In this document: positions 1-13,555 of the stretch, piece by piece | Layout: the number at the start of each line of letters is the position of its first letter | How positions within the stretch are numbered: the first letter of the stretch is position 1 | IMG/VR virus record: IMGVR_UViG_3300026224_000027 | Span: 1-13,555 of that record | Direction: 5' to 3' (one strand) | Origin: a virus | Lineage: Duplodnaviria; Heunggongvirae; Uroviricota; Caudoviricetes | DNA: 13,555 bases | Translations under genes and position numbers: made by a program | Notes under the pieces: model-generated | Told to the model about the DNA's origin: nothing | The model's database searches: none | Seen by the model: only the letters and a program-made list of their open reading frames with translations

Positions 1-2
1 TA

Positions 3-488
3 TCATGCCTGTTTTGCGACCTCATTCACTACGTCATTTTTTACCATCCGGCTGATAATCAGATTACACAAATCGTCAATAATTGACTGCACTCTGTTTA
101 CTGCCATCGGTTTAAGCCCAGCATCACGTGCCAGAATACTGGGGAGTTTTTCCAGTTCCTCGCTTACGATTTCTCCCCATATAGCCATCTCTTTTCGCAC
201 ATCATCGGCGGGTATGAGTTGCGCCGTTTCCTGTTCGAACTTGAGGCGCTCACGTTCGGACTGATACCAGGCCTTACGGTCGTGTGGCTCCATTTCTTCC
301 AGTGATGCCGGAACGGGAAGATCAAGAAAACAGGTCAGAATGTCAGTCACCCGATAGAGTTTCAGCTTGTCATGTCCTCCGGCTGGCTGGATATTTTTCA
401 GCCTTGCCGCCGCAGTCTGGCGACATATTCCCGCTATCGCCGCCAGCTGGTTAATGTTCAGCATCAGATTTTTCAGTTCCCGATCCAT
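3..488 (-). CDS. Phage terminase small subunit, Nu1-like (partial; C-terminus beyond window start)
   Basis: N-terminal HTH-like segment LNINQLAAIAGICRQTAAARLKNIQPAGG followed by an acidic coiled region, resembling lambda Nu1 (by recall). ORF track starts at a TTG (545); the ATG at 488 with GGAG 5-6 nt upstream is the likelier start. Confidence 0.5.
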   Translation of the reverse strand: MDRELKNLMLNINQLAAIAGICRQTAAARLKNIQPAGGHDKLKLYRVTDILTCFLDLPVPASLEEMEPHDRKAWYQSERERLKFEQETAQLIPADDVRKEMAIWGEIVSEELEKLPSILARDAGLKPMAVNRVQSIIDDLCNLIISRMVKNDVVNEVAKQA

Positions 489-715
489 ACCCGCTCCAGA
501 ATGTTTTAAACATGCATCTTGCAAATATCTTTTAAAAAAGGTCAAAAAACGCGCTGTATGTTGAACACAAAATAAGCAAAATTAACATACCAAAAATAAA
601 AGCACTTAAAATTCAATATGATAGAAAGATGATGATGACGAATGAAAATGCAAAAACCAGCCTTTTTCCGCGCCGCTCCCGCCCCGTGGCAGACCACCCC
701 ACCGGGAGGACCCGT

Positions 716-738
716 AAAAAAAGGCGGCTATCGCCGCC
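716..738 (-). terminator. Rho-independent terminator after capsid gene
   Basis: On the minus strand, GGCGGC-(GATA loop)-GCCGCC hairpin followed by TTTTTTT (plus A-run 716-722), 8 nt after the capsid stop at 746. Confidence 0.5.
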
Positions 739-745
739 CTTGTTG

Positions 746-1507
746 TCATGCTCCACTCGATTTCAGTAATCCGCGATAGTCGAGGGCCGCGACACCTGCA
801 TCTATGCGCACCTTCCAGGCGACGCCATCAACAGTAAAGCCCTCCTGCTCCTCAAGATATGGCGTATCAATACCATCAAGATAAGCGACCTCTATCGTGT
901 CCATACCCTTCGCCGCTGCCACATACCACTCCTTGTTATTGGCTTTATCAAGACGTGGCTCAACGATTACCTCCGCCATATCTTTCACCACGTTAATGAT
1001 GCCGGGGTTCTGATTGATAGTGCCCACGCCATCAACCGGAAAGAGTGATGACGATGACAGAATGGCGCGATGTGCGGCAGACTCCAGCGCGGCGGGGACC
1101 AGGACAAATGCAGGGGTAATATTCAGCGAATCGCCGTTAGCGTCTTCCTGGAGGCGCATCAGCTTACGGGCTTCGTTAAGCCCCTCCATGTCCATATCCT
1201 TCGCAATAAGATTTTTATGATCGGCATGGAATAACGCTTTACCATCCGTAAACTTGCCGTTGCTGGTTAACAGGAGATAAACCAGATTGCCAACTGTTCT
1301 GGCAGCTGCGCGTCCCATCGCCATGGGGATTGTAGTTAACTGGGTCAGGTCATCGTTGATAATGGCCTGACGGGTAACGGAAAATATATTCCCGTACGTG
1401 GCCAGCGCAATAGGTACACCTTTATCGCTGGTGGTGATGTATTTATATTCCGCACCTTCCGGTACTTTATCCAGCTTTGAAAAACATTCAGACCAACGCG
1501 CTTTGCT
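746..1507 (-). CDS. Major capsid protein, C-terminal portion (second reading frame of the protease-capsid fusion gene)
   Basis: Frame is open from the stop at 1508-1510 down to 746; reads ...ATYGNIFSVTRQAIINDDLTQLTTIPMAMGRAAART... with capsid-like character. Contiguous with but frame-shifted relative to the 1345..2658 ORF. Confidence 0.5.
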   Translation of the reverse strand, partial: SKARWSECFSKLDKVPEGAEYKYITTSDKGVPIALATYGNIFSVTRQAIINDDLTQLTTIPMAMGRAAARTVGNLVYLLLTSNGKFTDGKALFHADHKNLIAKDMDMEGLNEARKLMRLQEDANGDSLNITPAFVLVPAALESAAHRAILSSSSLFPVDGVGTINQNPGIINVVKDMAEVIVEPRLDKANNKEWYVAAAKGMDTIEVAYLDGIDTPYLEEQEGFTVDGVAWKVRIDAGVAALDYRGLLKSSGA

Positions 1508-2658
1508 TCATGAAAGTTTGAAAGCGAACCGGTACGCGTCCATTTCTGGAACGTTTCGCCGCTGTCCTGCCAGCCTTTCAGTACAGATTTTTCAGCCCCA
1601 CCAGCCAGAATATGAGAAAAATCACTGCTGCTGTGTGTAAAAGCCGCATTAACAACCTGCGAGCGATTAATAAAACCGCTCACAGTGATACCACGATCAA
1701 CCAGTGATGCCTGGGCCATTTCAAAAAGACTCATCATCGCGTAAGGGTTGCCTCGTTCAGGCCGTTCATACCCAAGACGGGAATAAAGCCCCTGACGAAT
1801 TGCATCACCTGTTATGTTTCCGTTTCCAGCATAGATATGAGGCGGGGTATTTTTATTGGATGGCGTGGACTCGCGCCCCAGCTCGTTCAACAGCTTTTCA
1901 CGGGCCATTTCCGGTGTACATGATGCATCTTCCAGACACGCCATTTTGATCCCGTCGTAACGACTGCCGAACAGGCTAAACACTTCACTTATTCCATTGA
2001 TGCGCTTCTGTTCATTACCAGCAATGTTTGCCGCTCCCTGTGGCGGTGTAATCATTCCTTTAATGGTTTCCGGCATATGTAAAAAATCTCCTGTGCGTTT
2101 CGATTCAATTCGCGCCATTGCTCTGACGGATGGCAACAATTCATCAGCAAAACCGTGCTTAAGGCATTCTTTCCCATCCATCCAGGTTTCATCCTCCAGC
2201 ATGGCGGTAATTTCCTGTGCTGATTTGCCCGTTTTTCTGGCATAAGCAGGGATTAACACGGTTTCCACCTTATCCAGCAAATCAGCATAATCACGCATAT
2301 CGCCAGCATTTCCGCCAGAGATCCCCCACGGTTTATGGATCATCATCATGGCGTTCTCCGGCATCACTACACGATCGCCAGCCATTGCGACCACCGAAGC
2401 CATTGAAGCCGCAACACCATCGATATAAACCGTAATGTCTGCCGGATGATTCCGTAGCAGGTTATAGATGGCGATGCCTTCAAACACATCACCACCTGGT
2501 GAATGGATCCTCAGATTGATATGTGAAACATCGCCAAGGGCTTTCAGGTCTTCCGCGAACTGCTTTGCAGTAACACCGAAGCCGCCAATCTCCTCATAGA
2601 TAGATATATCCGCCGCTCCGCGAACATCCGCCGCCTTAATGGTGTACCAGCGATTCAT
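1345..2658 (-). CDS. ClpP-family (S14) prohead protease domain fused to N-terminal part of major capsid protein; apparent frameshift near its 3' end
   Basis: N-terminal about 185 aa carry ClpP-like motifs: GVAASMAS (Ser), MIHKP (His), SPGGDV. The remainder is capsid-like. The last about 50 aa of this frame look non-native where the second frame (746..1507) is open. Confidence 0.65.
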   Translation of the reverse strand: MNRWYTIKAADVRGAADISIYEEIGGFGVTAKQFAEDLKALGDVSHINLRIHSPGGDVFEGIAIYNLLRNHPADITVYIDGVAASMASVVAMAGDRVVMPENAMMMIHKPWGISGGNAGDMRDYADLLDKVETVLIPAYARKTGKSAQEITAMLEDETWMDGKECLKHGFADELLPSVRAMARIESKRTGDFLHMPETIKGMITPPQGAANIAGNEQKRINGISEVFSLFGSRYDGIKMACLEDASCTPEMAREKLLNELGRESTPSNKNTPPHIYAGNGNITGDAIRQGLYSRLGYERPERGNPYAMMSLFEMAQASLVDRGITVSGFINRSQVVNAAFTHSSSDFSHILAGGAEKSVLKGWQDSGETFQKWTRTGSLSNFHEAKRVGLNVFQSWIKYRKVRNINTSPPAIKVYLLRWPRTGIYFPLPVRPLSTMT

Positions 2659-2864
2659 TGTTCCCCCACCGATGCAAAACCATTCTGATTAAGCCAGGTG
2701 TTTACGGCATGTCTGACAATCTGCGCCACACCTGGTAATGGTTGGTCAGGATGATGATTTATATGGTCGATCCTGTACTGCTTAAGGCGCATAACGGTCT
2801 GCGCATCCAGATGAACGGAACCACCTCTGGTATCACCTGTGTTCAGGTCATTAATACAACTCAC
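2655..2864 (-). CDS. Hypothetical small protein (69 aa), first gene of capsid operon
   Basis: GTG start preceded by GAGGAAG about 5 nt upstream; its TGA stop overlaps the ATG of the protease gene (ATGA), suggesting translational coupling. Confidence 0.35.
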   Translation of the reverse strand: MSCINDLNTGDTRGGSVHLDAQTVMRLKQYRIDHINHHPDQPLPGVAQIVRHAVNTWLNQNGFASVGEQ

Positions 2865-2965
2865 AGCAACTTCCTCTGACTGACTAAACTATGCACATTA
2901 TTGATCGATAAAAGTGGTAAATAAATATATTTCTATCATAAAAACAGATTAATTAGATTCAGACA

Positions 2966-2989
2966 CAAAAAAGCCGGATTTCTCCGGCT
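2966..2989 (-). terminator. Putative intrinsic terminator downstream of replication operon/ori
   Basis: Minus-strand hairpin AGCCGGA-(GAAA)-TCCGGCT followed by TTTTT (plus A-run 2967-2971). Confidence 0.4.
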
Positions 2990-3125
2990 TCTGTCACTCG
3001 TTGCTTAAAACGGTATGTTATCCCCGTACGGATCATCATTCCCCGCCTGTTGTTTTGGTGTGCTTCGCTGTCATAGGCTTTATCTCACAGCAGTAAATTA
3101 AAATTTTTGCGTTTTAACCCTTCAA

Positions 3126-3348
3126 CTGTTCACCTTTTGATATTTTCTCTTTTAATTCATAATGTTAAGGGGTGAACAGTTTCAAAAAAACTATTCACCA
3201 ACTGTTCACCACTGTTCACCCTTGAAGCTCAATAAACAATCAAAAAGGTGAACAGTGAATAGTTTGGTGAACAGTTCATAAATAACTGTTCACCCTATAA
3301 TATAATGATATAAAAGATATTTATGACAGGGTGAACAGTGGTGAACAG
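3126..3348. repeat. Iteron array: putative island replication origin
   Basis: At least 9 exact copies of the 9-mer GGTGAACAG / CTGTTCACC in both orientations (3126, 3171, 3202, 3212, 3247, 3266, 3286, 3330, 3340) plus degenerate copies (3191, 3254), with an AT-rich stretch 3297-3328. Lies immediately 3' of the primase/helicase gene. Confidence 0.7.
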
Positions 3349-3361
3349 TTATTCCATAAGT

Positions 3362-5194
3362 TTAATTTTTGCTATCGTCATTAGTGACCGATACACATGA
3401 TGGCATCCAGTCTTCTGATTCCTCCGTCAGTGTCACGTTTGAACGCAAACCGTGTTTCGTTTTCCGTTTCATATACTCCCTGCCATATTCCGCCATTGCC
3501 CCCGGCATATCTTTACCGAAGCGCGTCAGTGTTACAGGTTTACCAAACCCATGTGCCCTCATATAAGCCAGATAGGCATGATAGAGATACCTGCGTGGGC
3601 TGAATGGCACAATTTCAGCATTACCCACTAACAGGCCATCACACATTACCGACGCCATGAGATAGCCGCAGAAGTCCACCAGCGAATCCCCCTCTCGCTT
3701 TATCGCCAGTGCTTCTTCAGATTTCTGCTGCTCATATAACAGGCGTCTGGCTTCGTCCTGGTCAGCAAACCGTGTAAGCAGATGGCGAATCACTACCGCC
3801 AGCTCACCTTCTATTTTTTCCGCCAGCATTGGATCACGTTCGTTCTCCGGTACAACTTCCGAAAAATTGAATATCACCCGACGACGTGAGATCCCCCCGC
3901 TGCGGTCACTGAATGACATGGCGTTATTGTTAACCGCCAGCACTACTGCCGGAATACGCGTTGAGTAGGGGGCTTTGTGTTTCGGGTCAATTGCCACCTT
4001 GTCACCGCCTGTAATAGCCTTAATCCCTGCCCCATCACCAGCGTAGCGGGTCATATCCGGCATGATAATCAGCGAAAAGCCAACCACTAACGCGCGTTCC
4101 CTTGCATCTTCCAGCGCCTTCATGCTTGCCGATACTGTGTTGGCCTTACCCGCCAGCATGGTGCAAATCTCCGCCATCACGCTTTTACCACTTCCCCCTG
4201 GACCTGTTACCTCAATGAATAACTGCCAGTCGTACCGGTTCGCCAGCACCATGAATAATGCAGCCAGTACGCGATCCGCCTTGCGGTCATTCTCAGCCAC
4301 CGAACGGCGTAACCACTTCCAGAAATTCGGCGCATGTGTTGCCAGCGTTTCCCCCTCTGCTGGTGGGCTGAAAGGTAATTCACTGGCAATTAACAACCAG
4401 TCGTTTTTGTTATGCTCCCGAAAATTACCTGTTCTGGTATCAAATACCCCGTTACTGAATCCAATCAGGTTACGGGCTGTATTCCCCATTACAGGCAAAC
4501 TTAACTTCATGGTATCGACCGCCGATTTAATGGCGTTCTGCGAATAGCTGATCTCCGCATCAATGAAAATCTGTGCCATAGCTCGCTGTAATTCTTTATC
4601 CTGTACTGGCTCCCATACAACGCCGTTGTAATGGTGAACAGTGTCAGAGTCAGCATGAATCGCCAGTTCACCGCCATAATGTGCCAGGAGAACTTCGCCG
4701 CGTTGACTTGCTCCCATCTGGTTAAGCGCCAGTGATGAAGCGTTATCGTCTTTTACCCGCTCTTTTTTCTTTACAGGCAGTTCAACTACCTTTTTCTTTT
4801 CCGCCAGCTCTGCCCGTTCACGTTCCAGATATTCGTGCCAGTTCTCCCGTTTCTGGCTGTGCATTCCTTCAGGATAATAATCAGCATCCCTGACACCTGC
4901 CGCTGCCAGTTTCTGCCCGATGGTATTAACAAGCACCGGACGCAATAACCCCGCCTGATAGAGACGCACGCGATAGCGTCCGTCCGGTACGATTTGCAGG
5001 TTGTCCAGTTCGGCAAGTTGTTGCTCTCCAAGCCAGACAGGTGGCACGTTATCGCCTGCCAGTCGCCCGTCCTGTTCCTGCCACTGCTTCGCATGTGCCC
5101 ACGCATCACTACCCGCAAAAATGATGACTTCCGTCATTTTGTCACGCGGCTGGTGTTTTAAATTTGGCGCTTTTTTCATTTCTGCTCTCTCCAC
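3362..5194 (-). CDS. Replication initiator: phage/plasmid primase-helicase, P4/D5 family (Walker A NTPase)
   Basis: 610 aa; Walker A motif GPGGSGKS and a downstream hydrophobic beta-strand (LVVGFSLIIMPD) typical of the P4-alpha C-terminal NTPase family. Alternative start at the ATG 5179 forms an ATGA overlap with the upstream 99-aa gene. Confidence 0.7.
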   Translation of the reverse strand: MERAEMKKAPNLKHQPRDKMTEVIIFAGSDAWAHAKQWQEQDGRLAGDNVPPVWLGEQQLAELDNLQIVPDGRYRVRLYQAGLLRPVLVNTIGQKLAAAGVRDADYYPEGMHSQKRENWHEYLERERAELAEKKKVVELPVKKKERVKDDNASSLALNQMGASQRGEVLLAHYGGELAIHADSDTVHHYNGVVWEPVQDKELQRAMAQIFIDAEISYSQNAIKSAVDTMKLSLPVMGNTARNLIGFSNGVFDTRTGNFREHNKNDWLLIASELPFSPPAEGETLATHAPNFWKWLRRSVAENDRKADRVLAALFMVLANRYDWQLFIEVTGPGGSGKSVMAEICTMLAGKANTVSASMKALEDARERALVVGFSLIIMPDMTRYAGDGAGIKAITGGDKVAIDPKHKAPYSTRIPAVVLAVNNNAMSFSDRSGGISRRRVIFNFSEVVPENERDPMLAEKIEGELAVVIRHLLTRFADQDEARRLLYEQQKSEEALAIKREGDSLVDFCGYLMASVMCDGLLVGNAEIVPFSPRRYLYHAYLAYMRAHGFGKPVTLTRFGKDMPGAMAEYGREYMKRKTKHGLRSNVTLTEESEDWMPSCVSVTNDDSKN

Positions 5195-5475
5195 GCGGCA
5201 ATCATGTTTTTCAGTTCCTGTAGTTTTTTATCAACATCCATACATGACACATGATTATTTCTGGAAAGCGGGATTTCCCGCCTGAATCTGCTAATAAAGA
5301 TCTCCACGTTCAGCGAACTATGAAATGAATAGCCATCACGAATAAAATACACACGGTCAAACATCAGTTCTTTTACCGTTACTCTGTTACCGTTCTTATC
5401 CAGATAAATAGCGCCGGGGATAATTTTGGGGTGTGCATAACCGCTGGCAGTCAAGCCAGATAAATATGTTCTCAT
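5176..5475 (-). CDS. Hypothetical protein (99 aa)
   Basis: Stop overlaps the start of the replication gene (ATGA at 5176-5179); compact operon context. No recognisable motif. Confidence 0.45.
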   Translation of the reverse strand: MRTYLSGLTASGYAHPKIIPGAIYLDKNGNRVTVKELMFDRVYFIRDGYSFHSSLNVEIFISRFRREIPLSRNNHVSCMDVDKKLQELKNMIAAWREQK

Positions 5476-5481
5476 GATTAT

Positions 5482-5802
5482 TTATCCCCGATTTGAATCA
5501 GTATTCGCTTTCTTTATGGCATTTAATGCATCTGCGGCATTTTCAATGGTGCACCGTAACGAAATATCAAACTGCCCAAGCATTGCCAGTAACAAACCGA
5601 TATTACCCATATCAATGCGCATAGCCTTTTCGTCATAGTCCTCATTTTCTGACGCATGCCACATCAGGCTACCAATTGACGCAATACCCATTGATATATT
5701 GTCAGTAGCCCCATCCGCAGCGGAATAAACCTTTTTAGCAATATCATGCTCACAGTTAAAATGCGGATTAATCAGGTACTGGTAATTTGACATATCAGGC
5801 AT
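5482..5802 (-). CDS. Hypothetical protein (106 aa)
   Basis: Start ATG (5802) lies 2 nt before the TGA of the upstream 67-aa gene; 6-nt gap to the next gene. No recognisable motif. Confidence 0.45.
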   Translation of the reverse strand: MPDMSNYQYLINPHFNCEHDIAKKVYSAADGATDNISMGIASIGSLMWHASENEDYDEKAMRIDMGNIGLLLAMLGQFDISLRCTIENAADALNAIKKANTDSNRG

Positions 5803-5998
5803 GGCACACCCCCTGACGAATACGGGCGGCGAATATCATCACGCAGCCAGCCGGGGATTGCTGGCGTGCTTCCTGTTCGCTGGTGGCCACGATGTGAATC
5901 ACGCGCGGTTGTGCCGTGCTCAGGGCGATAAAACGCCAGATGAATTTATTCAGGTTGTGCGAGTCCCGCCCTTGCGGGTGTGTGGTATGATTTAACAT
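5795..5998 (-). CDS. Hypothetical small protein (67 aa), first gene of leftward operon
   Basis: Internal Met of the 306-aa track ORF (MLNHTTHPQ...), with GAGGT about 6 nt upstream. The longer ORF upstream of this Met runs through promoter, operator and terminator elements and is judged spurious. Confidence 0.4.
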   Translation of the reverse strand: MLNHTTHPQGRDSHNLNKFIWRFIALSTAQPRVIHIVATSEQEARQQSPAGCVMIFAARIRQGVCHA

Positions 5999-6094
5999 AG
6001 CTACCTCGATACTTCTGCTATCGTTGGTGGTTAGAAGCCCGGTTAGTGTTAGCGCACTGCCGGGTTTCGTCGTTTCTGCACCTTGCATCAACAA

Positions 6095-6170
6095 GGTGTT
6101 AAACACCAATTTAAGCCTAGGTGTTAAACACGTCAAGTGTTGAACACTTATTTTTTTTCCTGCATACTGC
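6095..6170. promoter_or_regulatory. Divergent promoter region with three 13-bp palindromic operators
   Basis: Operators GGTGTT-A-AACACC (6095-6107), GGTGTT-A-AACAC (6120-6131), AGTGTT-G-AACACT (6136-6148). Rightward promoter: -35 TTGAAC (6141-6146), 17-bp spacer, -10 CATACT (6164-6169). Leftward promoter on minus strand: -35 TTGACG (6136..6131), 17-bp spacer, -10 TAAATT (6113..6108). Confidence 0.45.
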
Positions 6171-6197
6171 ATTTGTTTTTTGTAAGGAGTACACAAC

Positions 6198-6377
6198 ATG
6201 GCGACAAAAGCAGTAAACGCAAAATCACAAACAGTTGCGGCAAGGGTTCCGCATGAAGTTATGAACAATGTTGAGGCGGTAAAAATGCCTGGTGAAAGTA
6301 CAGGGCAGTTTGTAACAGCAGCATTAAAGCGAGAAGTTGAATACCGCCAGCGTCGCAAGGCCAAAGAGCAGGAGTAA
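6198..6377 (+). CDS. Small ribbon-helix-helix-like DNA-binding protein (59 aa), putative island regulator; absent from ORF track
   Basis: AAGGAG 8 nt upstream of the ATG. Sequence MATKAVNAKSQTVAARVPHEVMNNVEAVKMPGESTGQFVTAALKREVEYRQRRKAKEQE shows a strand-helix-turn-helix pattern reminiscent of Arc/CopG RHH proteins. Sits directly beside the operator cluster. Confidence 0.45.
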   Translation: MATKAVNAKSQTVAARVPHEVMNNVEAVKMPGESTGQFVTAALKREVEYRQRRKAKEQE

Positions 6378-6434
6378 CCATCACCAGCGCCGTGGTGCGG
6401 TGAACTGTGGCGCACAGGGTTACAGGTATCTACG

Positions 6435-6614
6435 ATGACTGACAAATCATTAAAGAAATTATCCTCATCCAAGAAAAAACAACGCAAAAATGCGGTAAAC
6501 GAACATGAACCGGAGAGATTCGCACCATGTGCGTTTATCCTTGAGAAGTACCTTAAAGAGTATTCTAGGAAAATACGCTCATTGCAGGCATGGCAGCGAA
6601 TCGAGCCAGACTGA
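6435..6614 (+). CDS. Hypothetical basic small protein (59 aa); absent from ORF track
   Basis: ATG-initiated ORF (MTDKSLKKLSSSKKKQRKNAVNEHEPERF...) downstream of the RHH gene and followed by a strong terminator; RBS weak. Confidence 0.3.
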   Translation: MTDKSLKKLSSSKKKQRKNAVNEHEPERFAPCAFILEKYLKEYSRKIRSLQAWQRIEPD

Positions 6615-6678
6615 TAGCATTGCCCACTAGCCGACAACCTGGTATTCTGGATATGCTCAAGTTTAGTGTTATGCCACT

Positions 6679-6706
6679 GGCGACCGCCCCCGGTCGCCTT
6701 TGTTTT
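6679..6706 (+). terminator. Rho-independent terminator ending the rightward small-ORF transcript
   Basis: GGCGACCG-(CCCC)-CGGTCGCC 8-bp GC stem followed by TTTGTTTT; lies between convergent ORF 6435..6614 and alpA. Confidence 0.6.
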
Positions 6707-6724
6707 ATGTGTCATAGCTCCCCC

Positions 6725-6949
6725 CTAGGCTGCCTTACCTGAATTAACGCGGTCACGGCTTTGCACCCAGTCCATAACTTCGGAAAGCAACCAGCCTACA
6801 GAACGCCCCCCAAGATTACGGCGAGACGGAAAGCCCCCTTTCTTCTCCAGTTCGTAGCGTGTAGTACGGCTGACGCCTGTTAACTTACGACATTCATCCT
6901 CACGAATTACGCGATCTGTTAGTGATTGAAATTGTGTATTTTGATTCAT
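6725..6949 (-). CDS. alpA: AlpA-family transcriptional regulator (excisionase-like HTH)
   Basis: 74 aa; C-terminal segment LGGRSVGWLLSEVMDWVQSR resembles the AlpA conserved region (GxxSVGWxExEIxxWxxxR); positioned downstream of int in the same orientation, as in P4-like elements and Gram-negative PICIs. Confidence 0.75.
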   Translation of the reverse strand: MNQNTQFQSLTDRVIREDECRKLTGVSRTTRYELEKKGGFPSRRNLGGRSVGWLLSEVMDWVQSRDRVNSGKAA

Positions 6950-7052
6950 AAAAACACCCTCGAACGTAACCGAACGAGGGCATCTTATTTACCATAGCAG
7001 TTGGTGCAATATTGGAAAAATAAACTTTATTCTAATTTATCGTTCTCCATGA

Positions 7053-13555: not shown

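What the first reader, a model, noticed from the sequence alone, without database searches (positions are those of the whole stretch)
1345..1510. Apparent frameshift inside the protease-capsid fusion gene
Two frames overlap over about 160 bp: the upstream frame ends at 1345 while the downstream frame is open from 1508 and carries convincing capsid-like sequence. A T5/A5 homopolymer at 1480-1484 lies in the overlap. This could be a real inactivating indel (a decaying island), a sequencing error, or, less likely, programmed slippage.
Basis: seen in the sequence. Interest (0 to 1): 0.45.

Follow-up and report, generated by a model that had tools for sequence, protein, structure and literature searches.

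The report
One-base deletion splits satellite capsid gene
A single missing base breaks the protease-capsid fusion gene of a small phage-satellite island into two pieces; it is an ordinary, lineage-private inactivating mutation (or, less likely, a sequencing error), not programmed recoding.

Summary
On the minus strand a 437-codon frame (2658 to 1345: ClpP-like protease, linker, start of capsid) overlaps by 160 nt a 253-codon frame (1507 to 746, capsid domain).

Intact homologues carry one 1914-nt, 637-aa gene. The window has 1913 nt. One G of a GG doublet is missing (a single C at window 1485 where relatives have CC). The site is adjacent to the T5/A5 run at 1480-1484, not inside it.

Of 187 complete E. 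coli genomes with this 81-bp stretch, none matches the window exactly. Phage homologues at about 57-61% identity also read straight through the site, at a conserved Gly392 that lies 57 residues inside the capsid domain.

There is no in-phase slippery heptamer and no notable downstream RNA structure. Programmed frameshifting is therefore rejected.

The same deletion occurs in public contigs from two further data sources, which favours a real mutation over an assembly error. The reads themselves could not be inspected.

The rest of the island is intact: integrase, AlpA, primase, DUF1441 and the att repeat. It differs from an intact E. coli copy by only this deletion and one SNP, so the lesion is recent and the island is not broadly decayed.

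Other assemblies carry different disruptions of the same gene. Interest is low.

The parts
746..2658 (-). Disrupted ClpP-like prohead protease / scaffold-linker / major capsid fusion gene: 1913 nt here, 1914 nt (637 aa) in intact copies
   Evidence: Global alignment to L001, L002 and L005 shows one missing base and 2-4 substitutions. The intact protein scores 903.9 bits on NCBIfam NF045540, cut-off 475.
1345..2658 (-). Upstream ORF of 437 aa: native residues 1-391 (protease domain about 16-175, linker, first 57 residues of the capsid domain), then 46 out-of-frame residues and a TGA at 1345-1347
   Evidence: Translation; Pfam CLP_protease at residues 31-175; alignment A1 shows divergence after RVGLN391.
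746..1507 (-). Downstream open frame of 253 codons carrying the rest of the capsid domain. It is in the native frame from F393. The first ATG at 1322-1324 would give 192 aa and has no Shine-Dalgarno-like sequence before it.
   Evidence: Translation; Pfam Phage_capsid_4 E 2.4e-46, profile positions 52-262; upstream sequence ACTACAATCCCCATG.
1485..1485 (-). Site of the lesion: a single C (+ strand) where all intact relatives have CC. On the coding strand this is loss of one G from the GGT codon of Gly392.
   Evidence: An 81-bp query across the site found no exact match among 187 complete E. coli genomes; 186 fall in the 95-99% identity band, and all listed records span 82 bases against the query's 81.
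1480..1484 (-). T5 run (A5 on the + strand) next to the lesion. It is unchanged in the window but shortened to T4 in two other assemblies (L010, L012).
1508..1510 (-). TGA that closes the capsid frame upstream, marking the limit of the two-frame overlap
723..738 (-). G+C-rich hairpin. On the minus strand it is followed by T7 (the A7 run at + strand 714-720), 8 nt after the gene's stop codon. It looks like an intrinsic terminator.
   Evidence: One search reported the stem. The T run on the minus strand was read.
2969..2992 (-). Terminator-like hairpin upstream of the fusion gene unit, after the primase operon
2655..2864 (-). 69-aa ORF whose stop overlaps the fusion gene's start codon (ATGA). 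No family match. Called as a gene in several assemblies.
1..9189 (-). The part of the island that lies in the window: DUF1441, fusion gene, P4-family primase, DUF4222, Icd-like, AlpA, DUF6387, tyrosine integrase (7904-9124), and the 27-bp att repeat at 9163-9189
   Evidence: Pfam and NCBIfam; annotation of relatives; att repeat found in L005 at 2201 and 12918 and in the window at 9163.

Best explanation
The window carries a copy of a roughly 10.7-kb integrase/AlpA/primase phage-satellite island (EcCICFT073-type Gram-negative PICI layout). In this copy the single late-type structural gene has lost one base pair. That gene is a fused ClpP-like prohead protease, scaffold-like linker and HK97-type major capsid protein of 637 aa.

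Shown:
- The lost base is one G of the GG in codon Gly392, next to a T5 run. The context fits replication slippage or a simple deletion.
- The shift puts ribosomes into the +1 frame after Asn391.
- Translation would give a 437-aa product: intact protease, linker, 57 residues of capsid domain and a 46-residue nonsense tail.
- The remaining 245 residues of the capsid domain are left without an upstream start. The only ATG (1322-1324) has no ribosome-binding site.

Inferred:
- The capsid function of this copy is lost.
- The lesion is a genuine, very recent, lineage-private mutation. It is neither a designed recoding site nor a natural gene boundary.
For: 1. Intact relatives have a 1914-nt gene. 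The window has 1913 nt, and the only indel is at 1485.
2. Of 187 complete E. coli genomes with the 81-bp stretch, none is in the >=99% identity band. 186 are in the 95-99% band, and every listed record spans 82 bases against the query's 81.
3. Phage homologues at 57% (tblastn) to 61% (alignment A1) identity, such as mEp460 gp05 and an Stx2d phage, are annotated as single ORFs and align continuously through the site (RVGMGGFSAL against RVGLNGFSKL).
4. The break is 57 residues inside Pfam Phage_capsid_4, which spans aa 335-634.
5. Island copies differ mostly by synonymous changes (15-16 synonymous against 1-2 non-synonymous). The full-length gene is therefore under purifying selection in the family.
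6. The exact 437-aa product and identical DNA are found on contigs from two further public data sources: NCBI GCA_000208465.2 (AEJW01000305.1) and Logan SRR5487539. The index also lists a 24.4-kb contig that was not shown and may be the window's own source.
7. Over window 1-9336 the only differences from an intact copy (L019) are this deletion and one SNP at 6512.
8. All other island and flank genes have the same lengths as in annotated relatives.
9. Other assemblies carry other lesions of the same gene. These include a CAG-to-TAG nonsense codon and a 5-bp deletion, which cannot be homopolymer miscalls. Real decay of this gene therefore does occur.
Against: - No reads were seen. The contigs could derive from one strain, or even from one read set. 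In that case agreement between them would not exclude a systematic error.
- Both short contigs (L003, L004) end at window 3013, on the edge of a variable slot. That would fit a second island copy collapsed in those assemblies.
- The neighbouring T5 run is a context where some platforms miscall length.
Confidence: 0.76

Rival explanations
1. Sequencing or assembly error: the strain really has the intact 1914-nt gene, and one base was dropped next to a homopolymer during base-calling or consensus building.
For: - The lesion is a single base beside a T5 run.
- It is absent from all 187 complete genomes.
- It is the only defect in an otherwise pristine island.
- GCA_000208465.2 holds the region on a 3.1-kb contig. 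That contig and the Logan contig break at the same point, window 3013, which hints at a collapsed repeat.
Against: - The identical deletion appears in contigs produced by different pipelines and data sources: an NCBI assembly, a Logan assembly of SRR5487539, and the window itself.
- The missing base is in a 2-mer, not the 5-mer, which is an unusual target for homopolymer miscalls.
- No other frameshift is seen in 13.5 kb.
Confidence: 0.2
2. Programmed -1 ribosomal frameshifting, or transcriptional slippage on the T5 run, restores a full-length fusion protein while mostly making a free protease-scaffold.
For: A -1 shift is the direction that would restore the frame. A P-site tRNA-Phe could re-pair from UUU to the overlapping UUU, giving LNVFSKL, which is a single G392V change (read).
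Against: - The two-frame arrangement is not conserved. Close homologues (none of 187 complete genomes matches the window's version) and all phage homologues examined are single ORFs.
- There is no X XXY YYZ heptamer in the zero frame, whose codons are AAU GUU UUU CAA.
- There is no Shine-Dalgarno-like stimulator upstream.
- The downstream 123 nt fold no better than shuffles (z -1.28; 18 of 200 shuffles fold as well).
- T5 is too short for efficient RNA polymerase slippage (established knowledge).
Confidence: 0.02
3. Natural two-gene arrangement: a separate protease-scaffold gene and capsid gene that overlap.
For: Many phages do encode the protease and the capsid protein separately (established knowledge).
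Against: - The boundary lies inside the capsid domain, not between domains.
- The last 46 residues of the upstream ORF and the first residues of the downstream frame have no counterpart in any homologue.
- The downstream frame has no start codon until 61 codons in, and no ribosome-binding site.
- The intact copy L019 is identical to the window over this gene apart from the one missing base. The only other island difference is a SNP at 6512.
Confidence: 0.01

Closest known systems
NCBIfam NF045540, 'ClpP-like prohead protease/major capsid protein fusion protein' (for example WP_052945000.1 in E. coli 1223, WP_001017075.1 in GN02100)
   Same: Apart from the missing base there are only 2-4 substitutions relative to L001, L002 and L005 (about 99.8% nucleotide identity). 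The domain order and the island context are the same.
   Different: The window copy is split by a 1-bp deletion at codon 392, so it cannot encode a full-length member.
Protease/scaffold/capsid fusion genes of lambdoid phages (mEp460 gp05, mEp213, mEp043, Ayreon, 1720a-02, long-tailed Stx1/Stx2 phages such as VT1-Sakai)
   Same: Same three-part architecture over the full length, with 57% identity by tblastn and 61% in alignment A1. The phage gene sits after the portal gene and is followed by a terminator. Gly392 and the flanking motif are conserved.
   Different: Those genes are in complete phage head modules. Here the gene stands alone in a roughly 10.7-kb island with no portal, terminase or tail genes. 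The linker is about 30 residues shorter.
Gram-negative PICIs of the EcCICFT073 type, and the capsid homologue Ccm of SaPIbov5
   Same: The layout is integrase, AlpA, primase/replication, then a satellite-borne homologue of a helper capsid protein. [quoted passage not shown]
   Different: No experiment links this island to a helper phage. Its capsid homologue is fused to a protease. By the paper's description EcCICFT073 has separate capsid and decoration genes. The role of the fusion gene in the island is unknown.
Frameshift pseudogenes in resident mobile elements
   Same: It is a single-base deletion beside short runs. It is private to one lineage, and other alleles of the same gene carry different lesions.
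   Different: Nothing distinctive.

Membership tests
ClpP-like prohead protease/major capsid fusion protein (NF045540) | N-terminal ClpP-like protease domain | tested here: met
   Pfam CLP_protease E 8.5e-36 at residues 31-175. NF045542 scored 228 bits on the intact relative. The AASMAS and MIHKP motifs, which resemble the ClpP Ser and His motifs as I recall them, are visible.
ClpP-like prohead protease/major capsid fusion protein (NF045540) | C-terminal HK97-type capsid domain | tested here: met
   Phage_capsid_4 E 2.4e-46 on the downstream frame. The domain spans aa 335-634 in the intact protein.
ClpP-like prohead protease/major capsid fusion protein (NF045540) | Both domains in one continuous ORF of about 637 aa | tested here: not met
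   The window has two frames of 437 and 253 codons because of the deletion at 1485. It is a disrupted copy of a family member.
Programmed -1 ribosomal frameshift site | The two-frame arrangement is conserved among homologues | tested here: not met
   None of 187 complete genomes has the window's version. All homologues examined are single ORFs.
Programmed -1 ribosomal frameshift site | Slippery heptamer X XXY YYZ in the zero frame | tested here: not met
   The zero-frame codons are AAU GUU UUU CAA, so only a one-tRNA slip on U UUU is possible.
Programmed -1 ribosomal frameshift site | Stimulatory RNA structure or Shine-Dalgarno-like element nearby | tested here: not met
   The 123 nt from the site fold with z -1.28, and 18 of 200 shuffles fold as well. 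No GGAGG-like sequence is seen upstream.
Phase-variable (contingency) locus | A long simple-sequence tract with both ON and OFF lengths common in the population | tested here: not met
   The tract is only G2T5. None of the 187 complete genomes has the window's (OFF) version of the site. T4 variants were seen only in two short-read contigs.
Gram-negative PICI (EcCICFT073 type) | Integrase at one end, AlpA regulator, primase/replication module, size about 10 kb, flanking att repeats | tested here: met
   The integrase, Phage_AlpA and P4-family primase were found. The 27-bp direct repeats lie 10.7 kb apart in L005, and one copy is at window 9163-9189.
Gram-negative PICI (EcCICFT073 type) | Induction by, and packaging through, a helper phage; cos or pac site | not testable with these tools
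   This needs induction and transduction experiments. No cos site was searched for.

The most novel reading that the evidence does not exclude
The G2T5 heptamer at codons 392-393 may be a slippage hot spot. It could toggle the satellite's capsid gene off and on again. Alternatively it could allow low-level -1 slippage on U UUU, yielding mostly free protease-scaffold plus a little full-length G392V fusion, and so change how the satellite interferes with its helper's head assembly.

The hint is that two different 1-bp deletions fall within 3 nt: the lost G here and the lost T in L010 and L012, which sit in different island backgrounds. That clustering is inflated by ascertainment, because these alleles were found through the 192-aa ORF they create.
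Probability: 0.03. Interest if true: 0.4.

Novelty: already known. Interest (0 to 1): 0.1.

Why it matters
The practical value is for annotation. The two ORFs at 746-2658 should be annotated as one frameshifted pseudogene of the protease-capsid fusion family, not as two genes and not as a recoding site.

It also shows that this island copy has probably lost whatever capsid-related function the fusion gene provides. The rest of the element looks mobile-competent and was very recently shared with E. coli.

Tried and rejected
- Programmed frameshift: rejected. I checked heptamer phase, upstream Shine-Dalgarno-like sequence, downstream fold and conservation.
- Natural gene boundary: rejected from domain coordinates and the alignment.
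- Broad island decay: rejected. All other genes are full length, and only one SNP separates the island from an intact copy.
- Identifying the source strain or the independence of the samples through the literature: no paper holds AEJW01, GCA_000208465 or SRR5487539.
- Whether DUF1441 is the PICI protein Rpp: phmmer against PDB, which should hold the Rpp structures described in PMC6739421, found nothing. Three papers mention DUF1441 only in passing. Left open.
- The third contig (24.4 kb) carrying the 437-aa product was indexed but not shown by the look-up.
- I did not run the large protein-database searches or structure prediction, because they would not change the verdict.

Full report
**Observation.**
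The genes in this part of the window are on the minus strand.
- ORF 1345..2658 is 437 aa and ends with TGA at 1345-1347.
- A second frame is open from the TGA at 1508-1510 down to the stop at 746. It is 253 codons, and its first ATG is at 1322-1324, giving 192 aa.
- The two frames overlap by 160 nt.
- The + strand reads A5 at 1480-1484.
- The upstream frame matches Pfam CLP_protease (E 8.5e-36, residues 31-175). The downstream frame matches Phage_capsid_4 (E 2.4e-46, profile positions 52-262 of 262).

**Where the frame switches.**
A megablast of 700-2900 against 5,426 complete E. coli genomes found 184 genomes covering at least 80% of the query. All listed hits are annotated 'ClpP-like prohead protease/major capsid protein fusion protein'.

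In E. coli 1223, Evo1 and GN02100 the gene is 1914 nt, or 637 aa. The window equivalent, 746-2658, is 1913 nt.

Global alignment shows 2-4 substitutions and a single gap. Intact copies read CTGAATGGTTTTTCAAAG and the window reads CTGAATGTTTTTCAAAG. The missing base is thus one G of the GG in codon Gly392. On the + strand this is a single C at 1485 where relatives have CC. The T5 run is untouched.

**Is the two-frame state conserved?**
An 81-bp query centred on the site (1446-1526) matched 187 complete genomes. None is in the >=99% identity band. 186 are in the 95-99% band, and every listed record spans 82 bases against the query's 81.

tblastn of the intact protein against 50,697 phage records found 79 full-length matches. 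The best are lambdoid phages (VT1-Sakai, several Stx2 phages, mEp460, mEp213, mEp043, Ayreon, 1720a-02) at about 57% identity. Nearly all listed matches are a single aligned piece. The exception is VT1-Sakai, which is in two pieces with an IS629 under the match.

mEp460 gp05 and the Stx2d phage gene are annotated as one CDS each. In alignment A1 the phage proteins read RVGMGGFSALRQVREGAEYKY, where the island protein reads RVGLNGFSKLDKVPEGAEYKY. The window's upstream frame leaves this alignment after RVGLN391, and its downstream frame joins it at F393.

On the intact protein the capsid domain spans residues 335-634. The break is therefore 57 residues inside that domain, not at a domain boundary. 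This excludes a natural two-gene arrangement.

**Programmed recoding.**
A -1 shift would restore the frame, but the evidence is against a programmed site.
- The zero-frame codons are AAU GUU UUU CAA, so there is no X XXY YYZ heptamer in phase. Only a single-tRNA slip on U UUU is conceivable.
- No Shine-Dalgarno-like element lies upstream.
- The 123 nt from the site fold no better than shuffled sequence (z -1.28).
- The arrangement is not conserved.

I put this reading at about 2%.

**Real mutation or error?**
The exact 437-aa product is indexed on three contigs. Two were shown:
- AEJW01000305.1 of NCBI assembly GCA_000208465.2 (3,148 bp);
- a Logan assembly contig of run SRR5487539 (2,370 bp).

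The third, of 24,425 bp, was not shown and may be the window's own source. The DNA of the two shown contigs is identical to the window over their shared length.

Three points favour a real mutation:
- The lesion is reproduced by different pipelines and data sources.
- It lies in a 2-mer, not the 5-mer.
- No other gene in the 13.5 kb is frameshifted. The integrase, DUF6387, AlpA, the 106-aa and 99-aa genes, rcnR, rcnB and yehA all have the lengths annotated in GN02100.

Three caveats remain:
- I could not establish whether the samples are independent.
- No reads were seen.
- Both short contigs end at window 3013, the edge of a variable slot. That would fit a second island copy collapsed in those assemblies.

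I put a real mutation at about 0.76 and an error at about 0.20.

**How old is it, and is the island decaying?**
The integrase allele led to an island copy with the same architecture and an intact 637-aa gene (L019, GCA_014301125.1). Over window 1-9336 that copy differs from the window at only two positions: the missing C at 1485 and a SNP at 6512. The lesion is therefore very recent, and the rest of the island is not decayed.

Among island copies that differ by up to 18 substitutions, changes are 15-16 synonymous against 1-2 non-synonymous. The full-length gene is thus maintained by selection in the family, and the window allele is a loss of function.

Looking up the 192-aa downstream ORF found other disrupted alleles elsewhere:
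- T5 to T4 in the adjacent run (L010, L012, in different island backgrounds);
- loss of an A at gene position 1275 (L006, L009, L013);
- T5 to T4 at position 1038 (L007);
- CAG to TAG at codon 364 (L008);
- a 5-bp deletion (L015).

The nonsense and 5-bp alleles cannot be homopolymer miscalls, so this gene does get inactivated in nature. This sample is biased, because only lesions that expose the 192-aa ORF are found.

**Consequence (inferred).**
The upstream product keeps the whole protease domain and the linker. It ends with 57 capsid residues and a 46-residue nonsense tail. The other 245 capsid residues lack a start, because the only ATG has no ribosome-binding site. The HK97-type shell-forming part cannot be made, so the capsid function of this copy is lost. 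Whether the free protease-linker has any effect is unknown.

**Context.**
The gene sits in an island with this gene order, read along the minus strand:
- tyrosine integrase (7904-9124);
- DUF6387;
- AlpA;
- an Icd-like gene;
- a 106-aa gene;
- DUF4222;
- P4-family primase (3362-5194);
- a 69-aa ORF;
- the fusion gene;
- DUF1441.

In GN02100 the island is bounded by 27-bp direct repeats 10.7 kb apart, between thiM and rcnR. One repeat is at window 9163-9189.

This is the layout described for Gram-negative PICIs such as EcCICFT073, which also carries a capsid homologue. It recalls Ccm of SaPIbov5 (PMC6092414, PMC6893505). No helper relationship was tested here. Lambdoid phages with the related fusion gene are candidates.

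**Comparison and novelty.**
The window copy is a disrupted member of NCBIfam NF045540; the intact relative scores 903.9 bits against a cut-off of 475. A single-base deletion pseudogene in a resident mobile element is ordinary. Interest is 0.1.

Noticed in passing
window 9313-13431, compared with 1-9336: The chromosomal flank (rcnR, rcnA, rcnB, yehA, yehB) is only about 90% identical to E. coli but 96.4% identical to the Escherichia ruysiae representative. The island is 99.98% identical to a copy in an E. coli genome (L019) at the same thiM/rcnR site. The host is probably a ruysiae-like cryptic-clade Escherichia that shares this island with E. coli through very recent transfer.
   Followed up: partly
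window 13432-13555: The match to yehB stops at about 13431. The last 124 bases are the end of an IS3-family element (IS2-like, from memory of its terminal sequence) present in 4,762 of 5,426 E. coli genomes. The usher gene yehB is therefore cut by an IS here, and the contig probably ends in that repeat.
   Followed up: partly
window 2944-3099: There is a variable accessory slot between the primase operon and the fusion gene. The window has 155 bp. GN02100 and L018 have about 900 bp with a 237-aa hypothetical gene on the other strand. The clpS/cspD-site islands have SSB plus an 81-aa gene. The short contigs L003 and L004 both end at window 3013, inside this slot.
   Followed up: partly
window 5795-6715 (-): A 306-aa ORF runs from just after alpA to the Icd-like domain, which is its last 44 residues. 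RefSeq annotates only a 67-aa Icd-like protein plus a YlcI/YnfO gene on the opposite strand. The long ORF is also open in GN02100 and was called as a 306-aa gene in L019.
   Followed up: partly
window 2655-2864 (-): A 69-aa ORF is translationally coupled (ATGA overlap) to the fusion gene. It has no Pfam or NCBIfam match. It is called in several assemblies but not annotated in RefSeq relatives, where a small ORF on the opposite strand is annotated instead.
   Followed up: no
L006-L015 (other assemblies): There are at least five other independent disruptions of the same fusion gene. Two are T5-to-T4 losses, one of them in the run adjacent to this finding. L006 and L013 also have DUF1441 split (107 + 58 aa). 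In addition clpS is shortened in both, clpA is fragmented in L006, and only its start is held on the short L013 contig. This suggests either a pseudogene-rich lineage or error-prone assemblies.
   Followed up: partly
window 10238-10320 (rcnA): rcnA is 273 aa here against 274 aa in E. coli relatives. There is an in-frame 3-nt difference and dense substitutions in the region I recall as its histidine-rich loop.
   Followed up: no
window 3-545 (-), DUF1441: The DUF1441 protein downstream of the fusion gene has no NCBIfam hit and no sequence relative among solved structures, so it is not recognisably the PICI packaging protein Rpp. In mEp460 the position after the fusion gene and its terminator is taken by a head decoration gene.
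   Followed up: partly

What the first reader, a model, noticed from the sequence alone, without database searches (positions are those of the whole stretch)
3126..3348. Dense bidirectional 9-bp iteron array marks the island origin
GGTGAACAG occurs at least nine times exactly, in both orientations, with pairs in tandem (3202/3212, 3330/3340) and an AT-rich unwinding-like stretch between clusters. It lies immediately 3' of the primase-helicase gene, the usual place for a cognate origin. An iteron-like variant GGTGAACTG also occurs near 6400 between the two small plus-strand ORFs.
Basis: seen in the sequence. Interest (0 to 1): 0.45.

Follow-up and report, generated by a model that had tools for sequence, protein, structure and literature searches.

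The report
Satellite island replication origin, P4-type iterons
The repeat cluster is real and is almost certainly the replication origin of a small phage-parasitic island (a PICI) in an E. coli-like chromosome; it is built from the same 8-base protein-binding sites as the origin of satellite phage P4, so it is a well-supported but already known kind of feature.

Summary
GGTGAACAG occurs 9 times exactly in 3126-3348, against 0.07 expected in the whole window. The array also holds two variants, one degenerate copy and two roughly 35-bp spacers of 17-19% GC. It ends 13 nt after the stop codon of the rep gene.

The core TGTTCACC is the annotated "ori type 1 repeat" of phage P4. The array is two P4-ori1-like modules in inverted orientation. 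Rep is 51% identical to the helicase and origin-binding domains of P4 alpha, and its C-terminus matches PDB 1KA8.

In relatives the architecture is kept while all iterons switch together (GTAGACA, GYGGACA, GTAGAGA, ATGAACA). Each switch coincides with changes in the inferred wing of Rep's winged-helix domain.

The island carries the att site of the catalogued PICI EcCI224. The experimentally tested origin of EcCICFT073 has the same layout behind a 49%-identical Rep.

The origin reading is therefore supported, and the kind is already known. The GGTGAACTG near 6400 and the tenth copy at 4633 are coincidences. "Primase" is a name only, because Rep lacks P4 alpha's primase domain.

The parts
3126..3348 (.). 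Whole iteron array: 9 exact ACTGTTCACC/GGTGAACAGT copies plus 2 variants, arranged as two inverted modules
3116..3220 (+). Distal module, read on the + strand. It runs: degenerate copy 3116-3124, iteron 3126-3134, AT-rich spacer, inverted iteron 3171-3179, then a triple (variant 3190-3198, 3202-3210, 3212-3220). Start-to-start spacing is 10, 44, 21, 11, 10, against 10, 43, 22, 11, 10 in P4 ori1
3135..3170 (.). AT-rich spacer 1 (36 bp, 19% GC), bracketed by convergent iterons; candidate unwinding element. Closely resembles the P4 crr spacer (TTCTCTTTTAATT)
3221..3246 (.). Central 26-bp linker between the two modules (27% GC)
3247..3348 (-). Proximal module, read on the minus strand. It runs: pair 3340-3348 and 3330-3338, AT-rich spacer, inverted iteron 3286-3294, then a triple (3266-3274, variant at about 3255-3263, 3247-3255)
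3295..3329 (.). AT-rich spacer 2 (35 bp, 17% GC); candidate unwinding element
3095..3115 (.). Outer A/T-tract flank (AAATTAAAATTTTTGC...). AATTTTTGC recurs at 3364-3372 on the other outer flank. Comparable A/T tracts flank the arrays of relatives and the P4 crr units
   Evidence: read from the sequences
3362..5179 (-). rep gene: D5_N / DUF5906 SF3 helicase plus a P4-alpha-type C-terminal origin-binding domain. The ORF as listed starts at GTG 5194; annotated homologues start at the ATG at 5179
3401..3691 (-). [quoted passage not shown]
3428..3475 (-). Codons for the inferred wing hairpin (aa 574-589, YMKRKTKHGLRSNVTL), the segment that changes whenever the iteron sequence changes in relatives
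2969..2992 (-). Intrinsic-terminator-like hairpin plus T-run on the rep strand, downstream of the array. By this placement the array would be transcribed as the 3' end of the rep transcript
9313..9326 (-). att core AGAAATACCCGTAT of PICI EcCI224, next to the integrase gene (7904-9124); marks the island end

Best explanation
The array is the vegetative replication origin of a phage-inducible chromosomal island (PICI) of the EcCI224 type.

Proposed mechanism:
1. After the helper phage induces the island and the alpA-to-rep operon is expressed, Rep binds the 10-bp iterons (core TGTTCACC) through its C-terminal winged-helix domain. Specificity appears to be read by the wing hairpin.
2. Tandem sites 10-11 bp apart put Rep molecules on one face of the DNA. 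In each module a pair of sites and an oppositely oriented site bracket a 35-36-bp spacer of 17-19% GC, which is the likely melting site.
3. The SF3 helicase domain of Rep then assembles on the opened DNA.
4. Because the two modules are inverted copies of one another, they could load two helicases in opposite directions and so give bidirectional replication.
5. No DnaA boxes are present, as expected for a P4-alpha-type, self-sufficient initiator. Who makes the primers is open, because Rep lacks alpha's Toprim primase domain.

Shown here: the repeats and their enrichment; their layout; homology of sites and of the binding domain to P4; co-variation of sites and domain; and equivalence to a tested PICI origin.

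Inferred: binding itself, melting at the spacers, bidirectional helicase loading, and read-through transcription.
For: - Enrichment is 9 copies in 223 bp against 0.07 expected per window.
- The core equals P4's annotated 'ori type 1 repeat', and BLAST aligns the array to P4 ori.
- Alignment A1 shows a shared module in both window halves, in P4 ori1, in both P4 crr units and in vB_KppS-Ant: 2 iterons, about 35 nt of AT-rich spacer, 1 inverted iteron, then further iterons (3 direct in the window halves and P4 ori1).
- Rep aa 150-600 is 51% identical to P4 alpha aa 320-771, and aa 502-598 hits the solved alpha origin-binding domain 1KA8 at E 1.8e-24.
- In 13 relatives examined, iterons occur only in the array, always just after the rep stop codon and with the same orientation pattern.
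- At least five other iteron sequences occupy the same positions, and each goes with a different wing sequence, while the helicase (about 90% identical) and the putative recognition helix stay the same.
- In L134, whose Rep is 95% identical, nearly every iteron reads CTGTTCATT instead of CTGTTCACC. Within the matched DNA-binding domain Rep differs only at A514S, V529L, E592D and the wing residues 577, 578, 580, 581 and 583.
- The EcCICFT073 Rep is 49% identical and its downstream region has the same layout. In that element rep plus ori sustained plasmid replication, and deleting either reduced it (PMC6092414).
- The island shares att site and location with the catalogued PICI EcCI224.
Against: - Nothing has been measured for this element: no binding, melting or replication data.
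- In P4, an iteron cluster in this same position (crr, just 3' of alpha) is a cis-acting helper rather than the start site, so position alone does not prove that initiation happens here.
- In the EcCICFT073 experiment, deleting ori reduced colonies but did not abolish them.
- The assignment of the co-varying segment to the wing rests on the usual winged-helix topology and on the pRN1 paper's description of 1KA8. My own single-sequence model of the domain failed (pLDDT 38).
Confidence: 0.87

Rival explanations
1. The array is a crr-like cis-acting enhancer only, as in P4, where Rep bound here assists initiation at a separate origin elsewhere in the island.
For: The array sits exactly where P4's crr sits, directly 3' of the alpha homologue, and its distal spacer closely resembles the crr spacer.
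Against: No second iteron cluster exists in the window or in the complete homologous island plus flanks (L003, 32 kb), nor within 3 kb of rep in 13 relatives. The single copy inside rep at 4633 is made by Thr-Val-His codons, varies at the third codon position, and did not switch in L134. Each half of the array has the layout of P4 ori1 rather than of a crr unit. In EcCICFT073 the rep-plus-downstream fragment was sufficient.
Confidence: 0.06
2. The array is mainly a regulatory Rep-binding site, for copy-number control by handcuffing or for control of the downstream capsid/packaging operon, and not the site where replication starts.
For: It lies between rep and the capsid-protease/terS operon, and iteron arrays in plasmids do double duty in copy control. 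P4's ori1 also lies in a promoter-rich intergenic region.
Against: No sigma-70-like promoter was found in 2600-3500. A terminator separates the array from the downstream genes. The architecture with AT-rich spacers matches tested origins. A secondary regulatory role is not excluded.
Confidence: 0.05
3. The array is a packaging signal (pac/cos-like site) recognised by the island's small-terminase-like protein.
For: The island encodes a TerS-like protein (3-545, phrog_141) and capsid genes just downstream.
Against: The repeats co-vary with Rep's DNA-binding domain. They are the same as P4's alpha-binding origin repeats. They stay attached to rep in elements with quite different packaging modules: P4, EcCICFT073 and vB_KppS-Ant.
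Confidence: 0.01
4. The repeats are a chance or low-complexity artefact.
For: None.
Against: Ten matches against 0.07 expected, with 0 of 200 shuffles reaching that number. The array is conserved at 90% identity or more in 594 of 5426 complete E. coli genomes.
Confidence: 0

Closest known systems
Replication origins of Gram-negative PICIs (Fillol-Salom et al. 2018, ISME J, PMC6092414), tested for EcCICFT073
   Same: Both lie immediately 3' of the rep gene and have sets of iterons flanking AT-rich DNA. The island gene order is the same (int, alpA, Icd-like, DUF4222, rep, ori, capsid and packaging genes). Rep is 49% identical over its full length, and the orientation pattern of sites is identical. 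The island itself corresponds to the listed PICI EcCI224.
   Different: The iteron sequence differs: GGTGAACAG here, GGTAGACA/GGTAGATA in EcCICFT073. The second spacer is AT-rich here but GC-richer in EcCICFT073. This copy has not been tested.
Satellite phage P4 ori1 and crr, with the alpha protein
   Same: The octamer TGTTCACC is the same. The module is the same (pair, about 35-nt AT-rich spacer, inverted site, triple) with almost identical spacing. The SF3 helicase and winged-helix origin-binding domains are homologous (51% identity; 1KA8). The array occupies the position of crr, just 3' of the gene.
   Different: There is one composite array of two inverted modules, instead of ori1 and crr 4.5-5 kb apart. 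P4 type 2 repeats are absent. There is no terminator between gene and array. Rep lacks alpha's N-terminal Toprim primase domain. The island has no sid/psu/delta genes.
Origins of SF3-helicase initiators of eukaryotic DNA viruses (SV40 large T antigen, papillomavirus E1); comparison from general knowledge
   Same: Both have short binding sites in inverted arrangement next to AT-rich DNA, bound by a dedicated DNA-binding domain attached to an SF3 helicase. In those viruses the arrangement directs assembly of two helicase rings in opposite directions.
   Different: The resemblance is only an analogy for the proposed bidirectional loading. The binding domains are unrelated and nothing of this was tested here.
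Iteron plasmids (pSC101, RK2, F, R6K)
   Same: Repeated initiator-binding sites lie next to an AT-rich unwinding element.
   Different: Plasmid iterons are 17-22 bp direct repeats bound by RepA/pi-type proteins that need DnaA and DnaB. Here the sites are 9-10 bp, occur in both orientations, there are no DnaA boxes, and the initiator carries its own helicase.

Membership tests
Gram-negative PICI origin (Fillol-Salom 2018) | Lies immediately 3' of the replication initiator gene | tested here: met
   Last iteron ends at 3348 and the rep stop codon is at 3362-3364
Gram-negative PICI origin (Fillol-Salom 2018) | [quoted passage not shown] | tested here: met
   Two such units; spacers 3135-3170 and 3295-3329 at 17-19% GC
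Gram-negative PICI origin (Fillol-Salom 2018) | Host element is a PICI: integrase, AlpA regulator, rep, capsid-related gene, small terminase, own att site | tested here: met
   Pfam/PHROG hits. The att core of EcCI224 is at 9313-9326. The window matches the CP018948 island at 95.5%. The left island end lies outside the window
Gram-negative PICI origin (Fillol-Salom 2018) | Homology to an experimentally validated member | tested here: met
   EcCICFT073 Rep is 49% identical and has the same site layout downstream
Gram-negative PICI origin (Fillol-Salom 2018) | Rep-dependent autonomous replication of a rep-ori fragment | not testable with these tools
   Shown only for EcCICFT073 in the paper
Phage P4 alpha / ori1-crr replicon | Type 1 iteron TGTTCACC in clusters | tested here: met
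Phage P4 alpha / ori1-crr replicon | Initiator with alpha-type C-terminal winged-helix origin-binding domain | tested here: met
   1KA8 hit, E 1.8e-24, aa 502-598
Phage P4 alpha / ori1-crr replicon | SF3 (D5-like) helicase domain | tested here: met
   D5_N and DUF5906 hits; 51% identity to alpha aa 320-771
Phage P4 alpha / ori1-crr replicon | N-terminal DnaG-type (Toprim) primase domain in the initiator | tested here: not met
   [not shown]
Phage P4 alpha / ori1-crr replicon | Two separate cis elements (ori1 and crr) several kb apart | tested here: not met
   A single array; no other cluster in the window or the whole island
Phage P4 alpha / ori1-crr replicon | Type 2 repeats beside the type 1 repeats in ori1 | tested here: not met
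   No cluster of GCTTTAAGTG-like sites
Phage P4 alpha / ori1-crr replicon | P4 hijacking genes sid, psu and delta in the element | tested here: not met
   Absent from the window and from the annotated homologous island
DnaA-dependent iteron plasmid origin | DnaA boxes and 17-22-bp direct repeats | tested here: not met
   No DnaA box in 2990-3400. Sites are 9-10 bp and occur in both orientations

The most novel reading that the evidence does not exclude
The PICI origin is a head-to-head duplication of the P4 ori1 module that merges P4's split ori1 and crr functions into one 280-bp element. Its specificity is set by a few wing residues of Rep, so satellites fall into iteron specificity classes. 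This island belongs to the same class as P4. Its Rep and P4 alpha could therefore fire or titrate each other's origins when both satellites share a cell. P4-like elements are reported in almost half of E. coli genomes, and this array is in 11% of complete genomes. The repeated concerted switches of all iterons together with the wing (for example L134) would then be escapes from such cross-talk.
Probability: 0.2. Interest if true: 0.5.

Novelty: already known. Interest (0 to 1): 0.2.

Why it matters
This finding mainly gives a correct annotation. A 280-bp origin present in about one in nine complete E. coli genomes carries no rep_origin feature under any listed match.

Two points go a little beyond the literature I could read. 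First, the PICI origin is homologous, site by site, to the P4 origin. The 2018 paper describes the layout as shared by no other known replicon, and a 2019 paper calls the satellite families phylogenetically unrelated. Second, natural variants pinpoint a handful of Rep residues that appear to set iteron specificity, which makes specificity swaps and cross-talk between co-resident satellites directly testable.

Tried and rejected
- The tenth exact copy at 4633 as an analogue of P4's ori2 inside the alpha gene: rejected. It is formed by Thr-Val-His codons (ACT GTT CAC C), the T varies synonymously in relatives, and it stayed CACC in L134 where the array iterons switched. Relatives with TGTTCACC arrays have no copy inside rep.
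- GGTGAACTG at about 6399 as an extra Rep site: rejected. The surrounding 61 nt have no counterpart in L134 or the more distant relatives, and the site itself is replaced in L135 and L146. About 11 one-mismatch hits per window are expected by chance.
- The TGTTCACC at 9525 lies in the host gene rcnR and is chance.
- DnaA boxes and P4 type 2 repeats in the array: none.
- Sigma-70-like promoters in 2600-3500: none.
- Rfam and tRNA scans of the window: nothing.
- Single-sequence AlphaFold model of the DNA-binding domain: unusable (pLDDT 38). The wing assignment therefore rests on homology to 1KA8.
- Full-text search for the bare octamer returned only unrelated primer sequences.
- The classical P4 replication papers are not held. 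Statements about alpha binding type 1 repeats, crr being required in cis, and P4's independence from DnaA rest on my own knowledge plus the GenBank annotation of X51522.
- A profile comparison of Rep's N-terminal domain with alpha-type primase N-termini was negative, and Foldseek against the PDB gave nothing significant.

Full report
**1. The observation.**
GGTGAACAG occurs exactly at 3126, 3202, 3212 and 3286 on the minus strand, and at 3171, 3247, 3266, 3330 and 3340 on the plus strand. A tenth copy sits at 4633. The dinucleotide-preserving expectation for the whole window is 0.07, and none of 200 shuffles reached 10. All nine array copies extend to ACTGTTCACC. The array also holds two variants (CTATTCACC at 3190-3198 and GTGAATAG at about 3255-3263) and one degenerate copy at 3116-3124. 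Tandem copies are 10-11 bp apart. Two spacers, 3135-3170 and 3295-3329, have 19% and 17% GC against 46% for the window. The 610-codon ORF 3362-5194 on the minus strand ends 13 nt from the last iteron.

**2. The setting.**
The window is an E. coli-type chromosome segment carrying a roughly 10-kb island between rcnR and thiM. Read along the minus strand, the island holds:
- an integrase gene (7904-9124);
- a DUF6387 gene;
- an AlpA-type regulator (6725-6949);
- an Icd-like gene (5795-5998);
- a DUF4222 gene;
- rep;
- the array;
- a terminator-like hairpin (2992 to 2969);
- a small conserved gene (2655-2864);
- a ClpP-like protease/major capsid fusion gene;
- a small-terminase-like gene (3-545).

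This is the five-component make-up used to define PICIs (PMC10085698). Table S1 of Fillol-Salom et al. 2018 lists EcCI224 (CP018948.1 1961620-1972242, 10.6 kb, att AGAAATACCCGTAT, frmR-thiM). That genome region matches the window at 95.5%, and the att core is at 9313-9326.

**3. The repeats are P4 origin repeats.**
A sensitive BLAST of 2900-3600 against phage records hit the P4 origin, under features annotated "ori type 1 repeat". In X51522 those repeats are TGTTCACC. Six lie in ori (9310-9413) and five in each of the two 120-bp units of crr, the "cis required region for replication" that lies directly 3' of the alpha gene.

Aligning the two halves of the window array (the left half on the + strand, the right half on the minus strand) with P4 ori1, both crr units and the two halves of the array in the 16.5-kb element vB_KppS-Ant gives one shared module. 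It consists of two tandem iterons, about 35 nt of AT-rich spacer, one inverted iteron, and then further iterons (three direct ones in the window halves and P4 ori1). Start-to-start spacings in the left half are 10, 44, 21, 11 and 10, against 10, 43, 22, 11 and 10 in P4 ori1.

The window array is therefore two ori1-like modules in inverted orientation. The triples face each other across a 26-bp centre, and the pair-plus-spacer ends point outwards. Outside each pair lies an A/T tract; AATTTTTGC recurs at 3102-3110 and 3364-3372. Similar tracts flank P4 crr units and the arrays of relatives.

**4. The protein next door.**
Rep has D5_N, DUF5906 and Pox_D5 domains. Residues 150-600 are 51% identical to P4 alpha residues 320-771, which form the helicase and origin-binding parts. 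Residues 502-598 match the solved alpha origin-binding domain 1KA8 at E 1.8e-24. That domain is described as a winged helix in PMC2777425.

That alpha binds type 1 repeats in ori and crr through this domain is established P4 knowledge, which I cite from memory (Ziegelin et al. 1993, 1995; Yeo et al. 2002). The papers are not held, and only the title of the first is visible.

**5. Comparative test of the claim that the sites are cognate to Rep.**
Scans of genome and viral collections gave 152 loci with Rep relatives.

- *Location.* In 13 relatives examined, the iteron core occurs only in the 420 bp after the rep stop codon and nowhere else within about 3 kb on either side. The complete homologous island plus flanks (32 kb) has no second cluster.
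- *Layout.* The order and orientation of sites is conserved: pair, spacer, inverted site and triple, then the mirror image.
- *Sequence classes.* The sequence of the sites is not conserved:

| Iteron core | Where found |
|---|---|
| GTGAACA | the window, Klebsiella/Raoultella/Kluyvera elements and P4 |
| GTAGACA | Escherichia ruysiae, Kluyvera georgiana, Enterobacter hormaechei and EcCICFT073 |
| GYGGACA | Serratia |
| GTAGAGA | Symbiopectobacterium |
| GTGCACA mixed with GTGAACA | Proteus |

- *Match to the protein.* Each class goes with its own version of one protein segment, which I infer to be the wing hairpin. It reads KR(K/H)TK(H/Q/N)G(I/L)(R/Q)(S/T)N in nearly all TGTTCACC users, even though their domains are only 49-84% identical. 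In the GTAGACA class found behind window-type helicases and in the GYGGACA class it is altered and carries a five-residue insertion; other classes have different wing sequences without the insertion. Meanwhile the helicase stays about 90% identical in the closest of these relatives, and the preceding helix is nearly unchanged.
- *The sharpest case.* In L134, Rep is 95% identical and nearly every iteron reads CTGTTCATT instead of CTGTTCACC. Within the matched DNA-binding domain the only differences are A514S, V529L, E592D and the wing changes R577K, K578R, K580T, H581A and L583V.

A concerted change of about ten sites together with a few residues of the adjacent protein is what selection on a specific protein-DNA contact predicts. 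It is hard to explain in any other way.

**6. Link to experiment.**
In CFT073, the PICI EcCICFT073 has the same gene order. Its Rep is 49% identical over the full length, including the N-terminal domain. A 288-bp region follows the gene with the same arrangement of CTGTCTACC/GGTAGA(C/T)A sites.

Fillol-Salom et al. cloned that rep plus the putative ori into a thermosensitive plasmid. They obtained colonies at the restrictive temperature only with intact rep, and significantly fewer without ori.

**7. Mechanism and what remains inferred.**
I take the array to be the origin. Rep would bind the iterons and the AT-rich spacers would melt. The SF3 helicase would then load, and the mirror symmetry would allow loading in both directions.

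No DnaA boxes are present in the array region. No promoter-like site was found, and the only terminator on the rep strand lies beyond the array. The array should therefore be transcribed with rep, which might help opening.

The alternative that this is only a crr-like helper has the position in its favour. It lacks any second cluster to act on. A purely regulatory role or a packaging role fits the co-variation and the homology poorly.

**8. Sites outside the array.**
The copy at 4633 is made by codons for Thr-Val-His. Its first T is a variable third position, and it did not follow the iteron switch in L134. The GGTGAACTG at 6399 lies in DNA that is not conserved even among close relatives. The TGTTCACC at 9525 is inside rcnR. 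None of these sites is supported as functional.

**9. The "primase".**
Rep lacks alpha's first 320 residues. Its own N-terminal 135 residues have no Pfam match.

A helicase 90% identical to the window's occurs in Enterobacter hormaechei fused to a true alpha-like primase domain. The short domain also occurs in front of RepA-type helicases. Whether this Rep primes is therefore open.

**10. Verdict.**
The finding is real, correctly located and correctly interpreted. It belongs to a kind that is already described and tested in a homologue. The array, at 90% identity or more, is present in 594 of 5426 complete E. coli genomes, up to six times per genome, and none of the listed matches carries an origin annotation.

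The modest additions made here are the site-by-site homology to P4 ori1/crr and the identification of the residues that track iteron specificity.

Noticed in passing
window 746-2658 (minus strand), near 1486: The ClpP-like protease/major capsid fusion gene is split into two ORFs (1345-2658 and 746-1324). The cause is a 1-nt deletion in a G run relative to the intact 1914-nt gene of E. coli GN02100, which is 99.6% identical. It is either a pseudogene or a sequencing error.
   Followed up: yes
[not shown]
   Followed up: partly
L013 (Enterobacter hormaechei CP169086.1), rep on the + strand ending at 4503; proteins P0021, P0022, P0032, P0084: N-terminal modules are exchanged. A helicase and binding domain about 90% identical to the window's is fused to an alpha-like Toprim primase domain in L013. 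The window-type short N-domain also occurs in front of RepA/AAA_25 helicases.
   Followed up: partly
L134 (IMGVR_UViG_2784132061_000002) 4694-5000: This is a natural specificity switch. Nearly all iterons read CTGTTCATT instead of CTGTTCACC, and Rep (95% identical) differs in the wing at residues 577, 578, 580, 581 and 583.
   Followed up: yes
window 2865-3125 versus L003 11660-12880: The stretch between the array and the capsid operon is variable. E. coli GN02100 carries two extra plus-strand ORFs here (129 and 714 nt) that the window lacks, which suggests an accessory-gene insertion spot next to the origin.
   Followed up: no
window 2969-2992 (minus strand): The only terminator-like hairpin on the rep strand lies after the array. 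P4 instead has its alpha terminator between the gene and crr.
   Followed up: partly
window 3102-3110 and 3364-3372: AATTTTTGC, within A/T tracts, recurs on both outer flanks of the array; the proximal copy begins within the rep stop codon. Comparable A/T tracts flank P4 crr units and the arrays of relatives, so the functional origin probably spans about 3095-3375.
   Followed up: partly
window 5795-6715 (minus strand): The 306-codon ORF in the mechanical list is probably not a gene. Only its last 67 codons (5795-5998) match an Icd-like/repressor family and are annotated in relatives. A YlcI/YnfO-family gene lies on the opposite strand at 6198-6377.
   Followed up: partly
E. coli genome collection: The 271-bp array region is present at 90% identity or more in 594 of 5426 complete E. 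coli genomes, up to 6 places in one genome, with 2 places on plasmids. The features listed under the matches never include an origin.
   Followed up: no
proteins P0003, P0004, P0088, P0096: Some database proteins join the Rep N-terminal domain directly to a single-stranded-DNA-binding protein domain. These are probably deletion derivatives of islands that, like EcCICFT073, carry ssb downstream of the origin.
   Followed up: no

Follow-up and report, generated by a model that had tools for sequence, protein, structure and literature searches.

Three small genes of a phage satellite from Escherichia coli, which we call g1, g2 and g3, probably form the head of a replication operon whose design follows that of the P4 left operon and the P1 immI operon and whose expression is gated at three levels. 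The genes lie on the minus strand of the window, that is, the whole 13,555-nt stretch of DNA that was analyzed (IMG/VR virus record IMGVR_UViG_3300026224_000027, positions 1 to 13,555). The first gene belongs, by its sequence matches, to the Icd/Kil family, and its leader is covered by a conserved two-hairpin structure on the opposite strand, by a set of island-specific repeats at the promoter and by a long stop-free frame that starts next to alpA.

Results

A coupled chain of small genes ahead of the primase

Judged by its gene content, the window is an E. coli capsid-forming PICI-type phage satellite. The element type was assigned from family scans and from the NCBI PGAP annotation of an identical copy, which gave int, a DUF6387 gene, alpA, a leader region, g1-g2-g3-primase, prohead protease/capsid genes of the HK97 type and a DUF1441 TerS-like gene. 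The features by which PICIs and cf-PICIs are defined (int, alpA, primase, own capsid and packaging genes, an island of roughly 10-15 kb) were all found, and the island is located between thiM and rcnR. The protease-capsid gene in the window shows a 1-nt frameshift relative to E. coli SCU-123.

The initial annotation had described ORFs of 67, 106 and 99 aa as a chain that leads the replication operon and ends in an ATGA overlap with a primase-helicase gene. All parts of this description were borne out. On the minus strand we found g1 (67 aa, 5795-5998), g2 (106 aa, 5482-5802) and g3 (99 aa, 5176-5475), followed by the gene for a primase/D5-type helicase (3362-5179) that contains D5_N, DUF5906 and Pox_D5 domains and matches phrog_864 (DNA primase) at 1e-191. 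Read from the sequence, g1 and g2 overlap by 8 nt (ATGCCTGA), g2 and g3 are separated by a 6-nt gap (TAAATAATCATG), and g3 and the primase share an ATGA in which the primase ATG occupies 5179-5177 and the g3 TGA 5178-5176. In the 100% identical copy of E. coli SCU-123, PGAP gives the same four genes with the same junctions, including the primase start at the ATGA overlap. The primase is the replicase that closes the coupled chain.

With g1 as the anchor the chain was recovered in 85 loci, and with g3 as the anchor in 80; the order of the Icd-like gene, a variable slot, a DUF4222 gene and a replicase of either of two types is fixed in about 170 related loci. In the related loci, a Shine-Dalgarno sequence is conserved at each junction, third codon positions vary most in all three genes, and the pN/pS values (0.18 for g1, 0.34 for g2 and 0.33 for g3) indicate purifying selection. 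Given this selection, the conserved Shine-Dalgarno sequences and the recurrence across loci, the coupled chain is more than chance; the lack of conservation or of a coding signature that the initial annotation had named as evidence against it was not what we observed.

The first gene belongs to the Icd/Kil family

The three genes had been regarded as of unknown function and devoid of recognizable motifs. This view still applies to g2, but not to g1 or g3, which match NF033153 and DUF4222, respectively. The score of g1 against NCBIfam NF033153 (‘host cell division inhibitor Icd-like’) was 71 bits (cut-off 25; E 6e-20), and the name given to its product by PGAP is ‘host cell division inhibitor Icd-like protein’. 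In blastp, g1 showed 43% identity to P1 Icd over 42 aa (E 4e-7) and 28% identity to P4 Kil over 50 aa (E 7e-4). On these matches g1 is a member of the Icd/Kil family and, by homology and from the cell death reported for the ECOR61 prophage system, may be a cell-division inhibitor or toxin. It is a small first cistron coupled to the next gene, as are P1 icd (through ATGA) and P4 kil (through 8 nt), and its C-terminal codons hold the Shine-Dalgarno sequence of g2, a conserved GGGGG. With a GRAVY of -0.22 and a pI of 10.6, g1 is not a hydrophobic membrane peptide, and none of the scans run matched it to the SymE family.

Promoter, operators and a divergent candidate repressor

A promoter scan identified a sigma-70-type promoter for g1-g2-g3-primase on the minus strand (6136-6108; TTGACG, 17 nt, TAAATT). 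In the transcript from this promoter g1 is the first cistron, with a predicted 5'UTR of about 100 nt and the Shine-Dalgarno sequence GAGG at 6007-6004. A loose promoter pattern (TTGAC, 16-18 nt, YAnnnT) occurs at the same distance in 70 of 84 loci, the end of the -10 element being 104-117 nt from the ATG in these 70; the other 14 have TTGAA.

Around the promoter (6095-6147), the palindrome GTGTT(T/C)AACAC can be read three times, and we regard these copies as candidate operators. They lie at 6147-6137, 6131-6121 and 6107-6095, where they flank or overlap the -35 element, the -10 element and the start site. At these positions every island type carries a repeat of its own, and the repeat covaries one-to-one with residues 11-20 of the YlcI/YnfO protein encoded divergently on the plus strand (6198-6377, 59 aa; NF041551 at 2e-16, and the PGAP call). 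The codon-position pattern of this ylcI/ynfO-family gene fits its own frame. From its sequence the protein looks like a ribbon-helix-helix protein, and it is a candidate repressor of the operon promoter.

A conserved candidate two-hairpin RNA opposite the g1 leader

Covariation and strand asymmetry point to a candidate cis-antisense small RNA of about 84 nt on the plus strand (5999-6082), which would be complementary to nearly the whole g1 5'UTR, Shine-Dalgarno sequence included. It consists of SL1 (5999-6032), in which invariant stems enclose a hypervariable 7-nt loop with 14 variants, and SL2 (6034-6068), a GC-rich hairpin followed by a U-rich tail that is present on the plus strand only. 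The two-hairpin structure is conserved: 94.5% of the cells in the alignment are paired, as against 34-51% when the partners are slid, 11 pairs have changed on both sides, and none of 500 shuffles reached the observed values. The predicted minimum free energy is -35.4 kcal/mol for the antisense and -23.2 kcal/mol for the sense RNA, and the antisense RNA was the more stable in 46 of 46 variants, with a folding z of -4.7. Over these 46 variants we counted 227 G.U pairs in the antisense and 17 in the sense RNA; the near-invariant ones (columns 2-33 and 4-31, and several in SL2) turn into A.C mismatches in the sense RNA. Neither this RNA nor the promoter/operator region proposed to control the genes had been noticed in the initial annotation.

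In all loci searched, a covariance model of the antisense RNA found one copy per island, abutting the start of the Icd-like gene, and found none in P4 or P1. An independent match, in the Klebsiella-type locus L088, has a different SL1 sequence and still a G.U-rich stem. The only Rfam match in the region was symR (RF01809; 33.6 bits, E 5e-4), below the gathering threshold of 61. It was not found in eight variant loci, and island variants with a different SL2 lack it; on its score and its failure to recur in these eight loci, membership of SymR was rejected. The antisense RNA is apparently uncatalogued.

Immunity of the P1/P4 type, with a C4 RNA upstream of icd/kil on the same strand, was also considered and rejected, since the C4/CI family (Rfam RF01695) has no match in the window at the gathering score or at E<=5. 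The family was likewise not found in two related loci (L002 and L003), and the positive controls were detected (P4 at 74.9 bits, P1 at 68.8 bits). Another locus (L054) does contain a C4 RNA, but downstream of its first Icd-like gene.

As a possible source of the antisense RNA, a putative extended -10 element (TGgTATGAT, 5983-5991, plus strand) lies within g1 codons 3-6. The block CCGCCCTTGCGGGTGTGTGGTATGATT does not vary among 35 unique sequences, one of them from a Pantoea locus whose protein is only 45% identical, and the variants of the -10 hexamer (TATAAT, TATTAT, TATAGT) retain the T-A...T positions. Across g1 codons 1-18 the variable sites are distributed 9/5/3 over the three codon positions, so that the third varies least, versus 10/13/29 across codons 19-67. 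Counting against such an RNA, no good -35 element was found before the putative -10 element, and the terminator scan did not list the SL2 tail, which in the window (GTCGTTTCT) is a weak U-tract. As regards type I toxin-antitoxin systems, the predicted RNA overlaps the g1 ribosome-binding site, and g1 is not a membrane peptide. The RNA may be transcribed from this element and may repress g1.

A long stop-free frame links alpA to g1

The g1 gene lies in phase within a 306-codon stop-free frame (5795-6715, minus strand). This frame starts with a conserved motif, a Shine-Dalgarno sequence and an ATG 9 nt past the stop codon of alpA (tagGGGGGAGctATG); alpA itself (6725-6949, minus strand) encodes an AlpA/Vis-family regulator (PF05930 at 5e-16). 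Of 65 unique upstream sequences, 47 (11 of 19 sequence types) can be read through 240 codons of the long frame without a stop, and the other two frames are open over 240 codons in about 15 and 14. One or two stop-free segments tile the 720 nt upstream, as against 4-10 in shuffled sequence. Outside the Icd domain, substitutions are spread evenly over the codon positions (59/53/43, 60/53/52 and 16/21/20), which indicates that the amino-acid sequence is unconstrained. No Pfam domain was found in the 306-aa frame of the window; in one locus (L066) a genuine Bro-N domain stands at the head of the long frame. The third positions of the long frame fall on those of ylcI, so its freedom from stops could in part reflect the genes on the opposite strand. 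We know of no other example of a stop-free frame with unconstrained amino-acid sequence besides P4, whose long kil-containing frame we take to be eta.

Evidence that the 306-aa frame is the true product had been named in the initial annotation as a refutation of the small-gene chain. A conserved, stop-free and alpA-coupled frame does exist, but it is probably not the sole product: the long frame and the 67-aa gene are nested rather than alternatives, because the long frame is conserved while g1 has its own promoter (probably under a repressor), Shine-Dalgarno sequence and candidate antisense RNA. Gene callers often pick longer versions of the Icd-like gene, of 95-118 aa and, in locus L088, of 324 aa.

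The terminator scan gave an intrinsic terminator (6679-6708, plus strand) for the plus-strand unit of ylcI and an ORF at 6435-6614. It has an 8-bp stem with seven G-C pairs and the tail TTTGTTTTAT, and it has no T-tract on the minus strand; therefore, alpA transcripts can read through. The terminator DNA also encodes the ‘conserved N-terminus’ of the 306-aa frame.

The variable slot and the constant DUF4222 gene

The variable slot holds one to five unrelated small genes per island, and g2 is one occupant; in the 85 loci anchored on g1, the same slot of other islands carries genes unrelated to g2. The g2 protein is acidic (pI 4.6) and has no Pfam, NCBIfam or PADLOC match, its only hit being phrog_15327, of unknown function, and its homologues number only 18 representatives among 1.84 billion proteins. 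AlphaFold (pLDDT 80) places helices at residues 19-51 and 58-104, which predicts a helical hairpin, and a fold search of the PDB and BFVD gave no match. Throughout this locus collection g2 accompanies the g3 subtype and primase of the window, so it could belong to the replicon instead of being an independent accessory gene. No slot gene matched PF25738 (P4 epsilon). Since g2 occupies the position of epsilon, the helper-derepressor gene of P4, its target is most likely a protein of the helper phage or of the host.

The g3 protein matches Pfam DUF4222 (PF13973) at 61.1 bits (gathering score 27), and PGAP gives it the identical name. It is always the last small gene ahead of the replicase, with its stop overlapping the primase ATG, and DUF4222 is kept across islands irrespective of slot content or replicase type. 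The searches run yielded no informative homologues or folds for g3. Its constant association with the replicase, of whichever type, makes a role as a replication accessory or adaptor most likely. The roles proposed for both proteins are read from position only, since neither has informative homologues or folds. They agree with the suggestion in the initial annotation that this position often holds helper-interference or replication-accessory functions, in that the middle of the chain is an accessory-like slot and the replicase-adjacent gene is a replication-associated constant.

Discussion

We propose the following scheme. The g1 gene would act as a leader cistron, such that ribosomes must start on g1 to reach g2, g3 and the primase, because the stop/start junctions overlap down the chain. 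At the first level, the promoter (6136-6108) is flanked by type-specific operators that are probably bound by the divergent YlcI/YnfO protein. At the second, a constitutive antisense RNA (5999-6082) would pair with the g1 5'UTR and Shine-Dalgarno sequence and block the translation of g1, and this block would extend to the rest of the operon via coupling, probably with Rho-dependent polarity. The RNA would thereby fill the role of the C4/CI RNA in P1 and P4, and its hypervariable loop would keep co-resident islands from cross-regulation. At the third, transcription of alpA, for instance during infection by a helper phage, would bring in ribosomes that start right past the alpA stop codon. By translating the 306-codon frame across the leader and on into g1, these ribosomes would overcome the antisense block and keep transcription from terminating. 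For P4 eta, translation of the leader frame is said to override the block and prevent termination in this way (reportedly in work by Forti et al., 1999).

Two alternatives concern what the leader region makes, and we consider both improbable. One is that the hairpins act in the sense mRNA, by sequestering the ribosome-binding site or as a protein site, or merely terminate stray plus-strand transcription, with no regulatory antisense RNA at all. Any DNA palindrome may fold on either strand, and SL1 does include the Shine-Dalgarno region; however, the near-invariant G.U pairs would be A.C mismatches in the sense RNA, the antisense RNA is about 12 kcal/mol more stable and is favored in every one of the 46 variants (G.U pairs, 227 against 17), the U-rich tail occurs on the plus strand only, and a nucleotide-invariant promoter-like block lies at the right distance upstream. 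The other, to which we give just as little credence, is that the 306-aa frame is the sole real product, a large Icd-domain protein, and the 67-aa g1 an annotation artefact. This would account for the stop-free state of the frame in most island types, for the conserved Shine-Dalgarno sequence and ATG directly past alpA, for the longer gene calls (95-118 aa, and 324 aa in L088) and for the Bro-N head in L066. Against it, the frame shows no codon-position bias outside the Icd domain and no Pfam domain in the window, and it runs antisense through ylcI and through the conserved sigma-70 promoter/operators and the structured antisense-RNA region. Moreover, the short gene is served by a GAGG of its own and by a promoter about 100 nt upstream, at 67 aa it agrees in length with P4 Kil (65 aa) and P1 Icd (73 aa), and PGAP calls the 67-aa form in the identical copy.

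The remaining alternatives concern the purpose of the chain. It is unlikely, in our judgment, that g2 and g3 are helper-phage interference proteins without a role in the satellite's own replication, as could be supposed from the initial annotation. The helper-directed epsilon of P4 occupies the g2 position, g2 is acidic and helical like many protein-binding inhibitors, and the slot is highly variable, but g3 is constant whatever the slot or replicase type and is coupled to the replicase, which fits a core function rather than an arms race. In addition, neither protein resembles P4 epsilon (PF25738) or a known interference protein, and neither was found in the approximately 50,000 phage genomes searched. 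A slightly better chance, still a minor one, is given to the idea that the operon head primarily serves abortive infection or superinfection exclusion, in which a phage protein disturbs the regulation, the Icd-like toxin is released and the infected cell dies or ceases to divide, replication control being secondary. It overlaps with the scheme favored here and does not exclude it. P22 Abc1 is reported to trigger killing of the cell by a P4 prophage, for which upregulation of kil has been proposed (10.1101/2023.04.06.535777), and the variable slot resembles fast-evolving accessory regions. On the other hand, PADLOC-DB 2.0 gave no match for g1, g2, g3, the primase, YlcI, the DUF6387 protein or the 306-aa frame, and no PADLOC defence model was matched by any window protein. 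The module is also always coupled to a replicase inside a satellite with integrase, alpA and capsid genes, and because of this constant fusion a role in replication is the simplest reading.

A broader and more speculative extension of the three-level scheme is that the E. coli PICIs and cf-PICIs possess an immunity switch of three layers, composed of YlcI/YnfO repressors, an antisense loop acting as an ‘incompatibility’ code and the open frame, with the Icd-like leader doubling as a cell-death effector and the slot supplying sensors or effectors. If this is true, YlcI/YnfO would be a repressor family with many operator specificities, the loop of the antisense RNA would set an island-specific ‘incompatibility’ code, and the frame would stay stop-free purely for ribosomes that come from alpA and override the block. 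The Icd-like leader would then kill the cell when phage proteins disturb the switch, and the slot, g2 included, would encode helper- or phage-specific sensors and effectors. AlpA is usually given as the only control of E. coli PICIs and cf-PICIs, and to our knowledge the silence and firing of Gram-negative PICIs are understood only at the AlpA level. DNA matching part of a 1.7-kb query around g1 was found in 1541 of 5426 complete E. coli genomes, at up to six places per genome; thus, the Icd-like module would control the replication of a very common class of phage satellites that move virulence and defence genes. It offers targets for mutation in the roughly 84-nt antisense RNA, the 7-nt specificity loop, the operator/repressor pairs and the translation-open frame. 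The nested frames explain the conflicting ‘Icd-like’ gene calls (67 aa versus 95-324 aa), and the PHROG label ‘transcriptional repressor’ presumably traces back to an obsolete annotation of a P4 cI protein. A stop-free frame with unconstrained amino-acid sequence is, moreover, an unusual evolutionary signature.

Comparison with known systems

The closest geometry is that of the P4 left operon, which is composed of vis, eta/kil with the CI RNA, epsilon, orf151, orf106 and the alpha primase, and thus shares with the window the long frame containing kil, the small ORFs and the terminal primase. The long frame of P4 has 199 codons; it opens at an ATGA overlap with vis and continues in phase into kil. 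In both elements the long frame starts at or next to the stop of an AlpA/Vis-family gene after a GGGGG Shine-Dalgarno sequence, and the Kil/Icd gene of roughly 65 aa is overlapped by the next small gene by 8 nt. However, P4 kil is controlled by the sense-strand, trans-acting CI RNA, whereas the window has a candidate cis-antisense RNA in this role. In addition, neither g2 nor g3 is related to epsilon, orf151 or orf106, and P4 carries sid/delta/psu where the window has capsid, protease and TerS genes.

The P1 immI operon (c4 RNA, icd, ant1/ant2) has a homologue of g1 in Icd as a small leader cistron whose ribosome-binding region is the target of an antisense RNA. According to the P1 record, icd is ‘apparently required for expression of ant’, and its stop overlaps ant1 by ATGA. 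In P1, however, the C4 RNA arises by processing of the same transcript, the cargo further downstream is an antirepressor rather than a replicase, and only 11 open codons, instead of a long in-phase frame, precede icd. With the E. coli type I toxin-antitoxin system SymE/SymR, the window would have in common that a small, toxin-like gene without membrane character is faced, at its 5' end and ribosome-binding site, by a two-hairpin RNA of about 77-84 nt whose promoter is located within the first codons of that gene; this resemblance is one of architecture, not of membership.

The prophage-encoded cell-death system of ECOR61 (Silas et al., bioRxiv 10.1101/2023.04.06.535777) is alike by its description, through which our module can be linked to the reported phage-triggered cell-death phenotype, although that study describes no antisense RNA, nested short gene or satellite role. 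Finally, the Gram-negative PICIs and cf-PICIs (EcCICFT073, EcCIMP1 and the E. cloacae cf-PICIs) share int, alpA and the primase with the window, and the cf-PICIs also the capsid, protease and TerS genes. Annotation tables of such elements list ‘Icd’ and ‘YlcI/YnfO’ among the accessory genes (PMC13612085, PMC11773190). In the parts of these accounts considered here, both appear as annotations only, with no mention of an antisense RNA, a nested frame or an operator/repressor pair (PMC13612085, PMC11773190).

Organization of the replication operon

The window is E. coli DNA, and the copy of 5100-6800 in strain SCU-123, which sits in an island between thiM and rcnR, is 100% identical. Its minus strand carries an integrase gene (9124-7904), a DUF6387 gene of 284 aa (7907-7053), alpA (6949-6725), a leader of about 730 nt, three small ORFs designated g1 (5998-5795, 67 aa), g2 (5802-5482, 106 aa) and g3 (5475-5176, 99 aa), and a primase/D5-type helicase gene (5179-3362). 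These are followed on the same strand, in order, by a 69-aa ORF, a ClpP-like prohead protease with capsid, and a DUF1441 TerS-like gene. This gene set indicates a capsid-forming satellite of the PICI type. The DUF6387 gene has a 4-nt overlap with the integrase stop. Neither its product nor any of the other proteins matched a PADLOC defence model.

The initial annotation described three small coupled genes leading the replication operon, and this description was borne out. The g1/g2 junction is an 8-nt overlap (ATGCCTGA), g2 and g3 are separated by a 6-nt gap, and g3 meets the primase gene in an ATGA overlap; the PGAP annotation gives the same genes and junctions. Among the related loci, pN/pS was 0.18 for g1, 0.34 for g2 and 0.33 for g3, and a Shine-Dalgarno sequence is conserved at every junction from g1 to the primase gene. 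Given these low pN/pS values and conserved Shine-Dalgarno sequences, we conclude that all three are genuine genes.

Several features of the surrounding island were also noted. Composition is a mosaic across 5176-5998, with g1 and the leader at 57% GC and near-identical in many islands, and g2 and g3 at 41% GC and forming one haplotype block with the primase gene. In the SCU-123 island, about 900 bp that include a HEPN-domain gene (6092-6999 of that locus) lie between the primase and the morphogenesis genes, and the window has 154 unrelated bases at the same place (2945-3098); this interval may be a cargo or defence hotspot. The protease/major capsid fusion (746-2658) is a single 1914-nt CDS in SCU-123 and is split in the window into two ORFs (1345-2658 and 746-1324), the alignment having a 1-nt gap, which points to a frameshift, a sequencing error or a decaying island.

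Identity of the three gene products

The statement that no motif is recognizable in any of the three products held for g2, but not for g1 and g3. Overall, the earlier interpretation was partly right. The g1 protein matches the NCBIfam model NF033153, 'host cell division inhibitor Icd-like', with 71 bits (cut-off 25), and shows 43% identity to phage P1 Icd over 42 aa. It also aligns with the C-terminal 65 residues of the old P4 'cI ORF', which corresponds to P4 Kil. Its PHROG label, 'transcriptional repressor', appears to descend from that P4 'cI ORF' annotation, itself obsolete. We consider it almost certain that g1 is an Icd-like family protein. Judging from homology and from the result for ECOR61, the prophage-encoded cell-death system of Silas et al., it is probably also a toxin or division inhibitor. 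In the literature searched, 'Icd-like' and 'DUF4222' occurred in annotation lists and the ECOR61 study only.

The g3 product belongs to Pfam DUF4222. Its predicted model, of low confidence, is a small beta-barrel with a helix, and the fold matches are generic Tudor/SH3-like only. No family could be assigned to g2, which is acidic, is modelled as a helical hairpin (pLDDT 80) and gave nothing informative in the fold comparisons. When 1.84 billion representatives were searched exhaustively with HMMER, g2 had 18 matches, of which only about seven, of about 100 aa, are genuine relatives; the long multi-repeat proteins among the matches were rejected as TPR or Ig-like repeat artefacts. A PDB sequence search with g2 and g3 returned nothing significant, tblastn of both against 50,697 phage genomes gave zero matches, and blastn of the region against phages gave none.

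Gene order in related islands

We compared 85 loci anchored on g1, comprising 80 IMG/VR contigs, the window, two species-representative genomes (the only two loci found by the scan of such genomes) and two E. coli islands. The Icd-like gene comes first in all of them. After it come between one and five small genes, which belong to about 10 unrelated families without Pfam domains and are joined by overlaps of 4, 8 or 11 nt; then comes DUF4222 behind a gap of 4-7 nt, and finally an ATGA-overlapped replicase, which is either of the primase type or a RepA-like helicase. The order was identical in 80 loci anchored on g3, including five distant DUF4222 members at 37-42% identity. Therefore, the constant parts of the arrangement are g1 and g3, and the slot between them is variable, with g2 among its occupants. 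Within this collection, g2 is always accompanied by the g3 subtype and primase found in the window.

Because g3 is the constant partner of either replicase type, it is most likely a replication accessory or adaptor. The position of g2 is that of P4 epsilon, and its most likely role is to bind a protein of the helper phage or the host. Both roles are put forward tentatively, with chances that we place at best slightly below even.

The operon promoter and its candidate repressor

A sigma-70-type promoter (TTGACG, 17 nt, TAAATT) is located on the minus strand at 6136-6108, about 100 nt upstream of g1. A match to a loose promoter pattern was found at the same distance in 70 of 84 loci, the remainder having TTGAA. 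Around the -35 and -10 elements there are repeats of a palindrome that is specific to the island type; that of the window, GTGTT(T/C)AACAC, is present in three copies. The type of palindrome and residues 11-20 of the protein encoded by the divergent plus-strand gene ylcI covary one-to-one; this protein, of the YlcI/YnfO family, looks from its sequence like a ribbon-helix-helix protein. This covariation makes YlcI/YnfO the candidate repressor, and the promoter and operators together indicate that the short g1 heads a regulated transcript of its own.

The segment 6095-6377, containing ylcI and the three palindromes, resembles an immunity region. Across the islands there are at least 12 operator types, each with its own YlcI residues 11-20 (e.g. 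TVAARV, SLTARI, KLEARV and ALKARV); some island types have no YlcI, and a different repressor must serve there. Between ylcI and a strong plus-strand terminator (6679-6708) lies a second plus-strand ORF (6435-6614), which encodes a very basic protein of 59 aa (pI 9.9) with no family match and is probably co-transcribed with ylcI.

A probable structured RNA antisense to the g1 leader

The icd and kil genes of P1 and P4 are under the control of C4/CI RNA. Rfam detected this RNA in the P1 and P4 controls, but found none in the window or in two other islands, and its presence upstream of g1 was therefore rejected. Rfam gave a single match in the leader, a sub-threshold SymR-like one (plus strand, 5999-6071) whose position is precisely antisense to the g1 5'UTR. 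Membership of SymR was likewise rejected, as the score is sub-threshold and the match does not recur in the variants; the resemblance is thus one of architecture.

In all of the 46-55 unique variants, the antisense strand (5999-6082 in the window) folds into two hairpins. The first, SL1, has invariant stems, an anti-Shine-Dalgarno sequence and a 7-nt loop with 14 variants. The second, SL2, is GC-rich and is followed by a U-rich tail; changes in its arms are compensatory, and one version is wholly different in sequence. In a sequence-only alignment, 94.5% of cells were paired, as against 34-51% with slid partners; 11 pairs were altered on both sides, and none of 500 shuffles reached the observed values. 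The antisense fold was about 12 kcal/mol more stable than the sense fold in 46 of 46 variants, G.U pairs numbered 227 on the antisense strand versus 17 on the sense strand, and the near-invariant G.U pairs become A.C mismatches if read in the mRNA. These three observations assign the RNA to the antisense strand. A covariance model gave a single copy in each island, directly next to the Icd-like start, and no copy in P4 or P1. It also detected, in the Klebsiella-type cf-PICI that was deposited under the name 'phage vB_KppS-Ant', a diverged copy in which the SL1 sequence differs, yet the stem is again rich in G.U. We regard a structured antisense RNA as highly probable; its sequence was not found in the literature searched.

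The plus-strand block CCGCCCTTGCGGGTGTGTGGTATGATT, upstream of the RNA, shows no variation, not even in a Pantoea locus with a protein of only 45% identity. It contains a putative extended -10 element for the antisense RNA, TGgTATGAT (plus strand, 5983-5991). Over g1 codons 1-18, third positions vary least (9/5/3 by codon position), against 10/13/29 in the rest of the gene. This inverted pattern argues for a promoter embedded in the g1 coding sequence. Within g1 codons 7-11 (5965-5978) there is an invariant GC-rich inverted repeat, CCCGCCCTTGCGGG. It lies immediately upstream of the putative -10 element, at the place expected for a -35 element, and may serve to bind a protein or to form a hairpin in the mRNA.

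Some islands show further arrangements. One locus (L054, 4001-4440) has both types of control in tandem: a first Icd-like gene with the cis-antisense hairpins, and then a P4-type c4-a1b1/isrK/C4 RNA leader (C4, 72 bits) with a second Icd-like gene. Two others, L002 (7340-7423) and L046 (3172-3256), have a diverged second copy of the antisense RNA (57 and 47 bits), located upstream of the first at a distance of about 0.8 kb. This suggests tandem duplication of the regulatory module; the two loci also carry the longest open frames, of 541-586 codons. The Pantoea island L007 (905-973) has the Rfam 'int-alpA RNA' (RF02996, 45 bits) between int and alpA, and the window has none at gathering score.

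The 306-codon frame

The initial annotation had allowed that a 306-aa reading frame might be the true product. This frame contains g1 in phase (minus strand, 6715-5795) and is real as an open, translatable one, but not as a conventional protein. Of 65 unique upstream sequences, 47 are free of stops over 240 codons in the phase of g1, as are 11 of 19 sequence types, and the other two frames over the same stretch contain about 15 and 14 stops. In 61 of the 65, one or two stop-free segments suffice to tile the 720 nt upstream; tiling the same 720 nt takes mostly four or five segments on the opposite strand and 4-10 in shuffled sequence. The frame start is conserved as the alpA stop followed by GGGGGAG, two or three nucleotides and ATG (at 6715 in the window), and occurs with several different alpA C-termini.

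However, substitutions in segments without an opposite-strand gene are spread evenly over the codon positions (59/53/43, 60/53/52 and 16/21/20), and in the ylcI segment their pattern fits the frame of ylcI itself. No domain was found in the long frame of the window, which crosses the plus-strand terminator, two plus-strand genes, the promoter and operators, and the antisense-RNA region. The conventional-protein reading was rejected for want of a codon-position signature and a domain, whereas the translated frame still stands. Since the frame is stop-free with a conserved start, yet its substitutions are even, selection seems to keep it translatable rather than to preserve its product. The long frame of L066 begins with a genuine Bro-N domain (54 bits), and so it is part of a real translated gene in at least some islands. 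Upstream of the Icd-like gene, as observed in L066 and L003, some islands have this antirepressor-type domain at the head of the long frame that runs into the Icd-like domain, and others have only a C-terminal Bro-N remnant (KSAPLPERLCEQLTYC); PGAP calls such remnants partial pseudogenes.

Proposed control and comparison with P4 and P1

We propose that, in the resting island, YlcI would hold the promoter repressed, and the antisense RNA would pair with any leader made and block translation of g1. Since translation of g2, g3 and the primase gene is coupled to that of g1, and since Rho tends to terminate transcripts that are not translated, the replication operon as a whole would then be off. 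Once alpA is transcribed, ribosomes would start directly behind alpA and carry translation of the long frame through the leader, thereby removing the antisense block and protecting the transcript, so that the operon fires. We favour this gating mechanism by a modest degree over the possibility that it does not operate. The cis-antisense RNA, its hypervariable loop, the translatable but unconstrained frame and the repressor/operator specificities all appear to be undescribed, and each is directly testable.

P4 has the same plan, in which vis is followed by a long frame containing kil, by epsilon (8-nt overlap), orf151, orf106 and alpha; homology of g2 or g3 to epsilon, orf151 or orf106 was rejected, as none was found. 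The long frame also has its parallel in P4, where it has 199 codons; its ATG follows GGGGGT and overlaps the vis stop as ATGA, and it passes P_LE, seqA, CI and seqC in phase into kil. This P4 frame is eta. Its translation from the upstream P_LL transcript is said, in work by Forti et al. in 1999, to make read-through of the Rho-dependent terminator insensitive to immunity. In P1, icd overlaps ant1 by ATGA, and the P1 record describes icd as 'apparently required' for ant expression. We interpret the module as a variant of the Icd/Kil leader design of P4 and P1, rather than a different kind of system.

What the first reader, a model, noticed from the sequence alone, without database searches (positions are those of the whole stretch)
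5999..6197. Divergent promoter switch with three 13-bp palindromic operators controlling the replication operon
Three closely related palindromes (GGTGTT-N-AACACC type) sit on the -35 of the rightward promoter, in the spacer of the leftward promoter and at its predicted start. This is a lambda-like bistable switch layout between a small regulator gene (rightward) and the small-ORF/primase operon (leftward), and could be the island's induction control point.
Basis: seen in the sequence. Interest (0 to 1): 0.6.

Follow-up and report, generated by a model that had tools for sequence, protein, structure and literature searches.

The report
Repressor-operator immunity switch of a phage satellite
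The three palindromes are real and are very probably the binding sites of a small ribbon-helix-helix repressor that silences the replication operon of an E. coli phage satellite, a class of elements for which no master repressor has been described.

Summary
Three perfect GTGTTNAACAC palindromes lie at 6096-6106, 6121-6131 and 6137-6147. They sit on the start and the spacer of a strong leftward promoter, and on the -35 of the rightward promoter of a 59-aa gene.

That gene belongs to the YlcI/YnfO family and is predicted to have a ribbon-helix-helix (RHH) fold. In about 30 related islands of Enterobacterales the sites keep fixed positions, but their sequence changes together with the N-terminal arm and beta-strand of this protein. 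It does not track AlpA or the Icd-like protein. One natural cassette swap replaces exactly the operators plus YlcI codons 1-32.

- The left half of the interval encodes a conserved, SymR-like cis-antisense sRNA. It lies opposite the ribosome site of the Icd-like gene and has strong covariation support.
- The whole region lies inside a minus-strand frame kept free of stop codons. This frame starts 9 nt after alpA and ends as the Icd-like protein, like eta/kil of phage P4.

The locus is therefore an immunity module on the internal promoter of a P4-type operon, not a lambda-like bistable switch. The model island EcCICFT073 carries the same module. I rate it a new variant of a known kind, with moderate to high interest.

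The parts
6095..6107 (.). Operator O1, GGTGTTAAACACC. It covers the predicted start (about 6101) and the -10 flank of the leftward promoter.
   Evidence: The homologous site lies at -99 to -103 from the ylcI ATG in 29 loci.
6120..6132 (.). Operator O2, GGTGTTAAACACG. It lies in the spacer of the leftward promoter and abuts its -35.
   Evidence: The homologous site lies at -76 to -78 (mostly -77) in all 29 loci, always followed by TCAA.
6135..6149 (.). Operator O3, AAGTGTTGAACACTT. It lies on the -35 (TTGAAC) of the rightward promoter and is specific to this lineage.
   Evidence: A site at -61 exists only in the QT[VLI]AAR class. Other classes carry a site at -32, just after the -10, which the window lacks.
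6108..6136 (-). Leftward promoter P_L: TTGACG, 17 bp, TAAATT. It is the equivalent of P4 PLE and drives icd/kil-like, orf106, DUF4222 and the primase.
   Evidence: 9 of 12. The -35 is conserved at -61 in 28 of 31 loci, with TAnnnT at 17-18 bp.
6140..6168 (+). Rightward promoter P_R: TTGAAC, 17 bp, CATACT. It drives the repressor gene.
   Evidence: Positional homology. The TATACT/CATACT -10 ends 29-31 nt before the ATG in most loci.
6198..6377 (+). YlcI/YnfO-family 59-aa protein, the predicted ribbon-helix-helix repressor.
5983..5991 (+). Extended -10 (TGgTATGAT) of the antisense-sRNA promoter, embedded in codons 3-6 of the icd-like gene.
   Evidence: TAnnnT is invariant in 24 loci (columns T27, A28, T32).
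5997..6079 (+). Cis-antisense sRNA of about 80 nt, with two stem-loops; the second is an intrinsic terminator. It is complementary to the 5' UTR, Shine-Dalgarno (6003-6007) and start codon of the icd/kil-like mRNA.
   Evidence: Rfam SymR RF01809 matches over its full length at 33.6 bits, E=1.3e-4, below the gathering score. The alifold energy is -35.2 on the + strand and -12.2 on the - strand. 96.8% of cells are paired, 15 of 26 pairs change on both sides, and 0 of 500 shuffles reach this. There are 106 G.U cells against 1 A.C cell.
5795..5998 (-). Icd-like gene, a member of the P4 Kil family. It is the first gene after P_L.
   Evidence: NCBIfam NF033153. phrog_6196. The homologue in L011 matches P4 Kil at 44% identity, E=2e-14. 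The window protein matches P4 at E=0.011.
5795..6715 (-). Eta-like 306-aa ORF. Its ATG lies 9 nt after the alpA stop and has a GGAG ribosome site. It runs antisense through orf59b and ylcI, then through the operators, P_L and the sRNA target, and is in frame with icd/kil-like.
   Evidence: The same minus frame has no stop over 180 nt in 22 of 23 loci, while the other frames have 1-10 stops. No Pfam domain was found.
6725..6949 (-). alpA (Phage_AlpA family; homologue of P4 vis), the upstream entry point of read-through transcription.
   Evidence: Pfam PF05930, E=4.8e-16. Synteny is conserved in most loci.
6679..6708 (+). Intrinsic terminator of the rightward ylcI-orf59b transcript. It is one-directional.
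   Evidence: 8-bp stem with 7 G-C pairs, followed by TTTGTTTTAT.
6435..6614 (+). Second small rightward ORF (59 aa, phrog_21027) of unknown role, co-oriented with ylcI.
   Evidence: It is annotated as hypothetical in some genomes.
3362..5802 (-). The rest of the controlled operon: orf106, DUF4222 and a D5/P4-alpha-type primase-helicase.

Best explanation
The interval is the immunity-control region of an EcCICFT073-type, P4-related phage satellite integrated between thiM and rcnR of E. coli.

The 59-aa YlcI/YnfO-family protein (6198-6377) is a ribbon-helix-helix repressor. Dimers bind the 11-13-bp sites O1, O2 and O3. Occupancy of O1 and O2 blocks RNA polymerase at the strong leftward promoter P_L, which drives icd/kil-like, orf106, DUF4222 and the primase. 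Occupancy of O3 limits the repressor's own promoter.

A second layer is an antisense sRNA of about 80 nt, transcribed rightward from a promoter inside the first icd-like codons. It pairs with the Shine-Dalgarno and start codon of any leaky P_L transcript and blocks icd/kil translation. Loss of translation probably causes polarity on the primase.

Induction probably bypasses both layers, as in phage P4. Helper-induced transcription from the alpA promoter reads through the region while ribosomes translate the stop-free eta-like ORF (6715-5795). This would protect the transcript from the sRNA and from Rho, and would collide with repressor synthesis.

What is shown: the sites, their conservation and positions, their co-variation with YlcI, the RNA structure and its strand, the conserved open frame, and the homology to P4 Kil.

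What is inferred: DNA binding, repression, expression of the sRNA, the role of Rho, and the induction route.
For: The sites are real and non-random. Their placement on promoters is conserved: P_L -35 at -61 in 28 of 31 loci, O2 at -76 to -78 (mostly -77), O1 at -99 to -103, and a third site at -32.

There are nine or more specificity classes in which the 11-mer changes with YlcI residues 11-16:
- QT[VLI]AAR with GTGTTGAACAC
- QSVTAR with GTGTCTTACAC
- QSLKSR or QALKAR with GTGTGGCCCAC
- [KR]KLEAR with GTGTCAGCCAC, the same in Xenorhabdus, Pectobacterium, E. coli and Salmonella
- KRFDVR with GTGTC[CG]GACAC
- QK[LV]QAR with GTGGACTCCAC
- QKMSAR with CTGGCACCCAG

The operators dissociate from the other candidate binders. 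L037 and L039 share AlpA at 99% and Icd at 93% identity but have different operators and different YlcI N-terminal halves. L039 and L040 share identical YlcI and identical operators but have AlpA at 26% and Icd at 43% identity.

In the cassette swap between the window and L039, identity is 95.0%, then 54.9%, then 94.1%. The breakpoints lie at O1 and at YlcI codon 32.

The sRNA rests. The open frame rests. The P4 precedent for vis-eta/kil and for translation preventing termination is in PMC10111431, the P4 record and the Kil homology. AlpA activates the gene after alpA in EcCICFT073, and helper phage induces alpA (PMC6092414).
Against: There is no experimental binding or transcript data. Pfam gives no significant RHH hit, only sub-threshold matches to CB_ParB_C, PSK_trans_fac and DUF7557. 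Foldseek against the PDB found nothing significant. The AlphaFold2 monomer does not form the beta-strand, although this is expected for an obligate dimer.

The O1-O2 spacing varies from 22 to 25 bp and O2-O3 is 16 bp, so no helical phasing argues for cooperative binding. The rightward -35 is weak in most loci.

The sRNA hit is below Rfam's gathering score. The ylcI frame and the eta-like frame share wobble positions, so substitution patterns cannot tell which strand is coding. Three loci (L010, L041, L042) have a stop in the otherwise open frame. Co-variation among linked elements is partly inheritance, although the recombinants argue against that as the only cause.
Confidence: 0.78

Rival explanations
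1. A lambda-like bistable switch. Two antagonistic regulators, made from the two divergent promoters, compete for three graded operators.
For: The promoters are divergent and back to back, and the three related sites differ in quality. PHROGs labels the first leftward gene 'transcriptional repressor'.
Against: That PHROG label probably traces to the obsolete P4 'cI gene product' CDS, which is really the eta/kil region (inferred). The leftward protein belongs to the Kil/Icd family and does not track the operators. In most relatives the sites cover P_L and the start of P_R, which means repression of both. No Cro-like HTH or RHH gene is found in the leftward operon.
Confidence: 0.08
2. The palindromes are AlpA (activator/excisionase) binding sites through which the helper-induced regulator switches on the replication operon.
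For: AlpA is the known activator of Gram-negative PICI genes (PMC6092414), and alpA lies 600 bp away.
Against: Loci with 99% identical AlpA have different operators, and loci with 26% identical AlpA have identical operators. The sites sit where binding would occlude RNA polymerase, not upstream of a -35.
Confidence: 0.03
3. The repeats are replication-origin iterons bound by the primase/initiator, like the P4 alpha-binding TGTTCACC repeats.
For: Short repeated sites lie near a replication operon. P4 ori repeats lie next to its vis/PLL region.
Against: The positions are locked to promoter elements in about 30 loci. The sites track YlcI. Identical operators occur with different replication genes: D5-type primase, DUF927, RepA helicase and Toprim_3.
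Confidence: 0.03
4. The palindromes act at the RNA level as small hairpins or terminators in the transcripts, and the conservation of the protein is incidental.
For: The scan flags 6107-6095 (- strand) as a terminator-like stem.
Against: Several classes have non-palindromic cores at the same positions (GTGTCAGCCAC, GTGTGGCCCAC). In one class the site occurs in both orientations (GTGTAAGACAC and GTGTCTTACAC), as expected for a DNA site read by a symmetric dimer.
Confidence: 0.02

Closest known systems
Phage-satellite P4 left-operon control: PLL, then vis (orf88), then eta, which contains PLE, the CI RNA with seqA, and kil, followed by alpha
   Same: An AlpA/Vis gene is followed directly by a long ORF that contains an internal promoter and ends as a Kil-family protein of about 65 aa. 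A P4-alpha-type primase lies downstream. In P4, translation of the long ORF lets upstream transcripts escape immunity (PMC10111431).
   Different: P4 immunity is a sense-encoded processed RNA (CI; Rfam C4/isrK). Here no C4 or isrK match exists. Instead a protein repressor gene with its own promoter and operators is embedded antisense in the long ORF, together with a cis-antisense sRNA. P4 Eta has an Ash domain, whereas the window ORF has no detectable domain.
Phage P22 immI region (Mnt and Arc RHH repressors, Pant/Pmnt divergent promoters, sar antisense RNA)
   Same: A small RHH repressor is transcribed divergently from the operon it represses. Its operators overlap both promoters. A short antisense RNA targets the ribosome site of the first gene of the repressed operon. 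This comparison rests on established knowledge.
   Different: There is no sequence relationship. A single repressor is present rather than Mnt plus Arc. The repressed operon encodes a Kil/Icd protein and replication functions, not an antirepressor. The module is nested in an ORF on the other strand.
SymE/SymR type I toxin-antitoxin (Rfam RF01809)
   Same: A two-hairpin RNA of about 77 nt has its promoter inside the target ORF and covers the target's 5' UTR, Shine-Dalgarno and start codon (PMC1891008). There is a full-length match to the model.
   Different: The score of 33.6 bits is below the gathering score of 61. The target is a Kil/Icd-family protein, not an AbrB-fold SymE. No LexA box is present.
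Stl/Rpr master repressors of Gram-positive PICIs (SaPIs)
   Same: Functionally, a satellite-encoded repressor is transcribed divergently from the excision/replication operon and keeps the island quiescent (PMC6092414).
   Different: The fold (RHH rather than HTH) and size differ, and no helper-protein antirepressor interaction is known. Gram-negative PICIs are induced through AlpA.
YlcI (DLP12) and YnfO (Qin) of E. coli K-12
   Same: They belong to the same NCBIfam family, NF041551.
   Different: Those are uncharacterised prophage proteins in another context. From memory, not checked here, they lie near the terminase genes. No papers on their function were found.

Membership tests
YlcI/YnfO family (NCBIfam NF041551) | Score above the curated cut-off of the family model | tested here: met
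   59.7 bits against a cut-off of 30, E=2.1e-16. PGAP names the identical protein YlcI/YnfO.
Ribbon-helix-helix (Arc/MetJ/CopG) repressors | Beta-alpha-alpha fold | tested here: met
Ribbon-helix-helix (Arc/MetJ/CopG) repressors | G-x-S/T/N turn at the start of helix B | tested here: met
   G32, E33 and S34 are invariant in 24 homologues.
Ribbon-helix-helix (Arc/MetJ/CopG) repressors | Significant match to a curated RHH sequence family | tested here: not met
   No Pfam hit passes threshold. Only weak hits to CB_ParB_C, PSK_trans_fac and DUF7557 appear. The PDB profile search found nothing.
Ribbon-helix-helix (Arc/MetJ/CopG) repressors | Binds repeated or palindromic operators that overlap its own promoter | not testable with these tools
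   The sites exist and co-vary with the predicted DNA-reading segment. Binding was not measured.
P4-type nested eta/kil control | AlpA/Vis gene immediately upstream of a long ORF, with coupled starts | tested here: met
   The alpA stop is at 6725-6727, and the ORF ATG at 6715 is preceded by GGAG. The same holds in L006, L028 and EcCICFT073.
P4-type nested eta/kil control | The long ORF contains an internal promoter and ends in frame as a Kil-family protein | tested here: met
   The window ORF 6715-5795 is in frame with icd-like, as in at least 17 other loci. Kil homology: E=2e-14 for L011 and E=0.011 for the window protein.
P4-type nested eta/kil control | CI/C4-type immunity RNA and seqA target | tested here: not met
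   There is no C4 or isrK match, even at E up to 10.
P4-type nested eta/kil control | Translation of the long ORF prevents Rho-dependent termination | not testable with these tools
   The only evidence is indirect. One minus frame is stop-free in 22 of 23 loci, against 1-10 stops in the other frames.
SymR (Rfam RF01809) | Score at or above the gathering threshold | tested here: not met
   33.6 bits against 61. The architecture and strand are supported independently.
Lambda-type bistable switch | Two mutually antagonistic DNA-binding regulators made from the divergent promoters | tested here: not met
   No DNA-binding family was detected in any leftward-operon product scanned. The Icd/Kil protein does not track the operators.
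Gram-negative PICI (EcCICFT073 type) | Order int, alpA, regulatory/Bro zone, primase, then captured capsid genes, at a chromosomal att site | tested here: met
   EcCICFT073 itself has the same order, including the YlcI-like and Icd-like genes.
Gram-negative PICI (EcCICFT073 type) | Induction and packaging by a helper phage | not testable with these tools
   No experimental data exist for this island.

The most novel reading that the evidence does not exclude
Gram-negative PICIs and P4-related satellites carry a previously unrecognised, exchangeable immunity cassette with three parts: RHH repressor, operators and antisense sRNA. It comes in many hetero-immune specificity classes. It is written antisense inside a long ORF whose only selected property is to stay open, so that ribosomes can escort helper-induced transcription through the repressed region. 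The YlcI-like protein would then be the long-sought master repressor of these islands, and the classes would define satellite incompatibility or immunity groups.
Probability: 0.4. Interest if true: 0.78.

Novelty: new variant of a known kind. Interest (0 to 1): 0.64.

Why it matters
[quoted passage not shown] The searched literature since then mentions only AlpA and, for some islands, P4-like immunity RNAs (PMC10111431, PMC11773190).

The module described here is present in the model island EcCICFT073. There the two small genes carry new-style (C_RS30xxx) locus tags, which suggests they were annotated only recently. This one operator class occurs in 487 of 5,426 complete E. coli genomes, and other classes occur across Enterobacterales.

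The work gives a concrete, testable candidate for how these satellites stay silent and how they establish after transfer. It also provides a natural set of matched repressor/operator pairs, which could serve as orthogonal parts and as a recognition code for RHH proteins. Finally, it is a clear example of a regulatory cassette nested antisense in a translated frame.

Tried and rejected
- A tblastn search of the YlcI-like protein against 50,697 phage records gave no match. The Icd-like protein gave a single match.
- An Rfam gathering scan of the whole window found nothing.
- Foldseek against the PDB gave no significant hit. The PDB sequence-profile search gave nothing. A Pfam scan of all 24 homologues gave only sub-threshold hits.
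- I tried to decide which strand is coding from synonymous versus non-synonymous changes. It cannot be decided, because the ylcI frame and the eta-like antisense frame share wobble positions (synonymous fractions 0.47 and 0.41).
- I looked for Bro-N or Ash domains in the window's long ORF, in the EcCICFT073 ORF and in the L006 ORF. None was found, whereas P4 Eta does hit Phage_ASH.
- Window orf106 and P4 ORF106 have the same length but no detectable similarity.
- A hairpin directly upstream of alpA looked like a possible antitermination target, but it is not conserved in related islands.
- Literature searches for YlcI/YnfO, for RHH with PICI, and for Icd-like with satellite found no functional study.
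- The first CFT073 stretch I fetched was the icd prophage, not the PICI.

Full report
**1. Observation**

The interval 5999-6197 is the gap between a leftward gene that starts at 5998 and a rightward 59-aa ORF that starts at 6198. It contains three palindromes:
- O1: GGTGTTAAACACC, 6095-6107
- O2: GGTGTTAAACACG, 6120-6132
- O3: AAGTGTTGAACACTT, 6135-6149

These are three exact copies of GTGTTNAACAC within 52 bp. In the whole 13.5-kb window the only other match has one mismatch and lies at 558. With up to one mismatch, 0.52 matches are expected, and none of 200 shuffles reaches four.

The consensus scan finds a leftward promoter: TTGACG (6136-6131), 17 bp, TAAATT (6113-6108). O2 lies in its spacer and O1 covers its predicted start. 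By positional homology the rightward promoter is TTGAAC (6140-6145), 17 bp, CATACT (6163-6168), and O3 lies on its -35.

**2. Context**

The window comes from an E. coli island of about 10-11 kb between thiM and rcnR. The region 5700-6750 is 100% identical to strain SCU-123. The gene order on the minus strand is:
- integrase
- DUF6387
- alpA (6949-6725)
- Icd-like (5998-5795)
- orf106
- DUF4222
- D5/P4-alpha-type primase
- a prohead-protease/capsid fusion gene

Two small genes lie on the plus strand, at 6198-6377 and 6435-6614. This is the layout of Gram-negative PICIs such as EcCICFT073.

**3. The rightward gene**

The 59-aa protein is a member of the YlcI/YnfO family: NF041551 scores 59.7 bits against a cut-off of 30, and phrog_949 matches. 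I found no functional literature on this family.

**4. Comparative evidence that the palindromes are its operators**

Thirty-five loci from one genome per species and further E. coli and Salmonella loci share one architecture:
- A site sits at -76 to -78 (mostly -77) from the ylcI ATG, immediately followed by TCAA. That TCAA is part of the leftward -35, TTGAcg, which lies at -61 in 28 of 31 loci.
- A second site lies 22-25 bp further left.
- A third site lies at -32, directly after a TATACT -10.

The positions are fixed, but the site sequence differs between loci and changes with residues 11-16 of the protein:
- QT[VLI]AAR with GTGTTGAACAC
- QSVTAR with GTGTCTTACAC
- QSLKSR or QALKAR with GTGTGGCCCAC
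- [KR]KLEAR with GTGTCAGCCAC
- KRFDVR with GTGTC[CG]GACAC
- QK[LV]QAR with GTGGACTCCAC
- QKMSAR with CTGGCACCCAG

The KKLEAR/GTGTCAGCCAC pair recurs in Xenorhabdus, Pectobacterium, E. coli and Salmonella, in otherwise diverged surroundings.

Two observations separate this pattern from mere linkage:
- First, L037 and L039 have 99% identical AlpA and 93% identical Icd-like proteins but different operators and different YlcI N-terminal halves. L039 and L040 have identical YlcI and identical operators, but AlpA is only 26% and Icd-like only 43% identical.
- Second, in an alignment of the window with L039, identity is 95.0% up to 6099, 54.9% from 6100 to 6293, and 94.1% from 6294 to 6378. The exchanged block is exactly O1 through YlcI codon 32, that is, the operators plus the arm, strand and helix A of the protein.

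Genomes with two islands carry different classes (X. innexi L018/L029; X. mauleonii L020/L031). This is what hetero-immune repressor/operator pairs look like.

Several cores are not palindromic, and one occurs in both orientations. That argues for a DNA site read by a symmetric dimer rather than for an RNA hairpin.

The window's O3, on the P_R -35, is peculiar to the QT[VLI]AAR class. The window has lost the usual site after the -10.

**5.

A permissive Rfam scan matched the plus strand at 5999-6071 to SymR (RF01809) over the whole model. The score is 33.6 bits, E=1.3e-4, below the gathering score of 61.

An alignment of 24 loci folds into two stem-loops, the second followed by a U-rich tail. 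The consensus energy is -35.2 kcal/mol on the plus strand and -12.2 on the minus strand. Of all pair cells, 96.8% are paired, and 15 of 26 pairs change on both sides. No shuffle out of 500 reaches this, and slid controls pair at 32-46%. There are 106 G.U cells and only one A.C cell, so the structure is selected on the plus strand.

An invariant TAnnnT lies inside the first codons of the Icd-like gene (TATGAT at 5986-5991, preceded by TG), at the right distance to start the RNA at about 5998. The RNA is therefore fully complementary to the 5' UTR, Shine-Dalgarno (6003-6007) and start codon of the leftward mRNA. This is the arrangement of symR within symE (PMC1891008), and it is functionally like P22 sar.

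**6.

The minus strand carries a 306-aa ORF (6715-5795). It starts 9 nt after the alpA stop behind a GGAG and is in frame with the Icd-like gene.

In 22 of 23 loci the same minus-strand frame, in the same register relative to ylcI, has no stop codon across the 180 nt upstream of ylcI. The other two minus frames have 1-10 stops and the plus frames 0-6. The open stretch (128-414 aa) usually runs from near the preceding gene into the Icd-like gene in frame. In a few loci it ends next to the Icd-like start or continues in another frame.

The encoded sequence has no detectable domain. Its register shares wobble positions with ylcI.

This reproduces phage P4. There, vis (an AlpA homologue) is followed by eta, a long ORF that contains the internal promoter PLE and the immunity RNA, and whose last 65 residues are Kil. 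Translation of eta lets transcripts from the upstream late promoter escape termination (PMC10111431; P4 record). The Icd-like proteins are Kil homologues: L011 matches P4 Kil at 44% identity, E=2e-14, and the window protein matches at E=0.011. The PHROG label 'transcriptional repressor' for this protein probably comes from the obsolete P4 'cI' CDS (inferred).

**7. Mechanism proposed**

- Quiescent state: the RHH repressor occupies O1 and O2 and blocks P_L. It also occupies O3 and limits its own synthesis. The sRNA blocks translation of any leaky icd/kil mRNA, with expected polarity on the primase.
- After transfer to a naive cell, both promoters fire until repressor accumulates. This is establishment.
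- Induction: the helper phage induces alpA, and AlpA activates the gene after alpA, as published for EcCICFT073. Transcription reads through while the open frame is translated, which bypasses operator control and the sRNA and opposes P_R transcription.

Only the sequence-level statements are shown here. Binding, repression, RNA expression, Rho involvement and the induction route are inferred.

**8. Comparison and novelty**

RHH repressors at divergent promoters (P22 Mnt/Arc with sar), P4 eta/kil nesting and SymR-type antisense RNAs are each known. I did not find their combination in the literature: a protein repressor cassette embedded antisense in the eta-like frame and replacing the P4 CI RNA.

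The module is present in EcCICFT073: alpA, then a 433-aa open frame ending in the Icd-like protein, then a YlcI-like 'QALKAR' protein on the other strand, with GTGTGGCCCAC operators. [quoted passage not shown] This operator class occurs in 487 of 5,426 complete E. coli genomes.

**Verdict**

This is a new variant of known kinds, of moderate to high interest, and directly testable.

Noticed in passing
window 5997-6079 (+): A conserved two-hairpin cis-antisense sRNA lies opposite the Icd/Kil-like ribosome site. It gives a sub-threshold full-length SymR match, and covariation and G.U asymmetry are strong.
   Followed up: yes
window 5795-6715 (-): A 306-aa ORF starts 9 nt after alpA and is in frame with the Icd-like gene. 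The same frame is stop-free across the 'intergenic' region in 22 of 23 related loci. This resembles eta/kil of phage P4.
   Followed up: yes
window 6100-6293 compared with L039 1403-1596: A natural cassette swap. Identity falls from 95% to 55% and returns to 94%, and the swapped block is exactly the operators plus YlcI codons 1-32.
   Followed up: yes
L048 (E. coli CFT073, NC_004431.1 1377930-1388654): The model PICI EcCICFT073 carries the same module: a YlcI-like gene at 10474-10653, an Icd-like gene at 10853-11053, GTGTGGCCCAC operators, and a 433-aa open frame that starts 38 nt after alpA.
   Followed up: partly
L041 2000-2364: A second module lies in tandem in the same island. It has a different RHH-like 59-aa protein (VSTHKNERRGNPPFQFRL...), its own sRNA-like leader, and a different palindrome (ATGTGTATATACACAT).
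   Followed up: no
window 558-568: A single operator-like site with one mismatch (ATGTTGAACAC) lies in the gap upstream of the orf180 ORF, which SCU-123 annotates as a DUF1441-family protein. On its own this could be chance.
   Followed up: no
window 746-2658 (-): The prohead-protease/capsid fusion gene is split into two ORFs (1345-2658 and 746-1324). SCU-123 has one intact 1,914-nt gene, so this is a probable frameshift. The island also differs from SCU-123 downstream of the primase.
   Followed up: no
window 6679-6708 (+): A strong one-directional terminator ends the ylcI-orf59b transcript. Its complement encodes the conserved N-terminal 'KTKA..GRQW' peptide of the eta-like ORF in several loci.
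   Followed up: partly
window 6950-6980 (-): A GC-rich hairpin plus T-run lies immediately upstream of the alpA ATG and resembles a terminator or attenuator. It is not conserved in related islands.
   Followed up: partly
L048 9380-9525; L041 and L042 upstream of alpA: Direct repeats of GACAC(A)A lie upstream of alpA in EcCICFT073-type islands. They may be AlpA autoregulation sites.
   Followed up: no
L004, L005, L023, L043, L044: YlcI homologues occur in other contexts. In L043 and L044 (Salmonella) the gene lies next to a Phage_ASH (P4 Eta-like) gene, with AntA and Toprim genes nearby, and the operators are the same GTGTCAGCCA(C) sites.
   Followed up: partly

What the first reader, a model, noticed from the sequence alone, without database searches (positions are those of the whole stretch)
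6198..6614. Two short ORFs missed by the ORF track (both 59 aa), the first RHH-like
Both are just under the track's apparent 60-aa cutoff. The first has a strong AAGGAG RBS and an Arc/CopG-like strand-helix-helix pattern (TVAARVPHEV ... GQFVTAALKREV), and sits next to the operator cluster. The second is very basic at its N-terminus. A strong terminator follows, shielding convergent alpA.
Basis: partly seen in the sequence, partly recalled or inferred. Interest (0 to 1): 0.5.

Follow-up and report, generated by a model that had tools for sequence, protein, structure and literature searches.

The report
Ribbon-helix-helix repressor of phage satellite
Both 59-codon genes are real: the first encodes a small ribbon-helix-helix DNA-binding protein whose DNA-reading residues change in step with three nearby operator sites, so it is the likely repressor of this E. 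coli phage satellite's replication genes, and both genes lie antisense inside a longer reading frame that is itself kept open.

Summary
ORF1 (6198-6377) and ORF2 (6435-6614) are intact 59-codon genes followed by a one-way terminator. Both are under purifying selection in their own frame across more than 100 related loci.

The new result is comparative. About 17 operator classes of the form GTG-N5-CAC each pair with a distinct ORF1 beta-strand. The association peaks at alternate residues 12 and 14. It is independent of the AlpA, integrase, primase and ORF2 alleles.

The three operators cover the back-to-back promoters of ORF1 and of the icd-primase operon. ORF1 is therefore most likely the satellite's autoregulated repressor, a role the literature I could search leaves unfilled for Gram-negative PICIs.

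ORF2 is a real, basic, Escherichia-restricted accessory protein of unknown role.

Both genes lie antisense inside a 306-codon minus-strand frame that runs from alpA into icd, like P4 eta/kil. That frame is stop-free in 52 of 52 unique E. coli loci.

A conserved SymR-like antisense RNA lies over the icd start.

The parts
6198..6377 (+). ORF1, 59 aa. YlcI/YnfO-family ribbon-helix-helix protein and proposed operator-binding repressor. S10 and R16 are invariant; residues 12 and 14 determine specificity.
6184..6189 (+). Shine-Dalgarno AAGGAG of ORF1, 8 nt before the ATG
6140..6168 (+). Candidate ORF1 promoter (P_right): -35 TTGAAC at 6140-6145, 17-nt spacer, -10 CATACT at 6163-6168. The -10 is conserved as TATACT in relatives.
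   Evidence: sequence, (consensus match only; no transcription start data)
6096..6106 (.). Operator O1, GTGTTAAACAC, lying over the predicted start site of the leftward promoter
6121..6131 (.). Operator O2, GTGTTAAACAC, inside the spacer and abutting the -35 of the leftward promoter
6137..6147 (.). Operator O3', GTGTTGAACAC, overlapping the -35 of the ORF1 promoter. In most relatives the third operator instead sits directly after the -10.
6108..6136 (-). Candidate leftward promoter (P_left, analogue of P4 P_LE): -35 TTGACG at 6136-6131, 17-nt spacer, -10 TAAATT at 6113-6108. It would drive icd-like, hyp106, DUF4222 and primase.
6435..6614 (+). ORF2, 59 aa. Basic N-terminus and a conserved ERFxPCxFxLExFLKE helix. 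Real but accessory gene, restricted to Escherichia; function unknown.
6679..6708 (+). Intrinsic terminator of the ORF1-ORF2 unit. It works on the + strand only, because the minus strand has no U-tract.
5795..6715 (-). 306-codon eta-like frame. Its ATG is 9 nt after the alpA stop, behind GGGGGAG. It runs antisense through the terminator, ORF2, ORF1 and the operators, and ends in frame as the Icd/Kil-like protein.
5795..5998 (-). Nested 67-aa Icd-like (Kil-like) gene with its own SD (GAGGT). It is the first gene of the leftward operon.
5999..6075 (+). SymR-like two-hairpin antisense RNA candidate over the icd SD and ATG. It ends in a terminator-like hairpin just before O1.
6725..6949 (-). alpA (Phage_AlpA family activator/excisionase homologue), convergent with ORF1-ORF2 and co-oriented with the eta-like frame

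Best explanation
The window holds a capsid-forming PICI/P4-like phage satellite of E. coli, inserted beside rcnR.

ORF1 is a genuine 59-aa ribbon-helix-helix protein of the YlcI/YnfO family.

Inferred: as a dimer it inserts its N-terminal beta-ribbon into the major groove of three 11-bp operators of the form GTG-N5-CAC (O1 6096-6106, O2 6121-6131, O3' 6137-6147). The invariant S10 and R16 would contact the constant GTG/CAC flanks. Residues 12 and 14 would read the variable 5-bp core.

The operators cover the predicted start site and the spacer/-35 of the leftward promoter (icd-like, hyp106, DUF4222, primase) and the -35 of ORF1's own promoter. ORF1 therefore most likely represses the satellite's toxic and replication operon and autoregulates itself. 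It would be a protein 'immunity' repressor in the place where P4 uses its CI RNA.

ORF2 is co-transcribed with ORF1 and the unit ends at a + strand-only terminator. ORF2 is a real small basic protein but a dispensable accessory, absent outside Escherichia. Its role is unknown; a modulator or partner of the switch is a guess.

Both genes are embedded antisense in a 306-codon frame that starts 9 nt after alpA and ends as Icd/Kil.

Inferred by analogy with P4 eta/kil: when the helper phage turns on alpA, transcription from the alpA promoter, coupled to translation of this open frame, reads through the region and bypasses repression of the internal promoter. On the way it collides with and silences ORF1-ORF2 transcription.

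Shown here: coding status, fold, family, operator/beta-strand co-variation, promoter-operator geometry by consensus, and antisense frame conservation. Inferred: binding, the repressive direction, read-through and the switch.
For: Coding status:
- dN/dS is lowest in the annotated frames: ORF1 0.20 and ORF2 0.26-0.28.
- ORF2 is intact at 57-66 aa in 80 of 81 loci, and its indels are multiples of three.

Family:
- NF041551 at E = 2e-16, 59.7 bits against a cutoff of 30.
- PGAP names the identical protein.
- Homologues occur across Escherichia, Salmonella, Klebsiella, Pectobacterium, Serratia, Proteus and Xenorhabdus.

Fold:
- AF2 pLDDT 84 with a strand-helix-helix layout.
- A G32-E-S34-T35 turn precedes helix 2.

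Operator link:
- The same three-operator architecture is found in about 50 distinct loci.
- 17 operator core classes map almost one-to-one onto beta-strand pentapeptides.
- Adjusted mutual information with operator class peaks at residues 14 (0.72) and 12 (0.59). Every other column is at or below 0.37.
- Identical AlpA occurs with three operator classes.
- The QTVAA/GTGTTAAACAC pair occurs with AlpA 30-100%, integrase 22-100%, primase 37-100%, and ORF2 51-100% identical or absent, including in Edwardsiella.
- In O157:H7 a non-homologous classical RHH occupies the same slot.

Geometry:
- Operators overlap the -35, spacer and start site of both consensus promoters.

Terminator:
- Conserved in 41 of 49 unique relatives, with different stems.

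Antisense frame:
- No stops in 52 of 52 unique loci over about 580 nt, and 41 of 52 stay open through to icd. The other two minus frames average 13 and 17 stops.
- 67 of 69 ORF1 and 35 of 35 ORF2 versions are stop-free. Random synonymous codons give P = 0.28 and 0.19.

P4 precedent:
- PMC10111431, section 20, summarises Forti et al. 1999.

Literature gap:
- PMC6092414 states that a global repressor in Gram-negative PICIs is unclear and that AlpA is an activator.
Against: - There is no experimental datum on binding, transcription starts or translation.
- ORF1 itself matches no Pfam RHH profile, and neither ORF1 nor its profile matches any PDB sequence.
- The operators and ORF1 are only about 100 bp apart, so linkage contributes to their co-variation. 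The argument rests on where the association peaks, not on its existence.
- One beta-strand pentapeptide (QQLNA) occurs with two different cores, and QKLQA and QSLKS each occur with two similar cores. Residues outside 11-15 must therefore also contribute.
- An 11-bp site is large for one RHH dimer, and the stoichiometry is unknown.
- The promoters are consensus matches at a frequency no higher than in shuffled sequence.
- Repression rather than activation is inferred from position only.
- The antisense co-wobble frame also shows lowered dN/dS (0.30 and 0.42). This is expected from shared third positions, but it means the two strands' constraints cannot be fully separated.
Confidence: 0.65

Rival explanations
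1. ORF1 and ORF2 are non-coding 'shadow' ORFs. The only real gene here would be the 306-codon minus-strand eta/Icd-like frame, and the + strand ORFs stay open merely because they share third codon positions with it.
For: - The minus frame is stop-free in 52 of 52 loci, beyond what the + strand proteins would allow by chance.
- It starts 9 nt after the alpA stop, behind a G-rich SD.
- 1884 database proteins, many named Icd-like and 305-306 aa long, correspond to it.
- PGAP annotates the antisense strand as an Icd-like pseudogene in O157:H7.
- Antisense dN/dS is lowered, at 0.30 and 0.42.
Against: - The sense frames have the lowest dN/dS.
- ORF1 homologues exist outside the satellite context, where the antisense frame is closed (L004 and L005).
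- ORF1 belongs to a curated family (NF041551) that also has lambdoid-prophage members.
- The model is a confident RHH fold.
- ORF1 has its own strong SD, a promoter-like site and a conserved terminator.
- Specificity co-variation falls at alternate beta-strand residues.
- The 306-aa protein has no Pfam domain.
- Both strands being used is the better reading.
Confidence: 0.05
2. ORF1-ORF2 is a type II toxin-antitoxin pair. ORF1 would be an RHH antitoxin that autoregulates, and ORF2 a small toxin.
For: - The gene order is antitoxin-like RHH first, then a small basic protein.
- There is an operator at ORF1's own promoter.
- One source labels an ORF2 homologue 'RelE'.
- The ORF1 C-terminal tail RRQRRKAKEQE is constant among E. 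coli alleles.
Against: - ORF2 matches no toxin family in Pfam, NCBIfam or PADLOC, and no PDB fold.
- Its family has only 10 representatives among 1.84 billion.
- ORF2 is absent next to ORF1 in Xenorhabdus, Serratia, Pectobacterium, Proteus and others, while ORF1 and its operators persist there.
- ORF1 and ORF2 alleles reassort freely: ORF1 100% with ORF2 51%, and ORF1 53% with ORF2 97%.
- At 59 aa, ORF2 is short for RelE or ParE.
- Two of the three operators sit on the divergent replication-operon promoter, not on ORF1's own promoter.
Confidence: 0.08
3. The GTG-N5-CAC boxes are AlpA (or another factor's) binding sites. ORF1 would have a different job, for example the unknown role that YlcI/YnfO plays in lambdoid prophages.
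For: - AlpA is the established activator of Gram-negative PICI genes (PMC6092414).
- AlpA is a DNA-binding HTH protein encoded 600 bp away.
- The function of the YlcI/YnfO family is unknown.
Against: - Operator class is decoupled from the AlpA allele. Identical AlpA occurs with three operator classes, and one operator class occurs with AlpA alleles 30-100% identical.
- Operator class tracks ORF1 residues 12 and 14.
- A different RHH replaces ORF1 at the same slot in O157:H7.
Confidence: 0.07
4. ORF1 binds the operators but acts as an activator or anti-terminator of the leftward operon, or only as an autoregulator with no control over replication genes.
For: The direction of regulation was not measured. 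Some RHH proteins activate. The leftward promoter is a weak consensus match (9 of 12).
Against: The operators lie within the spacer/-35 and over the predicted +1 of P_left, and over the -35 (or, in relatives, directly after the -10) of P_right. These are positions typical of steric repression, not of class I or class II activation.
Confidence: 0.12

Closest known systems
Phage P22 immI region: the Arc and Mnt ribbon-helix-helix repressors with sar antisense RNA (recalled from established literature, not tested here)
   Different: There is no detectable sequence similarity. Here a single RHH has three 11-bp GTG-N5-CAC sites. The controlled operon encodes icd-like and primase genes, not an antirepressor. 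The RHH gene is embedded antisense in a translated frame.
Satellite phage P4 immunity region: vis, the eta/kil nested genes, internal promoter P_LE and CI RNA (Forti et al. 1999 as summarised in PMC10111431)
   Same: An AlpA/Vis homologue is followed by a long frame that spans an internal promoter and ends in frame as a small Kil/Icd-like toxic protein, upstream of a primase operon.
   Different: P4 carries the C4/CI RNA and isrK-like elements, and I found no RHH gene on the opposite strand of its eta region. The window has no C4 or isrK match. Instead it has an RHH gene, ORF2 and operators on the opposite strand, plus a SymR-like antisense RNA.
YlcI / YnfO (NCBIfam NF041551; Pfam DUF3950) of E. 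coli K-12 cryptic prophages DLP12 and Qin
   Same: ORF1 scores 59.7 bits against a cutoff of 30. Allelic variants at the same locus pass the Pfam DUF3950 threshold.
   Different: These family members have no published function. As I recall, and did not check, their prophage context is near the terminase genes rather than a divergent promoter region. ORF1 itself does not reach DUF3950.
Stl / Rpr master repressors of SaPIs and Gram-positive PICIs
   Same: The repressor gene is transcribed divergently from the satellite's replication operon and holds the element quiescent (description in PMC6092414). ORF1 occupies the equivalent logical position.
   Different: Stl and Rpr are larger proteins of a different fold class (recalled, not tested here) that are inactivated by helper-phage proteins. 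ORF1 is a 59-aa RHH, and Gram-negative PICI induction is known to go through AlpA. Whether a helper protein targets ORF1 is unknown.
RHH antitoxins of type II TA systems (TacA, ParD, VapB, MazE, CopA_SO)
   Same: They give the best structural matches. They share the small size, autoregulatory operator binding and a basic C-terminal tail.
   Different: There is no recognisable cognate toxin. ORF2 is dispensable across genera and reassorts independently of ORF1.

Membership tests
Ribbon-helix-helix (Arc/MetJ/CopG) superfamily | A beta-strand, helix, helix topology of about 45 residues | tested here: met
Ribbon-helix-helix (Arc/MetJ/CopG) superfamily | Significant match to a curated RHH sequence profile or to a solved RHH sequence | tested here: not met
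   No Pfam family reached its cutoff for ORF1. phmmer and a profile hmmsearch against PDB gave no RHH hit. Only sub-threshold hits to the HicB_lk_antitox RHH part and to PSK_trans_fac were seen, and only for allelic variants.
Ribbon-helix-helix (Arc/MetJ/CopG) superfamily | A G-x-S/T/N turn at the N-terminus of helix 2 (feature recalled from RHH reviews) | tested here: met
   G32, E33 and S34 are invariant and T35 nearly so in 41 homologues.
Ribbon-helix-helix (Arc/MetJ/CopG) superfamily | Sequence-specific DNA reading by alternate residues of the N-terminal strand | tested here: met
   This is indirect evidence. Adjusted mutual information with operator class is 0.59 at residue 12 and 0.72 at residue 14. 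S10 and R16 are invariant, and all other columns are at or below 0.37. No binding assay was possible.
Ribbon-helix-helix (Arc/MetJ/CopG) superfamily | Obligate homodimer forming a two-stranded antiparallel ribbon | not testable with these tools
   Only monomer prediction was available.
YlcI/YnfO family (NCBIfam NF041551) | HMM score above the curated cutoff | tested here: met
   59.7 bits against a cutoff of 30, E = 2.1e-16, residues 9-50. The identical protein WP_000201462.1 carries this name in RefSeq.
Pfam DUF3950 (PF13132) | Score above the gathering threshold | tested here: not met
   ORF1 gave no hit at E <= 1. The allelic variants from L050 and L033 score 28.3 and 29.9 against a cutoff of 25.
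Type II toxin-antitoxin module | The downstream partner belongs to a toxin family or fold | tested here: not met
   ORF2 has no Pfam, NCBIfam or PADLOC match and no PDB fold match. Only 10 relatives were found among 1.84 billion representatives.
Type II toxin-antitoxin module | The two genes are co-inherited and co-evolve as a pair | tested here: not met
   ORF2 is absent beside ORF1 in most genera. The alleles reassort, for example L115 and L044.
P4-type eta/kil nested-gene leader | A long frame starts next to the AlpA/Vis gene, spans an internal promoter and ends in frame with a small Kil/Icd-like gene | tested here: met
   The frame is 5795-6715 on the minus strand. Its ATG is 9 nt after the alpA stop, and the Icd-like gene at 5795-5998 is nested in frame. 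It is open in 52 of 52 loci, and through to icd in 41 of 52. It is also open in most other genera.
P4-type eta/kil nested-gene leader | CI (C4) immunity RNA and its seqA/isrK-type targets in the leader | tested here: not met
   There is no C4, isrK or c4-a1b1 match in 5500-7100 at E <= 1. All three are found in P4 itself.
P4-type eta/kil nested-gene leader | Translation of the long frame prevents termination of read-through transcripts | not testable with these tools
   Only the selective maintenance of the open frame could be shown.
Stl/Rpr-type PICI master repressor | Represses the replication operon and is relieved by a helper-phage factor | not testable with these tools
   Only the operator positions over P_left are available.
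SymR antisense RNA (Rfam RF01809), for the neighbouring RNA | Score at or above the gathering threshold of 61 bits | tested here: not met
   33.6 bits in the window. L011 gave 45.6 bits and L017 gave 32.1 bits.

The most novel reading that the evidence does not exclude
The YlcI/YnfO-type RHH protein is the missing master (immunity) repressor of Gram-negative PICIs, cf-PICIs and related P4-like islands. It would come in at least 17 interchangeable operator specificities, with a readable two-residue code at positions 12 and 14. These would define satellite 'immunity groups'. It would work inside a dual-strand switch. In the quiescent state the RHH shuts the internal promoter of the icd-primase operon. 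On helper infection, AlpA-driven transcription, coupled to translation of the stop-free eta-like frame, runs antisense through the RHH-ORF2 unit. This would silence the repressor and bypass it at once. A SymR-like antisense RNA would add a third layer over the toxic icd gene.
Probability: 0.35. Interest if true: 0.75.

Novelty: new variant of a known kind. Interest (0 to 1): 0.55.

Why it matters
Phage satellites of enterobacteria move virulence, defence and resistance genes. [quoted passage not shown]

This analysis gives a concrete, testable candidate:
- a 59-aa RHH protein;
- its three operators, mapped to the base;
- a predicted specificity code at residues 12 and 14 that could be swapped experimentally.

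It assigns a first plausible function to the uncharacterised YlcI/YnfO (DUF3950) family.

It also shows a compact case of selected coding on both strands. A long frame is kept open, apparently for the act of translation, over two real antisense genes. This explains conflicting annotations: 67-aa versus 306-aa 'Icd-like' proteins, Icd-like 'pseudogenes', and an unannotated ORF2.

Tried and rejected
Searches that found nothing useful:
- Pfam on ORF1 and ORF2 gave only sub-threshold noise, Med10 and zf-DNA_Pol.
- phmmer and a profile search against PDB sequences gave DNA polymerase beta and designed-cage noise only.
- tblastn of ORF1 against 50,697 phage records gave no match, so the family is not seen in deposited phage genomes at that sensitivity.
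- PADLOC gave nothing for ORF1, ORF2, DUF6387 or the 306-aa frame.
- Foldseek of the ORF2 model against PDB gave nothing. The model is mostly one long helix and is uninformative.
- The exhaustive profile search for ORF2 found only a tiny family plus two repetitive false positives.
- A literature search for YlcI, YnfO or DUF3950 function found nothing relevant.
- Searches for an RHH repressor in PICI or P4-like satellites found nothing.
- The Forti 1999 paper could not be opened. It is cited through PMC10111431.

A method that failed:
- My first operator clustering used single linkage at up to 2 mismatches on 11-mers. It chained nearly all types into one class and was uninformative. I replaced it with consensus core classes.

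Hypotheses rejected (see the rival explanations):
- Shadow ORFs.
- A toxin-antitoxin pair.
- AlpA as the operator binder.

Also considered: the window hairpin at 6040-6075 as a P4 CI-like RNA on the minus strand. I rejected this because the + strand folds much better and invariant G-U pairs exist only on the + strand.

Full report
**What the window is.** The 13.5-kb window is 100% identical to a chromosomal island of E. coli SCU-123. The island sits beside rcnR and rcnA. On the minus strand it encodes, in order:
- a tyrosine integrase (7904-9124);
- a DUF6387 protein (7053-7907);
- AlpA (6725-6949);
- an Icd-like protein (5795-5998);
- a 106-aa hypothetical protein;
- a DUF4222 protein;
- a primase (3362-5194);
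- further left, a prohead protease/major capsid fusion and a DUF1441 protein.

This gene content is that of a capsid-forming PICI/P4-like phage satellite, as described in 10.1101/2022.09.08.507074 and PMC6092414.

**The observation.**
- ORF1 is preceded by AAGGAG at 6184-6189.
- ORF2 has only a weak but conserved CAGG.
- ORF2 has 8 basic residues in its first 20.
- A G+C hairpin at 6679-6698 is followed by TTTGTTTTAT on the + strand only (-18 kcal/mol, z = -4.1).

**Are they genes?** I collected 35 loci from reference genomes of other Enterobacterales with an ORF1 profile. I collected 80 viral-contig loci with an ORF2 profile.
- ORF1 is intact in 69 unique nucleotide versions. ORF2 is intact at 57-66 aa in 80 of 81 loci, with indels only in multiples of three.
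- Median pairwise dN/dS is 0.20 for ORF1 and 0.26-0.28 for ORF2 in their own frames.
- It is 0.8-2.4 in four other frames.
- It is 0.30 and 0.42 in the antisense frame that shares third positions.
- A + strand terminator-like hairpin follows ORF2 in 41 of 49 unique relatives, built from at least four unrelated stem sequences.

ORF1 is not new as a gene. PGAP annotates the identical protein as 'YlcI/YnfO family protein', and it scores 59.7 bits against NF041551, whose cutoff is 30. ORF2 is unannotated in that record. It matches phrog_21027 and 29 database clusters, all from Escherichia. An exhaustive profile search of 1.84 billion representatives found only 10 relatives.

**Is ORF1 RHH-like?** No Pfam RHH profile and no PDB sequence matches it. 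The fold evidence is nevertheless consistent.
- The AlphaFold model (pLDDT 84) has an extended segment at 12-17, a helix at 19-28, a turn containing the invariant G32-E-S34, and a helix at 35-58.
- Allelic variants at the same locus pass Pfam DUF3950.
- In an O157:H7 island the slot is filled by a different, classical-looking RHH ORF, PPYQMRLPEDFRAQLEEAAK....

**The link to the operators.** This is the main new result. Upstream of ORF1 homologues the layout is constant:
- O1, an 11-mer at about -102;
- O2, a second copy at about -77, followed by GTCAA (the TTGAC -35 of a leftward promoter);
- a TATACT -10;
- O3, a third copy directly after the -10. In the window type the third copy instead lies over the -35.

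The 11-mers have constant GTG...CAC flanks and a variable 5-bp core. All three copies within a locus change together. Seventeen core classes map almost one-to-one onto the ORF1 pentapeptide at residues 11-15. Examples:

| ORF1 residues 11-15 | Operator |
|---|---|
| QTVAA | GTGTTAAACAC |
| KKLEA | GTGTCAGCCAC |
| KRFDV | GTGTCCGACAC |
| QLTTV | GTGAAACACAC |

Column by column, the adjusted mutual information with operator class is 0.72 at residue 14 and 0.59 at residue 12. It is at most 0.37 elsewhere, and S10 and R16 are invariant. Alternate residues of one strand are exactly how RHH proteins read DNA; this is established knowledge for Arc, MetJ and CopG, not something I tested here.

Linkage alone would not produce that pattern. 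The pairing is also independent of everything else in the island:
- Identical AlpA occurs with three operator classes.
- The QTVAA/GTGTTAAACAC pair occurs with AlpA 30-100% identical, integrase 22-100%, primase 37-100%, and ORF2 51-100% or absent. This includes an Edwardsiella genome.

There are exceptions. QQLNA occurs with two cores, and two other pentapeptides occur with two similar cores.

**Likely mechanism.** The window has two consensus promoters, back to back:

| Promoter | -35 | -10 | Operators covering it |
|---|---|---|---|
| P_left (minus strand) | TTGACG, 6136-6131 | TAAATT, 6113-6108 | O2 (6121-6131) in its spacer; O1 (6096-6106) over the predicted start |
| P_right (+ strand) | TTGAAC, 6140-6145 | CATACT, 6163-6168 | O3' (6137-6147) over the -35 |

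These positions imply steric repression of both the icd-primase operon and ORF1's own promoter. Binding and direction are inferred, not shown. The promoters are consensus matches only.

The minus strand carries a 306-codon ORF (5795-6715).
- Its ATG lies 9 nt after the alpA stop, behind GGGGGAG.
- It runs antisense through the terminator, ORF2, ORF1 and the operator region.
- It ends in frame as the 67-aa Icd-like protein.

The frame is conserved as open:
- In 52 of 52 unique E. coli loci it has no stop from the ORF1 start to 100 nt past ORF2. In 41 of 52 it has none through the next 200 nt to icd.
- The other two minus frames average 13 and 17 stops over the same span.
- ORF1 and ORF2 are always in the same + frame.
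- The frame is also open in most other genera.
- With random synonymous codons, the chance that the antisense frame stays open is 0.28 for ORF1 and 0.19 for ORF2. Yet 67 of 69 ORF1 versions and 35 of 35 ORF2 versions are open.
- The two exceptions are the only ORF1 homologues found outside a satellite context.

Many records annotate the long form as an 'Icd-like protein'; 1884 homologues were found. The arrangement matches the eta/kil nested genes of P4. [quoted passage not shown] Its translation protects late read-through transcripts from termination (Forti et al. 1999 as summarised in PMC10111431).

P4 itself has the C4/CI RNA and isrK-like elements. The window has none of these. This lineage seems to have a protein repressor where P4 has RNA immunity.

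I infer that AlpA-driven, translation-coupled read-through both bypasses the repressed internal promoter and collides with ORF1-ORF2 transcription.

**ORF2.** It is real but accessory.
- It is absent beside ORF1 in Xenorhabdus, Serratia, Pectobacterium, Proteus and others.
- It reassorts independently of ORF1.
- It matches no toxin or defence family and no PDB fold.

This argues against a toxin-antitoxin pair. Its function remains unknown.

**Comparison and novelty.** The closest analogues in logic are the P22 Arc/Mnt region, the P4 eta/kil/CI region, and the Stl/Rpr repressors of Gram-positive PICIs. The closest in sequence are the uncharacterised YlcI/YnfO proteins.
- The gene is already annotated and an RHH repressor is a familiar device, so the bare finding is modest.
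- I did not find three things described in the literature I could search: the operator code, the assignment of a function to this family, and the dual-strand architecture.
- They bear on the stated uncertainty about a repressor in Gram-negative PICIs.
- I could not search subscription-only papers, so prior description cannot be excluded.

Noticed in passing
window 5795-6715 (minus strand): A 306-codon frame starts 9 nt after the alpA stop and ends as the Icd-like protein. It runs antisense through ORF2, ORF1 and the operators. It is kept stop-free in 52 of 52 unique E. coli loci, beyond what the + strand proteins would allow by chance. This is a P4 eta/kil-like nested-gene arrangement.
   Followed up: yes
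window 5999-6075 (+ strand): A two-hairpin RNA candidate lies antisense to the SD and ATG of the icd-like gene. It gives a sub-threshold SymR hit (33.6 bits; 45.6 and 32.1 bits at the same relative position in the Serratia and Xenorhabdus loci). The + strand folds at -35.8 kcal/mol (z = -5.2) against -20.5 on the minus strand. Of 25 consensus pairs, 14 show compensatory changes across 17 loci, and the invariant G-U pairs are possible only on the + strand. A possible promoter, TGGTATGAT, lies near 5983-5991. It looks like a type I antitoxin-style control of a toxic gene.
   Followed up: partly
L117 4707-5111 (E. coli O157:H7 strain 2149): The ORF1 slot holds a different, classical-looking RHH ORF (57 aa, PPYQMRLPEDFRAQLEEAAK...). 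It is followed by an ORF2 homologue, and both again lie inside a 314-codon minus-strand frame. PGAP annotates the antisense strand there as an Icd-like pseudogene and calls neither small ORF.
   Followed up: partly
L054, L057, L070, L078 and others (about 2638-2943): Many E. coli islands carry a 101-aa ORF1 allele. It has a 42-aa insertion (AEGSGENPLVSSLDAL...EEIGQLVTVAREEL) between helix 2 and the conserved RRKAKEQE tail. The extra domain was not examined.
   Followed up: no
L004 4001-4180 and L005 344-523: ORF1 homologues (65% and 61% identical) lie in a different genomic context, with no alpA, icd or GTG-N5-CAC boxes nearby. These are the only versions whose antisense frame contains stops, so they are a useful natural control.
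   Followed up: partly
window 5795-5998 versus 5795-6715; RefSeq records: Annotation is inconsistent across genomes. The same locus is called as a 67-aa Icd-like protein plus YlcI/YnfO, or as a 305-306-aa 'Icd-like protein', or as an Icd-like pseudogene. ORF2 is called in some records and not in others.
   Followed up: partly
window 7053-7907 (minus strand) and about 2260-2970 (+ strand): A DUF6387 gene sits between the integrase and alpA. A HEPN-domain gene, annotated in the identical SCU-123 record, sits between the primase and the capsid genes. Both look like cargo and may be defence-related. DUF6387 had no PADLOC match.
   Followed up: no
L003 6853-6921 (minus strand): Rfam int-alpA RNA (RF02996) hit at 39.4 bits, above its gathering score of 35.8, between the integrase and alpA of a Pectobacterium island. 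The equivalent region of the window (7000-7900) was not scanned.
   Followed up: no
L039 about 2700-2760: A one-base difference in the T-run between O3' and the -10 (7 T instead of 8) shifts the minus-strand frame. In that island the long frame no longer continues into icd. About 11 of 52 loci likewise have 1-8 stops in this upstream segment.
   Followed up: no
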